Assembly (NCBI GenBank): GCA_009015555.1
Contig: GCA_009015555.1_3613.1
Origin: a phage
Strand: one strand, 5' to 3'
DNA length: 64,000 nt
In this document: positions 1 to 64,000 of the stretch, one piece after another
How the letters are laid out: each line of letters opens with the position of its first letter
Position numbering within the stretch: the first letter of the stretch is position 1
Program-made: the position numbers and the translations under genes
Notes under the pieces: generated by a model
What the model saw: only the letters and a program-made list of their open reading frames with translations
Databases searched by the model: none
What the model was told of the DNA's origin: nothing

Positions 1-702
1 TCACTGCTTGAACAGTTTGAACTTATCAAGGCCCGTAAGGACTTCGAAGAAGGTTGCCGTGACCTCGGCATCGACTTCGGTGATGATTCAACTGTAGTCA
101 AACCCGCCACTGAAGTCAAGCCTGTTGTGGAAACGCAAAAGTCTGTGACTCCTGTAGCGCCAACTGAAAGCTCCGCTGGAGCGACTATCAAACCCGACGA
201 GGAGATTCCCGTGGAGAAAGAAGTTGATGTAACCAAATCCCAGCAGTTCATTGACCTGATGAAGGCCAACGAAGCTCTGGTGGCGCAGATGAAATCTATG
301 GAAGGCACTCTTACCGCTGCCCAAGAGATCGTCAAGTCCCAAGCTGCTGCTAAACGTGCAATCGCCGTTGAGAAAGCCGCTGGCTTTAGCTTCGTAGCTG
401 CTGACCAGCGCGATGTTGTTGCTGACGTTATCGAAAACCCGGCGCAGGCTGTTCTGGTGGCTGTACTGGAAAAAGCTGCTGCTGATCTGAAAGCGAAAGA
501 CGAAGCTCTGGCTGCTAAAGATCTGGAGATCGAAGAAGTTAAAAAATCCTTCGCAAATGGCAAAGAAGTCGGTGCTGATGGCACTCTGACTGAAGTAGCC
601 AAAGGTTCCGAAGATGCACAGGCCCGCCTGGACCGTGTGATCAAAGAACGCGCTGCGGAACTGGCGAAAGCCGCTAAATCCGCTGAATTTATTAACGCCT
701 AA
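1..702 (+). CDS. head scaffolding protein, 5' partial (reading frame open from window edge)
   Basis: Frame of track ORF 127..702 has no stop back to nt 1; Ala/Lys/Glu-rich helical composition; lies immediately upstream of decoration-like and capsid-like genes. Confidence 0.5.
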   Translation, partial: SLLEQFELIKARKDFEEGCRDLGIDFGDDSTVVKPATEVKPVVETQKSVTPVAPTESSAGATIKPDEEIPVEKEVDVTKSQQFIDLMKANEALVAQMKSMEGTLTAAQEIVKSQAAAKRAIAVEKAAGFSFVAADQRDVVADVIENPAQAVLVAVLEKAAADLKAKDEALAAKDLEIEEVKKSFANGKEVGADGTLTEVAKGSEDAQARLDRVIKERAAELAKAAKSAEFINA

Positions 703-719
703 TCTGGAGAACCTGACAA

Positions 720-1169
720 ATGGCTAAAGCACACGTTGCTACTCTCGAAGGTAACTACTCTGACATCGTTCTGGGCCGTGTTGTCGCTTTCGGCGATACT
801 GGTTGGAACTTCAAAGAAGTGGACATGACCTTCATCGCATCTGATGCGGATGCAGATTCCAAAACTGCTCTGTTCGCTGGTATGCTGGTTGGCGAAGATG
901 GAACCCCTGCTACTGCGGCTGATGGCGTCTTCGGCGTTCTGGTTGACCGTAAGGTTCTGCCGGGCGTTGACCACTACATCGGCGTTTTCGAACCGGGCGA
1001 AAAAGTCCCTATGGTTCTCGCTGTTCGCGGCCTGACCCTGAACCAGTTGAAACTGAAGTATGCTGACGGCTCTGACATTGATGCTGCTGGCATTAAAGCT
1101 CTGGAAGCCCAAGGTAACCAGGTAACTGATAAGATTGTCGGCACCCAGTTCATCGGTTCCGTACTGTAA
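720..1169 (+). CDS. head decoration-like protein (position equivalent to lambda gpD)
   Basis: 149-aa ORF with RBS GGAGAA; located between scaffold and major capsid gene; call by gene order only. Confidence 0.4.
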   Translation: MAKAHVATLEGNYSDIVLGRVVAFGDTGWNFKEVDMTFIASDADADSKTALFAGMLVGEDGTPATAADGVFGVLVDRKVLPGVDHYIGVFEPGEKVPMVLAVRGLTLNQLKLKYADGSDIDAAGIKALEAQGNQVTDKIVGTQFIGSVL

Positions 1170-1188
1170 TTTAACAGGAGATATTTAA

Positions 1189-2187
1189 ATGCAAAACGGC
1201 GATTTCCAGATTCTCGACTACACTGGCCTGATCTCTACCATGCCACGTGTGGACACTCTGCTTCAGAGCATGAACCTGTTCACCGAACATTTCGGTCGTA
1301 CCACTGTTGCCCGTATCGAACGTCTGGATGACGGCGCTGGTGACATCAAGGCTGTTCAGCGTGGCGGTGTGCGTCAGCACCTGGCTAACGATCGTAAAAA
1401 GATCGTCAACCTGAACATCCCGTTCTTCCCTCTGGACCGTTCCATCGACCGTGCAGACATTCAGAACTTCCGTGAGTTCGGAACTGAGAATGCCCCTGCA
1501 ACTGTTGATGCGGAAGTTCAGCGTCACATGGCACGTATTCGTCGTAGCCACGCGATCCTGAAGTCCAAGGCCATGTATGCTGCCCTGAAGGGCACCTCTT
1601 GGTCTCCGGATGACCCGGTTTCTGACTACAACTACTACGAAGTTTGGGGCGCAACTCAGCAGACTGCTGACGTTGACTTCACCAAGCTGGGCGTAGACCC
1701 GATTGAAGTCCTGGAAGCTGAAGCACGTGCTCACATCATCGACTGGGCTGGCGACAACGGTGACAACTACGAGATCGTCGTTCTGGCGTCCCGTCAGTGG
1801 TTCTCCGCGCTGATCGCTCACCCGCAGGTGACTGGTGCGTACTCTCAGTACCCGTCAACTCAGGAAATGCTGCGTCGTCGTCTGGGCGGTAACGCTAACA
1901 ACCGTATCTTCGAGCACAAGAACATCCTGTTCATCGAAGACATTTCCGGGAACATCCCGGCGGGTGAAGCGTACATCTTCCCACGTGGTATCTCTCGTAT
2001 GTTCGAGATCTACTACGCGCCGAGCGACACCCTGCGTGACGCTAACCAGGTGGCTCAAGAACTGTACGTGTTCTTCAAAGAGTCCAACTACCTGCGTGAA
2101 GCGAAGATCGAGTCTGAGACTTCCTTCCTGACTGTGAACAACCGTCCTGAACTGGTTGTTAAGTCCACAGGTAAGTTCACTGCATAA
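1189..2187 (+). CDS. major capsid protein
   Basis: 332-aa ORF with RBS AGGAGA; follows scaffold and decoration-like genes; followed by hairpin plus T-tract. Confidence 0.55.
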   Translation: MQNGDFQILDYTGLISTMPRVDTLLQSMNLFTEHFGRTTVARIERLDDGAGDIKAVQRGGVRQHLANDRKKIVNLNIPFFPLDRSIDRADIQNFREFGTENAPATVDAEVQRHMARIRRSHAILKSKAMYAALKGTSWSPDDPVSDYNYYEVWGATQQTADVDFTKLGVDPIEVLEAEARAHIIDWAGDNGDNYEIVVLASRQWFSALIAHPQVTGAYSQYPSTQEMLRRRLGGNANNRIFEHKNILFIEDISGNIPAGEAYIFPRGISRMFEIYYAPSDTLRDANQVAQELYVFFKESNYLREAKIESETSFLTVNNRPELVVKSTGKFTA

Positions 2188-2193
2188 TTGGAA

Positions 2194-2219
2194 AAGGTCA
2201 CCCTCGGGTGGCCTTTTTT
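2194..2219 (+). terminator. rho-independent terminator after capsid gene
   Basis: GGTCACCC-TCG-GGTGGCC stem-loop followed by TTTTTTATT. Confidence 0.5.
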
Positions 2220-2307
2220 ATTGACTGCGGTATAACTGTACATTTTAAGCAAAATAGTGTACCATTGTAAGATAGGCTTTTGATTATCAACGAAGGAGTA
2301 TCCTATA

Positions 2308-2922
2308 ATGGCACAACCTCATCTGGAAGTGTTCCAGAGCGAATACCACATGCTCAAGTTCTTCGGTCAATACCTGCCGAAACTGGACGTTGACGCATCT
2401 GCCCGCCTGGCACCGTTCCTGTATTCCTATGACAACGAACTGGTGATGGGCCGAAACCTTTATGAGTTCCTGAACCAGATTGAAGCGATGACCGCACTGG
2501 GCATCAATACGATCGCATCTGTTCAGAAAGGTGCTGCATTCCTCGTCTTCTTCGACGAGACCCCTAAGTCTCCAGAGAAGTTCTTGGCTAACATCGGTGA
2601 GATCAAGGCGGCTCGCGCCAACGTGATCCCAGAAGATGTTGAGACCGAGGTGGAATCACCACTGTCCTCTCTGGTACAAACAACTGTAATTGATCCTACG
2701 CCGGAAGTCAAGGAAGAAGTGAAGGAAGAAGAAAAATCTGCTTCTGCCCGCACTGACGAACAAAAGGCAGAGATCCTCGCTCATGCAGAAACCCTGCGTG
2801 ACGACACCAAAAAAGCGGCTGCTAAGGCTGCGCTGGAATCCTACGCTTTGACTATGGAGATCTCTCTGAGCAAGGCTAAGACTTTTGACGCAATGTTGGA
2901 AGACCTGAAAGCTGCACTGTAA
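2308..2922 (+). CDS. hypothetical protein with acidic EVKEEVKEEEK linker
   Basis: 204-aa ORF with RBS GAAGGAG. Confidence 0.55.
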   Translation: MAQPHLEVFQSEYHMLKFFGQYLPKLDVDASARLAPFLYSYDNELVMGRNLYEFLNQIEAMTALGINTIASVQKGAAFLVFFDETPKSPEKFLANIGEIKAARANVIPEDVETEVESPLSSLVQTTVIDPTPEVKEEVKEEEKSASARTDEQKAEILAHAETLRDDTKKAAAKAALESYALTMEISLSKAKTFDAMLEDLKAAL

Positions 2923-2982
2923 TTCCCTCCGGCCCCCGTGCGGGGCCATCCTCCTCCAATCCCGCCTCCGGAGAAGCAAGTA

Positions 2983-5900
2983 ATGGCACAATATGAAGAT
3001 AAGGTCGTGGAAGTTCTGGTGACTCTCCCGGAACCGTCTGCGAGCACCTCTGGTGGTTCTGGTGCGCCTTTCACGGGCATCGAAACCCAAGACACCGTAT
3101 CCACCACACTGATTGGTGATGGTACTCAATCCTCCCCTCTGCAAGCAAACATCAACATCTCCCGTCGTTCAGGAAACCGCCTCCAAGTGGTGAGCACCTC
3201 CAGTGAGCAGGGTCTGTATGTTGCTGGCTCCGACACCAAGGTGTCTGCTAAGGATGGGAACACCGTAACTTACATCTCCGCCCAAGATGCGGCTAACGCT
3301 GGCAACCCGGCCCTGGAAGGTGTATACTCTGATCCGGTGAACGTGTCAACCACGTCACCGAAGAAGACTCTGGAAATTAAGGCTGATCCTACCGGGAAAG
3401 CCAAGACCCAAATCGACGTGATCGTTGATCCAGATTCCATGAACGCCCTGAAGGTAGGCACTGCTGGCCTGAGCGTTCCTGTTTCTGTGGCTCAAGACAA
3501 CACTCTGGAAATCCGCCAGGGTGCTCTGTACGTCCGCCCGCAAGAGACTAAAATCTCCCAAGACCCAAACAACAAGATTCAAGTCAAGTCTGACGGGATT
3601 TACGTTGACACTGTAAAAGGTGATAAAGGTGATACCGGGGCAACTGGCCCGGAAGGCCCTCAAGGCCCACAGGGAGACCCGGGTCCTCAAGGTCCGCAAG
3701 GCCCGCAGGGCGATAAGGGTGATAAAGGTGACACCGGGGACGTAGGACCAGCGGGGGCAACTGGCCCGGCAGGGGCACAGGGTGCTCGTGGCCCAGAAGG
3801 TCCGAAAGGCCCGGCTGGTATTGGTATCAACGTCATCGATCAGCTTGACGAAGTTTCTCAGCTTCCGGCTGTTGCGGAAATGGAACTGGGCGACACTTAC
3901 GTTATTGGACAGAATTTCTGGACCGTTGTCAACGAAAACAACGTGAAGCAGTGGAAGGACATCGGTAACTTCGCGGGGCCTGAAGGTCTGTCTGCTTATG
4001 AAGTTGCAGAAGGCGCGGGCTTCGTTGGTACTGTTGATGAGTGGCTGGAATCCCTGAAAGGGGCTGACGGTATCGGTCTGCAAATTCTTGGTTCCTTCCC
4101 TGACCCGTCCTATCTGCCTGATGAAGGTAACAAGCCGGGTGACTGCTACATCATCCAAGACATGATGTATGTGTGGACAGGTGATGAAGATGGGTGGCAG
4201 ACTGTAGGTCAGATTGGCCCAGAGGGTAAATCTGCGTATCAGGTATGGCTGGCTAACGGTCACACCGGATCTCAGGTTGACTTTCTGAACTCCCTGGTTG
4301 GCCCACAAGGACCGAAAGGTGATAAAGGCGACAAAGGTGATACGGGTGCTGACGGTACTAACGCCAACGCCATCAACCTCTTGGGTAAAGTCGCAGACGA
4401 AGCGAGCCTCCCGGCTGGCGCGGATGCAGGCGATGCCTACCTGATCGGAACTAGCGTTTGGGTCTCCACTGGCAATGACAACTGGGAAAACCTCGGTGCC
4501 TTCCAAGGCCCTAAAGGTGATCAGGGGGATGTCGGCCCTGCTGGCCCGAAAGGCGACAAGGGGGACGCAGGTGACGTAGGCAAAGACAACTACGCATTGG
4601 CGGTAGAGAACGGGTTCCAAGGTTCCCTGAGCGACTACCTGGCATCTCTCAAAGGTGCGAAGGGCGACACTGGCCCGACTGGTCCGCGTGGTCTTACTGG
4701 TCCGCAGGGTGTGAAAGGTGACGCAGGGGAAGGTCTTGCGATCCTCGGATCAAAAGCTGATCCTTCAGAACTACCTTCCAATCCAGTAACTGGTGATGCG
4801 TGGCTGATCGGAGAAGACCTGTACATCTTCAACGGCACTGCTTGGGAGAATGCAGGCCCTGTCCGTGGTCCGAAAGGTGACACCGGAGCCACTGGCCCGG
4901 CTGGAGCTAAGGGTGACAAGGGTGACCAAGGCGAGAAAGGCGACAAGGGTGACCAAGGTGATGTCGGCCCGGCTGGCCCGGAAGGTCCGCAGGGGACTGG
5001 TCTGACGCCGAAAGGTTCTGTTCCTACAGTAGCAGATCTTCCTGACCAAGACAACACCAAAGGCGACTTCTGGGCTGTAGAGGAAGATGGCAATGGTTAC
5101 GCTTGGGATGGGTTGCAGTGGGTTGTTACTGGCCTGACTCGCGGCCCGCAAGGCGAGAAAGGCGACAAGGGCGACAAAGGGGATAAAGGTGATCCGGGGG
5201 ATACTGGTGCCACAGGCGCAGGTGTTATTCCGAAGGGAACTGTAACCTCTGCTGCGACCCTGCCTCCTACCGGGAACACCGTCGGTGATTACTACGTCAC
5301 TGAGGATACTGGGACCGGATACTCTTGGAACGGGACAACCTGGGTTGACTTGGGAGTTGTGCGTGGACCGCAAGGACCGCAGGGCGACAAAGGTGATACC
5401 GGAGACCAAGGTCCGCAAGGTGTGAAAGGTGACACTGGTGCTACAGGCCCTCAAGGCCCGCAAGGTGACATCGGCCCGGGCGTTGAGATCATGGGTAAAC
5501 TCAACAGCACCTCAGAACTGCCTTCAACCGGGCAACTGGGTCAGGGTTACCTGATTGACGGCGACTTCTGGGGATGGACTGGCTCTGCCTACGAAAACCT
5601 TGGACGTATCCAAGGCCCGGTTGGTCCTACTGGTCCTACTGGTGACCCAGGCCCTACGGGTCCGCAGGGTGTCAAGGGTGATAAGGGTGATCAAGGTTCC
5701 TTGTGGATCGTGTTCGACCATGACCCGGGTCCTGCTGATGGTCGTGTAGGTGACTACTTCCTTAACTCCTCAACGTTGCAGTTCTTCCGCAAGACGAACG
5801 CAACCACTTGGGCACCGATGGGTTACATGGGTGGCGGTAACGTTTACGATTCCCCGAAAGACGGCAAGCAGTACGCTCGTATCGACGGGGATTGGGAACT

Positions 5901-6264
5901 GGTCGAAGTTCTGGAAGCGCCTCAAGACAACGGCTACTACGTCCGTGCGAACGGTGCGTGGCAGAAACTGGATCGCTACGACCTGCGTGTCATGTCCGCA
6001 ACTGGCGCACTGGATGCTTCTGTATCCAACGTGTTCACCGTTGACGGAACCACGTCTAAGGCAATCACCATCTCCAACCTGCCAGCGGGTCGTGCGATGA
6101 CTGTGGTTGTTAAGTTCCTCGGTAAAGGTGGGTCCATGACTTGGCCTTCTCCGATGGCATGGTCTAACGGCACCCAGCCAGCACTTGGTACTACCCGTAC
6201 CATCCTGACGTTCTTCTGGGACGGCACGGACCTGACTGGTGTTCAGGCAATGACTGTAGACTAA
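2983..6264 (+). CDS. collagen-like fibre protein (multiple G-X-Y triple-helix blocks alternating with about 45-aa fibre repeats, C-terminal globular domain)
   Basis: Start moved to ATG at 2983 (RBS GGAG; N-terminus [11 protein letters not shown] resembles sheath-like gene at 11084); many [19 protein letters not shown]-type repeats; repeated LP..GD.Y/W..G..W....W.N.G modules. Confidence 0.8.
3604..5700 (+). repeat. tandem collagen G-X-Y coding repeats (ggtgataaaggtgacaccgg-type units)
   Basis: Repeated GGT GAY AAR GGY GAY ACY GG and CCN CAR GGN units visible across the gene. Confidence 0.7.
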
Positions 6265-6270
6265 TACCCC

Positions 6271-6290
6271 AAGGGGGCTTCGGCCCCCTT
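6271..6290 (+). promoter_or_regulatory. GC hairpin with UUCG tetraloop (AAGGGGGC-UUCG-GCCCCCUU), no U-tract
   Basis: Perfect 8-bp stem immediately after collagen gene stop; followed by RBS of next gene rather than a T-run. Confidence 0.4.
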
Positions 6291-6305
6291 CACAAGGAGA
6301 TTCAA

Positions 6306-6956
6306 ATGGCTGTAGATCCTACCAGCAAGGTTTATGCTTGGACACCGATGATTCGTTTGTCCGACATGAAATATCCTGTCTATCTTAGCGACTTCCTCAA
6401 AGAACATACTAACGTAAGTATTGGTTCTTACGTTTGGGAAAAGGACATGCGAGACCTGTGGGGTTATTGCATGGTTCATGATTCTGAAGTTCCTATTGGT
6501 GATGTGGTCACCGAAGGAAAACCGGAACTAAACGAAGAAGATGACCTGTGGTACAAGACTTGGGTTGCTCGTGATTTCTCCCCAGAAGAGATCGCAGAGA
6601 ACTTGGCCCGCGCCAAGGAAGATTATCGTACCCGTGCGTATCAGCAATATACCTCTGACCTTCAGTCGGGTGTGGCTGTTGACGGCGACGTTTTCTCTGT
6701 TGAACCACGAGAACTCCTGAACCTTGAACTGTCCAAAGCGTTTGCGTTTGCAAACTCTGAATCGGATGTTCTGATTCGCAAAGCTGATTACACAGTTTTG
6801 ACTCTACCGTCTGCGGATGCTGTTGTCAAGATTGATGAAATCCTGGCTGCAACTGCCAAGGTCCACCAGAACCTGTTGGCATACGTAAAAACTGTGTATG
6901 ACACCGAAGTCATCACAGACATCCCTGAAGTTCCTCAAACTTTCGTAGGAGAATAA
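6306..6956 (+). CDS. hypothetical protein (possible fibre assembly factor, by position)
   Basis: 216-aa ORF with RBS AAGGAGA; between two collagen-like genes. Confidence 0.55.
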   Translation: MAVDPTSKVYAWTPMIRLSDMKYPVYLSDFLKEHTNVSIGSYVWEKDMRDLWGYCMVHDSEVPIGDVVTEGKPELNEEDDLWYKTWVARDFSPEEIAENLARAKEDYRTRAYQQYTSDLQSGVAVDGDVFSVEPRELLNLELSKAFAFANSESDVLIRKADYTVLTLPSADAVVKIDEILAATAKVHQNLLAYVKTVYDTEVITDIPEVPQTFVGE

Positions 6957-6957
6957 C

Positions 6958-7269
6958 ATGGCAGCAATTGGCGGAGCATCCCTTGGTGTCCTGACTGGTT
7001 ACCAGATCATGGACCAAGCAACAGGAGAGAGCAAGACCATCTCTGAACTTTTTGCAGGTGGTGGCGGTACTCCCGGCCCGAAAGGTGACAAAGGTGATAC
7101 GGGAGACACTGGACCAGCAGGTCCAGCAGGCCCGGCGGGGGCAGCAGGTGCAGACGGTGTTGGAATCGCTGACATCGCAGCGGCTCGCTCAGGCGATACT
7201 GTAACTCTAACCTTCACCATGTCTGACTCTACAACGAAGACTGCATCTTTCGACCTTCCAGCCGCATAA
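6958..7269 (+). CDS. small collagen-like protein
   Basis: 103 aa; [34 protein letters not shown] block; RBS GGAGAA. Confidence 0.65.
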   Translation: MAAIGGASLGVLTGYQIMDQATGESKTISELFAGGGGTPGPKGDKGDTGDTGPAGPAGPAGAAGADGVGIADIAAARSGDTVTLTFTMSDSTTKTASFDLPAA

Positions 7270-7274
7270 TTAAT

Positions 7275-7296
7275 CCGCCCTTAGGGGCGGTTTTTG
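7275..7296 (+). terminator. rho-independent terminator
   Basis: CCGCCC-TTAG-GGGCGG stem followed by TTTTT. Confidence 0.55.
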
Positions 7297-7312
7297 TACA
7301 TAAGGAGACTGT

Positions 7313-8683
7313 ATGGGAACAATGAGGGGTATCACAGGGGAGCAGAACGGTGTATACTTCGGGTATGCACTTTACGATCTCGTTAACGAAAAACTTATCC
7401 CCTTTGACCAAATTGGCGAGGGGGGATCTTCTGTACCCGGCCCACAGGGTCCTCAAGGGGAGAAGGGGGATAAGGGAGACCCCGGTCCTCAAGGACCTCA
7501 AGGTGTCCAAGGAGAGCCGGGCAATCCTGGTGAACCAGGCCCTCAAGGGGAACAAGGCCCTCAGGGCGAGGCAGGGGAAATTGGTCCTCAAGGACCTCAG
7601 GGACCAGTAGGACCAACAGGCCCTCAGGGCGAGAAAGGGGAGAGGGGTGAACCAGGCCCTCAAGGTCCTGAAGGCCCTGCTGGCCCGCAAGGGGAACAGG
7701 GACCCGCCGGGGCAACAGGCCCCGTTGGACCTTCCGGTGCGACAGGTCTTGTATGGAGAGGGAACTATGATGATTCAGTCTCCTACGACGTTAACGATGC
7801 AGTTGGGTATCAGGGTGCCACATATTTCTCTACTCAGCCATCCACAGGTATCCCACCGGAATCTACTGGTACAAGGGTTAACGACCACTGGGCACTAATG
7901 GCCTCAGAAGGTGCGCCGGGACCAGTAGGTCCAGCAGGACCAACAGGCCCGCAGGGTTTGCAAGGACCAGTAGGACCCGCAGGGCCTTCCGGTGCGACAG
8001 GTCCTGCCGGACCCGCCGGACCACAAGGAGAGCAAGGCCCTCAAGGGCTACAAGGACCACAAGGTCAGCGAGGTATTCAAGGTGTTCCGGGTGAAAAAGG
8101 GGAAAAGGGAGATCAAGGACCAGTAGGTCCGGCAGGCCCTGCTGGCCCGCAAGGGGAACAGGGACCTCAGGGGGAGACTGGCCCTAAGGGAGATAAGGGT
8201 GACAATGCCCTCCCGACCATTTCTGGGATTTATGCCTCCCCGATCAACAAAACGAACTCTTGGATTCAACTCCCCGGTAACAACTTGGGGAATGTTCGTC
8301 TTATTCTCTCTGCAAACAACAATGTCTCTCAGACCCGAGTTGGTTTCTCCGCAGGAACTTCGTCAGTGGCGAAGAGGATCGGATTCTCTTATGCACTAAC
8401 AACAACTTACACGGACGTAAATCGTATTAAGACCGGGAGAACCGGCCCCACCTCGATCTCAAATACAGTAGTTTATCCGTCGGACTCTACTATCAACGTG
8501 GGGTTCGGCGACAAGGTAGTCCTTGTTGTTTTTTGCCACGACACCCTTGAAGCATGGGAAGTGACAGTGGCAGGGGTTGCCCAAAAAACTGCTGTGGGCG
8601 ACACAAGTGGGCGTTTGGCTGTACATGCAGTACAGATCTCCGGGGACAGTACGTTACTCACAGGTAATGTCTACAACCCATAA
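7313..8683 (+). CDS. collagen-like protein (two long G-X-Y regions, C-terminal globular domain)
   Basis: 456 aa; RBS AAGGAG; long [19 protein letters not shown] repeats. Confidence 0.75.
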
Positions 8684-8717
8684 TGGCTGGCTTGTGATCA
8701 TTCCCATCCCATAATTA

Positions 8718-8746
8718 AAAGCCGCCTCCGGGCGGCTTTCTTTTTA
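8718..8746 (+). terminator. rho-independent terminator
   Basis: AAAGCCGCC-TCC-GGCGGCTTT stem followed by CTTTTT. Confidence 0.55.
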
Positions 8747-8773
8747 CCTGTCAATGACTTTTTGTGACCAACA

Positions 8774-8782
8774 TGATAAAAT
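8774..8782 (+). promoter_or_regulatory. candidate extended -10 promoter (TGaTAAAAT)
   Basis: TGnTAAAAT motif downstream of a terminator and upstream of next gene; same motif recurs at 9374, 16358, 19961, 42803-42814 (minus) and 59785-59796 (minus). Confidence 0.3.
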
Positions 8783-8812
8783 GGTTGCACTGGCTAAAGC
8801 ATGGAGACTATT

Positions 8813-9340
8813 ATGACCAACGAACAAGTAATTGAGCTTGTCCGTGTCCTCCTTGGTGGGATCACCACTGAGGAAATTTCGGACCAGACGATCATCTTCT
8901 TCTGGACCAAGTGGAAGCTGACGTATGATTTGGATAACCACCCGGAGAAAATTCCGGTGGCCCTGTACAACACCGTTGTTGACTGTGTGCGTTGGTTGAT
9001 CGTACAAGAAGTCTCCAGCGGAAATTCATCAATTCGTGAGAGATTTGAAAAGATCGGTGATGAGACTATCTCCATCAAGGGCGGATCAAGCTGGCAATCC
9101 TGGAAAGACTTCCTTGACTGGCTAGAACTCAACCCGGACTACATTGATCCATCTCTGGCGTTCAATTCCTCACTGGTAATCATCGGCGGTGTGCGTAAAG
9201 ATGAGTTCTTCCGTGTGAAGAATAACCCTAACTCCTACAACGGCTTCATGGAGCAAGGTGTCTACCCTACCCCAGCGATCCCGAAGCAATCCTCGTGGCC
9301 TTGTGACCGTGTTCGGCGCAGTCCGTGGATGGTCCGCTAA
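8813..9340 (+). CDS. hypothetical head-tail joining protein
   Basis: Track ORF 8801..9340; second ATG at 8813 has GGAG spacing; gene order after head and fibre genes. Confidence 0.45.
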   Translation: MTNEQVIELVRVLLGGITTEEISDQTIIFFWTKWKLTYDLDNHPEKIPVALYNTVVDCVRWLIVQEVSSGNSSIRERFEKIGDETISIKGGSSWQSWKDFLDWLELNPDYIDPSLAFNSSLVIIGGVRKDEFFRVKNNPNSYNGFMEQGVYPTPAIPKQSSWPCDRVRRSPWMVR

Positions 9341-9373
9341 AGCGTTGACTTTGTTGCTTTTGCTGACCTATTG

Positions 9374-9382
9374 TGGTAAAAT
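9374..9382 (+). promoter_or_regulatory. candidate extended -10 promoter (within TTGTGGTAAAAT)
   Basis: Exact 12-mer TTGTGGTAAAAT at 9371-9382, also present twice on minus strand. Confidence 0.3.
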
Positions 9383-9402
9383 AACTTTCATGGGGAAATA
9401 CC

Positions 9403-9864
9403 GTGGCAAAGAAGTCATATACTGACATCTCTGAACTGAAGCGGTATTTCAGCCAACTCTCTGATTTAGCTGAGAAAGAAGTGGAGTACGGTTTTTACGA
9501 CGAGAAACACTATTCTGGGCTGAATATGGCGACTCTTGCCGCCATCCATGAAGAAGGCTGGAATAACCTTCCTGAGCGCAACTTCATGTTCTCAACCTCC
9601 ATGCACTTCCAAGAAGGTCTCCGGAAACATATTAAACGTATGCACAACGGGATCATTCAGGGCCGGGGCTTCTCAAGCTACCTGACCAAAATCGGGAAGG
9701 ATGCAGCCGACAGTATTCGCTTCACGATCTCCACGGGTTCATTCAGTAATCCAAAGGTATCAAAAGACTGGGCGAGTTACAAGGGGTTTGATGACGCAAT
9801 GATTCATTACGGTGACTTGTCGAGTGCGGCAACGTACAAAATCGTCAAGTACCAAGGGAAATAA
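9403..9864 (+). CDS. hypothetical virion protein
   Basis: 153-aa ORF, GTG start preceded by GGGGAA. Confidence 0.5.
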   Translation: MAKKSYTDISELKRYFSQLSDLAEKEVEYGFYDEKHYSGLNMATLAAIHEEGWNNLPERNFMFSTSMHFQEGLRKHIKRMHNGIIQGRGFSSYLTKIGKDAADSIRFTISTGSFSNPKVSKDWASYKGFDDAMIHYGDLSSAATYKIVKYQGK

Positions 9865-9874
9865 GGGGTGACCG

Positions 9875-10315
9875 ATGGCACGGGCTTATTCGTTGCTCTC
9901 AAGCAGAAACAGACTAATCCCTCGTGTCGAAGTGCAATGTCGGAAGCGTGAGTGGGTAAAGACAGACCCTGATAGCCCGTTTCTGAACGGCGGGCGGGAA
10001 GTGTTGTACACCCCGTTTACTGCCGTGGAATGCACTATTCAACCGATGCGTGGGAAAGCCATCCGTGACCAGAACAACCAGTTGATGATCGGCGGCGAGG
10101 AGGATTATGACTCCTACACCGTTTACTCTGAAACTCTGCTGTTCCGAGCGCGAGAGGGCACAGAACACCTTTCCGATCAGATGTTGCTGCCGGATTCCGG
10201 CGGCGGTCAGACATGGTTCACAGTGATGAAGGCGGACATGTATCCCTCTTCTGGTGTGCCTCGCTACCGCTACTACCTGATCGCTGTCCCTGTAGGGACT
10301 GAGGGAGGACTCTAA
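9875..10315 (+). CDS. hypothetical virion protein
   Basis: 146-aa ORF with RBS AAGGGGTGA. Confidence 0.5.
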   Translation: MARAYSLLSSRNRLIPRVEVQCRKREWVKTDPDSPFLNGGREVLYTPFTAVECTIQPMRGKAIRDQNNQLMIGGEEDYDSYTVYSETLLFRAREGTEHLSDQMLLPDSGGGQTWFTVMKADMYPSSGVPRYRYYLIAVPVGTEGGL

Positions 10316-11022
10316 TGGCCCTCCCTCTTGATTTTACAAACTCAGATGTCGTGATGGGAGCACTGACCAAGGCTGTCGGTCGTCTCTGTTTGGACGTAAC
10401 GGGTTATGATGTCGTTGAAGCTGATGAGACCATTCCAAAACCGGAAGGGCCATACATCCTCGTAGACCTTACTCTGCTTACCCCTCTCGACTGGGCAACA
10501 AACGAAGTGGTGGATGAAGAAGGTGTCGTTCATACGGCACACAACTATACCGCCAGCTATACCCTCACCGCTTACCGTGGGAAACCTCACTGGGCATTGT
10601 CCCGGGTGCATCAGGCTTTCGGCCTGCCGTTCATTCGTGAGAAATACTTCCCAACGGGGTCCCCTTATGCGTACTCTTCAACCTCGAACATTGCTCGAAT
10701 GCGTGTACCGCTGAACCAGCAAATGTTTGAGAACCGAGCACGAACCATTATCACTTTCAACGCGACATTCGTAGAGAAAGATATTGGGGCGTTCGAGGAT
10801 GTCGAGCACATCATTATCGGGATCGATATTGACAACCCTTCTGGTCCGCCTGTTGGTATTGAAGCAGACTATGACAAGGGTGTCAATCCCGGCGGTGATG
10901 ACCCTGGCCTACCACCAAAGCCTAACCCTCCGATCGTCTACCATGACGCCATCGCTCAGGTTTGTATGGCAACTCCGGTTATTGATAAGCCAGCGCTTAT
11001 CAGTGACAAGACGGGGGAGTAA
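10315..11022 (+). CDS. hypothetical virion protein (neck or tail completion, by position)
   Basis: 235-aa ORF; start overlaps upstream stop (TAATG); RBS GGAGGA. Confidence 0.5.
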   Translation: MALPLDFTNSDVVMGALTKAVGRLCLDVTGYDVVEADETIPKPEGPYILVDLTLLTPLDWATNEVVDEEGVVHTAHNYTASYTLTAYRGKPHWALSRVHQAFGLPFIREKYFPTGSPYAYSSTSNIARMRVPLNQQMFENRARTIITFNATFVEKDIGAFEDVEHIIIGIDIDNPSGPPVGIEADYDKGVNPGGDDPGLPPKPNPPIVYHDAIAQVCMATPVIDKPALISDKTGE

Positions 11023-11083
11023 TCCCCCCACATATTGGCACATTTGTGCTGGTCAATAATCGTTCAGAAGCAGAGGACACAAA

Positions 11084-12505
11084 ATGGCTGAATATCAAGA
11101 CAAGGTTGTTGACGTTGAGGTTAGCCTTGGCACTCAACCAATCGACACCGTTGGCTTTGAAACCCCGATGTTCCTGGCAATGCACGGCAACTTCCCAGAG
11201 CGTATTCGTTTCTACGTGTCCACTGCTGGGATGGTTGCTGATGGATTTGCAGTAGGTTCCCCGGCATATCAGTTTGCCACCAACGCATTCGCAGGGAACT
11301 TCGCCCCGCAGCGTGTGGCAATCGGACGTATGTCTCTGGAATCTACACGTGTGGACTTCACCGGGACCGCAAACACCGAACAGGTTGTCGTTAATATTAC
11401 CTTGAACAAGATGGTCAAGGCTGTTAAAATTAACGTACTGCCTGGAAACACCCCAGCCCAGATTGCTACGGCACTGGCTGATGCAGTTACCGCAGATGCA
11501 GATTTGACTGGCAAAGTCACTGCTGTTGCGAATGGGACTTATGTGACCATTTCAGCGGTATCTCCGAACGTGGTTAGCGTAGGTAAAGGCGCAGGTACTT
11601 ATAAGATCGTAAACGAATCTGGTGAGACTGTTGCAACTGCCCTGCCGTTCGTTCTTGCAGAGAACCACAACTGGTACTTCCTGTCAACGGAAGCCCGTTC
11701 TGATGCAGACATCGTTGCTGCCGCAGAGTTCTCCAAAGCGAACTACAAGCTGCACGTTTACAACTCCACCGATGTGGACGCATACGCCCCCGAGAACTCC
11801 GCTGCCTCCGTGTTCGACACGTTGAAGGCTCTGAGTTATGACTCTCTGGGAACATCCGACGCAGGTGCTGACGTTGACTTCACCGAAGGCTCTGTCATCG
11901 GCGCGATGGCTGCGAACGATCCTTCTTACGGCGACTCCTTGCACCTGAAAACGATGCCGGGTATGGTTCCGTTTGCTGGCTCCGACACTCAGCGTTCCAA
12001 CGCTTGGTCTCGTAACGCAAACATCTACCGTTCCCTGTACGGTGGTGGTAGCTACATCGAAGGTAAAACTTCTTCTGGGCAGTACGTTGACGTGATTCGC
12101 TTCTCCCATTGGGTTAAATTCCGTATGGAAGAATCCGTGTTCGCGTACATGAAGCGCCGTTCTGACATGGGTCTGTCCATGAAGATGAGCGACGAAGACC
12201 TGCCTGTACTGAAGTCTGTTCTGATGAACAACCCGATCAACATCGGTATTCGTAATGGTGGTATTCTGACTGGCTACGACGCTGAAAACAAAGTGTCCTA
12301 CGACCCGACGATCACTATTCCGAAACGCGCCCAGATCCCGACGAATGACCTTGCTGCACGTATCCTGCGTGACGTGAAGGTAGAGCTTGTGTACAACAAC
12401 TCTCTGCACTACGTTAAGATCCGCGCTTCCGTTGTACTGGATCGCCCGGCGGGCCAGAGCACCAACGCTCAGGCCCCGATGTCTTCCTCTGCTGTAGGAG
12501 TGTAA
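11084..12505 (+). CDS. tail sheath-like protein
   Basis: 473 aa; N-terminus MAEYQDKVVDVEV resembles sheath N-termini; followed by 160-aa tube-size gene, frameshifted chaperone pair and tape measure. Confidence 0.5.
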   Translation: MAEYQDKVVDVEVSLGTQPIDTVGFETPMFLAMHGNFPERIRFYVSTAGMVADGFAVGSPAYQFATNAFAGNFAPQRVAIGRMSLESTRVDFTGTANTEQVVVNITLNKMVKAVKINVLPGNTPAQIATALADAVTADADLTGKVTAVANGTYVTISAVSPNVVSVGKGAGTYKIVNESGETVATALPFVLAENHNWYFLSTEARSDADIVAAAEFSKANYKLHVYNSTDVDAYAPENSAASVFDTLKALSYDSLGTSDAGADVDFTEGSVIGAMAANDPSYGDSLHLKTMPGMVPFAGSDTQRSNAWSRNANIYRSLYGGGSYIEGKTSSGQYVDVIRFSHWVKFRMEESVFAYMKRRSDMGLSMKMSDEDLPVLKSVLMNNPINIGIRNGGILTGYDAENKVSYDPTITIPKRAQIPTNDLAARILRDVKVELVYNNSLHYVKIRASVVLDRPAGQSTNAQAPMSSSAVGV

Positions 12506-12508
12506 TAG

Positions 12509-12991
12509 ATGCTGAACCAATCCAAAATCTTGACGATGCAGGCGTATGACCCTGCGAAAGTCCTCGTCTTTATTGGTGGACAGCGTGTCTCTGGATTTGC
12601 AGCGGATACGAAGATCGTTATTACTCGTAACAACGACAACATCACCGTTCATGCGGGTGTTGACGGCGAGATCAGTAACGCACTGTCCCGTGATAACACC
12701 GGGGTCATGACCCTCTCCCTCCAGAACACGGCCCAATGGAACGGCTATCTGGCCCAGTGGCAGCGCCAGGCTAACGTAACTGGCCTGATTTATCTGCCTG
12801 TCCAAGTGGAAGGTTCTCAGGGTCTGTCCCTGAACACCATCGGCTGGATTCAGAAGCAGCCTGACCTGAGCTACGGCTCCGAAGTTGGTCAGATGGACTG
12901 GGAAATCGGTGTACTGGACGCATGGCTGTCTCCTGACCAGATTCAAGGCGTCGCTGCCGGGATCACTGGTCTGGTTGGACTGGACCAATAA
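12509..12991 (+). CDS. tail tube-like protein
   Basis: 160-aa ORF directly after sheath-like gene; RBS GGAG. Confidence 0.45.
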   Translation: MLNQSKILTMQAYDPAKVLVFIGGQRVSGFAADTKIVITRNNDNITVHAGVDGEISNALSRDNTGVMTLSLQNTAQWNGYLAQWQRQANVTGLIYLPVQVEGSQGLSLNTIGWIQKQPDLSYGSEVGQMDWEIGVLDAWLSPDQIQGVAAGITGLVGLDQ

Positions 12992-13062
12992 CAACGTGAG
13001 CCACATGGATGTGGCCTTTTCTCACGGCATGGATTATTCAACAGAAGACACAGGAGTGTATC

Positions 13063-13539
13063 ATGTTTAAGGTTAAGAAGTCCACAGAAGTTGTTCTGTG
13101 CGGCGGAAAGCGTTTCACAATTTATCACTGGTCACCAAGCCAAGTGATTCGTAATATGCCTAAAATTGGTCGCCTGGTGGCGGTCCCGATGGGCACGGTG
13201 GCTGGCTCTGCCCTCTCAAAAGGAGAAGGATTCAGTGACGCCATCCCTACCGCGATCCTTTACATCCTCGACCAGATCGAAGACGGTGGTGAAGAGATCA
13301 TCAACATGCTGCTCGAAGGTGTAGAAGTAGACAGCATGGGTGGCCCAATCGACATTGACGTAGTTTTCGAAGACCACGTTGAAGACCTGATTACTCTGCT
13401 CGGTAAGGTAGTTGAAGTCAACTATGGCTGTTTTTTCGGCAAGAGCGGTTTCGGGACCATCGACACGTTCCTCAAACGTCTGGGGCTGGCGCGAGCGGTG
13501 GAACAACTGGACGAGAATCCGACCCAGACGGAAACCTGA
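13063..13539 (+). CDS. tail assembly chaperone (short product)
   Basis: Track ORF 13009..13539; ATG at 13063 has AGGAG 7 nt upstream; acidic small protein between tube-like gene and tape measure. Confidence 0.55.
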   Translation: MFKVKKSTEVVLCGGKRFTIYHWSPSQVIRNMPKIGRLVAVPMGTVAGSALSKGEGFSDAIPTAILYILDQIEDGGEEIINMLLEGVEVDSMGGPIDIDVVFEDHVEDLITLLGKVVEVNYGCFFGKSGFGTIDTFLKRLGLARAVEQLDENPTQTET

Positions 13540-13808
13540 TCCCGCTAAGTACCGTAGAGAAAGCACTTGAGTATGCACGGAAGAACTCTTCTCTAAAATG
13601 GTATGACTACCTTTACTTCAGGGTAATGGAGCGGTTCAAGGGTGTCAATGAGATCTCTATTGAAGCTGGCGATATGGAAGACCTCCTGAAGAAAAACGAA
13701 TACTTGGACATCCAGGATTTCGTACAGGAAGCCAAGCAGAAGGACATCGATCAGGCACGGAAGAATGCTGAACAAGCTGCCCGCACGAAGAAGTTTAAGG
13801 GAGGATAA
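13063..13808 (+). CDS. tail assembly chaperone, long product via programmed -1 frameshift at T_TTT_TTC (13431-13437)
   Basis: Slippery heptamer TTTTTTC in codons Cys141-Phe-Phe; -1 frame is open from 13416 through 13808 and includes track ORF 13626..13808; canonical G/GT-type arrangement before tape measure. Confidence 0.45.
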
Positions 13809-13810
13809 GG

Positions 13811-13848
13811 GCTGGAGTCGAAAGACTCTGGCCTTTTCTTTTTGAGGC
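13811..13848 (+). terminator. terminator-like hairpin with T-tract (possible attenuator before tape measure gene)
   Basis: GCTGGAGTC-GAAA-GACTCTGGC stem with wobble pairs followed by TTTTCTTTTT. Confidence 0.35.
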
Positions 13849-13872
13849 GTTATAATTGCCGGAGGAGGATCA

Positions 13873-16317
13873 ATGGCAAGTGGAAACGTGATTGTCACCA
13901 AAACAGTCAACCGTACAACGTTTGAGGTGGACAAATCCTCGTATGCCCGGGCGGTCAAACAGATCCGTCAAGTTGGCAAAGAGTGGGAGAAGGCATCTGA
14001 TGCAATCTCTAAACCAAAGAAAGACCCGGCTAAAGCCTACGACAAATCAGCCCAGCAGATGCGCCTGGTGAATAAGCGCTTGGCAGAAACCCGCGCCCGT
14101 GAAGAGAAACGCGCCTCTGAACGCAGCATCGCGCTGGCCCGTCGAGAGGCGAAGGCCAAAGAAGCGATCGCCAAGGTATCCGCTGCTCGTATTAAGCAGC
14201 AGGTACAGCAGATGACCGCCCCTCGTGCCGGAATGAGCGAGATGAAGAAGTTCTACCAGCAGCAAGAGCGTGAGGCCAAGAAGGCTAACCGTAAAGCTAC
14301 GACTGGTATGAATGCAGCATCCCGTCCGATGAACGTTACCCGAATCAACTCTCTCCAACTGCCCCCTCGTGGTGGTCAGGGGACCGGAATGGTGGGTGAT
14401 CCGAATAAAGTTTACAACCCGGAATTGATCGCTGCCCAGAACCGTGCAATGGCAGGTCGAATCCGCAGTCAGTCTCAGGCCCAGGACCGCAGAACCAAGG
14501 CAGAGACACGCCGCAAGGCGGCTGAAGCGGCTCGTGCAGCCCGCATCGAAGATGTTATGGCACAACAGCGTATTCGTTTGTCATCCAAGTATGGCCGCAA
14601 CTATGCGGGCCGTCTTGGTGGAAATGCCGCTGGTCAAGGTATCCAAGATCTGAACCGTCAGTTCCGTACCGGGGCGCTGTCCGCCGGACAGTATCGCCAG
14701 AGTATTCAAGCACTGGAACGCCAGTTCCGTTCGGCACAGGCAAGTGCAGGCGGGTTTGGGGCCGTCATTGGAGACATCCGCTCCCAACTGTTGGGCGCAG
14801 GTGCAGCATACGGTGTATTTGCCGCAGGCGCAAGTGTTCTTCAACAAGGCCAGTTCTTCCAGGGTATGGATGCAACGATGACGATGGTTTCTGATTCATC
14901 CGAAGAAGCTGCAAAAAGAATCCAGTTCTTGAAGGATCAGGCTTATCGACTCGGATTGGATCTTAAAATCGCTTCTCAGGGCTACGTGCAGATGTCCGTC
15001 AACTCCGACGGTATCCTGAATAAGGCTCAGAACGATGAATTGTTCAAAGGCTTCTCTGAGTACGCAACGGCCCTTCAGGTTGACCCGGTTAAGTTCCAGC
15101 GTGGTATCACCGCGATCGGGCAGATGATGGGTAAAGGCCAGATCATGGCTGAAGAATTGAAAGGCCAGTTGGCTGAAGGTATCCCGGGTTCATTGCAGGT
15201 ATTCGTGAAGGCGTCTCAGGAAGCGTTCAACGACACCACCATCGACGTTGAAAAACTCATGGATATGATGCAGAAGGGTGAACTGAAAGCTGCCAAAGTT
15301 CTGCCATTCGTAGCCAAATACTTCGCCGAAGCTGCCCGTAACGGCGGCGCGTTGGATAAGGCATTGCAGAGCAACCGTGTGGCGATGCAACAGATGCAGC
15401 AGACGTGGGTTAACTTCCAGAACGCCATCTTCCAGGGTGGTTTCGGCGAGCAAATGACCCGTGTGTTCCGTGATCTCGCAACAATCCTTGATAGTAACGG
15501 TGAACTGGCAACCAACCTCGGGGCCTTCTTCGGCAATGTGATCGAGGGGTTCTGGGACATGGTTACAGAGATCCACGATGACTTCGTTCTGTTGGACCGT
15601 ATCGTCAGCTACTATGCTGAGAAACTCGGTTACCAAGGTGAACTCCTCAAGGATGTTTTCAACTGGGCAGGGTATGCAGTCGGCATGGCGATCTTCGTCG
15701 GCAGTCTCTACAAAATCTTCGGTATCCTTAGCAAAATCGCTGGACTGCGTGGTGCTCTTAAAGAGATCCGTGGTACAATGGGTGGCGATATGGGCGGAGG
15801 CCGTGGAGGAAGAGGTGGTAGAGGCGGACGTGGGGGCGGAGGCCGTGGAAATGGTTGGGGTGCTCCTCGCGGGGGTGGTGGATTCAAGCTGCCTGTTGTT
15901 CCTGGGCCGTGGCCTATGGTGGCAGGTATCCTTGGATGGAACTGGCTGAACGATGAGGAAGTTAACGCCAAAGCTCAGGCTGTAAATGAGTTCATGGCAC
16001 CTGCCCGTGCAACCCAGTCCCCTATCGAGCAAGCACTCACGGGGGACATGGGTCTCTTCATGAAGACAGCGTTCTACTCTTTGTTTGGTTCCAAGAAGGA
16101 AGCTCCAAGCACAACCATCGATCCTGAACGTTTGGTTACCGCTGGCGCTTCTGGGCCATATCCGGGGCCGTTCCCAATCAATCAGCCTCCTCAAAAGGTT
16201 GAGGGCAACGTGACCATCGAGATCAAGGCTGGCGAATTGAAGAACATGATTCGTGCCGTTGTTGATGAGAACAACCAGTTCAACTTCAACATGCTCATCC
16301 AGGGTGGGCCTAACTAA
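13873..16317 (+). CDS. tail tape measure protein
   Basis: 814 aa; Ala/Gln/Arg-rich coiled-coil composition; internal GGRGGRGGRGGRGGGG tract; RBS GGAGGAGG; position after frameshifted chaperone. Confidence 0.75.
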   Translation: MASGNVIVTKTVNRTTFEVDKSSYARAVKQIRQVGKEWEKASDAISKPKKDPAKAYDKSAQQMRLVNKRLAETRAREEKRASERSIALARREAKAKEAIAKVSAARIKQQVQQMTAPRAGMSEMKKFYQQQEREAKKANRKATTGMNAASRPMNVTRINSLQLPPRGGQGTGMVGDPNKVYNPELIAAQNRAMAGRIRSQSQAQDRRTKAETRRKAAEAARAARIEDVMAQQRIRLSSKYGRNYAGRLGGNAAGQGIQDLNRQFRTGALSAGQYRQSIQALERQFRSAQASAGGFGAVIGDIRSQLLGAGAAYGVFAAGASVLQQGQFFQGMDATMTMVSDSSEEAAKRIQFLKDQAYRLGLDLKIASQGYVQMSVNSDGILNKAQNDELFKGFSEYATALQVDPVKFQRGITAIGQMMGKGQIMAEELKGQLAEGIPGSLQVFVKASQEAFNDTTIDVEKLMDMMQKGELKAAKVLPFVAKYFAEAARNGGALDKALQSNRVAMQQMQQTWVNFQNAIFQGGFGEQMTRVFRDLATILDSNGELATNLGAFFGNVIEGFWDMVTEIHDDFVLLDRIVSYYAEKLGYQGELLKDVFNWAGYAVGMAIFVGSLYKIFGILSKIAGLRGALKEIRGTMGGDMGGGRGGRGGRGGRGGGGRGNGWGAPRGGGGFKLPVVPGPWPMVAGILGWNWLNDEEVNAKAQAVNEFMAPARATQSPIEQALTGDMGLFMKTAFYSLFGSKKEAPSTTIDPERLVTAGASGPYPGPFPINQPPQKVEGNVTIEIKAGELKNMIRAVVDENNQFNFNMLIQGGPN
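15779..15900 (+). repeat. Gly/Arg-rich low-complexity tract inside tape measure gene
   Basis: Encodes GGDMGGGRGGRGGRGGRGGGGRGNGWGAPRGGGGF. Confidence 0.6.
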
Positions 16318-16318
16318 T

Positions 16319-16347
16319 CAAGGGGGCTTCGGCCCCCTTTTTTATTG
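16319..16347 (+). terminator. rho-independent terminator after tape measure gene
   Basis: AAGGGGGC-TTCG-GCCCCCTT stem followed by TTTTATT. Confidence 0.55.
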
Positions 16348-16357
16348 CCTGCATTCA

Positions 16358-16366
16358 TGCTAAAAT
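16358..16366 (+). promoter_or_regulatory. candidate extended -10 promoter (TGcTAAAAT)
   Basis: TGnTAAAAT motif between terminator and next RBS. Confidence 0.3.
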
Positions 16367-16386
16367 ACTAGCACAGGAGGACTTTT

Positions 16387-17250
16387 ATGGCAAGTTACGA
16401 AAACGGTGTTTACGTTCCGTCAACGGAACAAGAGAAGAAAATGAAGGAGGCCGTTGACGACTGGCGGGCTGGAGTCGATCGGAAGGAAAAGGCGGTTTCT
16501 AACGCCAAGGCACGTGAAGACATTCAGTACACCATGTTCGTTTCCGGACTGCGCCGTGGACGGTTGAACGAGTTCGAGAGCAAAAACCAGACAGATGACC
16601 TGGCAATCCTCTTCGACTCAGTTACCAACCATAGTTACACAAAGGACTACAACAAGTCAAGCTATGCGGTGGAGTCAAAGGCAAAAGCCTCTGACCACGT
16701 AACAACGCAGGATGGCAAGTTTACGTTCTCTGGCACAGTTACCGACTCCCCTTACTTGATTGACCCTCGGAACATGATTGATCGGGACACAGATAAGGAA
16801 AACCCGATGCTTGCCCGCCGCCCGGCGAAGGCCATCGAGATTCTCGAACTGATTGCCGACTCACACCAGCTTGTAACTCTCGTCACCGAGGACAATATCC
16901 TCAGTAATTATGTTATCACCAACTTCCAAGTGGATCGTAGTTCAGAGACAGGATCTTCAATCAACGTGCAGGTTACGTTGGAAGAGTTCCGCTTCAAGAT
17001 GGTTAACAAGACCGTAATGGCTCGTACTTCTGACCCCAAGAAGGCTAAAAACGCCAACACCGGGACGAAGCAAACGGCTGAAGGTGGCGCGGTGGATGAC
17101 AGTGCGAAGCAGAAGCGTCAAACACCGTATATCGGGAAGAATGCTGAAACAAAAGAGCGCTGGGAAAACGCAGCTATCGGTACTACTGATTTCGGCGGGA
17201 AGCCGGGGGCGAAGCTACCGTTTGACCCATCTGACCTGATGAGGAAGTAA
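16387..17250 (+). CDS. tail or baseplate protein (post-tape-measure)
   Basis: 287-aa ORF with RBS AGGAGG; gene order. Confidence 0.5.
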   Translation: MASYENGVYVPSTEQEKKMKEAVDDWRAGVDRKEKAVSNAKAREDIQYTMFVSGLRRGRLNEFESKNQTDDLAILFDSVTNHSYTKDYNKSSYAVESKAKASDHVTTQDGKFTFSGTVTDSPYLIDPRNMIDRDTDKENPMLARRPAKAIEILELIADSHQLVTLVTEDNILSNYVITNFQVDRSSETGSSINVQVTLEEFRFKMVNKTVMARTSDPKKAKNANTGTKQTAEGGAVDDSAKQKRQTPYIGKNAETKERWENAAIGTTDFGGKPGAKLPFDPSDLMRK

Positions 17251-17252
17251 TT

Positions 17253-17627
17253 TTGGCTAACACTACAGAACGTACTGTGGTTCGGACCTTTGACTTTGAG
17301 TTGAGTGGCTATCCGGACGAAACATTCCGTGTGGTATTGGACTCCGTGACTTACGAACTCCGATTCATGTGGAATGAACGAGATGACTCATGGTTCATGT
17401 CTTTGGGGGATGTCGGTGCCCAGCGCCCAACCATTACCTCTAAACTGACCTGCTACTCTGACATCTTGGCCCCTTACCGCTATCTTGACAACGTACCTAA
17501 TGGCAACCTTTACCTCTGGCCCCTTGGGGACATCAGAACCCGGGCTGGACGTTTTAACATCGGCCCCCTTAAAGGTATCCAGATGACCTATTCGTCCCTT
17601 ATTGAGGACGTGGAGGATATTGAATAA
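17253..17627 (+). CDS. small baseplate-region protein
   Basis: 124-aa ORF, TTG start with GAGGAAG upstream. Confidence 0.45.
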   Translation: MANTTERTVVRTFDFELSGYPDETFRVVLDSVTYELRFMWNERDDSWFMSLGDVGAQRPTITSKLTCYSDILAPYRYLDNVPNGNLYLWPLGDIRTRAGRFNIGPLKGIQMTYSSLIEDVEDIE

Positions 17628-18619
17628 TGCGAGCTATGGAGAGGACTTATACCCTGGTGATTGGTCGTCCGGTGGTTATCGGCGAGAAGCCCGTTAACAT
17701 CGAGAAGTTTGCCAACACCAGTAAAGGTGATGCCTACGAGATCAAAGACCTCCACATTGAATTTAATGTGAAGAAGGATAACTCGAAGGAACCCAACAAA
17801 GGATACGTCACAGTTTACAACTTGTCAGATGAGGTTGTCAACTATCTCTCTGTAAACCAGCGTGAATCTCTTGCGGTTATGCTTCATGCGGGTTACAACG
17901 GTGACGAAAAGCTGATCTTCTCAGGGACAGTGGAGTATGTAGAGGACGACTTCCCAGAAGAAACGCGAACAACAAAGTTCATTCTCGGCGACGGTACATT
18001 GAACCTGACAACTGCGACCACAGCGCGGTCTTACCGCAAAGGGACTCCTATCAACAGCGTACTCAATGACCTGATTGCTGATTTGAAACTGCCAAAGGGT
18101 CGTGTGATTGACTTTGGTAATCAGACTCTGCAAACCTCTATGGCCTTTACAGGTAACGCTTCCCAGAACCTTGCCAATTTGGCGAAGAATACAGGATCTA
18201 CGTTCTCTGTGCAAGACGGCGCGGTGTATTGGACGAAAGAAGGTTCTCGTTTCAACAACGTGATGTTTGAGATTTCCGAAGAGGGCGGGATGGTTGGCAC
18301 ACCGACACCGAAACAACCATCATCCTCTAAAAAGCTGATTAAGGCTAAAGCTAAGGCCAAGGCGGACGCGGCGGAGGGTAAAAAACCCAAAGCTCCGTCG
18401 AAGAAGAAGAAAGAGCACGACATCAAGGAAGATGTGGGGATGACAGTCTCAACCCTCCTGAATGGTGCGATCCTACCTGAATCGACGGTCTATCTCAACA
18501 CTCGCTACCACAAAGGCTTCTACAAAGTTGCCGAGTTGACGCACAGAGGTGGCTACGAAACCGGGGATTGGATTACCGAACTTGGCCTGGTGGAAACACG
18601 TGGCGAATTGATCAAATAA
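17627..18619 (+). CDS. baseplate hub-like protein
   Basis: 330-aa ORF overlapping upstream stop; lysine-rich internal linker; gene order. Confidence 0.45.
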   Translation: MRAMERTYTLVIGRPVVIGEKPVNIEKFANTSKGDAYEIKDLHIEFNVKKDNSKEPNKGYVTVYNLSDEVVNYLSVNQRESLAVMLHAGYNGDEKLIFSGTVEYVEDDFPEETRTTKFILGDGTLNLTTATTARSYRKGTPINSVLNDLIADLKLPKGRVIDFGNQTLQTSMAFTGNASQNLANLAKNTGSTFSVQDGAVYWTKEGSRFNNVMFEISEEGGMVGTPTPKQPSSSKKLIKAKAKAKADAAEGKKPKAPSKKKKEHDIKEDVGMTVSTLLNGAILPESTVYLNTRYHKGFYKVAELTHRGGYETGDWITELGLVETRGELIK

Positions 18620-18628
18620 GGAGTTGAC

Positions 18629-19372
18629 GTGGCATACGCTGACCGCTATGATGCAGCATTTGGAATTTACATTTCCCGATTCCTGCGTAATAACGTCCAC
18701 ACGAACATTCGTGGGAAGGTGGTTGGGGTGAACTACAGTGGGCCGTCTGTTGATGTTCAACCGATGGCCTACACAGAGTTCCCTTCTGGAACCACAGACC
18801 GATACCCGGTTATTTATGATGTCCCTGTCCTGTTGCCGTCAGGCGCAGGGGGTAAGGCCCGCCTGACCATGCCGATTAAGCCCGGCGACGTGGTAGGTCT
18901 CTCCTTCTCTGAGCGGAACGAGGGGGACAATAACGATCAGAACACTCACCAACTGTTTGCCGGGTGGGCCGTCACCCAGATCTTCACCGATGGCAACTCA
19001 AAGGCGATTCATCCAGACAACGTTGTCTTGGAGAACGATAAAGCCATTATCACCCTGAAGCCTAACGGGGACACTTCCCTTCAGAACCCCAAGGTTACTG
19101 TGGAAGCCCTTGCGGACGGCAACGTCAAGATCAGTAATGGCACCGGGGAGTTCACCATGAGTCCTTCCGGGGAGATCAAGGGCGGAAACAAAGGAGGGTC
19201 ATTCACCCTTCAGTCCTCTGGGCAGTTGATGTGTAACGGAGCACGGATCACCACCTCTGGAAGAATCATTACTGCCAATGGTGTTGACATGGACGACTTC
19301 TATCAGAAGTATATGTCCCACACCCACGGCGGCGTAGAGCGCGGCGGTGATAACACCAATCCGCCGAACTAA
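18629..19372 (+). CDS. baseplate spike-like protein
   Basis: 247 aa; GTG start with AAGGAG; C-terminal HTHGG tip motif resembling metal-binding spike apex. Confidence 0.45.
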   Translation: MAYADRYDAAFGIYISRFLRNNVHTNIRGKVVGVNYSGPSVDVQPMAYTEFPSGTTDRYPVIYDVPVLLPSGAGGKARLTMPIKPGDVVGLSFSERNEGDNNDQNTHQLFAGWAVTQIFTDGNSKAIHPDNVVLENDKAIITLKPNGDTSLQNPKVTVEALADGNVKISNGTGEFTMSPSGEIKGGNKGGSFTLQSSGQLMCNGARITTSGRIITANGVDMDDFYQKYMSHTHGGVERGGDNTNPPN

Positions 19373-19380
19373 GGAGAATC

Positions 19381-19914
19381 ATGGCTACTCAGTTTAAAGA
19401 CCTGCTCCTCGATCCCTTGACCGGGGATCTGGACTTCGGAACCCCGGGAGACCGGGGCATGAGACTGGCTCTTACGAACCAACTGTCCCTGCGCCAGCGC
19501 CTGTATTTGCGTTTCGCAATTTGGGCAGGGGATTGGTACTTTGACGAAACATTCGGATTCCCTTACCGGACCTTCATTGGCAAGAAAACGGTAAAGGCAG
19601 TCCTCGACGGAAGGATCAAGTCGGAGGTTCGGCAAGAGCCGGATGTTCTTCAAATCACCGACTTCCAGTCAACGATGGATGTGGTTGGTCGTTCGTATAA
19701 GTGCTTCTTCACCGTGGTGACTGCCGAAGGTGAAGAGATCAACTTGGCGTTCGTTGGTGAGGACCAGTACCAATATCCTACACCACCGGAGAGCAACGTG
19801 CAACTTTGCGGTGACGAAGGCGTCATCATCAATTTCAAAAACAAACTGTACTACCTTATTAACTTCCAACTGCCGAAATACGGTGACAGTACGTGGGTTA
19901 ATACTTGGAAATGA
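19381..19914 (+). CDS. baseplate protein
   Basis: 177-aa ORF with RBS AAGGAGA; gene order. Confidence 0.45.
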   Translation: MATQFKDLLLDPLTGDLDFGTPGDRGMRLALTNQLSLRQRLYLRFAIWAGDWYFDETFGFPYRTFIGKKTVKAVLDGRIKSEVRQEPDVLQITDFQSTMDVVGRSYKCFFTVVTAEGEEINLAFVGEDQYQYPTPPESNVQLCGDEGVIINFKNKLYYLINFQLPKYGDSTWVNTWK

Positions 19915-19916
19915 CA

Positions 19917-19945
19917 AAGGGAGCCTCTGGCTCCCTTTTCTTTTA
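19917..19945 (+). terminator. rho-independent terminator
   Basis: AAGGGAGCC-TCT-GGCTCCCTT stem followed by TTCTTTT. Confidence 0.55.
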
Positions 19946-19960
19946 ATTCTCAGTGGAATA

Positions 19961-19969
19961 TGATAAAAT
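19961..19969 (+). promoter_or_regulatory. candidate extended -10 promoter (TGaTAAAAT)
   Basis: TGnTAAAAT motif after terminator, upstream of RBS AGGAGG. Confidence 0.3.
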
Positions 19970-20003
19970 ACGCTTATCGCCTAATTTAAGCGCAGGAGGA
20001 GTA

Positions 20004-21488
20004 ATGGCGGAGAATTACGGTTTGACAGGCAGCGGATTTAACCTCCCGCCGATGGACGACCTTGTTCAGGAAACGAAGAAGACTTTCAAGTCCGCCTTTG
20101 GTGAAGATTTCAACACCGAGAGCAACTCCGTTGCCGACAAGCTGATTCAGATTTTTAACGAGCGAGAGTATCAACTCTGGCTCCTGATGGGTTCTGTTTA
20201 CTACGCCCAGACCATGCAGGGTGCCGAAGGCATTTACCTGGATGACCTCTTGGGCAAGCGCGGTATCTACCGCCTCGGCAAGACCCGCAGTACCGGGACA
20301 GTCGTGATGACGATCGACTCCTCAGTCCCGTATAACATGATTTATTCCGCCGCTACTTATACAATCGACACCGATTATGAACTGTCTTCTGACGTTCAGG
20401 TAGCAGGTAATATTGTGGCCCAGCTTATTAAGGGTACTGATTTGTCAGTCGGAACTTACCGCCTGCAAATTCAGAACACAACCGACCAGTCTGTAAAAAC
20501 CCTCTCCCTGAATTTGACCGCGACCTCTGGTCAGCCCTTGATGACATTCTTCGGGCAGATCAAGGACTTTATCGTGAACAACACGATCCTGTCCAACCAA
20601 GATCGTATCTGGATCGATTCCACAGAGGGTGCGCTGTACATCGGTTATGATACTAACAAGAACATGATCGGCTTGTCAAGTCGCGTGGACTTCCGTACTA
20701 ACCCGATGGCTGGCACTCGCAGCATCTCTATGGATGTTCGCTCAATTGAACCGGGCTACATTTCCCGTGATGTCCATTCTGTCCGTAGCATCAACCCGAC
20801 CCCGGGTGGATTTGTTGATATTGATAACCTGTCTGCGTTTATCGACGGCTCTGATGTTGAGTCAGATAACGAATACCGCATCCGTGCAGCGACCTCCATC
20901 AACGAGGGCAAAGCAACCCGCCCGGCGATCCTTGCAGCGTTGCTGAACAAGGTGGAAGGTATCGAGAAGGTTCGTATCTTTAACAACAACACGGACAAGA
21001 CAAACAGTCTTGGAATCCCGCCCTATCGTTTCATGACTGTGTGTTATGGTGGCGGTACTGCTGAGATCAGTCAGGTTCTTTACGACACGATTGCAGCCTC
21101 TAACAACACGTATGGAGACACCTTCTACGATATCACCACAGAAGATGACCAAGTGGAACGTATTTGGCACACCAAGGCCACTGCCCGGCAGTTGGCTATT
21201 CGTGTTCGGTATCGAGGACGACCACTCTCCGTGACAGAGGAAACAACGATTGCCAATGGTTTGGCGACGGCTGTTAATGGAACGATGATTGCGGGCACCC
21301 TGTACAACGTTCGCTTGGTGGGCACTGTGATGAGTTCTACCTCTCCGGACCGTTTCACACAGGTCTATGTGGACATCAAAAACAAGGGCGAGCCGGATTC
21401 AGCATACGTTAACACTGACGTTACCGCAGGGACTACGCAGGTATTCTCCTTGGAGCCGGAAGACGTAATTTTCAGCCAGATTGTGTAA
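20004..21488 (+). CDS. baseplate J-like protein
   Basis: Track ORF 19953..21488; ATG at 20004 has AGGAGG; about 495 aa; position in baseplate block. Confidence 0.45.
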   Translation: MAENYGLTGSGFNLPPMDDLVQETKKTFKSAFGEDFNTESNSVADKLIQIFNEREYQLWLLMGSVYYAQTMQGAEGIYLDDLLGKRGIYRLGKTRSTGTVVMTIDSSVPYNMIYSAATYTIDTDYELSSDVQVAGNIVAQLIKGTDLSVGTYRLQIQNTTDQSVKTLSLNLTATSGQPLMTFFGQIKDFIVNNTILSNQDRIWIDSTEGALYIGYDTNKNMIGLSSRVDFRTNPMAGTRSISMDVRSIEPGYISRDVHSVRSINPTPGGFVDIDNLSAFIDGSDVESDNEYRIRAATSINEGKATRPAILAALLNKVEGIEKVRIFNNNTDKTNSLGIPPYRFMTVCYGGGTAEISQVLYDTIAASNNTYGDTFYDITTEDDQVERIWHTKATARQLAIRVRYRGRPLSVTEETTIANGLATAVNGTMIAGTLYNVRLVGTVMSSTSPDRFTQVYVDIKNKGEPDSAYVNTDVTAGTTQVFSLEPEDVIFSQIV

Positions 21489-21497
21489 GGAGCTAAG

Positions 21498-22142
21498 ATG
21501 GCAGAGGAAATTGTACTGAAGGATGTTAACCACATCCACCCTCTGCCGGATTTCGTGAAGGGAGGTTTTGATTACGTCCCTTCCGATATTTTCACAGGCA
21601 AAGAGAACTTCGAGAAGACCCTCCGGATCTTGTTGGAGCGCCTTGAGTATATCGACCAAAAGATGGTTGAACTTGCTGAACTGCGTACCACATTGAACGC
21701 AGAAGACGCCATCCTTGACGAAATCGGCAGACAGTTGGGCATTTACCGTAACGGCCTGAATGACCCCGAGTACCGTGCTGTTATTATGATCTTGACCGGG
21801 AACAACTCCAAGAGCGGGACCCGCGCCGATATCATTGCCACCCTGAAGCAACTCTTCGGGGAAGACGGAGTTACGACCTACAAGGGGCACAACTACCGTC
21901 TCGATATTAACATTTTCAATACCTGTATGGAAGTCACCGACATCCTGCCGGAGATCATCGACATGCTTCCCTTGGTCACTCACCTCCGTGTGGTTGAGAA
22001 CCAGGGTTACCCATTCGGTTTCAACGGTGACGCACAGGCATTTGGGTTCGCATCGGTTTATGACTCAGAGCGTACCGGGGCAGGTGGCATGTCCACCCTA
22101 ATTTATGTATCGGACGACGAGGAAGACTGGTCGTTCACGTGA
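21498..22142 (+). CDS. baseplate or tail protein (P2 gpI-like position)
   Basis: 214-aa ORF with RBS AAGGAG; precedes tail fibre gene. Confidence 0.4.
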   Translation: MAEEIVLKDVNHIHPLPDFVKGGFDYVPSDIFTGKENFEKTLRILLERLEYIDQKMVELAELRTTLNAEDAILDEIGRQLGIYRNGLNDPEYRAVIMILTGNNSKSGTRADIIATLKQLFGEDGVTTYKGHNYRLDINIFNTCMEVTDILPEIIDMLPLVTHLRVVENQGYPFGFNGDAQAFGFASVYDSERTGAGGMSTLIYVSDDEEDWSFT

Positions 22143-22152
22143 GGAGATTTTC

Positions 22153-23808
22153 ATGGCTAAACCAAAGGACCCTATTTACGTTTGGGCTGCTGCCGACGTA
22201 AACCTTCCAGGCACGGGTCGTCCTAACAAATCAAAACCTATTGACGACTTGCTCGCCAAGGGTTACGATAAAGGACAAAAGCCAGCAGCAGAAGAGTTCA
22301 ACTATATCCTGAATATGTCCTCTGCCTGGGTTAACTGGATCGTCAACGAGAAGTTTCCAGAGCTTGAGGCAGAAATCGCCCGGCTCTTGGCAGAACTTGA
22401 AAACCGCATCAACCAGCAGTTGGCTGTTATCCGTCAGGATATTGCCCAACTGAAGCAAGATGTCGCAGACCTTCGTCGGTATGTCGATCAGAAGGTTCAA
22501 GAACTGAAGCAAGAAATCCAAGGCGTCCGAAACGACCTGAACAAACTGCGTCAAGACTTTGATGCTGCGATTGCTCAAGTCAACGGACGAATTGATGACC
22601 TTGAGCCACGCCTTGTTCCAATCGGTGCCGTTATCCCTTGGCCTGGGGCTACAGTCCCTAACGGCTGGTTGGAGTGTAACGGCCAGGTGTTTAATACCGG
22701 GACAAACCCTAAGCTGTATGGAGTCTTGGGGCGTAACGTTGTTCCTGACTACCGTGGTCTCTTCCTGCGCGGCTGGGCACACGGCTCCGGTGCTAACGAT
22801 CCTGATGCTGGTCGTGCTCTCGGTTCTGTTCAGGGTGACGCCATCCGTAACATCACGGGTTACTTCCCTGCGGATATCGGTCAGTCAGGCTGGATCGGTC
22901 GTTACGTTGGTGGTGTGTTCCGGGACGATGGCGCACTGACCTCTGGTGACCAAGGATCTCGTAGTGGTGAAGTACGTAAGTATAGCCTCGATGCTTCCCG
23001 CCAGGTCCCAACGGCCCCGGAAAACCGTCCGAAGAACGTCGCGGTTATGTACATCATCAAGACTGACCAGGCACAATCCTCCGGAGGCAACTCACCAACG
23101 GCGATCGTCGTCTCTCCAGACACAATCACCAACCGTGTAGGATACACCGTCAAAGCGACTGCGAGTGTACTCCCTGCTTCCATCGCAGGTCAATACCCTG
23201 TAACATGGTCTACTCAAAATGCTGCGGTGGCAACGGTTGATGGTTCTGGCAACATCCGCCTTGTAGGGCCGGGTGAAACCAACATCATCGCTTCCATCTC
23301 TACCGGGATGAACGTAGCGATCCGTGTGACGAGCTATTCTGTTCTGACCAGCATCTCCATTGCTGATCCGGGCCAGATTCCGGTCACAGAATCGAAGATG
23401 CTGGTTGTTACCAAAAACCCGGGGAGCGCGAACGAACCTCTGCAATTCCTGTCAAATAACTCCGGTGTTGCGACTGTGAACGACGCAGGTTACGTAACTG
23501 GTGTTTCCCCGGGAAGTGCCACAATCACGGTTCGTGGTACTCTTTCCGGAGTGTCATCAACTCGTTCAGTGACTATTATCCCTGAGCAAGTGGAGGAGAG
23601 CGTACAGGACAACCGTCTCGGTGCGGTAGGATCTTACATCCCACCCGGCAACGAAATCAGTTGGACTTTCCAAGCCCCTCAAGGTTGTGCTCTGACAGGT
23701 ATCATCGTACAAGACGTCGGGTCCAACTCCGCCGACAACATCGGTGGTGTTTATTACAAACCGATCCAGAAGAAAGTTAACGGCGTCTGGGTCACGATCA
23801 CGGGGTAA
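22153..23808 (+). CDS. tail fibre protein with phage tail-collar domain and Ig-like (Big_2-type) repeats
   Basis: Start at ATG 22153 (RBS GAGGAG); N-terminal KPAAEEFNYILN fibre motif, coiled coil, collar motif PWPGATVPNGWLECNGQ...YGVLG, then repeated VTWSTQNAAVATVDGSGNI-type modules. Confidence 0.65.
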   Translation: MAKPKDPIYVWAAADVNLPGTGRPNKSKPIDDLLAKGYDKGQKPAAEEFNYILNMSSAWVNWIVNEKFPELEAEIARLLAELENRINQQLAVIRQDIAQLKQDVADLRRYVDQKVQELKQEIQGVRNDLNKLRQDFDAAIAQVNGRIDDLEPRLVPIGAVIPWPGATVPNGWLECNGQVFNTGTNPKLYGVLGRNVVPDYRGLFLRGWAHGSGANDPDAGRALGSVQGDAIRNITGYFPADIGQSGWIGRYVGGVFRDDGALTSGDQGSRSGEVRKYSLDASRQVPTAPENRPKNVAVMYIIKTDQAQSSGGNSPTAIVVSPDTITNRVGYTVKATASVLPASIAGQYPVTWSTQNAAVATVDGSGNIRLVGPGETNIIASISTGMNVAIRVTSYSVLTSISIADPGQIPVTESKMLVVTKNPGSANEPLQFLSNNSGVATVNDAGYVTGVSPGSATITVRGTLSGVSSTRSVTIIPEQVEESVQDNRLGAVGSYIPPGNEISWTFQAPQGCALTGIIVQDVGSNSADNIGGVYYKPIQKKVNGVWVTITG

Positions 23809-23813
23809 TTAAC

Positions 23814-24329
23814 ATGCGTATGAATAACTTCAAACACTACAACCCGAAGGCGAAAGCCTTCGGGGACGGTGTTCAATATTTTTCTGATGACAAGGGCCGT
23901 GATTTTTACGAGAGTCTCGGCCTGTTTACCAAGAAATATGCGGTCCTTTTCGATGAGTTCGGAATGGTCCGCTTCTTGGTCAAGTCTGTGGATATTTCTA
24001 TGACTTATCCATTGGGCCTGTCTATTTCTGACCTGAACAGCATCCCAAAGGACTTCGACATCATGAAGGGGCCTTGGATGTTCGATGGGAAGAAAATTAC
24101 CAAGGTGGACTTCGACTTGGCTATCGGAACTGCCAAGCGTAAGAAAGCCATCATGGGGTCTCTGTCCAGCCAGATCACACCATTGGCTGATGCAGTGGGA
24201 CTGGGTGAAGCAACAGAAGAGGAGATTGAGAAATATAATGCTCTTCTGAAACTTCGTGTTAAGCTAAATCGGATCTCTGATGACACTCCCGCGAGTGAAA
24301 TTGATTGGTCTGAGTTCACCGCTGCATAA
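23814..24329 (+). CDS. tail fibre assembly protein
   Basis: 171 aa; C-terminal ITPLADAVGLGEATEEE...LLKLRVKLNRISDDTPASEIDW matches conserved tail-fibre-assembly C-terminal region. Confidence 0.55.
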   Translation: MRMNNFKHYNPKAKAFGDGVQYFSDDKGRDFYESLGLFTKKYAVLFDEFGMVRFLVKSVDISMTYPLGLSISDLNSIPKDFDIMKGPWMFDGKKITKVDFDLAIGTAKRKKAIMGSLSSQITPLADAVGLGEATEEEIEKYNALLKLRVKLNRISDDTPASEIDWSEFTAA

Positions 24330-24337
24330 CCTTTCAG

Positions 24338-24357
24338 GCCGGGTATTTGCCCGGCCC
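24338..24357 (+). promoter_or_regulatory. intergenic hairpin (GGCCGGG-TATTTG-CCCGGCC)
   Basis: Inverted repeat between fibre-assembly gene and membrane-protein gene; no T-tract. Confidence 0.3.
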
Positions 24358-24370
24358 CAGGAGAACACAC

Positions 24371-24709
24371 ATGGCTCTTGATATTATGTTGATTCTGAAG
24401 TCTCTTTGGGGTTTGGTGACTTTCCTTCTGTTGGGGGTACTCAAAATCTTTTATTCCGACTTCAAGAAAATGCAGGAGAAGCAGGACGCTCTTGAAAAAG
24501 ATCTGATTCGGCTTCGTGGTGAGATGGTCAGCAAAGATAGTATTGATGACATCCTGGATCGTAAGATCAAGCATATCACCGACACTATTGGCGACATTCG
24601 TGCCGACATCACTGACATGCGGAAAGAGGCCAAAGAAGAGACTAACGCTCTTCAGAAGGACATCCGCTCCGTACTTAACGTCATGTTGGAGAGTCGTCGC
24701 AACAAATGA
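24371..24709 (+). CDS. membrane-anchored coiled-coil protein
   Basis: Track ORF 24347..24709; ATG 24371 with AGGAGA; N-terminal TM helix then heptad-rich region. Confidence 0.5.
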   Translation: MALDIMLILKSLWGLVTFLLLGVLKIFYSDFKKMQEKQDALEKDLIRLRGEMVSKDSIDDILDRKIKHITDTIGDIRADITDMRKEAKEETNALQKDIRSVLNVMLESRRNK

Positions 24710-25164
24710 TCACGTCCATTATTTTTGGACTCTGCTTCGTCATCCTGGCAACTCGCCCGGATGCCGGGGCCAAGATTATGGCGGGGCTTGGCCTCGCCTA
24801 TCTTGTTCTCGAAAACCTGATGTTTTGGTTTTTCAGCGGGGCCGAGTTCTTCGACATCACGCTGTACTTTACCACAGCTTGGGCATTGGATTCAATACTT
24901 TTATTTGCCGTGGCACTCTTTGTCCGAGGGTATCGTCAGGTCGCTGTTTTGGCGCTGGCCCTGCCTCTGATGCTGGTACAAGTATTCGCAATCCAATATC
25001 CAATCTTATTCCCCGATTGGGTTTATTCCTTCGCCGTACAGGATGCACACAGGTATTTCATCGAGGTGTTTATCTTCGTCTATTCCTGGAAGGACAATAC
25101 AGTCTCCGAGTGGCTCAGAACAGGAACCGTTCTGGCACTTGTTATTGTTGCCCATCTGGTGTGA
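24706..25164 (+). CDS. polytopic membrane protein (about 4 TM)
   Basis: 152-aa hydrophobic ORF; start overlaps upstream stop (ATGA). Confidence 0.5.
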   Translation: MITSIIFGLCFVILATRPDAGAKIMAGLGLAYLVLENLMFWFFSGAEFFDITLYFTTAWALDSILLFAVALFVRGYRQVAVLALALPLMLVQVFAIQYPILFPDWVYSFAVQDAHRYFIEVFIFVYSWKDNTVSEWLRTGTVLALVIVAHLV

Positions 25165-25187
25165 CGCATTGATAATGAAGGTGTTCT

Positions 25188-25451
25188 ATGCTAAAATTCT
25201 TCAAAGACCTCGTAACTTCCCCCATCGAACCTGACAAGGCTTCCCACACGAAGTTCTGGTCAAACGTGGGTATGGCGGCTATGACGGCAGTTTTCCTCTG
25301 GTACGGCTTCAACAACACCCTCCCGGAGTGGTATGTTTGGGTTTATGCACCCACAGTAGTAGCACCTCACCTTCTGAGTGACCTCATCAATCTTCGTTGG
25401 GGTATTGCCAAGAAAGAGTCGGAAGTTTCCAACAACGAAGAATCCAAATAA
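25188..25451 (+). CDS. holin-like small membrane protein
   Basis: 87 aa; one or two TM helices; charged C-terminal tail EVSNNEESK; RBS GAAGGTG. Confidence 0.4.
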   Translation: MLKFFKDLVTSPIEPDKASHTKFWSNVGMAAMTAVFLWYGFNNTLPEWYVWVYAPTVVAPHLLSDLINLRWGIAKKESEVSNNEESK

Positions 25452-25463
25452 GAGGAGATTCGC

Positions 25464-28400
25464 GTGTCATCCAATACTGATATCATTGCCCTGTTGAGCA
25501 GCGATGCTGACAAGGCAGTTGACCAGATCATCGAAGACTCCAAACGTCTTCACATCGTGGTCAACGGGACGGGCACCGAGCAGGCTGTTGCAGAGGATGG
25601 GAGCTTGCTCCCGTCTGTTCGCAAAGCGCTGATCGACAACCTGTATTTCAAAACCCCACCTCTTCCCTGGAGAAACGGTGGGTCTGTCAACGAGTTCAAC
25701 CAGCTTTACTCCTTCACCGACGTAAGCGGGAACACCACTTGGTGGTATGCGCCCGGAGCTACGGTATCAAACCCGGTTGTGATGCGTGACAGCCCGATCA
25801 ATGACGGCAAGTTCAAGGTTTTCTTGGACAAAACCAACATCGCCGATATCTATGCCCCTCTGAACTCTCCGAACTTCGTCGGTAACCCCCGTGTGCCTAC
25901 CCCGGCCCCTGGCGACAACAGCCAAACCGTCCCGACAACCGGGTGGGTTCAGTCAGAGATGCAGGACCTGGAAGACCAGATCATTGCCTCTATGAAGGGT
26001 GATTTCGAAAACATCACCGTCCGTAACGATGCCGTTCTCAAAGACACGTATATCAGCGGTGAGTTCATTGTCACCAGTGATAAGTTGTCCGCTGCCAGCG
26101 CCGAAGCAACCTTCCGTCGTATTCGTGTGGTCGGCACCGCAGACAATACTGAGATCGCTTTTGAGCAGAACACCGCACCTCCAGCGGGGGCGAGCACAAA
26201 GACTAACATCAAGCCGTACACGATGTCAACAGGCATCTTGACGATTGACCAGTTGAAAGGAAAATCTGCCCAGATTGGTGATGTTGCTGTTGCCACGGAC
26301 TCCCTGAATGTCGATGGGTACATGCGTGGGGATTACCTGCATCTGGAAGGTAACAACCGAAACAGCACAACCCGCCCTCAGTTGATCGTTGATGGTATTG
26401 CAGAGATCAATACGCTGCGGGTGACTGGAACCATCGAGGGTGTAAAAGCTGATGTTGATGGCTTGGATATTCATCCTCGTAGTGTTATCATCGACGAAGG
26501 TTTGACGGTTGGCAAAGATACCTCCCTGACAGGAAAGCTGACTGTCGGCGGTACAACCAAGGTGAATAACCTGGAGGTTACTGGAACCCTGTCTGGTGTT
26601 GCTATCAGTGTTGACGGTAAAGACATCAAGCCCCGCTCTGTTAACACCGGGAACTTGGTTGCTACTGGCAACGTGCAGATCAGTGGGACGACCACTGCAA
26701 CCGGGAAGATCACAACTCAAGATCTTGAAGTGCTTGGCACACTGACAGCTAACCTCGACCTGTCCGGGTCGGATCTGAGTGTTGATAATATCAACGTTGC
26801 AGAAACCGCGACAATAAAGGATTTGGTGGTTACCGGAAAAACAACCGGGGTCAAAGGTGACGTTGATGGAACCTTGATCAAGCCTTCTTCTGTTCAGGCA
26901 ACGGGCCTTGTGTCAGCAGGTTCATTGTCTACCAATGCAAATGCCTCTATCGGGGGTAACCTGACGGTGACTGGAGAGTTCCGTCCCGCCAGCATGGAAA
27001 CAGGTGCAGTTGAGGCAGATAGTCTGGTTGTTAATGGTAACATTTCCCAGACGACAGGAACAACCTCTGTAGTCAACCTGGTTGTCACAGGAACGACAAC
27101 TGGCGTAACAGCCGATGTCAATGGTGACGACATTTTGCCTCGCTCCGTGACTACTACTGCGGGGGTTAAAGTCGGAACCACCCTCGACGTAACTGGAAAG
27201 ACTACCCTCGGAGATGTTGATTTCACTGGGGTTGTTACCGGGCTTGAACTTGATCTTTCTCAAAAGAACGTGACAGTTAAGTCAATTGCTGCTGTAGATC
27301 CTTCTGCATTTGGGGATGTGACGACAGATAATCTGACCAACAGCGAGAAGATCATCACTCAAGACATCCAAGTTCTGGGTGATATTCTGGATGCTGCGGG
27401 GAATCCTGTCAACACCTTTGATGTTACAGGCAAAGATATTCTGCCAAACAGTGTTCAATCTGCGACGTTTATTCGCGGAAAAACTCTGGACATCAGTGAC
27501 GGTTCCACCCTCCGTGGCCCTGTCGAGTTCCGTAACGGGCTGACAGTAACTCTTGGAGACATCATGTCGCCCCAAGGGAAGGCAACGTTCAACGATGTAC
27601 AGGTCAATGGTGCATTGACGGACGCTAACGGCAACGTCATCGGCTCCGTTGAAAGCATCAAGGGCAAGGACATTGAACCACGCTCCGTTGTGGCTACCGT
27701 GTCTGTACAGGCCCCTCGTCTCCAATCAACTGGGGATATTTTGGGCCAGAGCGCGACAATCACCAATAACGTCTCTGCGGGGACCTTGGGTGTTTCCGGG
27801 TTGACAAACCTGGCAGAAACTCGTGTGAATGCGAAGCTAACAGGGCAATCCACAGAGTTCGAAACTCTGCTCCTGAAGCGCGTTGCTGGTCAAGATACAC
27901 CTCGCTTGGTTGTGCAGGGGGATTCAGATCTCCAGGGGGACCTGAACGTCTCGGGGACCATTACCGGGATTGTTGACCTGACGGCTCAAGATATCCGTAT
28001 GAACAGCCTTGTGCTCGCCGAGGATCTTTCTGCAAGGAATATTACAGGATCAGGCACGGTTCAGGGCGCTAATGGAATTTTCGGCCAGTCTTCCCAGCCC
28101 ACCACCCAGTACGGTTTGCAGTCTCTTTCCAGCGCTAAGGTAGATAAAAACCTCGATGTTGGAGGAAACTTGCGGGTAACTGGGGCCATTACCGGAAGTA
28201 TGGACTTCACAGGGAAGGATATTACCCCACGGAGTGTCGCGGCGTCAGCCGGAATCGGGGCCGTGGATATCACGGCATCCGGCACGACAACGACGAAGGA
28301 CCTTGTGGTCACCGGGACGACAAGTTTTGCGGGAGACAGCGTTTTCAATGCAGGCCAGGTTAAGTCCAAGTTGTTCACCGTTGACATTGGTACTGATATC

Positions 28401-28688
28401 ACTTCAGGATCGGGGTCTTGGATTCCAGACGGGCTTCAGTCCGTTTATAACGTGACGGTTACCGCCGATACCGTTATCGGTTCCATTGCTCAGTTGCCGG
28501 GCGCGGGGACTTACTTCTTCTATATCGAGCAGGATGCTGTTGGGGGCCACACTGTGACCTTTGACCCAGCTTACCTCAAGATTGGTGATGGAGAAGTGGC
28601 TACAGCGCCAAACGCAATCTCTCTGGTCCAAGTAATCTACCGTGGTAAAGGTTCAATCTTCGACTACGTGATTCTTAACCGAGGTTAA
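25464..28688 (+). CDS. long tail fibre protein with internal about 40-aa tandem repeats
   Basis: 1074 aa; GTG start with AGGAG; conserved fibre motif NSPNFVGNPRVPTPAPGDNSQTVPTTGWV; many repeats of VTG..GV.ADVDG.DI.PRSV. Confidence 0.7.
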   Translation: MSSNTDIIALLSSDADKAVDQIIEDSKRLHIVVNGTGTEQAVAEDGSLLPSVRKALIDNLYFKTPPLPWRNGGSVNEFNQLYSFTDVSGNTTWWYAPGATVSNPVVMRDSPINDGKFKVFLDKTNIADIYAPLNSPNFVGNPRVPTPAPGDNSQTVPTTGWVQSEMQDLEDQIIASMKGDFENITVRNDAVLKDTYISGEFIVTSDKLSAASAEATFRRIRVVGTADNTEIAFEQNTAPPAGASTKTNIKPYTMSTGILTIDQLKGKSAQIGDVAVATDSLNVDGYMRGDYLHLEGNNRNSTTRPQLIVDGIAEINTLRVTGTIEGVKADVDGLDIHPRSVIIDEGLTVGKDTSLTGKLTVGGTTKVNNLEVTGTLSGVAISVDGKDIKPRSVNTGNLVATGNVQISGTTTATGKITTQDLEVLGTLTANLDLSGSDLSVDNINVAETATIKDLVVTGKTTGVKGDVDGTLIKPSSVQATGLVSAGSLSTNANASIGGNLTVTGEFRPASMETGAVEADSLVVNGNISQTTGTTSVVNLVVTGTTTGVTADVNGDDILPRSVTTTAGVKVGTTLDVTGKTTLGDVDFTGVVTGLELDLSQKNVTVKSIAAVDPSAFGDVTTDNLTNSEKIITQDIQVLGDILDAAGNPVNTFDVTGKDILPNSVQSATFIRGKTLDISDGSTLRGPVEFRNGLTVTLGDIMSPQGKATFNDVQVNGALTDANGNVIGSVESIKGKDIEPRSVVATVSVQAPRLQSTGDILGQSATITNNVSAGTLGVSGLTNLAETRVNAKLTGQSTEFETLLLKRVAGQDTPRLVVQGDSDLQGDLNVSGTITGIVDLTAQDIRMNSLVLAEDLSARNITGSGTVQGANGIFGQSSQPTTQYGLQSLSSAKVDKNLDVGGNLRVTGAITGSMDFTGKDITPRSVAASAGIGAVDITASGTTTTKDLVVTGTTSFAGDSVFNAGQVKSKLFTVDIGTDITSGSGSWIPDGLQSVYNVTVTADTVIGSIAQLPGAGTYFFYIEQDAVGGHTVTFDPAYLKIGDGEVATAPNAISLVQVIYRGKGSIFDYVILNRG
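26380..28330 (+). repeat. tandem protein-coding repeats within tail fibre gene
   Basis: Recurring G-K/D-DI-x-PRSV and VTGT motifs at roughly 120-nt periodicity. Confidence 0.5.
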
Positions 28689-28691
28689 TAC

Positions 28692-28716
28692 AGCCGCCTT
28701 CGGGCGGCTTTTATTT
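28692..28716 (+). terminator. rho-independent terminator
   Basis: AGCCGCC-TTCG-GGCGGCT stem followed by TTTATTTT. Confidence 0.5.
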
Positions 28717-28726
28717 TGGAGGTATT

Positions 28727-29923
28727 ATGTTTCCTTTTGCTATTATTCCACCGTTTGTTCTTTCAGGCAAGGAAAAAATCAAGCAGTTTTCGGTTACGTC
28801 TTACGACAGTATGGTCCTGACTGATAAGGGGAACCTGTATGTTACAGGATTCAACCGGGTGGGTGAGCTTGGTGTTGGGGACACAACTAACCGAAATAAC
28901 CAATGGGTTTTGGTAATGCAGGACGTAAACTGGATTGCAAGCAACCGTGAGAAGCTGTGGGCAATTAAGAACGACGGTTCCATTTACACCCCGGATCTTC
29001 GGTCATCCAGTACAACTGCATATACTTGGCAAATCGACACGGTAGCACCTGGAAGTATTGGGGATTTGTCTGGGGATAATATCAAGGAGATTTACAGCGA
29101 CACAGAGAGCGTATATATCCTCAAAAAGGATGGTTCACTGTGGTATCTGGGAAATAACTCTAAAGGCCAAGCTGGAAACGGGGGAACTTCCTTAACCACA
29201 CGCTTTGTGAAGGTTTCAGATGGTGTGGTATCTTGGTCATCCAGTGGACCCACTGTTGTTTTCGTGAAAACAGACGGATACTTCTGGGGCTGCGGATCAA
29301 ATTCCCGAAATATCATTTCCTCTGCTGGCAGCAGTATCACAACCCCTACCCGGATGTTTAGCACCACCCACGCTGACGGAGGTGTTGTAACAGATTACAC
29401 GCTGGCCTCTGACCAAGCGTTTTTGATCAGATATAGTAATGGTAAATATCGTACCAAAGGTCTCAATATCGGACAACTTCCTTCAGGGGATGCAAGTCCA
29501 TACAATACCCTTACGGACGTTCCTGACGGATACACCCCCGGTGATGGAACGGAGCCTCTGGTAAGCAAAACAGGAGGGGTGTCGGCCTCTGGAACTTGGC
29601 CTAACTATAGTGGTCTTTTCTTCTACCATACGGGAGGGAAATTCATAGTCACTGGTCAAGCAAGCGGGAGAATTTCCGGGACCAGCCAAACCAGCGGTAC
29701 ACTCTCAAACTGGACCAATGTCGATGCGGCAAGTGACGAGATCCCATCTATCAAGGGAATGACCTTCGGACTGGGTTGGGTTGCTGCCTACAACGATACG
29801 CAGATTCTGTACTGGGGGTATACGGGAAACTCCTCTGCATATCCGGTTGTGGGATACCTAATGCCCGGACCTTCAAGGCTTGAATATGTGGCACGTTTTG
29901 CAACCCCGCCGATCGAGGCATAA
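28727..29923 (+). CDS. RCC1-like beta-propeller repeat protein (fibre-associated by position)
   Basis: 398 aa; repeated G.N..G.LG.G-type blades (GFNRVGELGVGD, GNNSKGQAGNG, WGCGSNS); RBS GGAGG. Confidence 0.5.
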   Translation: MFPFAIIPPFVLSGKEKIKQFSVTSYDSMVLTDKGNLYVTGFNRVGELGVGDTTNRNNQWVLVMQDVNWIASNREKLWAIKNDGSIYTPDLRSSSTTAYTWQIDTVAPGSIGDLSGDNIKEIYSDTESVYILKKDGSLWYLGNNSKGQAGNGGTSLTTRFVKVSDGVVSWSSSGPTVVFVKTDGYFWGCGSNSRNIISSAGSSITTPTRMFSTTHADGGVVTDYTLASDQAFLIRYSNGKYRTKGLNIGQLPSGDASPYNTLTDVPDGYTPGDGTEPLVSKTGGVSASGTWPNYSGLFFYHTGGKFIVTGQASGRISGTSQTSGTLSNWTNVDAASDEIPSIKGMTFGLGWVAAYNDTQILYWGYTGNSSAYPVVGYLMPGPSRLEYVARFATPPIEA

Positions 29924-29925
29924 TA

Positions 29926-29954
29926 AAAAGGCACCCTAACGGGTGCCTTTCTTT
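29926..29954. terminator. bidirectional rho-independent terminator at the convergence of plus and minus gene blocks
   Basis: AAGGCACCC-TAAC-GGGTGCCTT stem flanked by A-run upstream and T-run downstream. Confidence 0.6.
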
Positions 29955-29967
29955 TTATCATGACAAC

Positions 29968-31200
29968 TTAGAAGGGGATGTCATCGTCGAAATCAACTTC
30001 CGGCGGAGTCATGTCGATATGACCGTTGCTGCTTGTCGCAGGAGTCGATTGTAGAGTCTCCGGTTTAGGGTCCACCTTAGGGTCAGGCTGGGACTGTGCA
30101 GTTTGTGCCACAGAGCCACCAGAACTTTGCTCACCCTTGACGTATGCAGATACGCCCGGGACAACCTCGCTCATGAGACCACGAGCATAAGCCAACAGCT
30201 TACCAGTGATCTCTTCTGGATTGTCGTTCTCACCAACCTGGATATCACGGGTGGCGTTCAGAACAGCATGGCCCACCATCGCACCCAGATCGTAATCAGA
30301 CATACCCTTGTTAGCCGGATCATTTGCAGCGTCCAGCTTCAGATGTTTGGTGACATCATGAACAACCTTGGCTACTTCCACCACCGGAGGGATAGTCAGA
30401 CCGCTACGACGCAGGTTCAGGGCACCGTTCAGTGCATGGCCCGTTTCCATACCGGAGTTGTCCTTCTTGAAACCACCTTTGGAACCGCCCGCACCTGCAC
30501 CAGCAGAACCTTTTGGACCGTAGGCTTTGAAACCTGACAATGTACCATCCTCAGCACGTTGCCCTGCCAGGCGACCACCCACCTGAACTTGGGCGATCTG
30601 CTCTTTGTTCAGAACCACAGAGACTTCATTACCGTTCTCATCCTTCACCACAGCGCCTGTATCGCTCAGGGAGAGGATTTCTCCGTAAACCTTAGTGGTT
30701 TTGCCACCTGGGGCGTTGGACGACGCAGAGGACGTCTGAGAGCCTCCTGCATTGCCTGCCGGGGCGGCATCACGGGCACCGGATTTGTCGGTAATAACGA
30801 TCTTGGATTTCTTACCCTCCGGGGCAGAGCGTTCGTTGCCGTCACTATCAGTCCACTTACGGATCTGGACAGGAACACGAATTGCCATACCCGGCTTCAG
30901 GTCAACCCATACTTCGCCTTCTTTTACCTGATACTGGCTTTCGTATTTCATGTTCTTCACTTCGTGAGTTCCGAAGCTGATCCACACCTGATCTTCACCG
31001 TTTTTAACCAGCAGAGATGCACGGTGAGTGGCAACGATAGTCTTACCCTTGTTCGGACCCTTGTTAATGGGGGTAATTTTCGGACTGCCGTCCTCGTTGA
31101 TGCGTTTAATGTTGATACGTTCGATAGTACCAACAGCCAGGCTTACCGTAGAGTTGTCGATCGGGTTAACTACTTCGGTAATTACTTTAACATCAGACAT
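29968..31200 (-). CDS. single-stranded DNA-binding-like protein with host-SSB-type acidic C-terminal tip (…VDFDDDIPF)
   Basis: 410 aa; RBS AAGGAGAAG; C-terminal nonapeptide matches the E. coli SSB C-terminal tip DFDDDIPF; Gly/Ser-rich linkers; N-terminal region compatible with OB fold. Confidence 0.5.
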   Translation of the reverse strand: MSDVKVITEVVNPIDNSTVSLAVGTIERINIKRINEDGSPKITPINKGPNKGKTIVATHRASLLVKNGEDQVWISFGTHEVKNMKYESQYQVKEGEVWVDLKPGMAIRVPVQIRKWTDSDGNERSAPEGKKSKIVITDKSGARDAAPAGNAGGSQTSSASSNAPGGKTTKVYGEILSLSDTGAVVKDENGNEVSVVLNKEQIAQVQVGGRLAGQRAEDGTLSGFKAYGPKGSAGAGAGGSKGGFKKDNSGMETGHALNGALNLRRSGLTIPPVVEVAKVVHDVTKHLKLDAANDPANKGMSDYDLGAMVGHAVLNATRDIQVGENDNPEEITGKLLAYARGLMSEVVPGVSAYVKGEQSSGGSVAQTAQSQPDPKVDPKPETLQSTPATSSNGHIDMTPPEVDFDDDIPF

Positions 31201-31285
31201 TCACTTCTCCTTCGAGGATAAACAAGGCCCCAGAATTGAGGCCAGGACAACAGGTTACCACATTTACTCAGAATTGCAAGGTGCC

Positions 31286-31471
31286 TTACCAGACACCGAA
31301 CCAAACGCCGACCCCGTGGATAACACCGACCGGGGCGAAGATAGCACCCGCAATCAGGAACAGCCACGACGCAGTTTTGATACACACCACAACGTGGGTG
31401 ATCCATGCGACGATGGATGCGATTACGATTGCCAGCCAACCCAGACCTAAACCTGCCAGTAACTTGTTCAT
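31286..31471 (-). CDS. small membrane protein (2 TM)
   Basis: 61-aa hydrophobic ORF with RBS AAAGGAGAGG. Confidence 0.5.
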   Translation of the reverse strand: MNKLLAGLGLGWLAIVIASIVAWITHVVVCIKTASWLFLIAGAIFAPVGVIHGVGVWFGVW

Positions 31472-31483
31472 TTCCTCTCCTTT

Positions 31484-31861
31484 TTACAAATAGACGCGCT
31501 GCACCTCTTTGTCTGCTTGATCAAACATCAAGTTTGCAGCATTAATGTCCTTAATCATCTCCTCCGTCATCTGATCCGGGCGCAATGCCCGCAGTGAACG
31601 TTTGAAGAGGACTTTCGGATCTTCAGTTACATCTCCCGACACATCGAACATCTTGATGATCATCTTCACCGGAACCTCACGAGAAATCTGTCCGCCGACG
31701 TTGATGGCGTATGTAGCCCCTACTTCAACTTGACGGTGGTCCAGTTCGTACATCAGATTCAGGTTAACGTATTTGTATTCGTCGCAGCGAGTAATGTTCT
31801 TCTGTGCCTGAACACAAACCCAGCCCGGCTCAACAAAAGTGTTATCGAAAATGCTCATCAT
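31484..31861 (-). CDS. hypothetical protein
   Basis: 125-aa ORF with RBS GAGGAAG. Confidence 0.55.
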   Translation of the reverse strand: MMSIFDNTFVEPGWVCVQAQKNITRCDEYKYVNLNLMYELDHRQVEVGATYAINVGGQISREVPVKMIIKMFDVSGDVTEDPKVLFKRSLRALRPDQMTEEMIKDINAANLMFDQADKEVQRVYL

Positions 31862-31889
31862 GTCTTCCTCATCAGTTAATGTTGTGACC

Positions 31890-31917
31890 AGTATACCTAC
31901 ATTCCCGTAGAAGTCAA
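31890..31917 (-). promoter_or_regulatory. sigma70-like promoter (TTGACT, 16-nt spacer, TATACT)
   Basis: -35 at 31917..31912 and -10 at 31895..31890 read on minus strand; overlaps stop of upstream gene. Confidence 0.4.
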
Positions 31918-32564
31918 CTTACTTTTGAAATTACCAGTTTTTGAACGTAGCCCTGCAACAGGGCGTAAGTTACACCACCCACATAACTACCGCCGACAGA
32001 GAGTCTCTCTCCGGCACCGAACCAGTTGGGAACAGAAAAGTTCTGAACTTCCCCGCTCACCATATTTCTCACACGGATCTGCCGAGAGTCCGGGTAAGTT
32101 TCGATCCGCAGATTAAAAACTTGGCCCTGATTACCATTGATCGAGCAACGAACATAATTTCCGCTGTTGTCTGTTGGGAACAATTGGTGCCCTCCAACCC
32201 CAACCATGCCATAATGCGCCAGTCCGGCGACGATCCTTGTGACGTAATCGCCAGAACACCACACCATCTGGGTTGCAGAAGGACTAAGGCTTTGGAAAAC
32301 AACCTCAATCACCATAGGATCTGTGGATAGATCCACTGAATACTGAGTTTGGAAATACCCTTGGCCTTGGGCAGGTATGAACTGCATGACCCTTCCAATC
32401 CCTGCAACATCGACTATCCTTGGGCCTGTGCCGACCAAAGAGAAGGTGTGGTTTTCAGACCAGTCCTTCAAAACAGTCTCGCCGAGAGATTGCCGTGTGG
32501 CATCCACGTAGAGAATGGCATCCTCTTTGCGAGATGACTTCCCTATAATCATTATCTCGTTCAT
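31914..32564 (-). CDS. N-tag family paralog E: ConA/LamG-like jelly-roll protein (N-terminus MNEIMIIGKSS)
   Basis: Track ORF 31914..32567 trimmed to ATG; LamG-like pattern; N-terminal motif shared with four other genes. Confidence 0.55.
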   Translation of the reverse strand: MNEIMIIGKSSRKEDAILYVDATRQSLGETVLKDWSENHTFSLVGTGPRIVDVAGIGRVMQFIPAQGQGYFQTQYSVDLSTDPMVIEVVFQSLSPSATQMVWCSGDYVTRIVAGLAHYGMVGVGGHQLFPTDNSGNYVRCSINGNQGQVFNLRIETYPDSRQIRVRNMVSGEVQNFSVPNWFGAGERLSVGGSYVGGVTYALLQGYVQKLVISKVS

Positions 32565-32935
32565 CAATTTCTCCGAGGTTTTAAAACACCTGATTTTGAA
32601 AGAGGGATCTCATCGGCATCTCTGCCTTTCTCTCCATCTTTCCCGTCCTTCCCGGCCTTTCCTGGTTTGCCCTCCGGGCCTGCCGGACCCGCTGGACCTG
32701 GCACATAAACATACTGCGGTTCAGTAAACGCTGCAATAAACAGCAGTATTGCCCAAGCAACACCATTCACCCACAGTGCAGGCCACATTGAAAAGAATAC
32801 CGACAGCGCCAGAATCAACATCGTATTCCGATGTTCTCTCTTGCGGGCCACGAAGTAAGGGACCAGCCAGAACAGTACAAATACCCAGGCCGAGCCTGAG
32901 AACAACGACCACATCACATCGACAAACTCTGTCAT
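32564..32935 (-). CDS. membrane protein with short collagen-like segment
   Basis: 123 aa; three hydrophobic helices then [27 protein letters not shown]. Confidence 0.5.
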   Translation of the reverse strand: MTEFVDVMWSLFSGSAWVFVLFWLVPYFVARKREHRNTMLILALSVFFSMWPALWVNGVAWAILLFIAAFTEPQYVYVPGPAGPAGPEGKPGKAGKDGKDGEKGRDADEIPLSKSGVLKPRRN

Positions 32936-33228
32936 TTGATCAGCCCCTCTTGGATTTTAATTTGGAGGATCTCCGCATCGATCGAGTAGGTATTGCTGGT
33001 TCGGGTGTAATCTGCATCCCGGTATCGACACATCACACCTTTGGCCTCGCCGTCTCGCTGGACCACCCAGCTTGTGTCATAATTGGGTTGGCTCTTACAC
33101 ACCTTGTGTAATGCCACTACCTCGGTCGGCATCAGCGATTTCTTCGACTCATAATGATCTGGTTTCCCGTCATCGAAAGGATTGCATCCCGAAAGCAGGA
33201 GCGCCGTTAATAAAATCAGTTTCTTCAC
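32932..33228 (-). CDS. lipoprotein (signal peptide with lipobox LLSGC)
   Basis: Track ORF 32932..33306; likely GTG start giving MKKLILLTALLLSGC-NPF; preceded by GGGGGTGG. Confidence 0.45.
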   Translation of the reverse strand: MKKLILLTALLLSGCNPFDDGKPDHYESKKSLMPTEVVALHKVCKSQPNYDTSWVVQRDGEAKGVMCRYRDADYTRTSNTYSIDAEILQIKIQEGLIK

Positions 33229-33377
33229 ATCCACCCCCAGTATTTCGAAAGTTCTGTGGAGATCATGATCCCCACGACATAAGTCATTGAGAAAACCACG
33301 GTCCAATACATGAACCGGGTCCCAGCCATCGCTACCATAATGAACAATATAACAAAAGTTTCAGGCGCGATCAACAT
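33225..33377 (-). CDS. small membrane protein (50 aa, 2 TM), not in ORF track
   Basis: ATG 1 nt after upstream stop; hydrophobic MLIAPETFVILFIMVAMAG...; stop overlaps lipoprotein start. Confidence 0.35.
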   Translation of the reverse strand: MLIAPETFVILFIMVAMAGTRFMYWTVVFSMTYVVGIMISTELSKYWGWM

Positions 33378-33790
33378 TTTGTTGCTCCCTTGCGACGTTT
33401 ATCTTCATCTTCAATAGCCTCGTCTTCTGCCCGGGCCAAGATCTGATAGATTGTCTCTGGATTGTCGAGGAACTCTGTATACTTCTTGATCCTCACTGCC
33501 AACTTGCCACGGATCTTACGCTCCTGCATCTGCTGGTTCTGCATGAAACCACGCTGGTACAGGATGAAATAGTATACCTGCTTTGCTCGATTACGATCGC
33601 AACCCAGTGCATGGGCGAAGTCATTGAAGCAGTCGCTGTCGTGTTTGACCATGAAAATGTCCCAGAACACCTCACGCGCTTTTGCAAGCTCCTCGGGAGT
33701 CACTTTTGGGAACTCCGGGTCGCCATAGCGTGGATGCTTTTTGCCAGCCCACTCGGGTTTTGCCGGATAAACTTTTCTTGTATTGCTCAT
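33371..33790 (-). CDS. hypothetical protein
   Basis: Track ORF 33371..33805 starts at TTG; ATG at 33790 has GAGGAG upstream. Confidence 0.5.
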   Translation of the reverse strand: MSNTRKVYPAKPEWAGKKHPRYGDPEFPKVTPEELAKAREVFWDIFMVKHDSDCFNDFAHALGCDRNRAKQVYYFILYQRGFMQNQQMQERKIRGKLAVRIKKYTEFLDNPETIYQILARAEDEAIEDEDKRRKGATKC

Positions 33791-33828
33791 TTCATCACTC
33801 CTCAAGGTAAAACGTTATTCCACAGGAT

Positions 33829-33844
33829 GGGGGCCGAAGCCCCC
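33829..33844 (-). promoter_or_regulatory. GC hairpin with UUCG loop (GGGGGCUUCGGCCCCC), no U-tract
   Basis: Perfect stem in intergenic region after gene 33857..34549. Confidence 0.4.
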
Positions 33845-33856
33845 GATATTACTTAC

Positions 33857-34549
33857 TTAATCACAGGACGAGGAACTTGAACCGCTGTCATACGAACTGG
33901 AGTCGTAAGAACTGCTGGAAGAAGAACCATAGCTCGAACTGCTGTAGCTGTCGTCAGAAGACGAGTAGCTTGAACTGTACGTTGAGGTCGCAGAGGAACT
34001 GCGGCACTCTTCCACCGGGGCAGGCTGCGCCGCCGGGGTGTCGTCACTCAGGATCGCTCCGGCTGCATAGCCGTACATCGCCGCGTTTACGGGATCAATA
34101 CCGTGAGAAACGACATGACCACCTGTGCTGTGCGGGGTATCGTCAAGACGTCGGCTTGGGGCCGGAGAACCGGACATCTTAGCCTGCTTGATGAACTGAC
34201 GCTTCGCCTTCGGCGGTAGAGTCTTACCCTTCGCATACGCTGGCAGTTCCACACCTTTAAGCTGCTCGTTCAGAGGCTTTGGTGGGGTCTTTTCCACCGG
34301 GGCCTCACGAACAGTCTGGCGAGTTTCTACTGTCACCACGCGCTTGGTGTTTTCTGCTACATTTGCACTTACCAAGACTTGGTTCTTTTCCAGAGGCTCG
34401 TCCAGCGGACGGGTTTCAGCCTTGGTAAAGCGTACCTGACTTACGGTCTGGGCCTGAGATTGTTTGGCGATATACTCGTCAACCTTTGCGTCTTCGATCT
34501 TCGCCGGGGCGAACAGGGCTTTGATCCACGCCACAAATTTCTTGATCAT
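33857..34549 (-). CDS. hypothetical protein with Ser/Tyr-rich low-complexity C-terminal tail
   Basis: 230 aa; RBS AGGAGA; C-terminus SSSATSTYSSSYSSSDDSYSSSSYGSSSSSSYDSSSYDSGSSSSSCD. Confidence 0.55.
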   Translation of the reverse strand: MIKKFVAWIKALFAPAKIEDAKVDEYIAKQSQAQTVSQVRFTKAETRPLDEPLEKNQVLVSANVAENTKRVVTVETRQTVREAPVEKTPPKPLNEQLKGVELPAYAKGKTLPPKAKRQFIKQAKMSGSPAPSRRLDDTPHSTGGHVVSHGIDPVNAAMYGYAAGAILSDDTPAAQPAPVEECRSSSATSTYSSSYSSSDDSYSSSSYGSSSSSSYDSSSYDSGSSSSSCD

Positions 34550-34761
34550 ACTTTCTCTCCTTTCTCGTTGAGAACAGTTAGGTAATTGGTGCCCAGCAAG
34601 CCAGCGGAGATCAGATCATCAATACCCGCCTGCCCGGTAAGGCCGTCTTCGAAACAATCCTTCAGATTGTCGTTGTTGAGCATCCAGTTATTGGCGGCTT
34701 CCTCTGAAGTAAACAGAACGCCCTCCTGACCAACATCCCATTCGCAGAAAATCTCAAACAT
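34546..34761 (-). CDS. hypothetical acidic protein
   Basis: 71-aa ORF with RBS GAGGAGGAAG; stop overlaps next start. Confidence 0.5.
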   Translation of the reverse strand: MFEIFCEWDVGQEGVLFTSEEAANNWMLNNDNLKDCFEDGLTGQAGIDDLISAGLLGTNYLTVLNEKGEKV

Positions 34762-34762
34762 C

Positions 34763-35092
34763 TCACTTCCTCCTCTTATTGTAAACTTCCCTCGCCCATT
34801 TCACAGCCGCTTCAAGTACGTCTCCGTGACATGGGTGGGGATGACAAAAGCATACCAGATCTTTACCTTCCAAATCAAGAAGATCTTCAATGGTAATTTT
34901 CCCGGTACGAATCTGTTCCCACAACCAAACACGGTAGCGTTCGATAGTGGCCCCTCTCGGCTCGTCTTTCGACAGCTTGAAGGGGTTTGCAAACTTAGAC
35001 TGCTGTAGCCCGAAGTGGGGCATCCTGCGTCCTATGTATACAGCATTATCCGGGATTACTTTACTCAGGTGGTAAAAGTTAAGGACCGCCAT
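34763..35092 (-). CDS. DUF4326-like protein
   Basis: 109 aa; N-terminal YIGRRMP...SKFANPF and C-terminal CFCHPHPCHGD Cys/His cluster resemble DUF4326 family as I recall it. Confidence 0.4.
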   Translation of the reverse strand: MAVLNFYHLSKVIPDNAVYIGRRMPHFGLQQSKFANPFKLSKDEPRGATIERYRVWLWEQIRTGKITIEDLLDLEGKDLVCFCHPHPCHGDVLEAAVKWAREVYNKRRK

Positions 35093-35382
35093 TATCGGTC
35101 GGCCTTTAACTTCTTGTCAACCTCCGCCACCATACGGTTCAGTTCAGCCATTTCTTCGTCCAGCTTCTTGTTGATAGGTTTCCCAAACAACCAGAATTTA
35201 TCCTTCGCAAAGTCCACCTTGTCGGCTGTCCACTGGCAAAGGTCTTCCAACTTTCCCGCCAGGAAACTGCCAAAGGCAGCGAGCAGGCTGAACGGAATCA
35301 GTACCGCACGATGTGGGTTAAGCACAATGAGCGCCGTCAGCAGAAGAATGACTTTAGCAAACTTCGACAATACCTTCAACAT
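35092..35382 (-). CDS. membrane protein
   Basis: Track ORF 35092..35403; ATG 35382 with GGAG; hydrophobic N-terminal half. Confidence 0.45.
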   Translation of the reverse strand: MLKVLSKFAKVILLLTALIVLNPHRAVLIPFSLLAAFGSFLAGKLEDLCQWTADKVDFAKDKFWLFGKPINKKLDEEMAELNRMVAEVDKKLKADR

Positions 35383-35383
35383 T

Positions 35384-35617
35384 TTATCGCTCCAAAAGTT
35401 CAACAGCTTGATTCACCAACGCTTGCAGTTTGAGAAGGCCCGCTTTGTCGAGGAGTATGATATCGCAGCCTTCATCATCCCCTCCTTGGTTCAACCCGAA
35501 AGATGAGGATGTTTTGCACACCCACACTTCGGTTTCCCCACCAAGATCCCCGCCATCAATTTTGGCATGGTAGGTCTCAAACTCCGGACGGATACTTGGG
35601 TCAAGTACCAGCTTCAT
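35384..35617 (-). CDS. hypothetical protein
   Basis: 77-aa ORF; start overlaps upstream stop. Confidence 0.5.
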   Translation of the reverse strand: MKLVLDPSIRPEFETYHAKIDGGDLGGETEVWVCKTSSSFGLNQGGDDEGCDIILLDKAGLLKLQALVNQAVELLER

Positions 35618-36018
35618 CAGTTCCCCTCCAAACGAACATGTGGGTCAGCAAGATCATCCAACCCGTAATCCCAGAGGTCCATCCCGAAGTGACGAACGCC
35701 ATCCTCTGGCTCGTAGCCCGGTCGGGTGCATGGAGACACCCAAATACCTTCGACATTTGCTTCGATAAGCCCCTCGACACCAATACGGCTGTATGTCAGA
35801 TAAGGGACCAACACCGGGTCTTTTTCGCCGCAGCCGCAGTCACAGACCCATGCTTTTCCTTCCCCGATATACGGAAGTTTCTCTGCCGGGATGAAATTTA
35901 ACTGTGCCAGAGGGAATCTTTGGATCATCGCCGCCTGGTAGTCCGGGCCTACCAACCCGGATACGAAAGCATTGACTTCTTCAGATTGCTTCTCAACGAG
36001 TTCGCCGTTATTTAGCAT
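35617..36018 (-). CDS. hypothetical protein with CDCGCG motif
   Basis: 133-aa ORF with RBS AAGGAG. Confidence 0.5.
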   Translation of the reverse strand: MLNNGELVEKQSEEVNAFVSGLVGPDYQAAMIQRFPLAQLNFIPAEKLPYIGEGKAWVCDCGCGEKDPVLVPYLTYSRIGVEGLIEANVEGIWVSPCTRPGYEPEDGVRHFGMDLWDYGLDDLADPHVRLEGN

Positions 36019-36355
36019 CCAAAAGCTCCTTCTTGGTTTTGATTTCCTGATTAACTTTCACGTAAACATCCTTGGCGATCGGCTTGTAACAGCGGTTGTC
36101 AGAGAAGATGTACCCGGCCTGTTTGGCTTCGTACTTCTCACACGTTGCATAGTGACGCTTGTAATCACCGTAGTCCATACGAATGACCAGGGGAGACAAG
36201 ATGAACCCCCAAAAAATAACCCCAACCCCCACACCTGCCAGTTTATATTTCCATGACTCACCGAGGCCCTGTACAAATCCAAAAAGTGCGCCTGCAATCA
36301 CGAACACCAGGATAACTTCAGCGTTTTGCATCAAAAACTCAAAGAAACCAATCAT
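36008..36355 (-). CDS. membrane protein
   Basis: 115 aa; two or three hydrophobic helices; RBS AAGGAGAAG. Confidence 0.5.
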   Translation of the reverse strand: MIGFFEFLMQNAEVILVFVIAGALFGFVQGLGESWKYKLAGVGVGVIFWGFILSPLVIRMDYGDYKRHYATCEKYEAKQAGYIFSDNRCYKPIAKDVYVKVNQEIKTKKELLDAK

Positions 36356-36365
36356 CTACTTCTCC

Positions 36366-36587
36366 TTAAAAATCAAACTGTTTAGTTAACTTTTTCATCG
36401 TGCCCTGATAAGACGGGTGTAGTTTGTAATTACACCCCTTCTCAACACACCAATCCGAAGCGGGGTTACGAAGCGCCACCAAACCACACCAGGCGCAGAC
36501 TTGCTTGCCTGCGTGTTTGTCCAGATAGAAGTGGTGACGCTCATAATGGTACTCTTCTTTCTGGCCCTTGTCTACCTTTTTCACCAT
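36366..36587 (-). CDS. small zinc-ribbon-like protein
   Basis: 73 aa; CAWCG...C..KGC cysteine pattern; RBS GGAGA. Confidence 0.5.
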   Translation of the reverse strand: MVKKVDKGQKEEYHYERHHFYLDKHAGKQVCAWCGLVALRNPASDWCVEKGCNYKLHPSYQGTMKKLTKQFDF

Positions 36588-37255
36588 CCGAATTTCTCCG
36601 TTGGGAGGTAAACTTGCTGCTGATTACGCAGAACCAGCCGCAGATCTTTTTGTGGCTCAAGATAGTCAGTCTCGGTCACACGAATAAGGTATCGCCAGCC
36701 CGGCGCACGGGCCTGCTGTGCGGTGTGAAGTTCCCACCAGTCCCATTCCACCACCTGCCCATCCGGTGCGTCGTAGGTGTCGAGAAGGCCCTTATTGTCC
36801 ATCTCACAAACCTGACTGGAGATTCCGGCGTACAGGTTCGGGAGGTTCTCCGTCACGAGGTTGATGTTTCGTGAGGCAATGAACTTCGTCGGGCAATCTC
36901 CGCCGACAACCAGCAGGTGGTAACGAGGTGAGTCGGAACCGATCTGCATGTGGATGTGCGGAGCGCCGGAGGCCGGAGACAGAGACTTCCCGCCACGAGG
37001 AACGCCGTCCGTGTGCCAACCAGGGATCGCAGGGATCATACCCGGCATTAGCATGTGGGTCTTCACGTCAACCACGATATGCTTTTTGTCGCCACGGATG
37101 TTCATCGCTTGCAGGGCGGCGCGGGTCACGTCCCCACCGAAGCGGAAAGCATCATCGAACGATGCGTTCCACAGGCCCTGTGTGTTCTTGATGTCGTCCT
37201 GAGACGGCTTCTCGATCTTATTGCCAAACTGTACTTCGCCACGGTTAAATTTCAT
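36581..37255 (-). CDS. Fe(II)/2-oxoglutarate dioxygenase-like protein
   Basis: 224 aa; PGWHTDG motif resembling the HxD iron-binding dyad of TauD-type dioxygenases, with downstream histidines; call from motif only. Confidence 0.35.
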   Translation of the reverse strand: MKFNRGEVQFGNKIEKPSQDDIKNTQGLWNASFDDAFRFGGDVTRAALQAMNIRGDKKHIVVDVKTHMLMPGMIPAIPGWHTDGVPRGGKSLSPASGAPHIHMQIGSDSPRYHLLVVGGDCPTKFIASRNINLVTENLPNLYAGISSQVCEMDNKGLLDTYDAPDGQVVEWDWWELHTAQQARAPGWRYLIRVTETDYLEPQKDLRLVLRNQQQVYLPTEKFGW

Positions 37256-37264
37256 TTCGTCACC

Positions 37265-37513
37265 TCATTGATATTGGGCTTTCCAGGTAATTCGTCCGGT
37301 CTTGCATACAAACTTGTCTTCAACAACCAAGCCGCTGAAGGCACCGTCCGGGGCGTTGACCACGGAGTTGACCATCCGCTGCTCCCCAGTCTTTACACAT
37401 CCGTCCTTGAAGTCTTGGTATTCCTGCATCAGGTAACCAACGAGACCAAGTATAATCAAACCGCCGATGAAAGTAAACCACAATTTGAACCAAAAGTTAC
37501 TATTTTTACGCAT
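37265..37513 (-). CDS. small membrane protein
   Basis: Track ORF 37265..37567 trimmed to ATG 37513; one TM helix (FWFKLWFTFIGGLIILGLVGYL). Confidence 0.45.
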   Translation of the reverse strand: MRKNSNFWFKLWFTFIGGLIILGLVGYLMQEYQDFKDGCVKTGEQRMVNSVVNAPDGAFSGLVVEDKFVCKTGRITWKAQYQ

Positions 37514-37742
37514 CCGAACCCCCGAAGATCTTGTACGCCTTGCTGTAATCAATGTGCCCTTCCACAACGTGAGTCTCTTTCTTCAGGCACTTGCAGCAGA
37601 TCCGGTACACATTCGTCTGCTTCGACTCCGGGACAACGTATGCCGGAGTGTCGTGGTGCCGAGTGACGTGCAGGTTCTGGGTTATTTCCCAAGTGTGGTC
37701 GCAGGTACGCTCTTTCTTTCTCTTTTTGCTGAACCAACCCAT
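37506..37742 (-). CDS. small zinc-finger protein
   Basis: 78 aa; CDH...CCKC pattern; RBS GGGGGTG. Confidence 0.5.
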   Translation of the reverse strand: MGWFSKKRKKERTCDHTWEITQNLHVTRHHDTPAYVVPESKQTNVYRICCKCLKKETHVVEGHIDYSKAYKIFGGSDA

Positions 37743-37743
37743 C

Positions 37744-37962
37744 TTACACCCCCGGTGGTAAAGTTACGCCGCCGACGCTACGGCAGGCTGACAGGTACTG
37801 GGCTTGCGCCCGTCCGGCGTGAGCACGAAGCTCCTCATTCTCAATGTTCTGGCACTCAATGAACTGGAGCATTTCCCACAGTTTGTCGATAAGGACATCT
37901 TTCTTCAGGGATTTCCAGTGTTTGCGGAAGGCAACCTCATCTTCACTCATCAGTCTTTTCAT
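37744..37962 (-). CDS. hypothetical protein
   Basis: Track ORF 37744..38085 trimmed to ATG 37962 overlapping upstream stop (TAATG). Confidence 0.45.
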   Translation of the reverse strand: MKRLMSEDEVAFRKHWKSLKKDVLIDKLWEMLQFIECQNIENEELRAHAGRAQAQYLSACRSVGGVTLPPGV

Positions 37963-38330
37963 TACATCTTCCTCATTTTCTTGATGTTTTTTGGGGACAC
38001 GTAAGAGATATTGTTGAAAATCTTCATCTCTTCGGTGGAAACGCACACATTGTCTGTTTCTGCACAGAACGTACTGCCGAGCCACACGTACATGCAGCGC
38101 TCATCGCCGATGCCGAAGCATGGCTTGTCCCGGAGGTCACCGAAGATAAAGTTTTCATCCTTGTCCATCGGTTTCCCGTCAATAAAGATAATATACCCCT
38201 CGTCCTTTAGTTGCTGAATCTCAAAGGCCCGGTCAAAACCCTTCATGAAGCGACGGTATGAAGACTTATTCATGAAATCACTTTCGTGGATGATTGCAGA
38301 ACTTACCTGCGTGATTTTGGTGTTGGTCAT
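37962..38330 (-). CDS. hypothetical protein
   Basis: 122-aa ORF with RBS AGGAAAAG; first gene after promoter at 38360-38388. Confidence 0.55.
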   Translation of the reverse strand: MTNTKITQVSSAIIHESDFMNKSSYRRFMKGFDRAFEIQQLKDEGYIIFIDGKPMDKDENFIFGDLRDKPCFGIGDERCMYVWLGSTFCAETDNVCVSTEEMKIFNNISYVSPKNIKKMRKM

Positions 38331-38359
38331 GTCTTTTCCTCTTTGTTGTCGATGAGAGG

Positions 38360-38388
38360 ATTATGCGGGAAATCAGGAAGGAAGTCAA
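38360..38388 (-). promoter_or_regulatory. sigma70-like promoter (TTGACT, 17-nt spacer, CATAAT)
   Basis: Consensus-like hexamers on minus strand between terminator and gene 37962..38330. Confidence 0.5.
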
Positions 38389-38400
38389 CAATTTTGTGCA

Positions 38401-38427
38401 AATAAAAAGGCCACCCGAAGGTGGCCT
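38401..38427 (-). terminator. rho-independent terminator
   Basis: GGCCACC-TTCG-GGTGGCC stem followed by TTTTTATT on minus strand. Confidence 0.55.
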
Positions 38428-38432
38428 TAATC

Positions 38433-38831
38433 TTATTCAGCGTCCAGCGCCGCCAGTTCCGCACGAAGCTCTTCTGGGGTCTTGGACTGAACTTCACGCT
38501 GCTCGGCTTCCGCCAGGGCGTTGATCAGTTTCTGACGCTGCGCCGCCTTGTTCTGCGCTGCAACGCGCTCTGCCGCTTCGGTCTCTTTCACGCCGATCAC
38601 GTGCTTAACGATCTCCAGCTTCAGTTCCAGATCTTTACGCACGGCGTTTTTGTTCTGGGACAGGAAGGACTCTTCCTTCTCTGCATTGATCTGGCGGTTG
38701 ATACCCTTCGCCACTTCATCCAGTTGGGTCAGAGACAGATCGAACAGGTCTTCAGTCGCCAGTGACGCGAAGCGTGGGGAAGCGAAACGGATTTTTGCAC
38801 GTGCTGCGATTTCAAAGATGTTGGTAGACAT
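38433..38831 (-). CDS. hypothetical coiled-coil protein
   Basis: 132-aa ORF with RBS GAGGAGAAA; heptad-rich C-terminal half. Confidence 0.55.
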   Translation of the reverse strand: MSTNIFEIAARAKIRFASPRFASLATEDLFDLSLTQLDEVAKGINRQINAEKEESFLSQNKNAVRKDLELKLEIVKHVIGVKETEAAERVAAQNKAAQRQKLINALAEAEQREVQSKTPEELRAELAALDAE

Positions 38832-38863
38832 TGTATTTCTCCTCAGTAATTAAGTTCGGGTTC

Positions 38864-38892
38864 ATTATGGGGCCTTTCGGCCCCGCTGTCAA
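38864..38892 (-). promoter_or_regulatory. sigma70-like promoter (TTGACA, 17-nt spacer containing GC hairpin, CATAAT)
   Basis: -35 abuts stop of upstream gene; spacer is GCGGGGCCGAAAGGCCC. Confidence 0.5.
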
Positions 38893-40902
38893 TTAAAAAA
38901 TCACTTTCAGTGTGCGGGTGAATGCACCAGTCACTTTCACCGTCAGTTCGTTGCGCTGGGTATCAGAGAAGCCCAGGCCAGACAGTTGTTCGTCAGAGGC
39001 CGGAACCTTCATCTTACCTGCCAGATGCTCGAACACTTTACGGTGCTCGTTCAGTTCGTTACGCAGATACTCGTTGTAGAAACCGCGAGTAGTGCCCGGC
39101 TGTTTTGCGCCTTCCAGCATGAAGAAGTAATGCTTGTTACCAATCGCCTGACCGTCCCAGTGGTTCGGAGAGTTCATGATTACAGACACCTTCTGGAACT
39201 GCTCGGTAGCCATTCCCCACACATCTTTAGACTGCTTGCTGTGTGGCAGTGATTCAATGACCTCCACGCCACCTTTACGGGTGTAACGGAAGGTGATTAC
39301 ATCAACATCGCTACCGCGAGACATCGCCTGTGGACGACTAAACTCCAGCGTTGTATTGCCATGCTCCAGTTCAAGAGTGAAGCCAACACGGTCACGAGAA
39401 CGAACATTGTACTGGTTCACCCACACCTTATAAATACCTTCTTCGATCTGACTCTCGCGTTCGAAGATGATGTTCTCAACAGGGTTCAGATCATCATGCT
39501 TATCCATGCCGTTCATATCCAGGTCCAGATACGCACCGCCACCACGACGATTACCGTAATACAGGTGCTCACCGCGAGGGGTACGCATATGCAGGTCAAG
39601 GTCATCGCCATTGTTCCACGCCAGAGAGATACGCAGGGCACCCTCCACTTTACCACCCGCTGCTTTCACACGCTCTTTAATAGAGTCAGTAACTTCACCA
39701 TTGTAAGACCAGGAGAAGTTGTTGTCCCACTTCAGCATGTTCGGAGCGTCCGGATATACCGGGGCCACCAGAGACACCAGGTTGCCAGTGTGGCGGTTCT
39801 CAACCAGCGCTTCGATGCTTGTTGCCGTCGGCAGAACTTCACGGATGAATTTCTCGATGGAGATCTCTTCCACGTTAGCCGGGCCTTTAACAGGCTTCTT
39901 CGCCCCTTTCAGCAGGTCACCGAACACATCTGTGGCCTTCTGGGTGTTGCGGTCAGCAAACAGCACGTTGTTAACGGTCAGGTCTTCCAGTACAGCGTAG
40001 CGGCGAGGCAGAGAGTCCATCAGACCCAGTTGCTGAACCTTCTCCTGTGCTTTCTTGATCATCGCTTCGGTAACCAGCGCAGTCGGGCGCTTGTAGTTTG
40101 CCGGGGCCATAACCTTTTCCCAGCGCTTAACCGCAGATTCGATATCCATACCGCCGGACAGATCTTCCAGCAGGTTGCCGATCGCAGTATTACGGAACTT
40201 ACCGCGCTCACCCAGCTTCAGGCCGTTTGTCCACACGAACGCTTCTTTACCTGCGGTATCCAGAGCATCGTATTTGTTCTTCAGGTCGAGGAACAGGTTG
40301 ACGCTGGCGATCTGCTCGTTACCACGGTACAGGGAACCCTGTGCGTTCAGTTCGATGATCGTTTCTGCTGCGTCGGCAGTCAGTTCAATCAGGCTACGCT
40401 CCAGAACCTGCACGTTGCTACGAGAGCGGCTCAGGGCAGTTGCGATATCTGAGTTTGGCTTCACGAAGTTCTGCGGCAGAACGGCGTGGAAGTGGTTATA
40501 CGTCACGACCTGATCGTTTTCCAGAACGTTGCTTTGTGCCGTACCCACCTTAGTGGTGAAGTGCAGGAACTCGTCAGCGATCGGTGCTGCATGGATCAGC
40601 TTGGACAGCGAGTCAACCACCGCCTGGTAGTAACCCGGCACCTTGATGTCCCAGATGGAGACACGCTTACCGTCAACGAAGGTCACCACACGACCAACAT
40701 CACGGATGAATTGCTTACAGCAGTTGCAGTCGTACTCACGGCGCTCACGGAACATCAGGTTGGTGCCCGCCGGGAATGAATCGAGATAATGGTTCCACAC
40801 GACGTCTTTGTCAGCAGCCACTTCAAACAGGCCAGTTTTAGCCATCTTGGTCAGTTGTTTCTGGATAGCCAGTACGAAGTTATGATAGTTGTTAGTGCTC
40901 AT
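38893..40902 (-). CDS. large conserved hypothetical protein (669 aa)
   Basis: Long ORF with RBS GAGGAG; bounded by a promoter-terminator unit downstream; no catalytic motif recognised. Confidence 0.6.
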   Translation of the reverse strand: MSTNNYHNFVLAIQKQLTKMAKTGLFEVAADKDVVWNHYLDSFPAGTNLMFRERREYDCNCCKQFIRDVGRVVTFVDGKRVSIWDIKVPGYYQAVVDSLSKLIHAAPIADEFLHFTTKVGTAQSNVLENDQVVTYNHFHAVLPQNFVKPNSDIATALSRSRSNVQVLERSLIELTADAAETIIELNAQGSLYRGNEQIASVNLFLDLKNKYDALDTAGKEAFVWTNGLKLGERGKFRNTAIGNLLEDLSGGMDIESAVKRWEKVMAPANYKRPTALVTEAMIKKAQEKVQQLGLMDSLPRRYAVLEDLTVNNVLFADRNTQKATDVFGDLLKGAKKPVKGPANVEEISIEKFIREVLPTATSIEALVENRHTGNLVSLVAPVYPDAPNMLKWDNNFSWSYNGEVTDSIKERVKAAGGKVEGALRISLAWNNGDDLDLHMRTPRGEHLYYGNRRGGGAYLDLDMNGMDKHDDLNPVENIIFERESQIEEGIYKVWVNQYNVRSRDRVGFTLELEHGNTTLEFSRPQAMSRGSDVDVITFRYTRKGGVEVIESLPHSKQSKDVWGMATEQFQKVSVIMNSPNHWDGQAIGNKHYFFMLEGAKQPGTTRGFYNEYLRNELNEHRKVFEHLAGKMKVPASDEQLSGLGFSDTQRNELTVKVTGAFTRTLKVIF

Positions 40903-40935
40903 ATTTGAATCTCCTCAGTGAATGAAATGGGTTGC

Positions 40936-41220
40936 TTACTTAACTGTTACGAAGTTTACACCAGCTTGCTCAAGGATGTCAATACGCAATTGACGTTCTT
41001 TTCCACGGTAAATGTTTTTCAGGGCTTGACGCTGCTTTTCGAGGCTCTCGTACTCTCCTTCTGGGAAGATACGGATTACCGAATCAGCAGAGTAAATTCC
41101 AACACCCACGGCGTTGATCCCGCCCGTTTTTGTTAGCTTACCCTTTGTCACCAGGTAATAAGGATACAGGTCATACCCCACAATCGCCGTGACTGTCGGC
41201 AGCAGATCATCAGGATTCAT
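40936..41220 (-). CDS. hypothetical protein
   Basis: Track ORF 40936..41244 trimmed to ATG 41220. Confidence 0.45.
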   Translation of the reverse strand: MNPDDLLPTVTAIVGYDLYPYYLVTKGKLTKTGGINAVGVGIYSADSVIRIFPEGEYESLEKQRQALKNIYRGKERQLRIDILEQAGVNFVTVK

Positions 41221-41401
41221 CAGCCTTACCCTCCACTTTTCCAATATATGTCATATCCAGCTTGCTGCTGAATGTTTCGAGTCCGAGTTCATAAACCCCG
41301 TTCTCAACCAGACCAACACCCGGGATTTCGTGATTAATAACTTTTCCAGTGATGGTCCCGTCAGGGTGAACAGTCACCTGAGCCAGTGCTTTAAATGACA
41401 T
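41210..41401 (-). CDS. hypothetical protein
   Basis: 63-aa ORF with RBS AAGGAGA. Confidence 0.5.
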   Translation of the reverse strand: MSFKALAQVTVHPDGTITGKVINHEIPGVGLVENGVYELGLETFSSKLDMTYIGKVEGKADES

Positions 41402-41558
41402 AATCCGTCTCCTTTATCTTCGTCAGATCTTTTATCAGTTGTGCCAGAGAATAATTCTTTGCCACCCACGTGTTGTCTTTGCCAACTCGTTCCGGGTCAC
41501 CAAGATATTGCACTATTTCTTCCAGCGTGTCAAACGATTTGTTGTCACGGGTTTTCAT
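41391..41558 (-). CDS. hypothetical small protein
   Basis: Track ORF 41391..41621 trimmed to ATG 41558 (RBS GGAGTGG). Confidence 0.4.
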   Translation of the reverse strand: MKTRDNKSFDTLEEIVQYLGDPERVGKDNTWVAKNYSLAQLIKDLTKIKETDYVI

Positions 41559-41841
41559 TTTTCCACTCCTGAAACTCTTCCCACTCATCGAACCAACGCT
41601 TGTACTTGGCGAAAGCGGCATTCGCCCGGTCCTCAGTCTTGAACTTTCCTTTCACCGGGTAAATGTCCAGTGCCATCACCAAGGTCGGGTCGATGCTGCT
41701 CGGCCCGGCGACCCAGATCTTCCAGTTGATGTCGAAAGGATCGTTAGAGTAATTCAGGCGGAGACCGTGTGGCTTCCAGTTTCGCCGGGCGAAGTATTCA
41801 ACCGACTTGTCCAGAACGTCGAAGAAATCGTCTTTAGTCAT
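41545..41841 (-). CDS. hypothetical Trp-rich protein
   Basis: 98-aa ORF with RBS GGAGGA. Confidence 0.5.
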   Translation of the reverse strand: MTKDDFFDVLDKSVEYFARRNWKPHGLRLNYSNDPFDINWKIWVAGPSSIDPTLVMALDIYPVKGKFKTEDRANAAFAKYKRWFDEWEEFQEWKNENP

Positions 41842-42035
41842 TAGTCCTCCGCCGGGGCAGTTAACCCCGCCATGTATCGCCGGGCAACTTGGAGTCCCAA
41901 CCTCTCCTGTGGGGTGGCCTCATTGAAACCCTCCCCCATCATCTGTCTCAGTTGGTACTGTGTCACGGCAGACTTGATAGTCTCCTCGTAGCACTCAATC
42001 TCAACTGTGAACTTCACAATTTTCTTCTCGGTCAT
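41841..42035 (-). CDS. hypothetical protein
   Basis: 64-aa ORF with RBS AAGGAGG; first gene after promoter at 42063-42090. Confidence 0.5.
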   Translation of the reverse strand: MTEKKIVKFTVEIECYEETIKSAVTQYQLRQMMGEGFNEATPQERLGLQVARRYMAGLTAPAED

Positions 42036-42062
42036 GATGACCTCCTTTGTTTCGATGGGGCC

Positions 42063-42090
42063 ATATTACCAGAATGAATCTGGACGTCAA
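42063..42090 (-). promoter_or_regulatory. sigma70-like promoter (TTGACG, 16-nt spacer, TAATAT)
   Basis: Hexamers on minus strand between terminator and gene 41841..42035. Confidence 0.45.
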
Positions 42091-42104
42091 CACTTTTCTT
42101 CAGG

Positions 42105-42131
42105 TAATAAAAAACCGCCCCGAAGGGCGGT
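42105..42131 (-). terminator. rho-independent terminator
   Basis: ACCGCCC-TTCG-GGGCGGT stem followed by TTTTTATTA on minus strand. Confidence 0.55.
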
Positions 42132-42757
42132 TATCTTTTCTTGGTTTCAATCTTGATTGAGCGCATCAAGCACCGGGAATGATACAGAGCTTGGTCTTGA
42201 GAACCGCCGATCATGAGATTAAAACTTGTCCCGTCTGCAAGATCTGGGATGGCTTTGTTGTTTATCGTTGGCGATCCATCAACAGTTACAGTGAGGCTCT
42301 TGTTAATAGACTCGAAGATTATCTCGTGATAAACACCTTTTGTCACGGCGGGGCCTGCATTGACCCTGCTGGAATTATACCACCAGTCAAGGTATCCGTT
42401 ACTCAGCATGTTGGCGATCCAAGTGCCAGACCCGTTTCCTTGAATAGATCTCCCCACAAATATCATTGGGTTTGTTGCCGCTGCCTTAACCTTCAGATTC
42501 ATGGTGATCTTCCAGTCATTGTTTAGCAGCTTGTCTGGGGTGGTCCCTCCGCTCAATGCCCCATCTCCAACAAAATCCATCGCTGGCAGGCCCTCGTCGA
42601 GAACCGTCGCGGATGTTCCGGCGGTCCTGTTGAACGTTATCCCGCGATCAGTGAATCCTGAGAATGTGCCCAAGGGATACTTGGTGAAGTCCAACTCGAA
42701 CCAAGTGCTGTACTTTTTCGGATCTCCGCCCCCCGGCAGTACCAACATCTCTTGCAT
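42131..42757 (-). CDS. N-tag family paralog B: ConA/LamG-like jelly-roll protein (N-terminus MQEMLVLPGGG)
   Basis: 208-aa ORF with RBS GGGGG; LamG-like pattern; shared N-terminal motif. Confidence 0.55.
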   Translation of the reverse strand: MQEMLVLPGGGDPKKYSTWFELDFTKYPLGTFSGFTDRGITFNRTAGTSATVLDEGLPAMDFVGDGALSGGTTPDKLLNNDWKITMNLKVKAAATNPMIFVGRSIQGNGSGTWIANMLSNGYLDWWYNSSRVNAGPAVTKGVYHEIIFESINKSLTVTVDGSPTINNKAIPDLADGTSFNLMIGGSQDQALYHSRCLMRSIKIETKKR

Positions 42758-42766
42758 ATTGCCCCC

Positions 42767-42791
42767 TAAAAGAAAAGGGGCCGAAGCCCCC
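42767..42791 (-). terminator. hairpin plus U-tract (GGGGGCUUCGGCCCC then UUUUCUUUU) between polymerase gene and paralog B
   Basis: Perfect stem with UUCG loop followed by T-run on minus strand; lies 5 nt downstream of predicted start site of the motif at 42803-42814. Confidence 0.45.
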
Positions 42792-42802
42792 GGAATACAA
42801 GC

Positions 42803-42814
42803 ATTTTACCACAA
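42803..42814 (-). promoter_or_regulatory. TTGTGGTAAAAT motif (candidate extended -10 promoter)
   Basis: Exact 12-mer also at 9371-9382 (plus) and 59785-59796 (minus). Confidence 0.3.
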
Positions 42815-42831
42815 ATGTGTAAAAATAGCCA

Positions 42832-45468
42832 TTAGTGACAATCTCCCCAGCTTGTGCCCGTCAGGTATTCACCTGTGATGTGGACTGGAGATTTCATCAT
42901 CTTAGCCGCCTGCTCCACGCACTTAACGACCATCTGCCCGACCGGGCAATGAATAATCGTGTACACGCCGTTCTCGTCCGGATCACACTTGAACTTACCT
43001 TCTTTCACACAGTGACCATCCAGAACCAGACCTTTCGCCAGGCACTGCTCAACAAAGGCTTTTGCGGTTGCCTCGTCGTTGAACTTCCATTCTTTCTTGA
43101 ACTTGTGCGGCACTTCAAGCTGGTATTCATCGTGGTAGTAGATGATACGGCGGACGCCTTCATCATACCAGCCACGCTTAACCAACTGCCAGTGCAGCAG
43201 GATACCGACCAGATCGAACAGTGCAGCACCGCCGTTCTGCTGGTATGCGTTCAGCAAGGAGTGTTTGGAGCGGGTGTAGATCTTACGACCATCGAGGCCG
43301 TAGATAAAGCGTTTCCCGGTCAACTCCCAGAACTTCTCAAGTGCTTCTTTACGACCTTTCAGACCGATGTTGCTATCCCAGAATGCGTCGATTACCGCCT
43401 GAGCCTTGTCGAGGGAAATACCCAACATGGAGGCGATCTTCGCGGCCTGGGCACCGTACATGATGCCGTATGTCACACCCTTACCTTCACCACGGGAAAC
43501 CTTCTTACCCGCCGCTTTGGTATACGCTTCAGCGTTTCGGCTGTGGGCGTCACCTGATTCCATGATCCGGAGATATGCCCCGCCGTCGAACTCGTAGGCA
43601 CCCCATGCTGCGATCATACCTTCGAGGTTTGAGCCGTCGATACCAACCTGATATTTCCCTTCAGATGCCCGGAATAAGCCACGCATCTCTTTACCCAGTA
43701 AAACCTTCTCGTCTGGTTTAGGGACGTTAGCCACGATTGTGTGCTTACGTCGCCCGGTGTTGGTGATCCCAGAATAACGCGCCGGGAGTTTACCGTCAAT
43801 ACGCAGTCGTGGGTGGTTCAGCCATCCTGTGTCAACCTTGTCTTCCTTGAGCGGGTCAAGTACAGAACGACGGTTACGCAGAGACAGCCACTTCACGATC
43901 TGCTTTGCCATATGACCGTCAACCTTCTCCAAGTTCGGACACAGGCCGCTCATATCTTTCAACTGCGGAGACGTAGGCAGGCCACGGGCCTTACGTCGCA
44001 ACAGCTTGTACATCTTCTCTTTGTCCTGCCACGCCTTCGGGGTGATGCCGAGGTATTCCAGAATAAGATCCCGGTATTCAACTTGGTCCAACTGCTCAAT
44101 GTACTCACGGACAAGCCCATCGACCTCGTTATCGGGGCGTTGTTTCTTAAACTGGTCCTTCGTCACATCCTTACTGCGCCACAGGGTTGGCTTCCAGCCT
44201 GCATCACGGATAAGGAACTTCTTCACGTCATCTTGGTTACCGATACGCATCGGAATCATAATGTCCGGCATGGTTTGGTTCTTCAGATCCAACATTGCCC
44301 GTGCCATGTCCTCTGGTGAGAGAGGGATCAGGGTCGTTTGCTTGTTGTTCTGGTCCCGGATAAACTGCGGCATCGCTGCCTCATCCTCGACACCATGCTC
44401 ATTGCAATACTTGATTGCTGCCGCCGTCAGGCTACCATCGGCCTTGAAAGACTTCGCCGGGGGACCCTTAAAGTCGAGTGCCTCCCAGTTGACATTATAC
44501 CCCAACTTCTCCAGCCACTTCCACCCAGTCCCGGACAAAGATCCATCGCCCTTGAACGGCTTAGAAGGGAAGGTCGGTTGTGCTGACTTCGCCATCTCTT
44601 TCTTCGGGAGATGGGGTTCAACATCTCCCTCGATCTCTCGCATCATTTGATCGATACGGTCACGAAGTTTAAGTGCCGCCTCTTCGTCGAAAGATACGCC
44701 CTGAATCTCCTGCTCAATCATCAGGTAGTCTGTCAGCATACCACGACGCATGGCATTCTTCCAGTTGATCAGCTTGTACTTCTTGGCGTCCTTATCCTTA
44801 TCTTCATCCTTGTACATGAAGCGTTTGTCATCTACCAGCTTGCCGTCGCAGGCGATCTCCTCCATGAGGGCCGTCCACACCATTTCGTTGATGATAACGT
44901 CTTCGATGATACGATCACAATACTTCCACAGCGGCAGGCCACGCCAGTCTTCGATTGCCACTTTCTGGTTGGCAACACGCATACCCCACGCCTCTAAGCC
45001 GTGAGGGCCGACAGGTTTCATCTTCCCGGTGACCGGGTTCTTTACCATCTCCGGACACCCACGAGGAAGCGGTCGGTCTGGATAAAGAGTTCGAGACATT
45101 GACAGAGTGTCGAACAGGTTAACCTGCTTGCCGTTCAGGGTGCCCATGCACTTAGGGTCGCCGAACATATCATACTGTGTTCCCAACATCTTTTTAAACA
45201 GACGAAGGTCGTAGCCGAACAGGTTGTGGATCGCGATGGATTTAGGCTCCGTCTTGAACCAATCGTTCAACTCCTCAAAGGTACGAATTTTGAAATTCTT
45301 GCCCTTCGATTGGATAAATTTCAACGCCTGATCGTACCCTTCCCGGTTGGGGTCGAGGAAGATATTCCAGTTATCGACCTTATACTCCTTGAACAGGATC
45401 ACGTGAAGCTGGTCTACTTCTTCGAGCAGACCATTGGCTTCAGCATCCCCTACAAACAACCCTTTCAT
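42832..45468 (-). CDS. DNA polymerase, family A, with 3'-5' exonuclease domain
   Basis: Track ORF 42832..45495 starts at GTG; ATG at 45468 has AAGGAG; N-terminal exonuclease motif VGDAEANGL; C-terminal KxxxYG..YG region and HDE motif typical of family A polymerases. Confidence 0.85.
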   Translation of the reverse strand: MKGLFVGDAEANGLLEEVDQLHVILFKEYKVDNWNIFLDPNREGYDQALKFIQSKGKNFKIRTFEELNDWFKTEPKSIAIHNLFGYDLRLFKKMLGTQYDMFGDPKCMGTLNGKQVNLFDTLSMSRTLYPDRPLPRGCPEMVKNPVTGKMKPVGPHGLEAWGMRVANQKVAIEDWRGLPLWKYCDRIIEDVIINEMVWTALMEEIACDGKLVDDKRFMYKDEDKDKDAKKYKLINWKNAMRRGMLTDYLMIEQEIQGVSFDEEAALKLRDRIDQMMREIEGDVEPHLPKKEMAKSAQPTFPSKPFKGDGSLSGTGWKWLEKLGYNVNWEALDFKGPPAKSFKADGSLTAAAIKYCNEHGVEDEAAMPQFIRDQNNKQTTLIPLSPEDMARAMLDLKNQTMPDIMIPMRIGNQDDVKKFLIRDAGWKPTLWRSKDVTKDQFKKQRPDNEVDGLVREYIEQLDQVEYRDLILEYLGITPKAWQDKEKMYKLLRRKARGLPTSPQLKDMSGLCPNLEKVDGHMAKQIVKWLSLRNRRSVLDPLKEDKVDTGWLNHPRLRIDGKLPARYSGITNTGRRKHTIVANVPKPDEKVLLGKEMRGLFRASEGKYQVGIDGSNLEGMIAAWGAYEFDGGAYLRIMESGDAHSRNAEAYTKAAGKKVSRGEGKGVTYGIMYGAQAAKIASMLGISLDKAQAVIDAFWDSNIGLKGRKEALEKFWELTGKRFIYGLDGRKIYTRSKHSLLNAYQQNGGAALFDLVGILLHWQLVKRGWYDEGVRRIIYYHDEYQLEVPHKFKKEWKFNDEATAKAFVEQCLAKGLVLDGHCVKEGKFKCDPDENGVYTIIHCPVGQMVVKCVEQAAKMMKSPVHITGEYLTGTSWGDCH

Positions 45469-45557
45469 ACTCTCTCCTTTTTGGCATACCTCCACTCAGG
45501 ATAGCCCAATGCCTCGTAAAGATCAACCTATCAATACCCGTCCTTGGGTGAATAATC

Positions 45558-46274
45558 CTAAAGTTTTTCGAACACGGGCCACCAGATCCCGTTGTTTACC
45601 GTCGTCTGCAAGTAGGTGTTGTCGAACTGCACATACTTAAAGGGGTACGTTGCCGAGTCCGGGTAGTTAGTGTCAAACCTACCACGAATGAATGCCTTGG
45701 TGGTCAGGTTTCCTTTCACCATTGCCCCGCTTCTCGTAGACCCGGTGTAGTTAGGCTTCGTGACCTTCACCGACTCCGGGACAAAAAGATCATGAAAGTT
45801 GATGACCGCCTTTACCTGATCTGACAATGCCCACATATTGGGCACAAAAAGATCGTATTCCTGAACCGGAGTGAAGTCAGGAACATTTATGGTGGCAGAG
45901 GCTCCATAAACATCGTTGGGCACACCTGACATCAAGCGGACCCGGTAGGTATCCTGCCCAATGGTGATCTTTCTGTCCTGTGCTGTTGCTGCCACCCCTG
46001 GTGGGGTTATTCCAACACCGTCACTACCGAATACCGCCCCTTTGAGATAAACAGCCTGGTAATTGTCCCGTCCGATGGGATGGGAGGGGACAATAATGGT
46101 CTTGCCTCCCTTTGTGTAAATGAAATATTTAAAGGAAGCCGCCTTGGCAAGTATATTCGCCGGGGCAAGATCTGCAACAAGGTCAGCGTGTGATATGAAG
46201 GAACCTTCTGAGAGAATCCCTACATACGTAGCCTCCGCGCCGGGCTTAGAGGCAACAATCAACATTTCCTGCAT
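45558..46274 (-). CDS. N-tag family paralog C (N-terminus MQEMLIVASKPG), beta-rich hypothetical
   Basis: 238-aa ORF with RBS GGAGGG; shared N-terminal motif. Confidence 0.55.
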   Translation of the reverse strand: MQEMLIVASKPGAEATYVGILSEGSFISHADLVADLAPANILAKAASFKYFIYTKGGKTIIVPSHPIGRDNYQAVYLKGAVFGSDGVGITPPGVAATAQDRKITIGQDTYRVRLMSGVPNDVYGASATINVPDFTPVQEYDLFVPNMWALSDQVKAVINFHDLFVPESVKVTKPNYTGSTRSGAMVKGNLTTKAFIRGRFDTNYPDSATYPFKYVQFDNTYLQTTVNNGIWWPVFEKL

Positions 46275-46453
46275 CAGCCCTCCAGTTTAACCATGCACGA
46301 ACCGCTTTTCCATTTGCTTACGGTGCCCAGAACTTCGACCTTGGCCTTGTTCCCTTTGATCTGGCGGATGATCCCACCCTGAAGCTCATTGTAGCCCCAA
46401 TAAATAGCCACCTTGTCGCCCTCTTTAAGAGGGGTCCCACGATAATCAGTCAT
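46274..46453 (-). CDS. small hypothetical protein (59 aa), not in ORF track
   Basis: ATG overlapping preceding mini-ORF stop; stop overlaps start of paralog C and supplies its RBS. Confidence 0.3.
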   Translation of the reverse strand: MTDYRGTPLKEGDKVAIYWGYNELQGGIIRQIKGNKAKVEVLGTVSKWKSGSCMVKLEG

Positions 46454-46538
46454 TATGGTTCCTTATGTCCATGATGTACATGACAACACAAAGGAGGCCC
46501 ACGGCCCCCAAGAAAACTAAACCAAACCAATCCGGCAT
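46446..46538 (-). CDS. mini membrane peptide (30 aa), not in ORF track
   Basis: MPDWFGLVFLGAVGLLCVVMYIMD...; start overlaps stop of gene 46538..47005. Confidence 0.2.
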   Translation of the reverse strand: MPDWFGLVFLGAVGLLCVVMYIMDIRNHND

Positions 46539-47005
46539 CAGTCCACCTCAACAGGCTCGATGAAGTAGTTCTGGCCCTTCTTGACTTGCATGAAGGTCCC
46601 CTCTACCCAAGTACCTGAACCTTGAATACGTGTTTCCGAGATGTCATACTTCGTGTTTGGATCACGTTTTCTGTGAAGCAGTTGGAGAATCAACTCCAGA
46701 CTACTGAAGGAGATCTTGTATTCAAATCCCTCTTTGTCTTCAAAGACCGCCACCGCAGAACTCCTTCCTTTCTCTGTGTGAGAAAACTGGAGAGACATCT
46801 TGCGGGTTTCGTGCTCTATCTCTTCTACACGTTTGTTTTCCGAACCGGGCCGGAACATATGAACAAAGTCACAGAGTGGGAATCGGGCAGCATACACCTC
46901 TTCTGCTTTTGGTGTAAAAGCAAATCCCTCCCATCCTGTGAACCACTTCCCGCCTGACCCGGCTTCCGCCAAGGCAGGGTATGAACGTTTACGAAGTTTT
47001 CCCAT
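46538..47005 (-). CDS. hypothetical protein
   Basis: Track ORF 46538..47008 (GTG) trimmed to ATG 47005; RBS GGGAGG. Confidence 0.5.
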   Translation of the reverse strand: MGKLRKRSYPALAEAGSGGKWFTGWEGFAFTPKAEEVYAARFPLCDFVHMFRPGSENKRVEEIEHETRKMSLQFSHTEKGRSSAVAVFEDKEGFEYKISFSSLELILQLLHRKRDPNTKYDISETRIQGSGTWVEGTFMQVKKGQNYFIEPVEVD

Positions 47006-47958
47006 CACAAACCTCCCGGTAATTTGTATTGATAGATCGTCTTCGAACTATAACCAGATAGCCAGAAGAACAAGTCGCCCACCCTTAAACATGGGCAGTG
47101 GAACTGGTTTGTTGGGACAGAAGCTGTTGTTTTACTACCTGTCAAGATATCGAACTGGTTAAGTACCGTACTGCTTTGTTGGACTGTATATATAACCCCT
47201 TTCCATACGCAAGACGGCATATCATAAGGGGTAAATCCCGGGCTTGTAACTTGTACTGTTGAGATCTGAAGGTTTGTCAAATCCACACGGAGGACATCCA
47301 GATATGGAGAGCCGTCACCCTCGCTTGTGTTCTTTATTGAACCCCCTCCGGTTATATAAACAAACCCGCCCATCAAAGTGGCGTCCCCACCAGACACCCC
47401 GTGAGAAAAAGCACCGGAAAGAACTACGTCTTCCCAAGCCAAGCCATCTATCCGGCACCTGCGGATTGCATTGGATGAAAACCCGGTGGACTTGTAGACA
47501 TTGGCAATAGAGTACACGTAATCGTCATCTACGTAAATAGCTCCATAATCATAAGGCAAGGCGGGATAAGTTTTGTACACACCCGTCTCCAAGTTCAGGG
47601 ATTCGATTACCCCTGTCTTTGTCCTGCCTTGTCCGAAGTAAAGAACTCCCTTATGGAGATAACTGGCGGTATTCAACGGTATGGTTCTTCCAGCCACACC
47701 AGGGACCATACCTGAGTATGCCATGTCGCTCACATTGAAGGTGTGCAAACCATCTGCTTTCAGGACATAGATTTTTCCATTCCAATACCCGATCGCGACG
47801 GCTGCTGTGCTGGTAGGAGAAGAGCCTCCCAAAGTTCCACCACGGGATTGGCCCGGCATCATGGCGGCTGATGCCGACACTAATGCCTCGTCAGCATTAA
47901 CGTCATCCATGTCCACAGGCACCCCTTTCTTCCCTCCTGCCATTAATAACTCGATCAT
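47005..47958 (-). CDS. N-tag family paralog D: Kelch-like beta-propeller protein (N-terminus MIELLMAGGKKG)
   Basis: 317 aa; RBS GGAGGA; repeated G.IY..GG-type blades; shared N-terminal motif. Confidence 0.55.
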   Translation of the reverse strand: MIELLMAGGKKGVPVDMDDVNADEALVSASAAMMPGQSRGGTLGGSSPTSTAAVAIGYWNGKIYVLKADGLHTFNVSDMAYSGMVPGVAGRTIPLNTASYLHKGVLYFGQGRTKTGVIESLNLETGVYKTYPALPYDYGAIYVDDDYVYSIANVYKSTGFSSNAIRRCRIDGLAWEDVVLSGAFSHGVSGGDATLMGGFVYITGGGSIKNTSEGDGSPYLDVLRVDLTNLQISTVQVTSPGFTPYDMPSCVWKGVIYTVQQSSTVLNQFDILTGSKTTASVPTNQFHCPCLRVGDLFFWLSGYSSKTIYQYKLPGGL

Positions 47959-48149
47959 TATTCCTCCACCAACTCGCCCGCGCCGTTGTACCGAGTGTTC
48001 CAGTCCCTCAGCACGGAATCGTACCCGTACTCAGATCTCTTTTCTGCCCCGCACCAGCCGCAGGTTATTACGTGCCTGTCTTGATAATGGGTATCTTCCC
48101 AGTAATCAGGTTGCTTACCACAGAAAGGGCATGGTTTAATATCAGTCAT
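47958..48149 (-). CDS. Lar-family-like restriction-alleviation zinc-ribbon protein
   Basis: Track ORF 47958..48182 trimmed to ATG 48149 (RBS GGAG); MTDIKPCPFCG...CGWCG resembles the Lar-family CPFCG signature. Confidence 0.4.
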   Translation of the reverse strand: MTDIKPCPFCGKQPDYWEDTHYQDRHVITCGWCGAEKRSEYGYDSVLRDWNTRYNGAGELVEE

Positions 48150-48516
48150 CGGACCACTCCTTGTCGTACCCGGCATCTTCACGGGTCATAGCGATATGCG
48201 GGGCATCGCACCCGTCATACCAGTTATCGACAAACATTTTCTCGGACCCTTCTACGATGAACAGGCCCGCCTGCCGTAATTCCTCTTGCAGGTTGCCAAA
48301 CATATTATCGTTCTGGTCGAAGATCACCAGGCCTGCATCATACGACGGTCCGTCTTCATGACGGTAAACGACCATATCACCACTGTAAGTGATCTTCAGC
48401 TTGGAATCGATCTCGTCAAGCCTGTCGGAAACCTCTTGCCAAGAATCCGTGTGCAGATTGCCCAGCGGAGGGTCTAACAGTGCAATGACGCCCACGGTTA
48501 CACGTTGCTCGCTCAT
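48142..48516 (-). CDS. hypothetical acidic protein
   Basis: 124-aa ORF with RBS GAGAGGAG. Confidence 0.5.
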   Translation of the reverse strand: MSEQRVTVGVIALLDPPLGNLHTDSWQEVSDRLDEIDSKLKITYSGDMVVYRHEDGPSYDAGLVIFDQNDNMFGNLQEELRQAGLFIVEGSEKMFVDNWYDGCDAPHIAMTREDAGYDKEWSDD

Positions 48517-48531
48517 GAATACTCCTCTCTA

Positions 48532-49185
48532 TTAATCAAGAACAAATGGTGCCGTCGGCACTGAGAAATTACCGTCGTAACGGGCCACCTTGCTGATACG
48601 GAATTGGTCAAGCCCACCAAACATAGTTTGTTCGCCGAAGCCGATTCTTGCAAAACGGCTTACGTCACTCCACCCTCCGGAAGCAAAGGACGTGGTGGTT
48701 GGTGCCACTTTACCGTTCAGATATAACTTCGTGACTCCCCCTTTGCTCACAATAGCCACATGTGTCCAGTTGGAAAGAGGCCAGTAGTTGGTACTAAAGC
48801 TCAAATAATTCTTCTGGTCCTGAAGATAAACCACACTTTGGTAAACCTTGAGGCAACTCTGAGTACCTGTCCCAAAATACATCCACCAGGAAGAGGCAAC
48901 TGAAGAGTTTCTTGACCAAAATTCGATAGTGAACTCGTCCTCTGGTTTGAAGACGAGATCTGTTTTCTCTGTCGCCATCATCTCAAAATAGCTGGCAGTG
49001 TTAGTACAGTCAAAGTATTTGTTGTTGAATTTTCCGTAACTTCCGGTGCCTACTGTTGCTACTTTTGAAAATTGCCGGGTAGGCTTGGCAACATCAATAC
49101 CTCCCTTGTCTGCTTGCAGGAGAAGGAGAGTTTTATCTCCCTTCATGCCGCCGCCTGCACCAGCCGCCAATAGGATTTCCTGCAC
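48532..49185 (-). CDS. N-tag family paralog A: ConA/LamG-like jelly-roll protein (N-terminus MQEILLAAGAGGG)
   Basis: 217 aa; GTG start with AAGGAG; LamG-type pattern (W.HVAIV...LYLNGK...DQFRISKVARY). Confidence 0.6.
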   Translation of the reverse strand: MQEILLAAGAGGGMKGDKTLLLLQADKGGIDVAKPTRQFSKVATVGTGSYGKFNNKYFDCTNTASYFEMMATEKTDLVFKPEDEFTIEFWSRNSSVASSWWMYFGTGTQSCLKVYQSVVYLQDQKNYLSFSTNYWPLSNWTHVAIVSKGGVTKLYLNGKVAPTTTSFASGGWSDVSRFARIGFGEQTMFGGLDQFRISKVARYDGNFSVPTAPFVLD

Positions 49186-49195
49186 TTTTTACTCC

Positions 49196-49867
49196 TTAAT
49201 GATTGAAGTGGTAAACAGCCCGGGCAAACCCCTCTGGGGTCAGCGATCGTAGCTGTTTGGTCCTCTCCGACTTACCACCTAAAAACTTCCAGCCCCAGAA
49301 GCAGCCTATATGAGGCACAGGCTTCTTGTCAGGCATCACAAAGCCATTCCCTACCCAGAGGCAAGTTTTCTTTGTGTAGGCGTTCCTGTACGGCATTTTT
49401 GGGTGGTACGAGCCTTCAATCTGACTCAAGTACCCTCCATACTCGTAAGGGTCGAAATAATGATCCGGCTTGCGCCACAGCGTACTCATCTTACCCACCG
49501 GGTTCTCGACCATCCAAGGACAGCCAAAAACGTTAGCAACACGCTCTACCATTTTAGCATTATCTATCGACTCCATCAACTCCGATTTCGTCCGGGTATG
49601 CTTGGCCCCGGCTACAGACAGGTTGGTGCAGCTTGGAAATGCAAAGATAATGTCCGGCTTCGGAATACCCGCTTTGGCAACGAAGGCTTCGAAGTCTTCA
49701 TCGATCCAACAATTCACATACTGGATGTTGGGGTGCTCCCGGCGCAGTTCATACTGACCATGATCAGCGGTGTCTGCATTAAAGCAGAACACCTTCCAAC
49801 CATTCAGGGCGTACTCATACCCCATGAAACCAGACCCATCAAACAGGCTCCAGACGACTTTAGACAT
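49196..49867 (-). CDS. DNA cytosine-C5 methyltransferase-like protein (short, divergent)
   Basis: Track ORF 49196..49966 trimmed to ATG 49867; motifs LFDGSGFMG (motif I-like), FPSC (Pro-Cys-type), MVENPVG (ENV-like). Confidence 0.35.
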   Translation of the reverse strand: MSKVVWSLFDGSGFMGYEYALNGWKVFCFNADTADHGQYELRREHPNIQYVNCWIDEDFEAFVAKAGIPKPDIIFAFPSCTNLSVAGAKHTRTKSELMESIDNAKMVERVANVFGCPWMVENPVGKMSTLWRKPDHYFDPYEYGGYLSQIEGSYHPKMPYRNAYTKKTCLWVGNGFVMPDKKPVPHIGCFWGWKFLGGKSERTKQLRSLTPEGFARAVYHFNH

Positions 49868-50114
49868 TACCAACCTCGCCGTGAATTGTGCAAGGGACAA
49901 ATACATCACGTCCGAAACCATCGCGCATCTTAACTTTTTGGTAAGGGAACAGGATGTCGTCTTCATCTGCCGCGATCATGTTTTCGCCGTGTTCGATGTA
50001 AAAACGAAGCTGCCGGATCAGATAGATGGAATCTATACCGGAAGAGTCCAGCAGGTCCTCTTCGTCGTAATCTGCCATGATGCGCTGCTTATCCAGACGG
50101 ACCCAATATTTCAT
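49860..50114 (-). CDS. hypothetical acidic protein
   Basis: 84-aa ORF with RBS GGAGAGAA. Confidence 0.5.
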   Translation of the reverse strand: MKYWVRLDKQRIMADYDEEDLLDSSGIDSIYLIRQLRFYIEHGENMIAADEDDILFPYQKVKMRDGFGRDVFVPCTIHGEVGNV

Positions 50115-50290
50115 TGCATTCTCTCCAAAATGATCCCTGCCTCTTTGGCCTCTTTCACAGGCACATATCCACCATGCCAGTCAAGGATGAACTCCTTGCC
50201 CTGGCGCACGAAGATTTGGTAGCGTCCGTTAACCGTCAACGCCGGAACCTTGCGAGTTGTGCTGACCACTCTTACTGTACCACCCATCAT
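50111..50290 (-). CDS. small hypothetical protein
   Basis: C-terminal 59 codons of track ORF 50111..50461, starting at ATG overlapping stop of upstream membrane ORF. Confidence 0.35.
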   Translation of the reverse strand: MMGGTVRVVSTTRKVPALTVNGRYQIFVRQGKEFILDWHGGYVPVKEAKEAGIILERMQ

Positions 50291-50466
50291 AGCGTACCCC
50301 TCGCAATAAGTCCACCAAAAGACATCAGAACGGCGATAAAGTTGGTGGTAAACACCACCCGGCTCCAGATGCCGTCGCCATAAATCTTGGGCCAGTACAC
50401 CGCAGTTAACATGAAAAACCCATTGGTAATCAGGAAGATCAGGTCTAAAATATCGCGGCAACTCAT
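50287..50466 (-). CDS. small membrane protein (59 aa), not in ORF track
   Basis: Hydrophobic MSCRDILDLIFLITNGFFMLTAVYW...; ATGA overlap with upstream gene; preferred over the W/R-rich overlapping frame. Confidence 0.3.
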   Translation of the reverse strand: MSCRDILDLIFLITNGFFMLTAVYWPKIYGDGIWSRVVFTTNFIAVLMSFGGLIARGTL

Positions 50467-50804
50467 CGTTTAGCTCCTTTCACAGACACAACAACCAAGA
50501 ACTGGAATACCGCCAAGACGCCCATCAAGAATAACCCTGCGATAGTGGCAAAAAATATGAACGGTAAACCGTATACCGATGCCAAAACGCAACCACCGAT
50601 AAACCCAGCCACAATCACCTCAATGCCCTCCAAGATGAACATGGCTTCACATTTCTTGTACTGATCTCGTAAGATAAAGAACAGCGCCACTGCCGAGAAG
50701 GCTATGAGGTAAATAATTAGGGTTGTCGGTGAAGTGATGGGTTTCAGGATTTCCCACCACCAATCCTGTGCCGCCGTCATCAGCCCAATAATCCTGTCAA
50801 TCAT
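50463..50804 (-). CDS. membrane protein (3-4 TM)
   Basis: 113-aa hydrophobic ORF with RBS GAGG. Confidence 0.5.
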   Translation of the reverse strand: MIDRIIGLMTAAQDWWWEILKPITSPTTLIIYLIAFSAVALFFILRDQYKKCEAMFILEGIEVIVAGFIGGCVLASVYGLPFIFFATIAGLFLMGVLAVFQFLVVVSVKGAKR

Positions 50805-51073
50805 GATCCATACCTCGCTTCATAAAGGAAAGTGTCCAAATCTGTTTTGTTGTCCCAGCCCGGCTCGGAGACAGGCATCAGCCAATCTACGTTGAGGATC
50901 AGCATATCCCCTTTGCGGTCGAAGGACTCCCACCAACCGAACTCGTCGGCCTTGCTCAGGAAGACCATCTTCCCGTGGAACTCTTTTGGCCCGGCGTAGA
51001 CCAAGGCATACCCGCCGGAGAACAACGTCCCCTCGTGCAGGTTGCAAGGGTCTTTGCGTGAATCGTCAATCAT
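50801..51073 (-). CDS. hypothetical protein
   Basis: 90-aa ORF; ATGA overlap with upstream gene. Confidence 0.5.
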   Translation of the reverse strand: MIDDSRKDPCNLHEGTLFSGGYALVYAGPKEFHGKMVFLSKADEFGWWESFDRKGDMLILNVDWLMPVSEPGWDNKTDLDTFLYEARYGS

Positions 51074-51234
51074 TTACGTGGTTTCCTCTTTGAGGGTTGT
51101 GGTTCACAGACCCGCGCCCGGTAGCAACTGTACTCAACGTAGCGCCAGGTTTTCTTTAAGTGCTCGATCAGTTCTTTGAGATGTTCCTCGGTCCGGGCAT
51201 AGCCGCACACATGATAACAGTCCCCGACTGACAT
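51070..51234 (-). CDS. small Cys-rich protein
   Basis: C-terminal 54 codons of track ORF 51070..51351 from ATG 51234; CYHVCG...CYRARVC pattern. Confidence 0.35.
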   Translation of the reverse strand: MSVGDCYHVCGYARTEEHLKELIEHLKKTWRYVEYSCYRARVCEPQPSKRKPRK

Positions 51235-51275
51235 CCGGCACTTCACACTGTAGTGTGTTTCGAAGTTCTTGTCAA

Positions 51276-51416
51276 TCACTTCAACAACTCCCCTATCGCC
51301 AGCCCGGCGATCAGAAGCTCCAGCATACCAACCATCATTGCAATCACCCAAATCACCTCATCCACAGGTCGGCGACCAAAACAGTGTGCCAGCAGCGTCA
51401 TGAAAAATGTGATCAT
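51276..51416 (-). CDS. small membrane protein (46 aa), not in ORF track
   Basis: MITFFMTLLAHCF...VIWVIAMMVGMLELLIAGLAIG; ATGA overlap with upstream gene. Confidence 0.3.
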   Translation of the reverse strand: MITFFMTLLAHCFGRRPVDEVIWVIAMMVGMLELLIAGLAIGELLK

Positions 51417-51709
51417 AATCCAAGTTCCTCCGCAGAATAAATGTCGTTGCCCTCATAACCACGGAACAGTACCATCACTGGGTCACAGCGGCCCTTGGTA
51501 GACATGAAACGCGACTTCTCGGCATTCACCAAGTAAACATCTTTGTTCACCGGAAATGTCTTTGGCTGACCCATACCGGGCGTTGCCACCGTGATACGGC
51601 TGTGCTTAGGGATCTTCTTGACGACTTCGACCTGCTTGCCGACCAGCGACTCGATCCCTTCACGTTCTGCGACCATATCCCGCACTACCGGGACCAGTAA
51701 CTTAATCAT
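51413..51709 (-). CDS. hypothetical protein
   Basis: Track ORF 51413..51754 trimmed to ATG 51709 (RBS GGAGG). Confidence 0.45.
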   Translation of the reverse strand: MIKLLVPVVRDMVAEREGIESLVGKQVEVVKKIPKHSRITVATPGMGQPKTFPVNKDVYLVNAEKSRFMSTKGRCDPVMVLFRGYEGNDIYSAEELGL

Positions 51710-51917
51710 CCACAACCTCCACTTCATCTTCAAACAGGCAAACCGACAATCCATCGGTGTTCTTCACCACATAGTACACCGGGGTTCCATCGTAGCCACC
51801 ATAGGGTACACCTTGAACTTCCAGAATATCCCCGACCTTAGTCCGAGTGAACAGGGCCGGGTGCGACCAGCAACGGTTCATGCTGGCTACCTTGACCTTG
51901 ACTTTAGTCACAATCAT
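51702..51917 (-). CDS. hypothetical protein
   Basis: 71-aa ORF with RBS GTAGGAGG. Confidence 0.5.
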   Translation of the reverse strand: MIVTKVKVKVASMNRCWSHPALFTRTKVGDILEVQGVPYGGYDGTPVYYVVKNTDGLSVCLFEDEVEVVDD

Positions 51918-51943
51918 ATAACCTCCTACTGGTTGATAAGGGG

Positions 51944-51972
51944 AGTTTACAGGGGTTTTATCGGGGAGTCAA
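51944..51972 (-). promoter_or_regulatory. sigma70-like promoter (TTGACT, 17-nt spacer, TAAACT)
   Basis: Hexamers on minus strand directly downstream of terminator. Confidence 0.4.
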
Positions 51973-51974
51973 AC

Positions 51975-51998
51975 GAAAAAAGGCCCCCGAAGGGACCT
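51975..51998 (-). terminator. rho-independent terminator
   Basis: GGUCCC-UUCG-GGGGCC stem (one G-U pair) followed by UUUUUU on minus strand. Confidence 0.5.
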
Positions 51999-52003
51999 TT
52001 TTA

Positions 52004-52522
52004 TTATTCTGCCGCTGCTTCAGGCATTGCCTCAGCAACTTCCGGCTCCGGAGTGAATACACGGAAAGAGGTTTCTGTCTCGATAGAGAAACGGTCATTG
52101 TGCCGACGCAGAAATGCGTATACCGAACGGGCCTGCGTGTTTGCGTACATGATCATATCTGCCGGGTGGAACTCCAAACAGGAGTGGCCTGACGCCTGCA
52201 CACGCTGAATAACATTATTCGCCTGCACGGTGATCACTTGGGCGATAAAGTTACGCAGTTCGGTAGATGCCGTTCCAGTACGAACAAACTCCGACAGGTG
52301 CGGATAAAGATATTGCGGCACATTCCGATCCAGCGGATAGAACTGAGAGTCGTTCGGCACAGACGTCGAGAAGGTCACCTTCACAGAGTTACCAAGATTC
52401 TGCAAGATCGCATTCTCAAAAGCGGTTGTCACAATATCGGTGATGTCCACAACCGCACCATTTTTCATCGGCGGGATGTCAAAATCGTTACGTTCGCCAC
52501 CACGTTGACGTTCAATAATCAT
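52004..52522 (-). CDS. hypothetical protein
   Basis: Track ORF 52004..52528 (GTG) trimmed to ATG 52522 with GAGGTG. Confidence 0.5.
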   Translation of the reverse strand: MIIERQRGGERNDFDIPPMKNGAVVDITDIVTTAFENAILQNLGNSVKVTFSTSVPNDSQFYPLDRNVPQYLYPHLSEFVRTGTASTELRNFIAQVITVQANNVIQRVQASGHSCLEFHPADMIMYANTQARSVYAFLRRHNDRFSIETETSFRVFTPEPEVAEAMPEAAAE

Positions 52523-52540
52523 AATCACCTCGAAGTAAAT

Positions 52541-52555
52541 GGGGCCGAAGCCCCG
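52541..52555 (-). promoter_or_regulatory. GC hairpin with UUCG loop (GGGGCUUCGGCCCC), no U-tract
   Basis: Perfect stem immediately after primase-helicase stop. Confidence 0.4.
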
Positions 52556-52559
52556 TTAA

Positions 52560-54632
52560 TTAAAATGGGCAGTCATCATCCATTTCATCAGGCATGTCCG
52601 GGACTTCCGGGATGTCTGGGATAACGACAGGTTTTGTTTGAACAGGCTCCGGAGTTTCCTCCTTCGTCTGTTCCTCTTCCGGAACTTCCAGGCCCAGATC
52701 CTGCTGTTCAACCTGCTGTTCCTTGGCCTCTTCCTGTGCTGCCAGGAACTGCTCGTCCGCCGGAGGGATGTCATCATCCGTCAGGTCAGATCCGGTCTTA
52801 TCTTGGTTCTCCGGAGACAGAGGTTGTGCTGCACTTCCCGTCGGCTCCTGATAAGAATCGTTGCTCGGATCATGTTCCGGGTGGACCGCATACCACTCAC
52901 GGAGAGTTTCGTATGGACTGTCCAAGAACCCCTCTGGCGGTTCCAGATAATCACCTGTGTCGATGTCGTAGAACACCGGGAACTTACCAGCACGACCGTG
53001 CTTACGGTCATCCAACAGCACAAACCAAGAGGTGTTGCGCTGCTTCATTGGAAGCTCCGGGTCCTTATTACGCTCAATACCTACCATGTAGTAGGTGTTA
53101 CGCATCATTGCACGGGAACCAGCAAACTGTGCCGACTGAACCTGACCACCGAACTCGTGAGGCTTACCAGTCTCCGGCTTGTTCAGGTGACAGAAGCAAC
53201 AATACCAGAAGCCCAGTTCCTTCGCAAGTTTGGAGATTTCATCAGAGAAACGCTCCAACTCCACGTTCGCTTCGGATGCAGACATACCCTGCACCAGACG
53301 AGTGATCGGGTCAATGAAGATGTCCTCACAACCCTCTACGATAACCGCATGGCGGATAGCGCCCTTAACCTCGTCCCATACTGCACGACCGTAGTTGTTG
53401 TAGTAGATGATGTTGTCACCTACCTTGTCGGTAGCCTCAATCAGTTCTTCCTGTTTGAAGTAACCACGCTGACCCTCGAAGACTTCCTCACCCCAGATGT
53501 CCCGGTAAGTTCCGTCCTCTTGTGGGATCATCACCTTCTCTGCGTTCACGAAATCCTTGTGGTACAGCTTACCAGCGACCTTCTTACACGTGATCTCGTT
53601 CTCTTCCTCGAACTTGAACACTGCGGCCTTACGGCCCTCTGTACCGATGATGTGCTCCACAAGCTGGTTAAGCCACTCGGACTTACCCATCTTAACCCCG
53701 GCACCGACGAACATACCTTCCCCGAGACGACGGCCCAACGTCAGGCGCGTCATTGTAGGCCAAGGCCATTTCTTCCCGAGTTTAGGGATCTCGTGTGCCT
53801 TCTCACGGAACTGAGAGTAGGTCGCAAAGCCGTCCGGCACGTACTCTTTAGGCTTCATCGCTGCCCAGAAAAGCTGCTGCGCCAAGCCCTTATTGTACAT
53901 GTCACAAGGGTCCATGTCTTCAGGGATATCGACGACTTTCATCTGTGGGATGACAGAATACACTGCCGCCACGGCATCTTTACCCTTCATGATACCCTTG
54001 GCTTTCTCAGTTTCGTTCGCCCGGTCGGCGTCGAAAGCCACAATGATCTCTTCGAACTTACTCAGGAGCTTATAGTTGTTCTTCTGAGACAGGTTCTGTA
54101 CTGCGTTGGATGTGCCGTTGGAGATTGACACAACCGTGAAGTTAGGCTTACGGGCATTGCCGTCCTTCGATTTGTAGTTCTCGCGGAGAACCTGCCACAA
54201 AATCGCTGCATCGTACTCACCTTCGGTGATGAAGATCATACGCTTGGACGACTTGTTGGCACCTTCCAGGCCAAACAGATCACAGGCTACTGACTGGAAG
54301 CCGATGGTGCTGAAGTGGCCCTTCTGCTGCTTAGGGATGGTCAGGTCGCGCTTCTTAAAACCAACGATCTTTCCTTCCAAAGTATATGGAAAATAATGCG
54401 CTTCCGGCGTCATACCGTCCTTAGCAGACAGTTTTGTGCGAATACCGAAGCGTTCAGCCGTCTTCTCATCAATCCCGCGCTCTGGGATCGCCTTGAAGGG
54501 ATACGTCTTTACATCTTCAACTGTCTCTTCAACTCGCTGCACTCCGCCTCCAAAACCACGGGTGGTTGACGCCTTCGGGTTGGTGTACCCCGTCTTATAT
54601 CCACCGAACAACCCTTCACCAAATGTGCTCAC
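52560..54632 (-). CDS. DNA primase-helicase (TOPRIM primase domain fused to DnaB-like helicase)
   Basis: 690 aa; GTG start preceded by GGGAGG; FITEGEYDA TOPRIM-type motif; P-loop GAGVKMGKSE in C-terminal half. Confidence 0.75.
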   Translation of the reverse strand: MSTFGEGLFGGYKTGYTNPKASTTRGFGGGVQRVEETVEDVKTYPFKAIPERGIDEKTAERFGIRTKLSAKDGMTPEAHYFPYTLEGKIVGFKKRDLTIPKQQKGHFSTIGFQSVACDLFGLEGANKSSKRMIFITEGEYDAAILWQVLRENYKSKDGNARKPNFTVVSISNGTSNAVQNLSQKNNYKLLSKFEEIIVAFDADRANETEKAKGIMKGKDAVAAVYSVIPQMKVVDIPEDMDPCDMYNKGLAQQLFWAAMKPKEYVPDGFATYSQFREKAHEIPKLGKKWPWPTMTRLTLGRRLGEGMFVGAGVKMGKSEWLNQLVEHIIGTEGRKAAVFKFEEENEITCKKVAGKLYHKDFVNAEKVMIPQEDGTYRDIWGEEVFEGQRGYFKQEELIEATDKVGDNIIYYNNYGRAVWDEVKGAIRHAVIVEGCEDIFIDPITRLVQGMSASEANVELERFSDEISKLAKELGFWYCCFCHLNKPETGKPHEFGGQVQSAQFAGSRAMMRNTYYMVGIERNKDPELPMKQRNTSWFVLLDDRKHGRAGKFPVFYDIDTGDYLEPPEGFLDSPYETLREWYAVHPEHDPSNDSYQEPTGSAAQPLSPENQDKTGSDLTDDDIPPADEQFLAAQEEAKEQQVEQQDLGLEVPEEEQTKEETPEPVQTKPVVIPDIPEVPDMPDEMDDDCPF

Positions 54633-54808
54633 TTCTTACCTCCCTCTTTCGGAGATTCAACCATTGTGGCAACATAAATCGTACTGCCATTGGGGTTAGT
54701 TCCCACAGAAACAGACCCTTGCAAGGTGTAACCGTAATCCCTGATCCATTTTCGGATCTGGCGCTCTAACTCCACCGGGTGAGTATACACCAACAGTTTA
54801 ACTTCCAT
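54629..54808 (-). CDS. small hypothetical protein (59 aa), not in ORF track
   Basis: ATG overlapping upstream stop (TAATG); stop overlaps primase GTG start and contains its RBS. Confidence 0.3.
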   Translation of the reverse strand: MEVKLLVYTHPVELERQIRKWIRDYGYTLQGSVSVGTNPNGSTIYVATMVESPKEGGKK

Positions 54809-55083
54809 TAAAAACCCCCGTCTTCTTCCAAAAACGCACGTGACATTTCGGCATCACGAATTTGAGCCGAGATCTCAGCATAAATCACTTGACGGGGAAT
54901 GTCAATGTCCAGCACATCACCTTCGAAGTAGACGGAAACCGAAATGATGTCGAGGTAATCCTCTGCATCCCAGTCGCTTGCGGCGTTGGGAATGCCCTTA
55001 TACAGCATCACTTCGGCTTCGACTACAACTTCCTGTCCGAAATCCTTGTGAAAATATGGGAACTCTACAGTTGTGCTACGCAT
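54808..55083 (-). CDS. hypothetical acidic protein
   Basis: 91-aa ORF with RBS AAGGAG. Confidence 0.5.
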   Translation of the reverse strand: MRSTTVEFPYFHKDFGQEVVVEAEVMLYKGIPNAASDWDAEDYLDIISVSVYFEGDVLDIDIPRQVIYAEISAQIRDAEMSRAFLEEDGGF

Positions 55084-55118
55084 GATAACTCCTTATTGAT
55101 GATTTCTTAACTGATCTG

Positions 55119-55310
55119 TTACTTCTTACCGGAAATTTGGTCTTCTCTGACCTGTGTCTTGACTCCATCCGGCATTTCGACCAGATAAGCATTGCAGGTC
55201 AGGTATTCCTGTTGAAGCAGGACCTTACCTTCCCCGCGATAATCCCAGCGCTGATTGCCCTGGTCAAAGAGAACAACGTCGTTGATCTCATAAGCAAAAA
55301 CAGGTTTCAT
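55119..55310 (-). CDS. hypothetical protein
   Basis: 63-aa ORF with RBS GGAG; ATGA overlap with upstream gene. Confidence 0.5.
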   Translation of the reverse strand: MKPVFAYEINDVVLFDQGNQRWDYRGEGKVLLQQEYLTCNAYLVEMPDGVKTQVREDQISGKK

Positions 55311-55522
55311 CGGAACTCCACCGCAGATACCTTTTCGAAACCATCCTCTGCGAGGTGCTTTTCGAACAGCTTTAGTAAACGTTCAGGGGTCGTACAGGCG
55401 CTCCCCGGGTAAATCAACCACATATAACCCTCAGCGCAGTTCAGGTTGATGGCGTATCCCAGCCCTGCGGCCCGATCAAAATCCCCTTCACCCTTCTTCA
55501 CCAAACAACGGACATCTTTCAT
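55307..55522 (-). CDS. hypothetical protein
   Basis: Track ORF 55307..55591 trimmed to ATG 55522 overlapping upstream stop. Confidence 0.45.
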   Translation of the reverse strand: MKDVRCLVKKGEGDFDRAAGLGYAINLNCAEGYMWLIYPGSACTTPERLLKLFEKHLAEDGFEKVSAVEFR

Positions 55523-55788
55523 CTTGGCCTCGTATGTGAATGGTCCGGCACAACGTACTTGGAGATAACTCCGACCAGCTTGGTCCGGCACTGCTGGGTC
55601 GCACCATAGGTCTTAACGGTATCCATGATGTCGATCACCAGCTTGTTGAACAAATCCGGGCGGATTCGAGGAGTTTCACGCTCACGCTGTAAAAGCTCCT
55701 CAATCGCGCTCTCAGCGATTTCTGCCATTTGCTGGGCGTTTCCATGACATGCCTCGTCAAAACGCTCCCAGTGGCGTTCTGCGGTCAT
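55519..55788 (-). CDS. hypothetical protein
   Basis: Track ORF 55519..55911 trimmed to ATG 55788. Confidence 0.45.
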   Translation of the reverse strand: MTAERHWERFDEACHGNAQQMAEIAESAIEELLQRERETPRIRPDLFNKLVIDIMDTVKTYGATQQCRTKLVGVISKYVVPDHSHTRPR

Positions 55789-55795
55789 TCTGACC

Positions 55796-55960
55796 CTATT
55801 CTGCTGCTCGGTTTCCACGGACTTCGATCTCCAGCTTAATTGCCGCCAACATTTCTTCCAGTTCTGCTTTGTTCTTCTCCACACGGCGAAGATCATCACG
55901 GCCCAGATCACGCAGGGCCAGAAGGTGACTCATGGACAGATTGCTCAGGTCTTTAGTCAT
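55796..55960 (-). CDS. small hypothetical protein
   Basis: Track ORF 55796..56167 trimmed to ATG 55960 with GAGGAG. Confidence 0.4.
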   Translation of the reverse strand: MTKDLSNLSMSHLLALRDLGRDDLRRVEKNKAELEEMLAAIKLEIEVRGNRAAE

Positions 55961-56381
55961 TGAGAGACTCCTCATATTTTTCCACCAGAGCATCAACAAA
56001 GTACGCATGGTGAACCCACGCAGATGCACATCCGTCTTTGTGAAGCTCTTCGGAGATTTCTCTACGAAGTTCTGCCGCAGGACCAACAATATTGCGGACG
56101 TGTTTGTCAAACGACTCCCAAGCGTTGGCCCGGCCCTCTTTGCCGGGGTCTCGTTTCGTCGTGTCAATTACGAAACAACCCTCTCCCCGGCGAAGCTCGT
56201 CGGAAGCAGAACGGTACATGGACCCGGTTTTACCGGAGAAGAAAACGGATTTCTCCGTCATCTTCGTGATCACTGCCATCTCGAATGGCTTGGCCCCGGC
56301 ATTTCCCCGGGAAAAGGCGATGTGGTCACCCACACGCGCCTCGATTCCGAAACAGTCCTTAATCACCACACACCTCAACAT
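55953..56381 (-). CDS. hypothetical protein
   Basis: Track ORF 55953..56465 trimmed to internal ATG 56381. Confidence 0.4.
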   Translation of the reverse strand: MLRCVVIKDCFGIEARVGDHIAFSRGNAGAKPFEMAVITKMTEKSVFFSGKTGSMYRSASDELRRGEGCFVIDTTKRDPGKEGRANAWESFDKHVRNIVGPAAELRREISEELHKDGCASAWVHHAYFVDALVEKYEESLND

Positions 56382-56577
56382 CAGTTTCGAAACAGTAGAA
56401 GCCCTCGCATACCGTGCCGTCTTGGCGGGTAAAGTTGACGATGACCTCATCGTCATCGGCGTCAACAGAGACTACGACGCCCTTATCCCCCGGACTAACC
56501 CCGTCGAGGCTATAATCTTCCAGATTTTCCGGATTGAAGATAACCTTTTCGCCTACCGCTACCAGTTTGTTGCTCAT
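56359..56577 (-). CDS. hypothetical acidic protein
   Basis: 72-aa ORF with RBS GGAGGTGAGG; ATGA overlap with helicase stop. Confidence 0.5.
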   Translation of the reverse strand: MSNKLVAVGEKVIFNPENLEDYSLDGVSPGDKGVVVSVDADDDEVIVNFTRQDGTVCEGFYCFETDVEVCGD

Positions 56578-57935
56578 ACCTCACCTCCAAAAATTTCAGG
56601 GAATGTCTCATGATAGAACTTACGGACACCTTGGTCAACAATAATGTCCTTCACACGTAGGCGCTTCATCAGGCGAAGACCTTCGGTGCTCGTCGCTCGG
56701 GACAGCATAACATAGGCTTGGCCCGGCGTGAAGGTGCCGAAACCTAAATCAATGTTCACTTTACCCAGCGTCAGGCCCTGTGCTTTGTGTCCGGTGATAG
56801 CATAGCCCAATTTGAACGGGAACTGCAAGTATTTCCCGATCTCTTTGTCAACCAGTACGGTCTGCTTCTCCATCACCTTGACAGTCTGCTTGGTGCCGTC
56901 TTCCAGTTCGATCTCCTTTTCAACCTGGACCATCTTTTCTTCCGGGACCTGTGTCACGTTGGTCCACTCGTACTTGCCGATGTGGATCGGCTTTCCGTCA
57001 ATGTCCACGATGACAAAAGTCTTGGCGATTTTCTTGATGATCCCCACCGTACCGTTGACGTAATCTGGCTCCTTTTTCTTCTGGTCGTTGTCGTTAACAA
57101 CAATCATGACCTTCAGACCTTCTTTCAGGTTCAGAACTTCGTTGACCGGACGCTCCGGGAACTCGCCCGAGATCTTGGCTTCGAACACATGAGGCTGGGC
57201 CTTGATCTTCTCAAACTCCCGCTGGTTGATTTCCTCTGCGAGTTTGTTGGTGGTCGTTAAAGTCACCGCCCCTGGCAGGGCCGGGCCGAAACAGTGTTGG
57301 TTGAAGTAATCAACCGCCGCCCCGACGTTATTACCCACACGGATGTTGTTCAGGTGTTGAGCGAACACAGGATCAGACTGGCGGTGTACCTTCGGAAGAT
57401 ACGCATTGGTAAAATCCAGTTGGTTCCAAATATCCGAACCGAACGGGATTTCATTGCCGTGCAGTTCACGGAACATCGCCGTCTCTTCGCGCTTCAGAAC
57501 AGGCTTGATCTGGAAACCGTCGCCAAACATGATGACCTGAAGGCCACCGAAAGGCTTGTTTACCTTGCGGTGATAACGCAGCTTCATGTCGATCTCCCGC
57601 AGCTTGTCGCTACGAATCATGGAGATTTCGTCGAACACGATAGCGTCCAGCGCATTAGATGCCATCAGCATCGCAGGCTTCTTGGACTTCGCTTTGTAAT
57701 CTTCCTTGGTGGTAACACCAAACGTCAGACCAAAAGCCTTGTGAGCGGTGATCCCTGAAATGTTCAGCGCCGCAATCCCTGTCGGTGCAACGAACAGGAA
57801 ACTGTCAGCGAAGAACTCACGCAGAGTGGCAATCATCAAGCTCTTGCCAGATCCACCTGGCCCGGTGATGAACACGTTATCACCCGCCATGATGGCTCGC
57901 ATTGCTTCTTCGTTACCAATTACTGTTTTACCCAT
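56574..57935 (-). CDS. SF1B DNA helicase (PIF1/RecD/Dda-like)
   Basis: 453 aa; Walker A GPGGSGKS, Walker B VFDEISM. Confidence 0.8.
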   Translation of the reverse strand: MGKTVIGNEEAMRAIMAGDNVFITGPGGSGKSLMIATLREFFADSFLFVAPTGIAALNISGITAHKAFGLTFGVTTKEDYKAKSKKPAMLMASNALDAIVFDEISMIRSDKLREIDMKLRYHRKVNKPFGGLQVIMFGDGFQIKPVLKREETAMFRELHGNEIPFGSDIWNQLDFTNAYLPKVHRQSDPVFAQHLNNIRVGNNVGAAVDYFNQHCFGPALPGAVTLTTTNKLAEEINQREFEKIKAQPHVFEAKISGEFPERPVNEVLNLKEGLKVMIVVNDNDQKKKEPDYVNGTVGIIKKIAKTFVIVDIDGKPIHIGKYEWTNVTQVPEEKMVQVEKEIELEDGTKQTVKVMEKQTVLVDKEIGKYLQFPFKLGYAITGHKAQGLTLGKVNIDLGFGTFTPGQAYVMLSRATSTEGLRLMKRLRVKDIIVDQGVRKFYHETFPEIFGGEV

Positions 57936-58120
57936 TACGCCTCTGCCTCAAATTTGGTGGTGCCAATGATTTTGGCCTCACTGATTTCAATATTCGTGTG
58001 GCCTTTCTTTGCCAAACGGCTGGCCTTCAGTGTTGCCGCCTGCGGATCGTCAACTTTGGCGCGAACGCTTTGACCATAACCCGCATCGGATGATACCAGA
58101 AAAACAGACTTCTCTTCCAT
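57935..58120 (-). CDS. hypothetical protein
   Basis: 61-aa ORF with RBS AAGGGGAG. Confidence 0.5.
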   Translation of the reverse strand: MEEKSVFLVSSDAGYGQSVRAKVDDPQAATLKASRLAKKGHTNIEISEAKIIGTTKFEAEA

Positions 58121-58129
58121 ACACTCCCC

Positions 58130-58318
58130 TTAATCGTGAGCCAAACAAGCAGTGATTACAGTTGCCAAGAGGAACATCAAGGCTCCCCACCCCATCAAAT
58201 ACGGGACCTGGGATGAGAACTGTGCCATCATCTCAGGGAAAAAGAACTGTGCGCCCCAGCGGGCCGGGAATATCCAAACCAGCATGAATGTAATGAACAG
58301 AATGATAAGATTTCTCAT
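58130..58318 (-). CDS. small membrane protein (2 TM), holin-like by size and position
   Basis: 62 aa, hydrophobic; RBS AGAGGAAAAGG; start overlaps stop of hydrolase gene. Confidence 0.45.
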   Translation of the reverse strand: MRNLIILFITFMLVWIFPARWGAQFFFPEMMAQFSSQVPYLMGWGALMFLLATVITACLAHD

Positions 58319-58848
58319 GTCGCCTTTTCCTCTTTTGGTTTATAAAACACATGGTAGCCGATAGTGGCTGTTTTCGTAAAGAACTTTCTCCAGTATGGCT
58401 TGACCTTCTTCGTGTGGAAGTGAGTCGCACCATGTGTTGGGTCCAGCTTGTTGTACAATACCTCATTATTCCGGATCTTGTAAAGGAATCTCGCAATATC
58501 TTGTGCGACCATCCAAGACTCCCGATCCCTGACTGCATAGCCGTTTCTTGCCATTGTCCAGGAAAATTGTGCAGATTGATACACAACCTTCCTGACTGAC
58601 CCGGGATACCCGTCGTGCTTTAGCCTGTTCAGAGTAACAAATCCAACCGCCATCTGTCCACTGATATTTTCCCCACGCGACTCGAAATAAATATTGCAGG
58701 CCAGTGCGTTGACCGACGAGTCATTGTTTTTGCACACATGAACAACCGGGGCGAGCTTTTTCTTCGGTGCGTTATCTTTTGCCAAAGCAGATACTGGGGC
58801 GAAAGATAAAGCGCTGGCTGCGAATAGTGCAGCGATGCTCTTTTTCAT
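58315..58848 (-). CDS. secreted cell-wall hydrolase, SleB-type
   Basis: 177 aa; N-terminal signal peptide MKKSIAALFAASALSFAPVSALA; NIYFESRGE...GQMAVGFVTLNRL motif of SleB-type hydrolases. Confidence 0.6.
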   Translation of the reverse strand: MKKSIAALFAASALSFAPVSALAKDNAPKKKLAPVVHVCKNNDSSVNALACNIYFESRGENISGQMAVGFVTLNRLKHDGYPGSVRKVVYQSAQFSWTMARNGYAVRDRESWMVAQDIARFLYKIRNNEVLYNKLDPTHGATHFHTKKVKPYWRKFFTKTATIGYHVFYKPKEEKAT

Positions 58849-58897
58849 CCAAACTCCTAAATGAGAAAGGCCCAGTTTATCACTGAGCCTTTAGAAG

Positions 58898-59299
58898 TCA
58901 AGCCTTTTTGGAGGCTTGAGCGAGAACTCCCTTCTTAACATCTTCCCAAAGAGAATTGAGGAAAGGGTCGTTGGTGATCACGTCGGCATACCAAGGGCCG
59001 TAGATACGGTACACGGAATCGACGGTGATCGCGTACAAATGCCCAGAATGGACGGCAAGGCCAGTCACGTAGCCAGTACGCACTTGGGTCCCATCCTTAC
59101 CTGTCTTCCGGCGCTTCGCCTCATTGAACTCGATATAACCTGTCAATGTGACAATCTTCTCCGGGACCTGAAGATCCGGGAGTTTTTCGTGGCTAAGGAC
59201 CTGATTCCCAGATTTACATCCCTCCAGGCACAGATTTCCGCCGTACTTCTTCCCGTACTTACGGGCAAACTCAGCCATTTTGATCGTGGACAATTTCAC
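58898..59299 (-). CDS. hypothetical protein
   Basis: 133-aa track ORF (GTG start; alternative ATG at 59278 would give 8-nt overlap with macro gene). Confidence 0.45.
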   Translation of the reverse strand: MKLSTIKMAEFARKYGKKYGGNLCLEGCKSGNQVLSHEKLPDLQVPEKIVTLTGYIEFNEAKRRKTGKDGTQVRTGYVTGLAVHSGHLYAITVDSVYRIYGPWYADVITNDPFLNSLWEDVKKGVLAQASKKA

Positions 59300-59801
59300 T
59301 CTCCTTCAGAACATAAATGGTCACATCGAAGTCTCTCAGGCGACCTTCAATCATCCGAGATATGATACCCCAATCGCCACCTGCGAGTCCAGCCCCTATT
59401 TTTGGTAGCCCGATACGAAGGTCTTGGGTACTCATATCCAGAGTACGACACTTGGCATGGAGAGATACCGCCATTGCAGACAGGGCCGAACGCAATGCCC
59501 AGTAATCGAGGTCCATCTTACCCTCTCTGCGCCCGGTGAAGGTGTATTGACCGTACAGATTGTAAACCAGTAAACCATTTTTGCAGAAGGCCGACGACAA
59601 AGTTCCCAGTTTAGCCCGATCACCACGGGTGGTCATTTGGTCTGCCGTCCACGCTTCCGGAAAAGCTGACGCAATCTTTGGGGCAATACCAGACTTCATG
59701 GTATTCATGCAGTTACAGCAGTGGGCTATCACGTTTACCTCTCCAGCCTGCGCCGCAGAGATCAGATCGCCCACACGGTATGTCATTTTACCACAAGGCA
59801 T
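59271..59801 (-). CDS. macro-domain-like (ADP-ribose binding or processing) protein
   Basis: Track ORF 59271..59882 trimmed to ATG 59801; VNVIAHCCNCMNTMKSGIAPKIASAFPE near N-terminus and GLAGGDWGII near C-terminus resemble macro-domain motifs. Confidence 0.45.
   Translation of the reverse strand: MPCGKMTYRVGDLISAAQAGEVNVIAHCCNCMNTMKSGIAPKIASAFPEAWTADQMTTRGDRAKLGTLSSAFCKNGLLVYNLYGQYTFTGRREGKMDLDYWALRSALSAMAVSLHAKCRTLDMSTQDLRIGLPKIGAGLAGGDWGIISRMIEGRLRDFDVTIYVLKESEIVHDQNG
59785..59796 (-). promoter_or_regulatory. TTGTGGTAAAAT motif inside 5' end of macro gene (candidate internal promoter)
   Basis: Third exact copy of the 12-mer. Confidence 0.25.
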
Positions 59802-59802
59802 A

Positions 59803-60015
59803 TTAAAGTTCACCCCGCTTCGCCTTCTGGCACATCTGGAGAACGTCATAGCAAGACTGCTTGACGATCCACGGCTCGCCACGGTACAGGGTAATCAGGG
59901 TTCCCTTGCGGTCTTTCCCTTCTACTTCGGTCACCTGCGGGTGAAACTCCCGGATATTTGCAACATCGAGGCAGATTGGTTCTTCAGACGCTAGTTGGTT
60001 CAGGTATACGAACAT
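59803..60015 (-). CDS. hypothetical protein
   Basis: 70-aa ORF with RBS AGGAGGG. Confidence 0.5.
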   Translation of the reverse strand: MFVYLNQLASEEPICLDVANIREFHPQVTEVEGKDRKGTLITLYRGEPWIVKQSCYDVLQMCQKAKRGEL

Positions 60016-60023
60016 AAACCCTC

Positions 60024-60284
60024 CTACAGGTATTGATTTTCAAGCCACTGCGCCGCCTCATCAGGGGACTTGCAGTCTCGCTTTTCGTTGATGGTGAACC
60101 AGCCGTCAACACAATGACACGCCCAGTCCTCTTCATCCTCTTCCTCAGCACGTTCTTGAACCTCAACGTGCCAAGTGCCGTCCCAGTTCTGGTCGATAAT
60201 TACCTGAACCTCATTGTGGAGTTCTTTTTCCACACGGTCAGCAACTTCATTGAACTGATCCATAATATCAATTTCATTTTCCAC
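60024..60284 (-). CDS. hypothetical acidic protein
   Basis: Track ORF 60024..60290 (TTG); GTG at 60284 has AAGGAGA upstream. Confidence 0.45.
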   Translation of the reverse strand: MENEIDIMDQFNEVADRVEKELHNEVQVIIDQNWDGTWHVEVQERAEEEDEEDWACHCVDGWFTINEKRDCKSPDEAAQWLENQYL

Positions 60285-60651
60285 TTTCAATCTCCTTCAG
60301 TTTGAGAGACAGAGCTTCAACTTCCCTCTTGAGGTCCTCAGCCAACAGCGTTGTCCGGGACCACTCTCGGGCTTTCTCCATGAGTTGGCGACCAATAGCG
60401 AGCGCCTCAGTGGCGCACACAATTTCACCTTTGCTGTAACGAACTTTCACAGTGCTGTTGTATGGAACATCACACCAACCGACCGCCCCAAGGTTAGTGT
60501 AGTGGCTGAATTTGTACGGCCCCCACACCTTCCCCGTCTTTTGGTTAAAGACCCAGAAGTCATCACCCCGTTTCAGTTGCGGGTTCCAACTTTTGTCGAT
60601 CTCTTCCTGATAGCGATAATCGGTCGGTTTGTATTCAGGACGTCTTGACAT
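60274..60651 (-). CDS. hypothetical protein
   Basis: 125-aa ORF with RBS GAGAAGG. Confidence 0.5.
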   Translation of the reverse strand: MSRRPEYKPTDYRYQEEIDKSWNPQLKRGDDFWVFNQKTGKVWGPYKFSHYTNLGAVGWCDVPYNSTVKVRYSKGEIVCATEALAIGRQLMEKAREWSRTTLLAEDLKREVEALSLKLKEIESGK

Positions 60652-61096
60652 GTTTGCCTTCTCCGGTCCCCATGCAATTCAGTTCTCGGCCTGTACGCAT
60701 CTCTAAAAATGCCTTCAGGTCCCCAAACTTCCCTGTTGCCACCGCTCCTGCTGGCGCTCGGTTGTAGTCCCAAGTGTCCTTCGCCTCCTCGATATCACCA
60801 ACCCGAGTTTCGACCTGCTTACGGAATTTGTATGCAGAGAACTTCGACTTGATTTTTCTGGGCGGTACATAACGCATCGTATCACAGAACCCACCGTGCA
60901 GACGGACCTTGTTCTGGTGCAACTTAATGCAGCGTTTTGTGTACTCTTCGAACTCCACTTTGAACGCCGGGTGAATCAATTCTTCAGGGGCCGTAATCGT
61001 CACTTCACGGTAATTGCCGTTACCGTCATTGTGGTAAACGATCTCGGGCTTACCCGCCAGAACTGTCACCTCAAAATCTTCAATCGTAAATTTCAT
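60635..61096 (-). CDS. hypothetical protein
   Basis: 153-aa ORF; 17-nt overlap with downstream gene. Confidence 0.5.
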   Translation of the reverse strand: MKFTIEDFEVTVLAGKPEIVYHNDGNGNYREVTITAPEELIHPAFKVEFEEYTKRCIKLHQNKVRLHGGFCDTMRYVPPRKIKSKFSAYKFRKQVETRVGDIEEAKDTWDYNRAPAGAVATGKFGDLKAFLEMRTGRELNCMGTGEGKHVKTS

Positions 61097-61139
61097 CTAA
61101 AAAGCCCTCTCTGTTTCCAATGAGGGCAGATTACATGAC

Positions 61140-61328
61140 TTACTGGTCGGTGTCAACCTTTTCGATAAACACAATGTCGCCATACTTCAATTTACGACGT
61201 TTGTCTTCGTCCTGCTCTTGGTTCAGGTTGAATGAACCCTTACCATTAGAACGACGCCAGCCAGATGCTCCCGTGAACTGCTTCAACAGGGCCGCAAAGT
61301 CTTCTTTCGTCACTTCAACCTTGTGCAT
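61140..61328 (-). CDS. hypothetical protein
   Basis: 62-aa ORF overlapping upstream stop. Confidence 0.45.
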   Translation of the reverse strand: MHKVEVTKEDFAALLKQFTGASGWRRSNGKGSFNLNQEQDEDKRRKLKYGDIVFIEKVDTDQ

Positions 61329-61651
61329 TACAGGCTCCCCGGCAGTACCAGTTTAGGACCCTCGCCCTTCTTAGATTCACGGATACGCTCACGAACGTAT
61401 ACCTCGATGTCCGTCGGACGCCACAGTTCAACAGCGACAACCTGGAATCGACCAATGTGGGCACCCGGTTGTTTGTCCATGTGGTTAGCCATCAGTTTGG
61501 CGCTGTCTTCGTCAGCAAACACAGCTTTCACCACAATCGGATGACCGTCATCGGTCTGCCCGAGGCTCATGGAAGGCACATTGTGCCCGGCGGCGGTGTC
61601 GTCGATTGCATACATCAGGGTGGTGCCGCCAACGTTATTAGTCAGTTCCAT
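61328..61651 (-). CDS. hypothetical protein
   Basis: Track ORF 61328..61708 trimmed to ATG 61651 with GGAGA. Confidence 0.45.
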   Translation of the reverse strand: MELTNNVGGTTLMYAIDDTAAGHNVPSMSLGQTDDGHPIVVKAVFADEDSAKLMANHMDKQPGAHIGRFQVVAVELWRPTDIEVYVRERIRESKKGEGPKLVLPGSL

Positions 61652-61856
61652 CAATTTTCTCCACTTTGCTACCAAAAGAGGCCATAAAACAACGGCCCTC
61701 GTCTCCACCGAACGGGATCATCACGGTCCCGCCGATGATAATTGCATCATCACTTGCCAGGATCGGCTGGCTCATGATCGGCTTGCCGAACAGGTCGCAA
61801 TCACACACGTATTTGAACGTGTCGCCAACCTTGATGTCTTGTGCCAACACTTGCAT
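61638..61856 (-). CDS. hypothetical protein
   Basis: Track ORF 61638..61949 (GTG, no RBS) trimmed to internal ATG about 61856. Confidence 0.3.
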   Translation of the reverse strand: MQVLAQDIKVGDTFKYVCDCDLFGKPIMSQPILASDDAIIIGGTVMIPFGGDEGRCFMASFGSKVEKIDGTD

Positions 61857-61860
61857 CCGA

Positions 61861-61980
61861 TTACCCCACGCAGACTTCGTACCAGCCGCATTTTGTGCAT
61901 TCACGAACAAAAGCGTGTACGCTGCCCTTGGTAATGAACTTATGCTCACAATTTTGCTGCTTCACAGATTTTACTGTCAT
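61861..61980 (-). CDS. small zinc-ribbon-like protein (39 aa)
   Basis: Internal ATG of track ORF 61861..62052 giving MTVKSVKQQNCEHKF...CTKCGWYEVC; ATGA overlap with upstream gene. Confidence 0.3.
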   Translation of the reverse strand: MTVKSVKQQNCEHKFITKGSVHAFVRECTKCGWYEVCVG

Positions 61981-62321
61981 ACAACACCCCTCGGTTTTAC
62001 CAGTTCCAGATCTGATTGCGGGATGAAGTAGAACCCGCTGCGATAGAACCATTCGTACCCGTCGCTACCTTCCTGTACCTCGGCATCGCTCACATAAAAC
62101 GACTTGCCGTTGAACTTGTCACGAACAAAGTCGCCACGGGTAAAGCCCGGGATGCCACACTTACGAACGTGATAAAGCTCATGACGAACTCCCTCGAACG
62201 CCCCACGCAGATCCATAACCTCACGAAGCTCGAACTCTACGTCCTCTTCGTCGTTACCGATCCCGTGGATTTTGGCATCAATCCGGGTCAGCAGGTCCTC
62301 TACTGTAGCCCAATCTGTCAT
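61977..62321 (-). CDS. hypothetical protein
   Basis: 114-aa ORF with RBS GGAGGACAAAGG. Confidence 0.5.
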   Translation of the reverse strand: MTDWATVEDLLTRIDAKIHGIGNDEEDVEFELREVMDLRGAFEGVRHELYHVRKCGIPGFTRGDFVRDKFNGKSFYVSDAEVQEGSDGYEWFYRSGFYFIPQSDLELVKPRGVV

Positions 62322-63049
62322 CCTTTGTCCTCCAACTCCAGAGGCTTCATGCCCAGCGCCTTGATCCCGGTGCGGGTGATCAGGCTGTTGAGGGACGCTT
62401 CAATCTCTGCATTGGCACGGGCCATGACCGTCTCCGAGTGCTCAGTGAAGGTATGGAGTGCATATGCCGTTACTTCTGGCAGCTTGGCATGAATGGTCTG
62501 GAACTTCTCCATCGCCGCCTGCAACTCTCCCTTGTTGGCCTTGCCTTTGGCAATCAATGCCGACAGCGCTTCCAGACCCTCTGCATGGCGTTTCATCATG
62601 ATCTTGAGGGATGCCTCAATCTCACGGTTGGCCTGCTCGGTACTGGTGTTCTGCCCATCAATCAGAGGAAGGTTACCCTGCCCATGAGGGGTAATGTAAC
62701 GCAAGGTACACGGTACACCATTCCCGCTGTGGGATGCAACCAAACCTGCCCACTGGTAAGCTGTCAGTTCCAGTTCCAGCACACGCCCTCCACGGCTCTG
62801 TGGCTGGCTGCGGTAATTAGGAATACCGTAGGCCGTCTCTTCATACGCCAGGTCGATACGCAGCGCTATGCGCTCATTGTGGATGATGTCCGAACCAAAC
62901 ATCTCCGTATTGCCACCGGACGGGTGGGTCAGGGTGATGCGACCATACGCCGGGTGCTCTTGGATAATACGATCACAACCTGAACCCGTCATTTCAGAAC
63001 GGATCGTTGGTCGTTCCTTCGGGTAAGGTTTGAACTCCTCTTTACTCAT
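62318..63049 (-). CDS. hypothetical protein
   Basis: 243-aa ORF with RBS AAGGTGG; ATGA overlap with upstream gene. Confidence 0.55.
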   Translation of the reverse strand: MSKEEFKPYPKERPTIRSEMTGSGCDRIIQEHPAYGRITLTHPSGGNTEMFGSDIIHNERIALRIDLAYEETAYGIPNYRSQPQSRGGRVLELELTAYQWAGLVASHSGNGVPCTLRYITPHGQGNLPLIDGQNTSTEQANREIEASLKIMMKRHAEGLEALSALIAKGKANKGELQAAMEKFQTIHAKLPEVTAYALHTFTEHSETVMARANAEIEASLNSLITRTGIKALGMKPLELEDKG

Positions 63050-63249
63050 TTCGCCACCTTAATTACATAGTCGGAAGTTTTCTTGGTGGTTTTCGTCTCA
63101 CCGTAATGGGAATACTCTACGATGACCATCCCCATACCTTTAGAAAACCCTTTCACGGTGCCACGGGTCAAGGCGTGGCGGTTATATTCGGTGAAGGCGA
63201 CATCATCACCCTCTTTCAGTTCATTGCCCACAAAATCACGCATTTGCAT
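63046..63249 (-). CDS. small hypothetical protein
   Basis: Track ORF 63046..63366 trimmed to ATG 63249 with GAGGAG 10 nt upstream. Confidence 0.4.
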   Translation of the reverse strand: MQMRDFVGNELKEGDDVAFTEYNRHALTRGTVKGFSKGMGMVIVEYSHYGETKTTKKTSDYVIKVAK

Positions 63250-63481
63250 TGGCTCGTTGCTCCTCAAAGAACAGTTGGTCTGCCAGTGCATTAAGGTGAT
63301 CCGCCATCTGGCGGGCCTGCTCACGGGTAAGTCGGATACCTGCACTATCACGGTCCCCGTTTTCAATGTCTTTCATCCAGAGTTGGATGAGAATCATACC
63401 AGGGTTCGCTTTTGATTCCATCACCTCGATGTCACCACGATAGAAACGAGTATCTTCTTTCAAATTCAGGTACTTTTCCAT
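63236..63481 (-). CDS. hypothetical protein
   Basis: 81-aa ORF with RBS AAGGGGAAG. Confidence 0.5.
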   Translation of the reverse strand: MEKYLNLKEDTRFYRGDIEVMESKANPGMILIQLWMKDIENGDRDSAGIRLTREQARQMADHLNALADQLFFEEQRANANA

Positions 63482-64000
63482 TATTTCTTCCCCTTACGTT
63501 TAAATTTATTGTGGCCCTTACCACGGCGGAGTCGCCCCTGCTCCCAGTCACGTGCTGGCTTGTCCAGCTTCGCAATGTTGGCGAAGTCTTTGAAGTTCCA
63601 CGTGTCGAAAGAGTCAACACATACAGACAGGCCATGCTGATCTGCGATAATCCGCTTCACCATCCCGCTGATTCCGCCGCCACCGACAATTGCGACCCTG
63701 CGGAGCTTGCTTTCGTACATCTCGATGGCTTTCTCCACAGAGATCTCGTCAAGCTGCGACATGTCGAGGTCTTCCTTCTTGGCACCGTACATCAAAGAGT
63801 ACAAAGCAGTCTTCAATGCAGGCTTGGTGCCGAAGTAGATCTGCACTTTATACTTTCTTGCGAGCGCTGTCAACTGAGACATTACGTCTGCCGCCGCACG
63901 GGCCACAATGTTGGCATCGGGGATTGCTTCGATGAACATAGGTGGCGCAGGCCAGCCGATCATCTCTTCAATTTCTTTGTTGCGCTCCAGAGTCTCTTGC
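63481..64000 (-). CDS. hypothetical protein, 5' partial (N-terminus beyond window), Gly-rich loop VAIVGGGGISG
   Basis: Frame of track ORF 63481..63963 remains open to the window edge; Gly-rich loop could be a nucleotide-binding motif; basic C-terminal tail. Confidence 0.45.
   Translation of the reverse strand, partial: QETLERNKEIEEMIGWPAPPMFIEAIPDANIVARAAADVMSQLTALARKYKVQIYFGTKPALKTALYSLMYGAKKEDLDMSQLDEISVEKAIEMYESKLRRVAIVGGGGISGMVKRIIADQHGLSVCVDSFDTWNFKDFANIAKLDKPARDWEQGRLRRGKGHNKFKRKGKK

What the first reader, a model, noticed from the sequence alone, without database searches (positions are those of the whole stretch)
13425..13445. Programmed -1 frameshift site in tail assembly chaperone
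Codons Cys141-Phe-Phe of gene 13063..13539 form the slippery heptamer T_TTT_TTC at 13431-13437. The -1 frame is open from 13416 to 13808 and contains track ORF 13626..13808. This predicts a short and a long chaperone product immediately upstream of the tape measure gene. It also means the 13626 ORF is not an independent gene.
Basis: partly seen in the sequence, partly recalled or inferred. Interest (0 to 1): 0.45.

Follow-up and report, generated by a model that had tools for sequence, protein, structure and literature searches.

The report
Unannotated frameshift in phage tail chaperone
A CR3-like phage makes a short and a long form of its tail assembly chaperone by letting some ribosomes slip back one base at TTTTTTC; this is a well-known phage device, but public records for this phage group annotate it as two separate genes.

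Summary
The window is a Cronobacter phage CR3-like myovirus (Certrevirus, Vequintavirinae). The gene at 13063-13539 is a tail assembly chaperone (Pfam PF21822). It lies between the tube gene and the tape measure gene. T_TTT_TTC sits in frame at 13431-13437, and the -1 frame is open from 13416 to 13808. Four results point to a programmed -1 ribosomal frameshift of the lambda G/GT or P2 E/E+E' kind.

- The best-conserved motif of the downstream domain lies upstream of ATG 13626. The -1 frame has no ATG, GTG or TTG between 13416 and 13625.
- Substitutions in the supposedly intergenic stretch 13540-13625 fall mainly on third positions of the -1 frame.
- Nearly all relatives checked keep the heptamer at the same codon, down to about 28% protein identity. 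Two replace it with another canonical heptamer (G_GGA_AAG, A_AAT_TTT).
- Of 26 Phe-Phe pairs in the window's ORFs, only this one is encoded slip-compatibly.

Predicted products are 158 aa (17.2 kDa) and 248 aa (27.7 kDa). I found no conserved downstream RNA structure. Many relatives carry a GGAGG 13 nt upstream; this phage does not. No inspected record annotates the frameshift. It is a new member of a known kind, useful for annotation and not surprising.

The parts
12509..12991 (+). Tail tube gene (context). It is the presumed binding partner of the T domain.
   Evidence: Pfam PF11681 (KPP10_Orf10, also listed as Phage_Tube_PhiTE) at E=1.5e-7, and phrog_280. It follows the sheath gene at 11084-12505 (phrog_205).
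13000..13025 (+). Terminator-like hairpin plus T-rich tail between the tube gene and the chaperone gene. It covers the spurious alternative start ATG 13009.
   Evidence: GCCACATGGATGTGGC followed by CTTTTCTCAC. Terminators are annotated at the same position in PATM and FBKp34.
13052..13056 (+). Shine-Dalgarno sequence AGGAG of the chaperone gene, 6 nt before ATG 13063.
   Evidence: Read directly from the sequence.
13063..13539 (+). Chaperone gene, zero-frame product 'G' (158 aa, 17.2 kDa).
   Evidence: Pfam PF21822 Phage_TAC_15 at 74.1 bits (cut-off 22), E=1.9e-20; phrog_3840 'tail assembly chaperone' at E=8e-68.
13431..13437 (+). Slippery heptamer T_TTT_TTC (Phe124 and Phe125, preceded by the last base of Cys123). 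P-site and A-site tRNA-Phe re-pair from UUU UUC to UUU UUU.
   Evidence: The same heptamer is at the same codon in 29 of the 31 related loci checked. It is the only canonical heptamer in the 13416-13539 overlap.
13447..13453 (+). GGTTTCG, a nearly invariant motif 9 nt after the heptamer (6 nt in Stephanstirmvirinae). It reads Gly-Phe-Gly in frame 0 and Arg-Phe-Arg in frame -1, so it is doubly coding.
   Evidence: In FV3 the change to GGTTTAG turns Phe into Leu in frame 0 but keeps Arg-Phe-Arg in frame -1.
13437..13808 (+). The -1 frame part of the long product 'GT'. The full product is 13063-13437 joined to 13437-13808 (248 aa, 27.7 kDa). A Gly/Ser/Thr/Pro-rich linker (about 13437-13535) is followed by the conserved T domain (about 13536-13805).
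   Evidence: phrog_10409 matches residues 42-120 of this part, which starts 22 residues upstream of Met 13626.
13540..13625 (+). Stretch annotated as intergenic in public records. It encodes the most conserved T-domain motif (ALEYARKNSSLKWYDYLYFR) and has no ATG, GTG or TTG in that frame.
   Evidence: Variable alignment columns fall 9/8/24 on codon positions 1/2/3 of the -1 frame. Alignment; ORF list.
13626..13808 (+). The ORF annotated as a 60-aa 'hypothetical protein' in public records. It is really the C-terminal part of GT.
13807..13846 (+). Terminator-like hairpin (13 pairs) plus T-run, directly after the GT stop and before the tape measure gene.
   Evidence: It is annotated as a terminator in the phiTE record.
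13873..16317 (+). Tape measure protein gene (context). It is the presumed client of G and GT.
   Evidence: Pfam PF20155 TMP_3 at E=1.8e-16.

Best explanation
This is a programmed -1 ribosomal frameshift in the tail assembly chaperone gene of a CR3-like myovirus.

Most ribosomes read 13063-13539 and release the 158-aa chaperone G. A minority slip back one base when tRNA-Phe occupies both the P site (UUU) and the A site (UUC) at T_TTT_TTC (13431-13437). Those ribosomes continue in the -1 frame to 13808 and make a 248-aa protein, GT. GT shares the first 125 residues of G and then carries a flexible linker and a roughly 90-residue T domain.

By analogy with lambda gpG/gpGT and P2 E/E+E', the shared G part coats the tape measure protein (13873-16317). 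The T domain recruits the tube protein (12509-12991). The fixed slip frequency sets the G:GT ratio needed to build a tail of the correct length.

Shown here: the sequence anatomy, the conservation, and the coding status of the -1 frame. Inferred: the slip itself, its frequency, and the binding partners.
For: 1. Identity and position. The G gene matches PF21822 Phage_TAC_15 (E=2e-20) and phrog_3840. The gene order is sheath, tube, chaperone, tape measure.

2. Anatomy. A single canonical heptamer lies in the zero frame inside the 124-nt overlap with a -1 frame that stays open for 123 further codons.

3. The -1 frame cannot be reached by ordinary initiation.
- It has no ATG, GTG or TTG between 13416 and 13625.
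- The most conserved T-domain motif (KNSSLxW and its flanks) lies in that stretch.
- The Met at 13626 is Leu or Val in most relatives.
- In 8 of 15 relatives with the motif, the first possible start lies after the motif. None has a good Shine-Dalgarno sequence: the best is -6.9 kcal/mol, against about -10 for GGAGG.

4. Substitution pattern among 7 genus-level sequences.
- In 13540-13625, variable columns fall 9/8/24 on positions 1/2/3 of the -1 frame.
- The annotated ORF 13626-13805 shows the same bias (27/22/54).
- The G-only region shows 42/18/107 in frame 0.
- Indels in the overlap are all multiples of 3.

5. Conservation of the slip site.
- T_TTT_TTC sits at the homologous codon in 29 of the 31 related loci checked. 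They come from Certre-, Seuna-, Vequinta-, Avuna- and Henunavirus, Klebsiella Iguana-like phages, phi92-like and phAPEC8-like Stephanstirmvirinae, Aeromonas Plateaulakevirus, Felix O1-like phages, nine IMG/VR contigs, and three metagenome contigs picked by G homology alone.
- Protein identity to the window falls to about 28%.
- Barba5S has G_GGA_AAG and Vibrio phage 166E36-1 has A_AAT_TTT at the same place.
- T is in the -1 frame in every locus checked.

6. Codon choice. Given Cys-Phe-Phe, a slip-compatible encoding has a probability of about 0.52 x 0.31 = 0.16 per lineage with this window's codon usage. It is the only one of 26 Phe-Phe sites encoded that way.

7. Selection on the -1 frame directly after the slip. 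Phe130 and Arg131 of GT are invariant across 9 diverse sequences. The FV3 substitution keeps Arg-Phe-Arg in the -1 frame while changing frame 0.

8. Precedent.
- Lambda G/GT: ratio and mechanism (PMC5009743).
- P2 E/E+E': a T6G slip site (summarised in PMC3931495).
- Vandenendeviridae and Andersonviridae, which are relatives of Vequintavirinae: a conserved GTTTTT frameshift site in the chaperone gene (PMC12846349).
Against: There is no direct evidence for the long protein; nothing here measures translation.

No stimulatory element was found for this phage.
- The fold of 13438-13540 is unremarkable (z = -1.12).
- RNAalifold predicts 0 pairs across Vequintavirinae.
- A genus-level consensus fold shows no compensatory change.
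- The GGAGG found 13 nt upstream of the heptamer in many relatives is absent here; the window reads GTTGAAGTC.

The slip frequency could therefore be low. Conservation of TTT TTC is partly confounded by conservation of the Phe-Phe residues. The related loci are not all phylogenetically independent. The IMG/VR set was retrieved with a peptide pattern that included NYGCFF, and its TTTTTTC was located by pattern search only, without a reading-frame check.
Confidence: 0.9

Rival explanations
1. Transcriptional slippage. RNA polymerase stutters on the T6 run and adds one extra U to a fraction of transcripts. Normal translation of those transcripts then yields the same GT fusion, with no ribosomal slip.
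For: The site is a homopolymer run (T6) that is invariant across most relatives. Adding one U to the mRNA gives the same protein as a -1 ribosomal shift, so sequence analysis alone cannot separate the two for this phage. The review PMC5009743 covers transcriptional slippage as a real mechanism in other systems.
Against: Two relatives carry G_GGA_AAG (Barba5S) and A_AAT_TTT (Vibrio phage 166E36-1) at the homologous position. These are classical tandem-tRNA slip sites with no long homopolymer run, so the trait shared by the family is ribosomal slippage. The run must also be in the X_XXY_YYZ register, and it is in register in every locus where the frame was checked. From my own knowledge, not tested here: efficient slippage by bacterial RNA polymerase usually needs runs of about 8-9 or more. 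In P2 the T6G site was assigned to translational frameshifting (summarised in PMC3931495).
Confidence: 0.05
2. Two separate genes, as in the public annotations. ORF 13626-13808 would be translated independently into a 60-aa protein, and the heptamer would be incidental.
For: All 19 inspected GenBank/RefSeq records, and 60 further records sampled for the T region, list two CDS or leave the T region blank. An ATG exists at 13626. A few relatives (LTH01, FV3, KE23, Av05, Tr1, KP13-16) have a possible start upstream of the conserved motif.
Against: - ATG 13626 has no Shine-Dalgarno sequence (-1.9 kcal/mol), and its Met is not conserved.
- The most conserved part of the domain lies upstream of it. 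That stretch has no start codon yet shows third-position substitution bias in the -1 frame.
- The positions of possible starts are scattered among relatives.
- phrog_10409 homology begins 22 residues upstream of the Met.
Confidence: 0.03
3. The T domain is reached by some other recoding event, not by a slip at 13431-13437. Candidates are termination-reinitiation at the G stop using a non-canonical start (CTG 13535 or ATC 13538), or slippage at another site such as GGT_TTC at 13447-13452.
For: The overlap is long; the slip site lies 102 nt before the G stop. GGTTTCG at 13447-13453 is as conserved as the heptamer.
Against: - No start-like codon is conserved at the G stop among relatives.
- C_GGT_TTC is not a canonical tandem slip site, because the P-site tRNA-Gly cannot re-pair with CGG (my inference).
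- Residues encoded in the -1 frame between the heptamer and the G stop include the invariant Phe-Arg of GT. That argues the -1 frame is read from the heptamer onward.
- The synonymous alternatives that would destroy the heptamer are never used.
Confidence: 0.02

Closest known systems
Bacteriophage lambda gpG/gpGT tail assembly chaperone frameshift (Levin, Hendrix and Casjens 1993; Xu, Hendrix and Duda 2004, 2013, 2014; reviewed in PMC5009743)
   Same: The gene pair lies between the major tail/tube gene and the tape measure gene. [quoted passage not shown] The second ORF has no start of its own. The result is a short abundant product and a rare long product that share an N-terminus. One relative (Barba5S) carries G_GGA_AAG, which I recall is lambda's own heptamer.
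   Different: There is no detectable sequence similarity to lambda G or T; the Pfam family here is PF21822. The host virus is a contractile-tailed myovirus with a genome of about 149 kb. The heptamer is T_TTT_TTC. The slip site lies 102 nt before the G stop, so the overlap is long.
Bacteriophage P2 E / E+E' frameshift (Christie et al. 2002, J Bacteriol 184:6522; summarised in PMC3931495)
   Same: It is a contractile-tailed phage. The slip site is a run of six T (T6G in P2, T7G or T7C in relatives), the shift is -1, and the downstream ORF lacks a ribosome binding site.
   Different: No sequence homology was detected between this chaperone and a P2-type chaperone family in the Pfam or PHROG hits. 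The last base is C, not G. The P2 shift is experimentally proven; this one is not.
Chaperone (TAC-N / TAC-NC) frameshift proposed for Vandenendeviridae (Pseudomonas phage Adele, Pakpunavirus) and Andersonviridae (PMC12846349, 2025)
   Same: These are related virus lineages with syntenic structural modules. [quoted passage not shown] The downstream 'hypothetical protein' ORF is reinterpreted as the C-terminal part of the long isoform, and the -1 frame is always open. The logic and the signal match what is found here.
   Different: In the passages I read, that paper did not report the site for Vequintavirinae, Stephanstirmvirinae, Felix O1-like, Plateaulakevirus or Barbavirus phages. The present window belongs to Certrevirus. 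I did not align the Adele locus with this one.

Membership tests
G/GT-type programmed -1 frameshift of phage tail assembly chaperones | The gene pair lies between the major tail/tube gene and the tape measure gene. | tested here: met
   Sheath 11084-12505, tube 12509-12991, chaperone 13063-13539/13808, tape measure 13873-16317.
G/GT-type programmed -1 frameshift of phage tail assembly chaperones | The downstream ORF overlaps the 3' end of the upstream ORF in the -1 frame and lacks its own start and ribosome binding site. | tested here: met
   The -1 frame is open 13416-13808. It has no ATG, GTG or TTG before 13626. ATG 13626 has no Shine-Dalgarno sequence and is not conserved.
G/GT-type programmed -1 frameshift of phage tail assembly chaperones | A canonical X_XXY_YYZ slippery heptamer lies in the zero frame inside the overlap. 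| tested here: met
   T_TTT_TTC at 13431-13437 is the only canonical heptamer in the overlap.
G/GT-type programmed -1 frameshift of phage tail assembly chaperones | The slip site and the frame relation are conserved in diverged relatives. | tested here: met
   29 of the 31 related loci checked have T_TTT_TTC at the same codon. The other two have G_GGA_AAG or A_AAT_TTT. T is in the -1 frame in every locus checked.
G/GT-type programmed -1 frameshift of phage tail assembly chaperones | The region between the zero-frame stop and the annotated downstream ORF is protein-coding in the -1 frame. | tested here: met
   Variable columns fall 9/8/24 on codon positions 1/2/3. The conserved motif ALEYARKNSSLKWYDYLYFR lies there. 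The phrog_10409 match starts upstream of the Met.
G/GT-type programmed -1 frameshift of phage tail assembly chaperones | Two proteins sharing an N-terminus are made in a fixed ratio, and the long form is essential for tail assembly. | not testable with these tools
   This needs a western blot, mass spectrometry or ribosome profiling, plus phage genetics. No proteomic report was found in the papers searched.
G/GT-type programmed -1 frameshift of phage tail assembly chaperones | The G part binds the tape measure protein and the T part binds the tube or major tail protein. | not testable with these tools
   Inferred from lambda (PMC5009743). No solved structure of a relative exists; the best PDB sequence hit has E=0.28.
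Pfam PF21822 Phage_TAC_15 (tail assembly chaperone family) | The sequence scores above the family's gathering threshold. | tested here: met
   74.1 bits against a cut-off of 22, covering residues 14-131 and profile positions 1-127 of 127. All 46 database homologues carry PF21822.
-1 frameshift sites with an RNA stimulator (dnaX-like: upstream Shine-Dalgarno-like element and/or downstream hairpin) | A stable, conserved structure lies 5-9 nt downstream of the heptamer. | tested here: not met
   z = -1.12 for 13438-13540. No consensus pairs across 9 Vequintavirinae. The genus-level consensus has 0 compensatory pairs. No Rfam family matches. A genus-specific structure is not excluded.
-1 frameshift sites with an RNA stimulator (dnaX-like: upstream Shine-Dalgarno-like element and/or downstream hairpin) | A Shine-Dalgarno-like sequence lies about 10-14 nt upstream of the heptamer. 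| tested here: not met
   The window has GTTGAAGTC there. Its best anti-SD pairing is -4.6 kcal/mol and ends 18 nt upstream. Many relatives have GGAGG 13 nt upstream at about -10 kcal/mol.
Transcriptional slippage sites | A long homopolymer run is the conserved feature, independent of codon register. | tested here: not met
   The run is only T6. It is in X_XXY_YYZ register in every locus where the frame was checked. Two relatives replace it with non-homopolymeric canonical heptamers. RNA-level heterogeneity itself could not be tested.

The most novel reading that the evidence does not exclude
The slip site may be one piece of a deeply conserved frameshift cassette shared by at least six myovirus lineages: Vequintavirinae, Stephanstirmvirinae, Felix O1-like Ounavirinae, Plateaulakevirus, and, from the literature, Vandenendeviridae and Andersonviridae. 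The cassette would comprise T_TTT_TTC, the doubly coding GGTTTCG 6-9 nt downstream, and in many lineages a GGAGG exactly 13 nt upstream. On this reading the GGAGG is a genuine dnaX-like stimulator, and the CR3/phiTE group has lost it. Those phages would then run at a different G:GT ratio or compensate in some other way. This would give a natural series for studying how frameshift efficiency is tuned to tail assembly.
Probability: 0.25. Interest if true: 0.45.

Novelty: new member of a known kind. Interest (0 to 1): 0.3.

Why it matters
The mechanism is textbook, so the value is mostly practical.

- In every record I inspected or sampled, the long chaperone isoform is missing and its C-terminal part is listed as a short 'hypothetical protein' or not at all. 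This covers rV5-like, PVP-SE1-like, CR3/phiTE-like, phi92-like and phAPEC8-like phages, several of which are used or proposed for therapy and biocontrol.
- About 600 phage records hold a homologue of this locus. Correcting the annotation removes a false orphan gene and adds an essential assembly protein.
- For anyone engineering these phages, recoding or codon-optimising across 13431-13437 would probably abolish tail assembly.
- The comparison also shows that one slip signal (T6C) has been kept across lineages with under 30% protein identity. An upstream GGAGG is present or absent between close relatives, which may be useful for studying how frameshift efficiency is set.

Tried and rejected
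- Downstream stimulatory structure. Single-sequence folds of 13438-13540 and 13438-13500 were unremarkable (z = -1.12 and +1.95). RNAalifold gave 0 pairs on 9 Vequintavirinae. On 4 Stephanstirmvirinae it gave only a weak stem that includes the heptamer itself. On 7 genus-level sequences it gave -21.6 kcal/mol with no compensatory change. Nothing here can be called a conserved stimulator.
- Rfam scan of 13300-13900. The only result was a sub-threshold chance hit on the terminator hairpin.
- Other slip sites. There is no other canonical heptamer in the overlap.
- Other in-frame heptamers in the window whose -1 frame runs past the stop. The sites at 32579(-) and 37986-37989(-) are ordinary neighbouring genes with their own Shine-Dalgarno sequence and ATG. 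I did not examine 25019(+).
- Search for an existing fused annotation. All 46 homologues found in the 5.8-billion-protein collection are 153-162 aa, so G only. None of the 19 inspected records has a joined CDS. All 60 sampled T-region hits are annotated 'hypothetical', 'none' or similar.
- Literature. No paper in the held library reports this frameshift for Vequintavirinae, Certrevirus, rV5, phi92 or PVP-SE1. The phiTE cryo-EM paper does not mention a chaperone.
- Failed tool calls. A profile search of viral contigs with the 9-sequence alignment failed because no stretch was conserved enough. A PDB sequence search found nothing significant.

Full report
**What the window is.** The 2-kb stretch around the finding is 98.8% identical to Cronobacter phage CR3. 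It is 85-98% identical to other Certrevirus phages (Vequintavirinae) that infect Cronobacter, Pectobacterium, Enterobacter and Klebsiella. The local gene order is:
- tail sheath, 11084-12505 (phrog_205);
- tail tube, 12509-12991 (PF11681);
- the gene in question, 13063-13539;
- a short ORF, 13626-13808;
- the tape measure protein, 13873-16317 (PF20155).

The gene at 13063-13539 matches Pfam PF21822 Phage_TAC_15 over the whole profile (74.1 bits against a cut-off of 22) and PHROG 3840 'tail assembly chaperone'.

**The observation.** It is correct.
- In the frame of ATG 13063 the sequence reads TGT TTT TTC. The heptamer T_TTT_TTC therefore occupies 13431-13437 in the X_XXY_YYZ register.
- The -1 frame has a stop at 13413-13415 and then runs open to 13808. 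ORF 13626-13808 is in that frame.
- The only error is the residue number. From ATG 13063 the residues are Cys123-Phe124-Phe125. 'Cys141' counts from ATG 13009, which one GenBank record uses. That ATG has no ribosome binding site and sits inside a terminator-like hairpin. ATG 13063 has AGGAG at 13052-13056 and matches the start used by homologues.

**Is it more than chance?**
- In 74 long ORFs of the window (19,111 codons) there are 48 in-frame XXXYYYZ heptamers, about one per 400 codons. About 0.1 is therefore expected in the 41-codon overlap.
- Only five of the 48 have a -1 frame that continues beyond the zero-frame stop. I inspected two of the other four, and both are ordinary adjacent genes with their own start signals.
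- TTT is the minor Phe codon here (31%). Of the 26 Phe-Phe dipeptides in these ORFs, only the chaperone's is encoded NNT TTT TTY.

**Is the -1 frame really translated from the slip site?** Four lines of evidence say yes.
- *No start codon where one is needed.* I built the hypothetical fused protein for 14 diverse loci and aligned them. The most conserved block of the downstream domain is A-x-x-Y-A-R-K-N-S-S-L-x-W-Y-D-Y-L-x-x-R. It lies upstream of ATG 13626, and the Met is Leu or Val in most relatives. The window has no ATG, GTG or TTG in the -1 frame between 13416 and 13625. That block therefore cannot be made by ordinary initiation.
- *No conserved alternative start in relatives.* The first possible start codon in the T frame is scattered. 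It lies after the conserved motif in 8 of the 15 loci that have the motif. None has a convincing Shine-Dalgarno sequence.
- *Substitution pattern.* In an alignment of seven genus-level sequences (69-93% identity), the stretch annotated as intergenic (13540-13625) has variable columns distributed 9/8/24 over codon positions 1/2/3 of the -1 frame. The annotated ORF behind it shows the same bias (27/22/54). The G-only region shows 42/18/107 in its own frame. The doubly coding overlap is flat at 16/12/17. All indels are multiples of three.
- *Selection directly after the heptamer.* The motif GGTTTCG (13447-13453) is nearly invariant. It gives Gly-Phe-Gly in frame 0 and Arg-Phe-Arg in frame -1. Phe130 and Arg131 of the fused protein are invariant across nine diverse sequences. 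In the rV5-like phage FV3, a C-to-A change alters frame 0 (Phe to Leu) but keeps Arg in frame -1. After this motif the -1 product is a Gly/Ser/Thr/Pro-rich linker of variable length, followed by the conserved T domain.

**Conservation of the heptamer.**
- T_TTT_TTC sits at the homologous codon, and T is in the -1 frame, in:
  - 13 of 14 GenBank loci picked from a tblastn ranking;
  - Aeromonas phage phiA047, Klebsiella phage FBKp34 and a Felix O1-like phage;
  - three metagenome contigs chosen only by homology of the G protein.
- Nine IMG/VR contigs also carry TTTTTTC at the expected place. That check was a pattern search without a frame test, and the set was retrieved with a peptide pattern that included NYGCFF, so it is not independent at the protein level.
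- The loci span Certre-, Seuna-, Vequinta-, Avuna- and Henunavirus, the Klebsiella Iguana-like group, phi92-like and phAPEC8-like Stephanstirmvirinae, Plateaulakevirus and Felixounavirus. Protein identity to the window falls to about 28%.
- The two exceptions are informative. Rheinheimera phage Barba5S has G_GGA_AAG and Vibrio phage 166E36-1 has A_AAT_TTT at the same place. Both are canonical tandem-slip heptamers and neither is a homopolymer run. This favours ribosomal slippage over RNA polymerase stuttering as the family's shared mechanism.

**Stimulatory elements.**
- I found no conserved downstream structure. Single-sequence folds are unremarkable. RNAalifold finds no pairs across Vequintavirinae. 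A genus-level consensus has no compensatory changes. Rfam has nothing. From my own recollection, the lambda and P2 sites do not depend on strong stimulators.
- Upstream, many relatives have GGAGG 13 nt before the heptamer. These include rV5-like, Av-05, phAPEC8-like, Tr1, the Vibrio phage and the Felix O1-like phage; the phi92-like phage and one Certrevirus-like contig have GAGG at the same spacing. This spacing falls in the range where, as I recall, a Shine-Dalgarno-like sequence stimulates -1 shifting in dnaX.
- The window, CR3 and phiTE have GTTGAAGTC there instead. The GGAGG falls on conserved Leu-Glu-Val/Ala codons, so I cannot say whether it is selected as RNA.

**Mechanism proposed.** Most ribosomes make G (158 aa, 17.2 kDa). 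A minority slip at T_TTT_TTC and make GT (248 aa, 27.7 kDa). By analogy with lambda (PMC5009743), the shared G part binds the tape measure protein, the T domain recruits the tube protein, and the slip frequency fixes the G:GT ratio. The binding partners and the frequency are inferences. Terminator-like hairpins directly before and after the chaperone unit (13000-13015 and 13807-13836) suggest that transcription is stepped down along sheath/tube, then chaperone, then tape measure. That would fit the stoichiometry, but I did not test it.

**Comparison with what is known.**
- The class is well established: lambda G/GT, P2 E/E+E' with a T6G site, and the survey by Xu, Hendrix and Duda (2004).
- A 2025 paper argues for exactly this arrangement, with an invariant GTTTTT motif, in Vandenendeviridae and Andersonviridae. 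It shows those families are related to Vequintavirinae. In the passages I read, it did not report the site for Vequintavirinae (PMC12846349).
- None of the 19 records I inspected has a joined CDS. The T region is 'hypothetical protein', 'none' or similar in 60 sampled records.
- All 46 homologues in the 5.8-billion-protein collection are G-only, at 153-162 aa.
- Papers on rV5, Certrevirus CB7 and the phiTE structure do not mention the frameshift.
- Felix O1-like records come closest: they label both ORFs 'tape measure chaperone'.

**Verdict.** It is a new, so far unannotated member of a known kind. I put the probability that the long product is made by a -1 ribosomal slip at 13431-13437 at about 0.9. 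The remainder is split between transcriptional slippage, independent initiation and other recoding. Interest is modest. The finding corrects the annotation of a large and practically important phage group and warns against recoding this site. It does not change any concept.

Noticed in passing
window 13401-13430; L010, L011, L013, L038, L039 and others: Many distant relatives have GGAGG exactly 13 nt upstream of the slippery heptamer. These include rV5-like, Av-05, phAPEC8-like, Tr1, Vibrio phage 166E36-1 and Felix O1-like phages; the phi92-like locus and L020 have GAGG at the same spacing. The window, CR3 and phiTE have GTTGAAGTC there. It could be a dnaX-like stimulator that the CR3 group has lost, or a by-product of conserved Leu-Glu-Val codons.
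   Followed up: partly
window 13000-13025 and 13807-13846: Terminator-like hairpins with T-runs bracket the chaperone unit, one after the tube gene and one after the GT stop. Terminators are annotated at the same places in phiTE, PATM and FBKp34. This suggests stepwise attenuation of transcription between tube, chaperone and tape measure.
   Followed up: partly
window 13009-13062; L002 1010-1540: The GenBank record of Pectobacterium phage vB_PcaM_P7_Pc starts the chaperone at the equivalent of ATG 13009 (176 aa). That ATG lies inside the hairpin and has no ribosome binding site. ATG 13063, with AGGAG upstream, is the likely start.
   Followed up: yes
L003 1857-2957 (phiTE); L014 1005-1378 (Barba5S): phiTE carries about 1.1 kb with two extra genes (phiTE_226 and phiTE_227) between the chaperone and the tape measure gene, which the window lacks. 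Barba5S has an HNH endonuclease gene directly after its T ORF. This junction seems to be an insertion hot spot.
   Followed up: no
(public records, not in the window): Several records look mislabelled. 'Campylobacter phage' A135, D1 and C2 (137-143 kb) match at the same identity and E-value as E. coli rV5-like phages. 'Enterococcus phage IME_EF3' is a 2,019-bp record that is 86% identical to this Certrevirus region.
   Followed up: no
window 37986-37995 (- strand), gene 37962-38330: C_CCA_AAA_AAC, which is two overlapping canonical heptamers, lies 24-27 nt before the stop. The -1 frame continues into the next gene. That gene has its own GAGGAAG and ATG, so this is probably coincidence.
   Followed up: partly
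window 32573-32579 (- strand), gene 32564-32935: T_TTA_AAA lies 15 nt before the stop, and the -1 frame runs into the next gene (221 codons). The downstream gene has its own GGAG and an ATG that overlaps the stop, so this is an ordinary gene overlap.
   Followed up: yes
window 25019-25025 (+ strand), gene 24516-25172: In-frame G_GGT_TTA whose -1 frame extends 62 nt past the stop (69 codons in all).
   Followed up: no

Follow-up and report, generated by a model that had tools for sequence, protein, structure and literature searches.

A candidate holin and two possible lysis modulators encoded among the tail-fibre genes of a Certrevirus phage

Introduction

Three small membrane-protein genes, here called P1, P2 and P3, stand in the tail-fibre operon of a phage of the genus Certrevirus (Vequintavirinae, rV5-like). 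On balance we lean towards the view that they form a late-expressed lysis-timing module in which P3 would be the holin and P1 and P2 its modulators. P3 is most likely the missing holin of this phage group because members of its family elsewhere sit between endolysin and spanin genes.

The window, that is the whole stretch of 64,000 nucleotides analysed here (contig GCA_009015555.1_3613.1), is at this locus 99% identical to Cronobacter phage PBES 02, and all databases annotate the three products simply as 'putative membrane protein'. Certrevirus has no classic lysis cassette (PMC7344957), and no holin was found in the papers on KPP-1, on the myovirus Gotham (taken here as that paper's Vequintavirus) or on the Menderavirus Ps15. 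The KP12 paper reports holins, which we do not accept as counter-evidence to a missing holin, since they lie on prophage contigs carrying Mu gp27-like, phage P2 ogr and tail X genes. Because the genes of these contigs match chromosomal proteins at about 99%, they are attributed to contamination by host prophages.

Results

Three conserved genes in the tail-fibre operon

All three open reading frames of the original prediction were found at their coordinates on the + strand, with translation signals, and its placement of them between a fibre-assembly gene and the long tail fibre gene is borne out (Table 1). Profile matches in PHROGs (P1 to phrog_5345, 3.2e-45; P2, 1.7e-75; P3 to phrog_1322, 4.5e-32) are accompanied by tblastn relatives in 222 phage records for P1, 107 for P2 and 374 for P3, the last being conserved in Vequintavirinae, Stephanstirmvirinae and beyond. 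P1, P2 and P3 are confirmed as real conserved genes, not chance ORFs.

Table 1. Positions of the features discussed, in coordinates of the window
Feature	Coordinates	Strand	Remarks
Collar/Big_2 fibre gene	22105..23808		Upstream of the Caudo_TAP gene
Tail-fibre assembly gene (Caudo_TAP)	23814..24329	+	Pfam 2.5e-12; phrog_136 9.4e-41; adjoins P1 upstream, same operon
Stem-loop GGCCGGGT-ATTT-GCCCGGCC	24337..24358	+	GC-rich, without U-tract; between the fibre-assembly stop and the P1 ribosome-binding site
P1	24371..24709	+	112 aa, ATG start; AGGAG 7 nt upstream of ATG
P2	24706..25164	+	152 aa; start overlaps P1 stop (ATGA)
P3	25188..25451	+	87 aa; AAGGTG upstream
Long tail fibre gene	25464..28688	+	1074 aa; phrog_4549; begins 12 nt after P3
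62-aa two-TM ORF	58130..58318	-	Overlaps end of the SleB-like gene; CB7_82 type
SleB-like cell-wall hydrolase (Hydrolase_2)	58315..58848	-	Pfam 2.6e-22; among replication genes

Scanning for terminators from the first fibre gene to 28692 gave several weak consensus matches inside the operon and none convincing enough to break it; the earliest convincing terminator lies at 28692-28709. Together with the place of the genes in a structural operon, this suggests that P1-P3 would be expressed late. The CB7 homologue of the long tail fibre is an MS/MS-confirmed protein. A sigma70-like site at 25169-25197 was discarded as a promoter, as transcription from it would begin within P3.

The stem-loop in front of P1 folds at -18.8 kcal/mol in RNAfold and is kept in nine Certrevirus loci; at one locus (L011) the sequence differs yet still pairs. 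Judged from sequence and predicted fold, this hairpin may attenuate transcription, stabilise the RNA or dampen translation.

P3 is a full-length member of an uncharacterised family

P3 consists of a short N-terminal helix, the motif SHTKFWSN, two moderately hydrophobic helices that a 6-residue loop connects, and, at the C-terminus, the charged tail RWGIAKKESEVSNNEESK. Its AlphaFold2 model, which is of low confidence (pLDDT 59), places helices at residues 2-9, 20-41 and 48-71 followed by the disordered charged tail. No 19-residue window reaches a Kyte-Doolittle value of 1.5, a hydrophobicity comparable to that of the T7 holin gp17.5. The charged tail of the original prediction is present; the hydrophobicity is lower than its description as holin-like implied. 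P3 has the general make-up of a holin (small, at least one TM helix, a charged hydrophilic C-terminal tail), with helices taken from a low-confidence model and a modest hydrophobicity. Compared with Pfam, it matched no known holin family.

The phrog_1322 profile covers residues 1-85 of the 87 of P3, which is a full-length member. The family comprises about 92 representative clusters at 50% identity, and its distant members have the motif SHTK[FL]WSN in common and, those in lysis cassettes included, match phrog_1322 at 1e-14 to 1e-24. A 3-TM variant is found in the Menderavirus group. A search of genome contigs with the Vequintavirinae-type P3 alignment returned nothing, its patterns being too specific; the scan of IMG/VR shows that prophage members do exist. 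Pfam DUF2644 (PF10841) is reached weakly by 5 of 80 family representatives (best E 6.3e-5) and by neither P3 itself nor 19 close relatives, and a literature search for DUF2644 gave no paper that mentions it. Both phrog_1322, which PHROGs files under 'moron, auxiliary metabolic gene and host takeover', and DUF2644 are families without assigned function; phrog_1322 is widespread and uncharacterised.

Relatives of P3 occupy lysis cassettes

The original prediction had proposed a comparison of gene order with relatives, and this comparison finds P3 relatives in lysis cassettes of Mu-like and other phages. The context of P3 relatives was surveyed at 83 non-redundant IMG/VR loci outside Vequintavirinae. 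A soluble endolysin (M15-peptidase or amidase) is encoded at gene position -1 or -2 in 38 of the 83 loci; in 35, position +1 or +2 is taken by an Rz cluster or by a protein of 110-240 aa with an N-terminal TM; and both flank the P3 relative in 19. The same arrangement is seen with PHROG families: of 52 neighbours upstream, 14 + 9 + 2 match endolysin/amidase families, and of 49 downstream, 19 + 4 and more match Rz-like families. Since 37 of the 38 endolysins have no hydrophobic segment, they need a holin; the P3 relative is nearly always the sole small membrane protein with several helices, a single locus having another multi-TM small protein.

Individual loci illustrate the pattern. In Bise, a Mu-like phage of Pseudomonas, the genes run Mor, Peptidase_M15_4, P3-like, Rz, TM-coil protein, terminase. 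At locus L037 an Rz gene (Pfam Phage_lysis) lies directly downstream of the P3 relative, and at L059 a GH24 lysozyme lies two genes downstream. TM-plus-coil proteins accompany the P3 relatives at both of these loci, at L060 and L041, and at 9 + 6 clustered loci.

These lysis-cassette relatives are distant (27-50% identity), and the neighbours of P3 in this phage are fibre genes, neither endolysin nor spanin, so that the holin case for P3 rests on association in distant relatives. The lysis-cassette option of the original prediction is thus supported for P3, indirectly, through relatives between soluble endolysins and Rz spanins; no such support extends to P2, which has no informative relative. 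Further points against P3 as a holin are that its helices fall below the usual hydrophobicity threshold, that its AlphaFold2 model is of low confidence, and that P1 and P3 are strictly associated with fibre genes in Vequintavirinae and phi92-like phages, which a pure lysis role would not need.

P1 and P2 as candidate modulators

P1 has one strong N-terminal hydrophobic segment, at about residues 6-24 (mean Kyte-Doolittle value over 19 residues 2.19); after it comes a charged, presumably helical domain of about 85 residues. Of the TM plus coiled-coil protein originally described, the TM segment is clear and the coiled coil comes down to weak matches to coiled-coil families. With D4 before the helix and K25, K32 and K33 after it, the topology is probably N-out/C-in by analogy with Mu gp25. 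The family includes rV5 ORF31 (hhalign probability 98.4%). Hhalign gives 51% for P1 against the TM-coil proteins of Mu-like cassettes and, over the full length, a weak 32% against Mu gp25. A better profile for gp25 could not be built, the relatives retrieved being near-identical copies only. We considered P1 as a member of Pfam DUF2730 and rejected it: P1, PVP-SE1 gp44, rV5 ORF31 and phi92 gp149 gave no match to DUF2730 at E <= 0.1, and iteration with an HMM from the Mu-like TM-coil cluster retrieved neither P1 nor Mu gp25. Through this weak link, P1 is a candidate membrane-tethered lysis regulator, releasin- or antiholin-like.

For P1, the 'spanin-like' alternative of the original prediction finds no support. 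P1 as an i-spanin has no Phage_lysis match, reaches 3.5% against lambda Rz in hhalign and lacks a lipoprotein partner, and the spanins of the genus are encoded beside the terminase. An o-spanin embedded in the alternative-frame ORF at 24516..25172 was likewise rejected, as its SLTC is no proper lipobox and the ORF overlaps the conserved P2 gene.

P2 is polytopic as predicted, with six helices in its AlphaFold2 model (pLDDT 90.7). It would be an accessory membrane protein, translationally coupled to P1 through the overlap of their stop and start codons. Only some members of the subfamily have P2, and rV5 can dispense with it, a fibre gene standing in its place there. Its family showed no relation to LysA in hhalign (0.2%), and we rejected P2 as a timing protein like LysA of phage P2.

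Lysis genes elsewhere and other candidates for the hole

The original suggestion that lysis functions may be split is supported. The main endolysin of the genus is encoded elsewhere than the SleB-like gene (PMC7344957); the SleB-like hydrolase, annotated with a signal peptide in PBES 02, stands among replication genes. The spanins lie outside the window beside the terminase, where the Rz/Rz1 pair of the genus is annotated (PMC7344957), and open the same late block as the fibre operon.

In another reading P3, perhaps with P1 and P2, would act as an antiholin, a pinholin-like depolariser or a releasin-type helper, the holin being another protein such as the 62-aa ORF next to the hydrolase. That ORF is strongly hydrophobic with two TM segments, and proteins of its type were proposed as class II holins (PMC7344957). 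The gene order in relatives is also relevant: because the P3-like gene follows the endolysin in the cassettes and does not precede it, P3 could be a factor of one of these kinds. Mu provides a precedent, in that work by Chamblee et al. in mBio in 2022 is said to have found that its lysis runs without a holin, using the releasin gp25. We nevertheless consider this reading unlikely. The 62-aa ORF gives tblastn hits in just 18 records, all Certrevirus; it diverges quickly, lacks a charged C-terminal tail and, in CR9, is truncated. Its partner is a Sec-secreted hydrolase, and the two stand with replication genes rather than late ones. Moreover, in the Mu-like cassettes that contain P3 relatives the endolysins are soluble, and a further multi-TM protein is usually absent.

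Exclusion and fibre assembly as alternative roles

Superinfection exclusion and a role in the virion were both judged less likely than P3 as a holin. Exclusion genes are known to adjoin receptor-binding genes, with parallels in T5 llp, phi80/N15 cor and T4 imm/sp, and P1-P3 could be such an exclusion or receptor-masking set beside the receptor-binding genes. The filing of phrog_1322 among morons fits this, as does the 3-TM variant of T4-like phages, which is located near the DNA polymerase gene, where T4 has imm; the early replication genes of those phages, however, run on the other strand from this variant. Imm_superinfect was absent among the Pfam matches of 80 P3-family members, and PADLOC gave nothing relevant. 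Exclusion proteins act early, whereas these genes belong to a late structural operon; the P3 family is a core gene across subfamilies, not patchy like a moron, and has members inside the lysis cassettes of temperate Mu-like phages. The exclusion set offered by the original prediction is accordingly improbable.

The three proteins might instead serve in tail-fibre morphogenesis, either as assembly factors anchored in the membrane or as minor virion/fibre components. Such a role would account for the constant placing of P1 after the fibre-assembly gene and of P3 before a fibre gene. Synteny is indeed strict in Certrevirus, PVP-SE1, rV5 and phi92: P1 comes directly after the fibre-assembly gene, and P3 is followed by a fibre or baseplate gene. 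In a few GenBank records a P3 homologue is labelled 'structural protein', and the authors of the KP12 paper offer 'putative membrane protein' as a guess for a 12-kDa virion band. Against this, P3 relatives are found far from fibre genes, in Mu-like lysis cassettes and T4-like replication regions.

A place among the virion components was one of the refuting outcomes named in the original prediction, and the virion data were examined on this point. MS readily overlooks small hydrophobic proteins; with that limit, MS/MS of the CB7 virion found every neighbouring structural protein and neither the fibre-assembly protein nor the P1-P3 homologues, and in the GenBank notes of CB7 the entries CB7_33 to CB7_35 carry no 'MS/MS confirmed', unlike the neighbouring structural genes. 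The phi92 homologues of P3 and P1 (gp144 and gp149) are absent from the built components in the cryo-EM paper on that phage. For phiTE, searching the cryo-EM paper by terms did not yield the homologous locus numbers. We regard a fibre or virion role as quite unlikely.

Comparison with known lysis systems

The nearest parallel in layout is T7, where the holin follows the tail-fibre gene, the spanins are beside the terminase and the lysin is far away. P3 shares with T7 gp17.5 its small size, helices of weak hydrophobicity, a basic/acidic tail and a late-region gene that adjoins one for a tail fibre; the two proteins can be aligned over the loop and second helix (LxEW...K..I..K). P3 differs in its SHTKFWSN motif, an extra N-terminal helix and the two further membrane proteins alongside. 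We rejected homology and keep the likeness as an analogy only, since hhalign gives 12-16% (gp17.5 alone; 18 T7-like sequences) and covers the loop and second helix only. P3 also resembles lambda S in size, weakly hydrophobic helices and charged tail.

P1 resembles Mu gp25, being of the same size, with an acidic N-terminus, one TM, basic residues after it and a charged, presumably helical domain; TM-coil proteins hold the gp25 position in Mu-like cassettes with P3 relatives. Mu itself differs in having a SAR endolysin and no holin, whereas a holin candidate is present here. The phage P2 cassette (holin Y, endolysin K, the polytopic timing protein LysA and the spanins LysB/LysC) likewise combines a small holin-like protein with a polytopic, possibly timing, protein and a TM-plus-helical protein; unlike it, the P1-P3 cluster has no endolysin and P1 no lipoprotein partner. 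A relation of the P3 family to the Y holin was rejected (hhalign 0.1%). In T4 the holin gene t is downstream of fibre genes 37/38, a membrane-protein gene adjoining tail-fibre genes as here. T4 T, with its single TM helix and large periplasmic domain, differs from P3, and P3 shows no Imm-type motifs.

Discussion

We hypothesize that P3 enters the inner membrane as a helical hairpin whose N- and C-terminus both face the cytoplasm and builds up alongside the fibre proteins until, at a critical level, it would permeabilise the membrane. Through the hole the soluble endolysin, whose gene lies elsewhere, would gain access to the cell wall, and the Rz/Rz1 spanins encoded beside the terminase would then finish lysis. 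P1 and P2 might modulate when or how P3 fires, in an antiholin- or releasin-like manner; this step is the weaker part of the scheme.

A broader reading, which we offer tentatively and with rather more doubt than confidence, is that phrog_1322 is a large unrecognised holin family working with a releasin-like, P1-type coiled-coil partner, and that it supplies the missing holin of at least four groups: Vequintavirinae, phi92-like Stephanstirmvirinae, the T4-like Menderavirus and relatives, and Mu-like prophages. In rV5-like phages a pair of P3 and a P1-type protein would then have been captured in the fibre operon, so that the transcript for the last virion parts would set the lysis clock.

Phages like rV5, PVP-SE1 and phi92 are widely used as therapeutic or biocontrol candidates, and several papers could not find their holin; P3 is a concrete candidate, with two possible regulators, and Mu-like prophages and T4-like Stenotrophomonas phages also carry relatives of it. 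Should the holin assignment be refuted, the strict pairing with fibre genes would suggest instead that fibre assembly includes a membrane step, or that the genes serve exclusion. If it is true, annotation libraries would gain a new holin family (phrog_1322 is at present classed as a 'moron' membrane protein, and DUF2644 is listed without a function), hundreds of genome records would be corrected, and P1 would be the second case, after Mu, of a membrane-tethered coiled-coil protein tied to lysis control.

A conserved trio between tail fibre genes

Three open reading frames, P1, P2 and P3 (together, the trio), were placed between tail fibre genes by the original prediction, and all three are present at the coordinates listed in the table. 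P1 starts at an ATG with AGGAG 7 nt 5' of it, the P2 start overlaps the P1 stop (ATGA), and gaps of 23 nt and 12 nt separate P2 from P3 and P3 from the long fibre gene, respectively. Every matching record names these genes ‘hypothetical’ or ‘putative membrane protein’; a Pfam scan returned no significant match (for P1, weak coiled-coil noise and nothing more), and PHROG matches were found for P1 (3.2e-45), P2 (1.7e-75) and P3 (4.5e-32). Because the earliest convincing terminators in a terminator scan are located only at 28692 and 29927, the fibre genes and the trio look like a single late transcript.

Features of the trio locus and of the SleB-like region, with Pfam/PHROG assignments of the neighbours
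Feature	Coordinates	Strand	Description
Collar/Big_2 fibre			neighbour of the trio
Fibre assembly gene	23814..24329	+	Caudo_TAP
Hairpin	24337-24358		GC-rich, no U-tract
P1	24371..24709	+	112 aa
P2	24706..25164	+	152 aa
P3	25188..25451	+	87 aa
GTG-initiated ORF	24516-25172	+	218 aa, other frame
Long fibre gene	25464..28688	+	1074 aa
RCC1-repeat gene	28727-29923		beta-propeller
CB7-type holin candidate	58130..58318	-	62 aa, two TM; overlaps SleB-like gene
SleB-like Hydrolase_2 gene	within 58130-58848	-	signal peptide

Several further features were observed. The hairpin, located between the fibre assembly gene and the P1 ribosome-binding site, is conserved, and its outer stem is able to pair with part of the P1 Shine-Dalgarno sequence; in another viral locus (L011) the sequence differs yet the stem still forms. 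The GTG-initiated ORF covers all of P2 and the 3' end of P1; its SLTC falls short of a true lipobox, and the ORF is probably spurious. The RCC1-repeat protein, whose CB7 homologue is structural by MS/MS, could represent a third fibre or adhesin component.

By nucleotide comparison, Cronobacter phage PBES 02 matches 23800-25500 at 99.1% identity, and other Certrevirus phages of the Vequintavirinae, among them CR3, CR8, phiTE and CB7, do so at 82-97%. Between window positions 30000-64000 and PBES 02 88200-122300, the coordinate offset shifts by ~1.1 kb over the replication region; PBES 02 carries a split DNA polymerase flanked by HNH endonuclease genes, and the comparison suggests that the two genomes differ in homing-endonuclease content.

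Relatives were found by tblastn in 222 (P1), 107 (P2) and 374 (P3) phage records. The order fibre-assembly gene-P1-P2-P3-fibre, preceded by a fibre gene, is retained in PVP-SE1 (gp46 to gp41), Av-05, Hena1 and Mydo-like phages. In rV5, P1 and P3 have homologues in ORF31 (hhalign 98.4%) and ORF29, respectively, and the P2 position is occupied by the fibre gene ORF30. Phage phi92, from another subfamily, has its P3 homologue gp144 after the endosialidase and a 113-aa TM-plus-helix protein, gp149, after the assembly gene (hhalign to P1, 59%). On this evidence, P1 and P3 are genes of long-standing conservation, and P2 is accessory.

P1 has a single strongly hydrophobic N-terminal segment followed by ~85 charged residues, presumably helical. 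Structure prediction confidently gives P2 six helices (pLDDT 90.7, pTM 0.84), for which loop charges suggest an N-out/C-out topology. All P2 relatives (P0145-P0186) carry the precomputed Pfam accession PF26221. P3 is only moderately hydrophobic, with no 19-residue window as high as Kyte-Doolittle 1.5, resembling T7 gp17.5 and near lambda S; its low-confidence AlphaFold2 model (pLDDT 59) has three helices, a short N-terminal one and two spanning 20-41 and 48-71, and a charged tail that is disordered.

P3 relatives in lysis cassettes

Among 1.84 billion representatives, a profile search identified 92 clusters of P3 relatives, and at least 362 IMG/VR stretches encode family members. Most are 70-130 aa long and share the pattern SHTK[FL]WSN-helix-short loop-helix-SK..S.KYG-charged tail, with an additional N-terminal helix in a subset. 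Gene calling and clustering of the neighbours covered 83 non-redundant loci that lie outside Vequintavirinae. An M15-peptidase gene (28/83) or an amidase gene (10/83) is found at -1 or -2, and a clustered Rz gene at +1 or +2 in 20 loci; Rz-type proteins take these downstream positions in 35 overall, and 19 loci combine an upstream endolysin with a downstream Rz-type gene. T4-like phages account for 12 loci, and 17 show neither pattern. PHROG scans of direct neighbours are consistent with this survey, and individual P3-like genes lie near a GH24 Phage_lysozyme (L059; 8.9e-39), an Rz gene (L037; Phage_lysis, phrog_1327) or a DUF5675 gene (L041). The endolysins lack a hydrophobic segment in 37 of 38 cases and therefore need a holin; another multi-TM small protein is nearby in only one locus. 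The cultured Pseudomonas Mu-like phage Bise encodes, in order, Mor, Peptidase_M15_4, the P3-like protein, Rz, two proteins of 92 aa (TM-plus-coil) and 104 aa, and the small subunit of terminase. No holin annotation was found for any family member in GenBank records. Gene order in relatives, named as a check by the original prediction, thus places P3-like genes in lysis cassettes with soluble endolysins and Rz.

A three-helix variant occurs in T4-like phages, including Menderavirus, alone and on the strand opposite the replication genes, between DNA polymerase and dUTPase/regA (Stenotrophomonas phage Marzo, L148, 3908-4219; 12 IMG/VR loci, L042 and L058 among them).

P1 shares its layout (an acidic N-terminus, a single TM helix followed by basic residues, and a charged helical domain) with the Mu DUF2730 releasin gp25, which is reportedly membrane-tethered and cytoplasmic. 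Full-length P1 aligned by hhalign at 32% probability with gp25 versus 3.5% with lambda Rz, leaving the ‘spanin-like’ part of the original prediction unsupported. A TM-coil cluster located two or three genes after P3-like genes (+2 or +3), the position of gp25 in Mu, reached 51%, and L060, L037, L041 and L059 have further TM-coil proteins beside their P3 relatives. P1 has no DUF2730 match in Pfam, and HMM iteration did not connect the P1 and gp25 families. We read P1-type and P3-type proteins as a recurring partnership of architectures, homology being unproven.

A TM-plus-coiled-coil family with the motif LP..Y.RR[ED]D.IR occupies the gp25 position in Bise (L147, 4234-4512) and in seven IMG/VR loci (L040, L054, L055, L080, L084, L097 and L118); Pfam does not recognise it as DUF2730.

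Holin candidates in related phages

Certrevirus phages have no classic lysis cassette: spanins lie beside terminase and the endolysin elsewhere, and the proposed holin is a 65-aa two-TM ORF adjoining a SleB-like gene (PMC7344957). In the window, the corresponding 62-aa ORF is coupled to the signal-peptide hydrolase among replication genes, has tblastn matches in only 18 records, all Certrevirus, and diverges fast. A Sec-exported wall hydrolase in this setting is odd for an endolysin. In PBES 02 and Mydo, Rz/Rz1 immediately precede the large terminase, with no holin gene nearby. No holin was found in the papers on KPP-1 or Menderavirus Ps15 (a genus with a 3-TM P3 variant), nor identified in the myovirus Gotham, which we take to be the Vequintavirus among the four STEC phages of a genome announcement. 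‘T1-like’ and ‘P2-like’ lysis cassettes are reported for KP12 (peg.278-280 and peg.316-321; PMC9902359). These adjoin Mu gp27-like, P2 ogr and tail X genes with ~99% matches to Enterobacter/E. coli chromosomal proteins; we therefore rejected their ‘holins’ as Vequintavirinae genes, and the cassettes appear to stem from host prophage contigs in the assembly.

Function of the trio

Taken together, this entirely comparative evidence makes it somewhat probable that P3 is a holin, likely of a new family; the lysis reading of the original prediction is supported in the case of P3. Produced late alongside the fibres, P3 would be a two-helix, N-in/C-in holin that permeabilises the inner membrane and gives passage to the distantly encoded endolysin; terminase-linked spanins would finish lysis, and P1 and P2 may adjust timing. 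T7 offers a parallel split layout, with holin gene 17.5 after fibre gene 17 and spanin genes 18.5/18.7 beside the terminase genes. Homology of P3 to gp17.5 is not supported (hhalign 12-16%).

That P3 instead helps lysis without forming the hole is unlikely, although P3-like genes follow the endolysin and phage Mu reportedly lyses its host without a holin. Superinfection exclusion, also raised originally, is unsupported and very improbable given the lack of an Imm or PADLOC signal, the late operon and the P3 relatives inside lysis cassettes.

The trio is real and conserved, lies in a structural operon and is undetected in virions. The original prediction was held to fail if its products were virion components. 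In the CB7 GenBank record, ‘MS/MS confirmed’ marks structural neighbours and is absent from the assembly protein and the trio homologues; gp144 and gp149 are not among the built proteins listed in the phi92 cryo-EM paper, and the passages of the phiTE structure paper returned by a term search did not include the homologous locus numbers. P1, P2 and P3 thus appear not to be virion proteins, and a role in fibre morphogenesis or the virion, despite strict synteny with fibre genes, is hard to credit, as P3 relatives also occur far from any fibre gene. Reading P3 as a candidate holin would be of practical value for annotation.

Follow-up and report, generated by a model that had tools for sequence, protein, structure and literature searches.

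The window, by which we mean the whole 64,000-nucleotide stretch of phage DNA analysed here, carries a replication block on its minus strand whose last gene encodes a 410-residue protein (Table 1). The gene starts with an ATG, 8 bases 3' of a GGAG ribosome-binding site, and its translation ends in ...NGHIDMTPPEVDFDDDIPF, followed by a TAA stop codon (29968-29970). It is convergent with tail-fibre genes, and the hairpin between them, with its 10-bp stem and A- and T-runs on its flanks, looks like a bidirectional intrinsic terminator. On the plus strand, an RCC1-like beta-propeller-repeat protein of 398 aa (PF25390, PF13540; 28727-29923) lies directly after a 1074-aa tail fibre (25464-28688) with about seven copies of the unit 'VTG..GV.ADVDG.DI.PRSV'. 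On the minus strand, a 123-aa ORF (32564-32935) combines a hydrophobic, membrane-like N-terminal half with a subsequent collagen-like G-X-Y run. A further hairpin, GGCCTCAATTCTGGGGCC followed by a T-run (31226-31243, minus), is found about 25 nt upstream of the start codon of the SSB-like gene; it might act in attenuation, in RNA processing or as an operator of translation.

Table 1. Coordinates of the SSB-like gene, the predicted parts of its product and associated features in the window.
Feature	Position	Strand	Remarks
SSB-like gene, 410-aa non-canonical protein	29968..31200	minus	phrog_4477; Bas52_0087 orthologue
N-terminal OB-fold domain, residues 1-140	30781..31200	minus	predicted; beta-rich
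Linker 1, disordered, G/S/A-rich, residues 141-168	30697..30780	minus	composition; pLDDT <50 for 148-165
Small five-strand beta-barrel, residues 169-227	30520..30696	minus	predicted
Linker 2, G/A/S/K-rich, residues 228-246	30463..30519	minus	model and composition
Five-helix domain, residues 247-355, family-defining	30136..30462	minus	model and conservation
Disordered acidic Q/S/P/T-rich tail, residues 356-402	29995..30135	minus	pLDDT; net charge -4
C-terminal tip DFDDDIPF, residues 403-410	29971..29994	minus	same 8 residues as E. coli SSB tip
Hairpin, apparent bidirectional intrinsic terminator	29927-29950	.	between SSB-like gene and convergent RCC1-repeat gene
5' leader of SSB-like gene	31205..31243	minus	terminator-like hairpin 31226-31243, then GGAG ribosome-binding site
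Family-A DNA polymerase (PolA)	42832-45495	minus	same-strand block as SSB-like gene
DnaB-like primase/helicase	52560-54632	minus	same-strand block as SSB-like gene
PIF1/Dda-like helicase	56574-57935	minus	same-strand block as SSB-like gene

The closest relatives of the protein are found in large lytic phages: it shares 99% identity with a protein annotated as 'hypothetical' in Cronobacter phage PBES 02 and 98% with CR3_gp035, and PBES 02 and the source phage of CR3_gp035 belong to the genus Certrevirus of the Vequintavirinae, lytic myoviruses with genomes of ~150 kb. In PHROGs, the protein falls into phrog_4477, a group of 'unknown function' (E 6e-168, residues 4-410), and all 120 homologues originate from phages or metagenomes. 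The position of the gene is shared as well: homologues lie downstream of PolA and close the replication block in PBES 02, in the Vequintavirus Bas59 and in the Phapecoctavirus Mt1B1_P17, where the ~310-aa homologue bears the annotation 'single-stranded DNA-binding protein'.

An AlphaFold2 model computed from an alignment of 53 sequences features confident domains with disordered linkers between them. Structure prediction had been put forward in the earlier note as a check for an OB fold in the N-terminal region, and the beta-rich domain spanning residues 1-140, in which G24, T58, H59 and G104 are near-invariant, is indeed modelled as an OB fold. The small barrel that follows is, as judged from the model, probably a second minimal OB/SH3-like domain. 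The model places the five helices at residues 249-354. The most conserved part of the protein is this helical domain, with the motifs ETGHALNGA and GAMVGHAVLNA, which match the family patterns ETGHA.N and G(A)xVGxAVLNA, and with D247, G254, G306 and G310 invariant in all 53 sequences, down to 30% identity; it has no relative in the PDB by sequence, and by fold nothing better than generic helical bundles was retrieved. In the acidic tail, pLDDT is below 50 at residues 361-387 and about 65 at 391-402. The Gly/Ser-rich linkers that the earlier note had placed ahead of the tip do exist, but they separate domains (141-168, 228-246), whereas the 47-residue stretch leading up to the tip is acidic and rich in Q, S, P, T and A.

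How does this protein relate to known SSBs? Even at E<=1, Pfam assigned it to no family, and a sequence search of the PDB returned no match. The NCBIfam SSB model PRK09010 matches residues 356-410 only, with 22 bits versus a cutoff of 260, and in an hhalign comparison of the family profile with E. coli SSB the last 14 residues alone align (probability 95%). Within the OB domain, a hairpin, IRKWTDSDGNER (residues 113-124; 30859-30894, minus), resembles the L45 hairpin of E. coli SSB, TRKWTDQSGQDR, and TIGR00621 yields a sub-threshold match at the corresponding positions of the model (15.5 bits versus a cutoff of 53.95, E 0.016), hinting that the OB domain may be truly but very distantly homologous to bacterial SSB. 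The profile tests failed, which places the window protein outside the canonical SSB family; it belongs to a phage-specific family that would work like an SSB. With bacterial SSBs it shares a predicted OB fold and a disordered linker that ends in an acidic D-D-D-I-P-F tip. However, the E. coli-type enterobacterial SSB (PF00436, TIGR00621) comprises 178 aa, while the window protein, at 410 aa, scores below the profile cutoffs and contains one more beta-barrel as well as a helical domain of 109 residues. Its oligomerisation probably does not proceed via the OB tetramer interface of bacterial SSB.

The designation 'SSB-like' nevertheless stands at the level of the predicted fold. Beyond family members, most of the next ~40 structural matches in BFVD carry a phage SSB annotation; added to this are the position in the replication block and the fact that no second SSB was detected. 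Specifically, phmmer --max searches with E. coli SSB, T4 gp32 and T7 gp2.5 as queries gave nothing at E<1 among stop-to-stop segments of at least 50 aa from ~142 kb of the ~150-kb genome (the window together with 1-50 kb and 100-150 kb of PBES 02), and no SSB is annotated at 1-50, 79-98 and 100-150 kb of PBES 02. With no other SSB found in this sequence and given the replication context, the 410-aa protein is the best candidate for the SSB of phage replication and recombination. The same evidence bears on the idea that the protein is an adaptor that does not bind DNA, carries an SSB-like tag and uses its OB-like barrels for another ligand or protein. The lack of a Pfam match would agree with such a role; however, the fold-match lists consist overwhelmingly of ssDNA binders, the surrounding genes are replication genes, the phmmer searches found no alternative SSB, and in a few GenBank records family members have independently been labelled SSBs. 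We consider an adaptor role very improbable.

The most conspicuous feature of the protein is its C-terminus. The earlier note had described an ORF ending in the E. coli SSB tip, which the translation confirms: the protein ends in ...PPEVDFDDDIPF, and its last 8 residues are the last 8 of E. coli SSB (...PSNEPPMDFDDDIPF). Based on the amino-acid composition of the window, the chance of DFDDDIPF at one given C-terminus is 2e-11, and ~1e-8 such C-termini are expected over the 600 stop-to-stop segments of the window. The SSB-like ORF is the sole carrier of [DE][DE][ILV]PF in the ~164 kb searched for the motif, which comprise the window and positions 1-50 kb and 100-150 kb of PBES 02 and partly overlap. 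P409 and F410 do not vary at all among 53 relatives that reach down to 30% identity, and D403, D405, D407 and I408 are conserved in at least 90% of them. By contrast, the tail that connects the helical domain to the tip varies freely in length and sequence, the mark of selection acting on the tip itself. A recent capture of the 3' end of a host ssb gene was ruled out: none of the 5,426 E. coli genomes searched by blastn matched the last 153 nt.

In some relatives, the tip is not the end of the protein. Seventeen of 122 family members (14%), the window protein not among them, feature 15-16 conserved residues after ...DIPF with the consensus A[PY]xGL[QPM]Y..HAI[YH]x[LIVM], as in the extended peptide ...DIPFAPIGLQYPNHAIYVL. 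For the window protein, a hidden extension reached by read-through was considered and rejected: the terminator follows directly after the stop codon, and no extension is encoded. The carriers (P0028, P0061, P0070, P0075, P0105 and others) are scattered over many subclades, which were defined by a crude grouping by N-terminal sequence. A profile search with the extended tails retrieved the same cassette from SSB-annotated C-termini in Proteus, Salmonella, E. coli, Klebsiella and Providencia; loci with the extension include L004:4153-4200 and L008:5695-6231. The latter locus lies in the recombination module of a Proteus lambdoid prophage, where an unmistakable canonical SSB carries the extension and is interrupted by a nonsense codon. 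Strings from the extension had no match in a full-text literature search, and it is apparently undescribed. In the solved complexes with the SSB C-terminus, the terminal Phe is engaged through its free carboxylate; consequently, the extension should mask or re-purpose the tip. This slightly weakens the simple reading of the tip as a docking site for host clients, and the occurrence of the extension on canonical prophage SSBs raises the question of whether the tip always acts as a free C-terminus.

Host-type tips are known from SSBs of mobile genetic elements. The SSBs of P1 and F keep the host tip, and further SSBs of temperate phages, prophages and plasmids, like the window protein, combine a mobile-element gene with a host-type tip, the Proteus prophage protein being one example. 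However, those are canonical PF00436 proteins of ~170-180 aa, while the window protein presents the tip on an unrelated-looking scaffold in a large lytic myovirus. The tails of T7 gp2.5 and T4 gp32 bind cognate phage partners. Likewise, the tail of HK620 SSB (NDYPPF) binds its cognate phage partner Sak4 (PMC5928155). None of these three tails is a copy of the host tip, and none of the three proteins has the helical domain; the window protein, in turn, lacks sequence similarity to gp2.5 or gp32 as well as the zinc finger of gp32.

By analogy to these systems, the tip of the window protein could dock onto the phage polymerase, helicase or recombinase, or fold back onto the OB fold to auto-regulate DNA binding, or both, and its identity with the host tip would reflect shared ancestry or the exchange of a tail cassette rather than host targeting. 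Besides the documented precedents, it speaks for this explanation that a tail cassette of tip and optional extension is common to the window-type scaffold and the canonical lambdoid-prophage SSB, and that the tip is internal in 14% of the relatives. But all eight residues of the host motif are kept down to 30% identity, which is hard to explain unless the pockets that read the tip are the host's, or belong to phage proteins able to read host SSB as well. Moreover, a recent capture from E. coli ssb has left no trace at the DNA level, and the genetics of an orthologue, described below, provide a link to the host SSB client ExoI. We regard a phage-internal role of the tip as rather improbable.

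This orthologue is Bas52_0087 (QXV84166.1) of Escherichia phage RudolfGeigy/Bas52, which aligns over the full length of the window protein (28% identity over residues 4-410, E 7e-37). It was described as 'SSB-like', with two OB folds, a disordered C-terminus and a conserved C-tip, and was shown genetically to be needed for the activation of the reverse-transcriptase defence system DRT10/UG17 (bioRxiv 10.64898/2026.04.29.721553). Escape from DRT10 occurred by the mutations D252V and Y351C, which the authors locate to a predicted oligomer interface; expressed alone, Bas52_0087 neither harmed E. coli nor triggered DRT10 (bioRxiv 10.64898/2026.04.29.721553). DRT10 toxicity is suppressed by host ExoI (SbcB), overexpression of SbcB weakens the restriction of Bas52, and Bas52_0087 is proposed to compete with or displace SbcB (bioRxiv 10.64898/2026.04.29.721553). 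Bas52_0087 resembles the window protein in its domain order, the invariant residues of the helical domain, the C-terminus FDDDIPF and the position of its gene downstream of PolA. However, Bas52 is a Vequintavirus and the phage of the window protein a Certrevirus, and the DRT10 and SbcB data are all from Bas52. In our alignment, D252 of Bas52_0087 pairs with D247, an invariant residue that caps the N-terminus of helix 1, and Y351 with S351 in the last helix; both escape positions thus lie inside the helical domain, outside the OB folds and the tip. The helical region was not set apart as a family-defining domain in the preprint, and the post-tip extension is not mentioned there. Both independent escapers are missense mutants in a conserved domain rather than knock-outs, which we take to fit an essential gene.

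The link to ExoI brings into play another possible role of the protein: as a decoy or hub hijacker that sequesters or redirects ExoI, RecJ and RecQ to protect phage ssDNA ends or recombination intermediates, with the coating of ssDNA being secondary. An exact copy of the host tip on a long flexible tail would suit this purpose, the proposed competition with SbcB and the effect of SbcB overexpression on Bas52 restriction point in the same direction, and a phage with its own polymerase and helicases may not need the clients of the host replisome. However, a conserved folded scaffold of 350 residues with an OB fold far exceeds the needs of a decoy peptide, and no other SSB was detected in ~142 kb of the ~150-kb genome. 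Further, the orthologue on its own is neither toxic nor sufficient to trigger DRT10. We consider a predominant decoy function unlikely, although it is not exclusive of a role as SSB.

We favour the interpretation that the window protein is the phage's own ssDNA-binding protein built on a non-canonical scaffold, to which we assign a probability of roughly 0.6. The SSB-like character is supported by the predicted fold, the genomic context, the conservation and the published orthologue. Judging from its fold, the N-terminal OB domain, probably together with the small barrel, would bind the ssDNA formed during phage replication and recombination. The helical domain would most likely serve self-association or cooperativity, replacing the OB-OB tetramer interface of bacterial SSB, and the 47-residue disordered acidic tail would present DFDDDIPF, the exact copy of the host tip. 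Phage ssDNA coated in this way could dock the SSB-interacting proteins of the host, including ExoI/SbcB, RecQ, RecJ, PriA, Pol III chi, DnaG, Ung and others, and the identity of the motif and the strong purifying selection on it suggest that the phage protein would unavoidably compete with host SSB for these clients. However, a massive titration of the clients is not evident, as Bas52_0087 expressed alone left E. coli unharmed and DRT10 silent. For the Bas52 orthologue, the preprint shows genetically that its activity is sensed by DRT10, with a threshold set by host ExoI. The earlier note had envisaged that the phage protein either replaces host SSB while keeping its interaction hub or competes with it for its clients; both roles are what we infer for the window protein, as the preprint proposes for Bas52_0087.

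Part of this picture was already known: Bas52_0087 had been presented as an SSB-like protein whose C-tip is conserved, and host tips on mobile-element SSBs are familiar. What is new is the delineation of the helical domain as the family-defining module that holds the escape positions, and a family broader than reported. Searching exhaustively with an HMM of the helical domain alone retrieved 184 cluster representatives among 1.84 billion. All 184 share the order of N-domain, helical domain and tail, and most are ~275 aa long and lack the middle barrel. Nearly all complete proteins among the 140 superfamily members examined end in an acidic tail with an SSB-type tip. The tips vary within this set (P0230-P0369), including DDDIPF, DDDLPF, DDDVPF, DDDLPW and GLDF, and some carry one more residue, e.g. 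...IPFN; these variants suggest a match to the SSB tips of different hosts. For the members with DDDLPF and DDDLPW, no cultured phage with an informative host was among the close relatives. In a Pfam scan of 125 superfamily members, PF00436 was absent from the 25 families listed, out of 29 matched; one listed family was found in two members and the others in one each, and we regard these scattered matches as noise or chimeras.

It is tempting to speculate further. More tentatively than the assignment as an SSB, we can picture a distinct and widespread class of phage SSBs, combining an OB fold with a helical self-association domain, whose exchangeable tail cassette is matched to the SSB hub of the host. 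The host tip would hijack or compete for ExoI and other clients on phage ssDNA, the resulting perturbation would be detected by guard-type defences such as DRT10, and the extension A-P-x-G-L-Q-Y-x-x-H-A-I-Y-x-L would mask or supplement the tip in some relatives and in canonical prophage SSBs. As a whole, this picture is possible rather than probable; if true, the extension would constitute a new regulatory layer in the biology of the SSB hub.

Well over a dozen enzymes of bacterial genome maintenance dock onto the C-terminal tip of SSB, which is also a drug target. With the exact tip on an unrelated-looking SSB scaffold, a lytic phage represents a natural tool to ask which host clients a virus needs or has to neutralise. 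The repeated appearance of phage SSBs as triggers of bacterial immune systems (retrons, AbpAB and now DRT10) also becomes easier to explain. Annotation benefits too: hundreds of proteins listed as 'hypothetical' in Vequintavirinae, Stephanstirmvirinae and related phages can be named. Finally, many MG0656xx records of 'Campylobacter phage', with C. jejuni given as host, contain genes of the Vequintavirus or Phapecoctavirus type that share 97% identity with E. coli phage genes; their C. jejuni host labels look doubtful.
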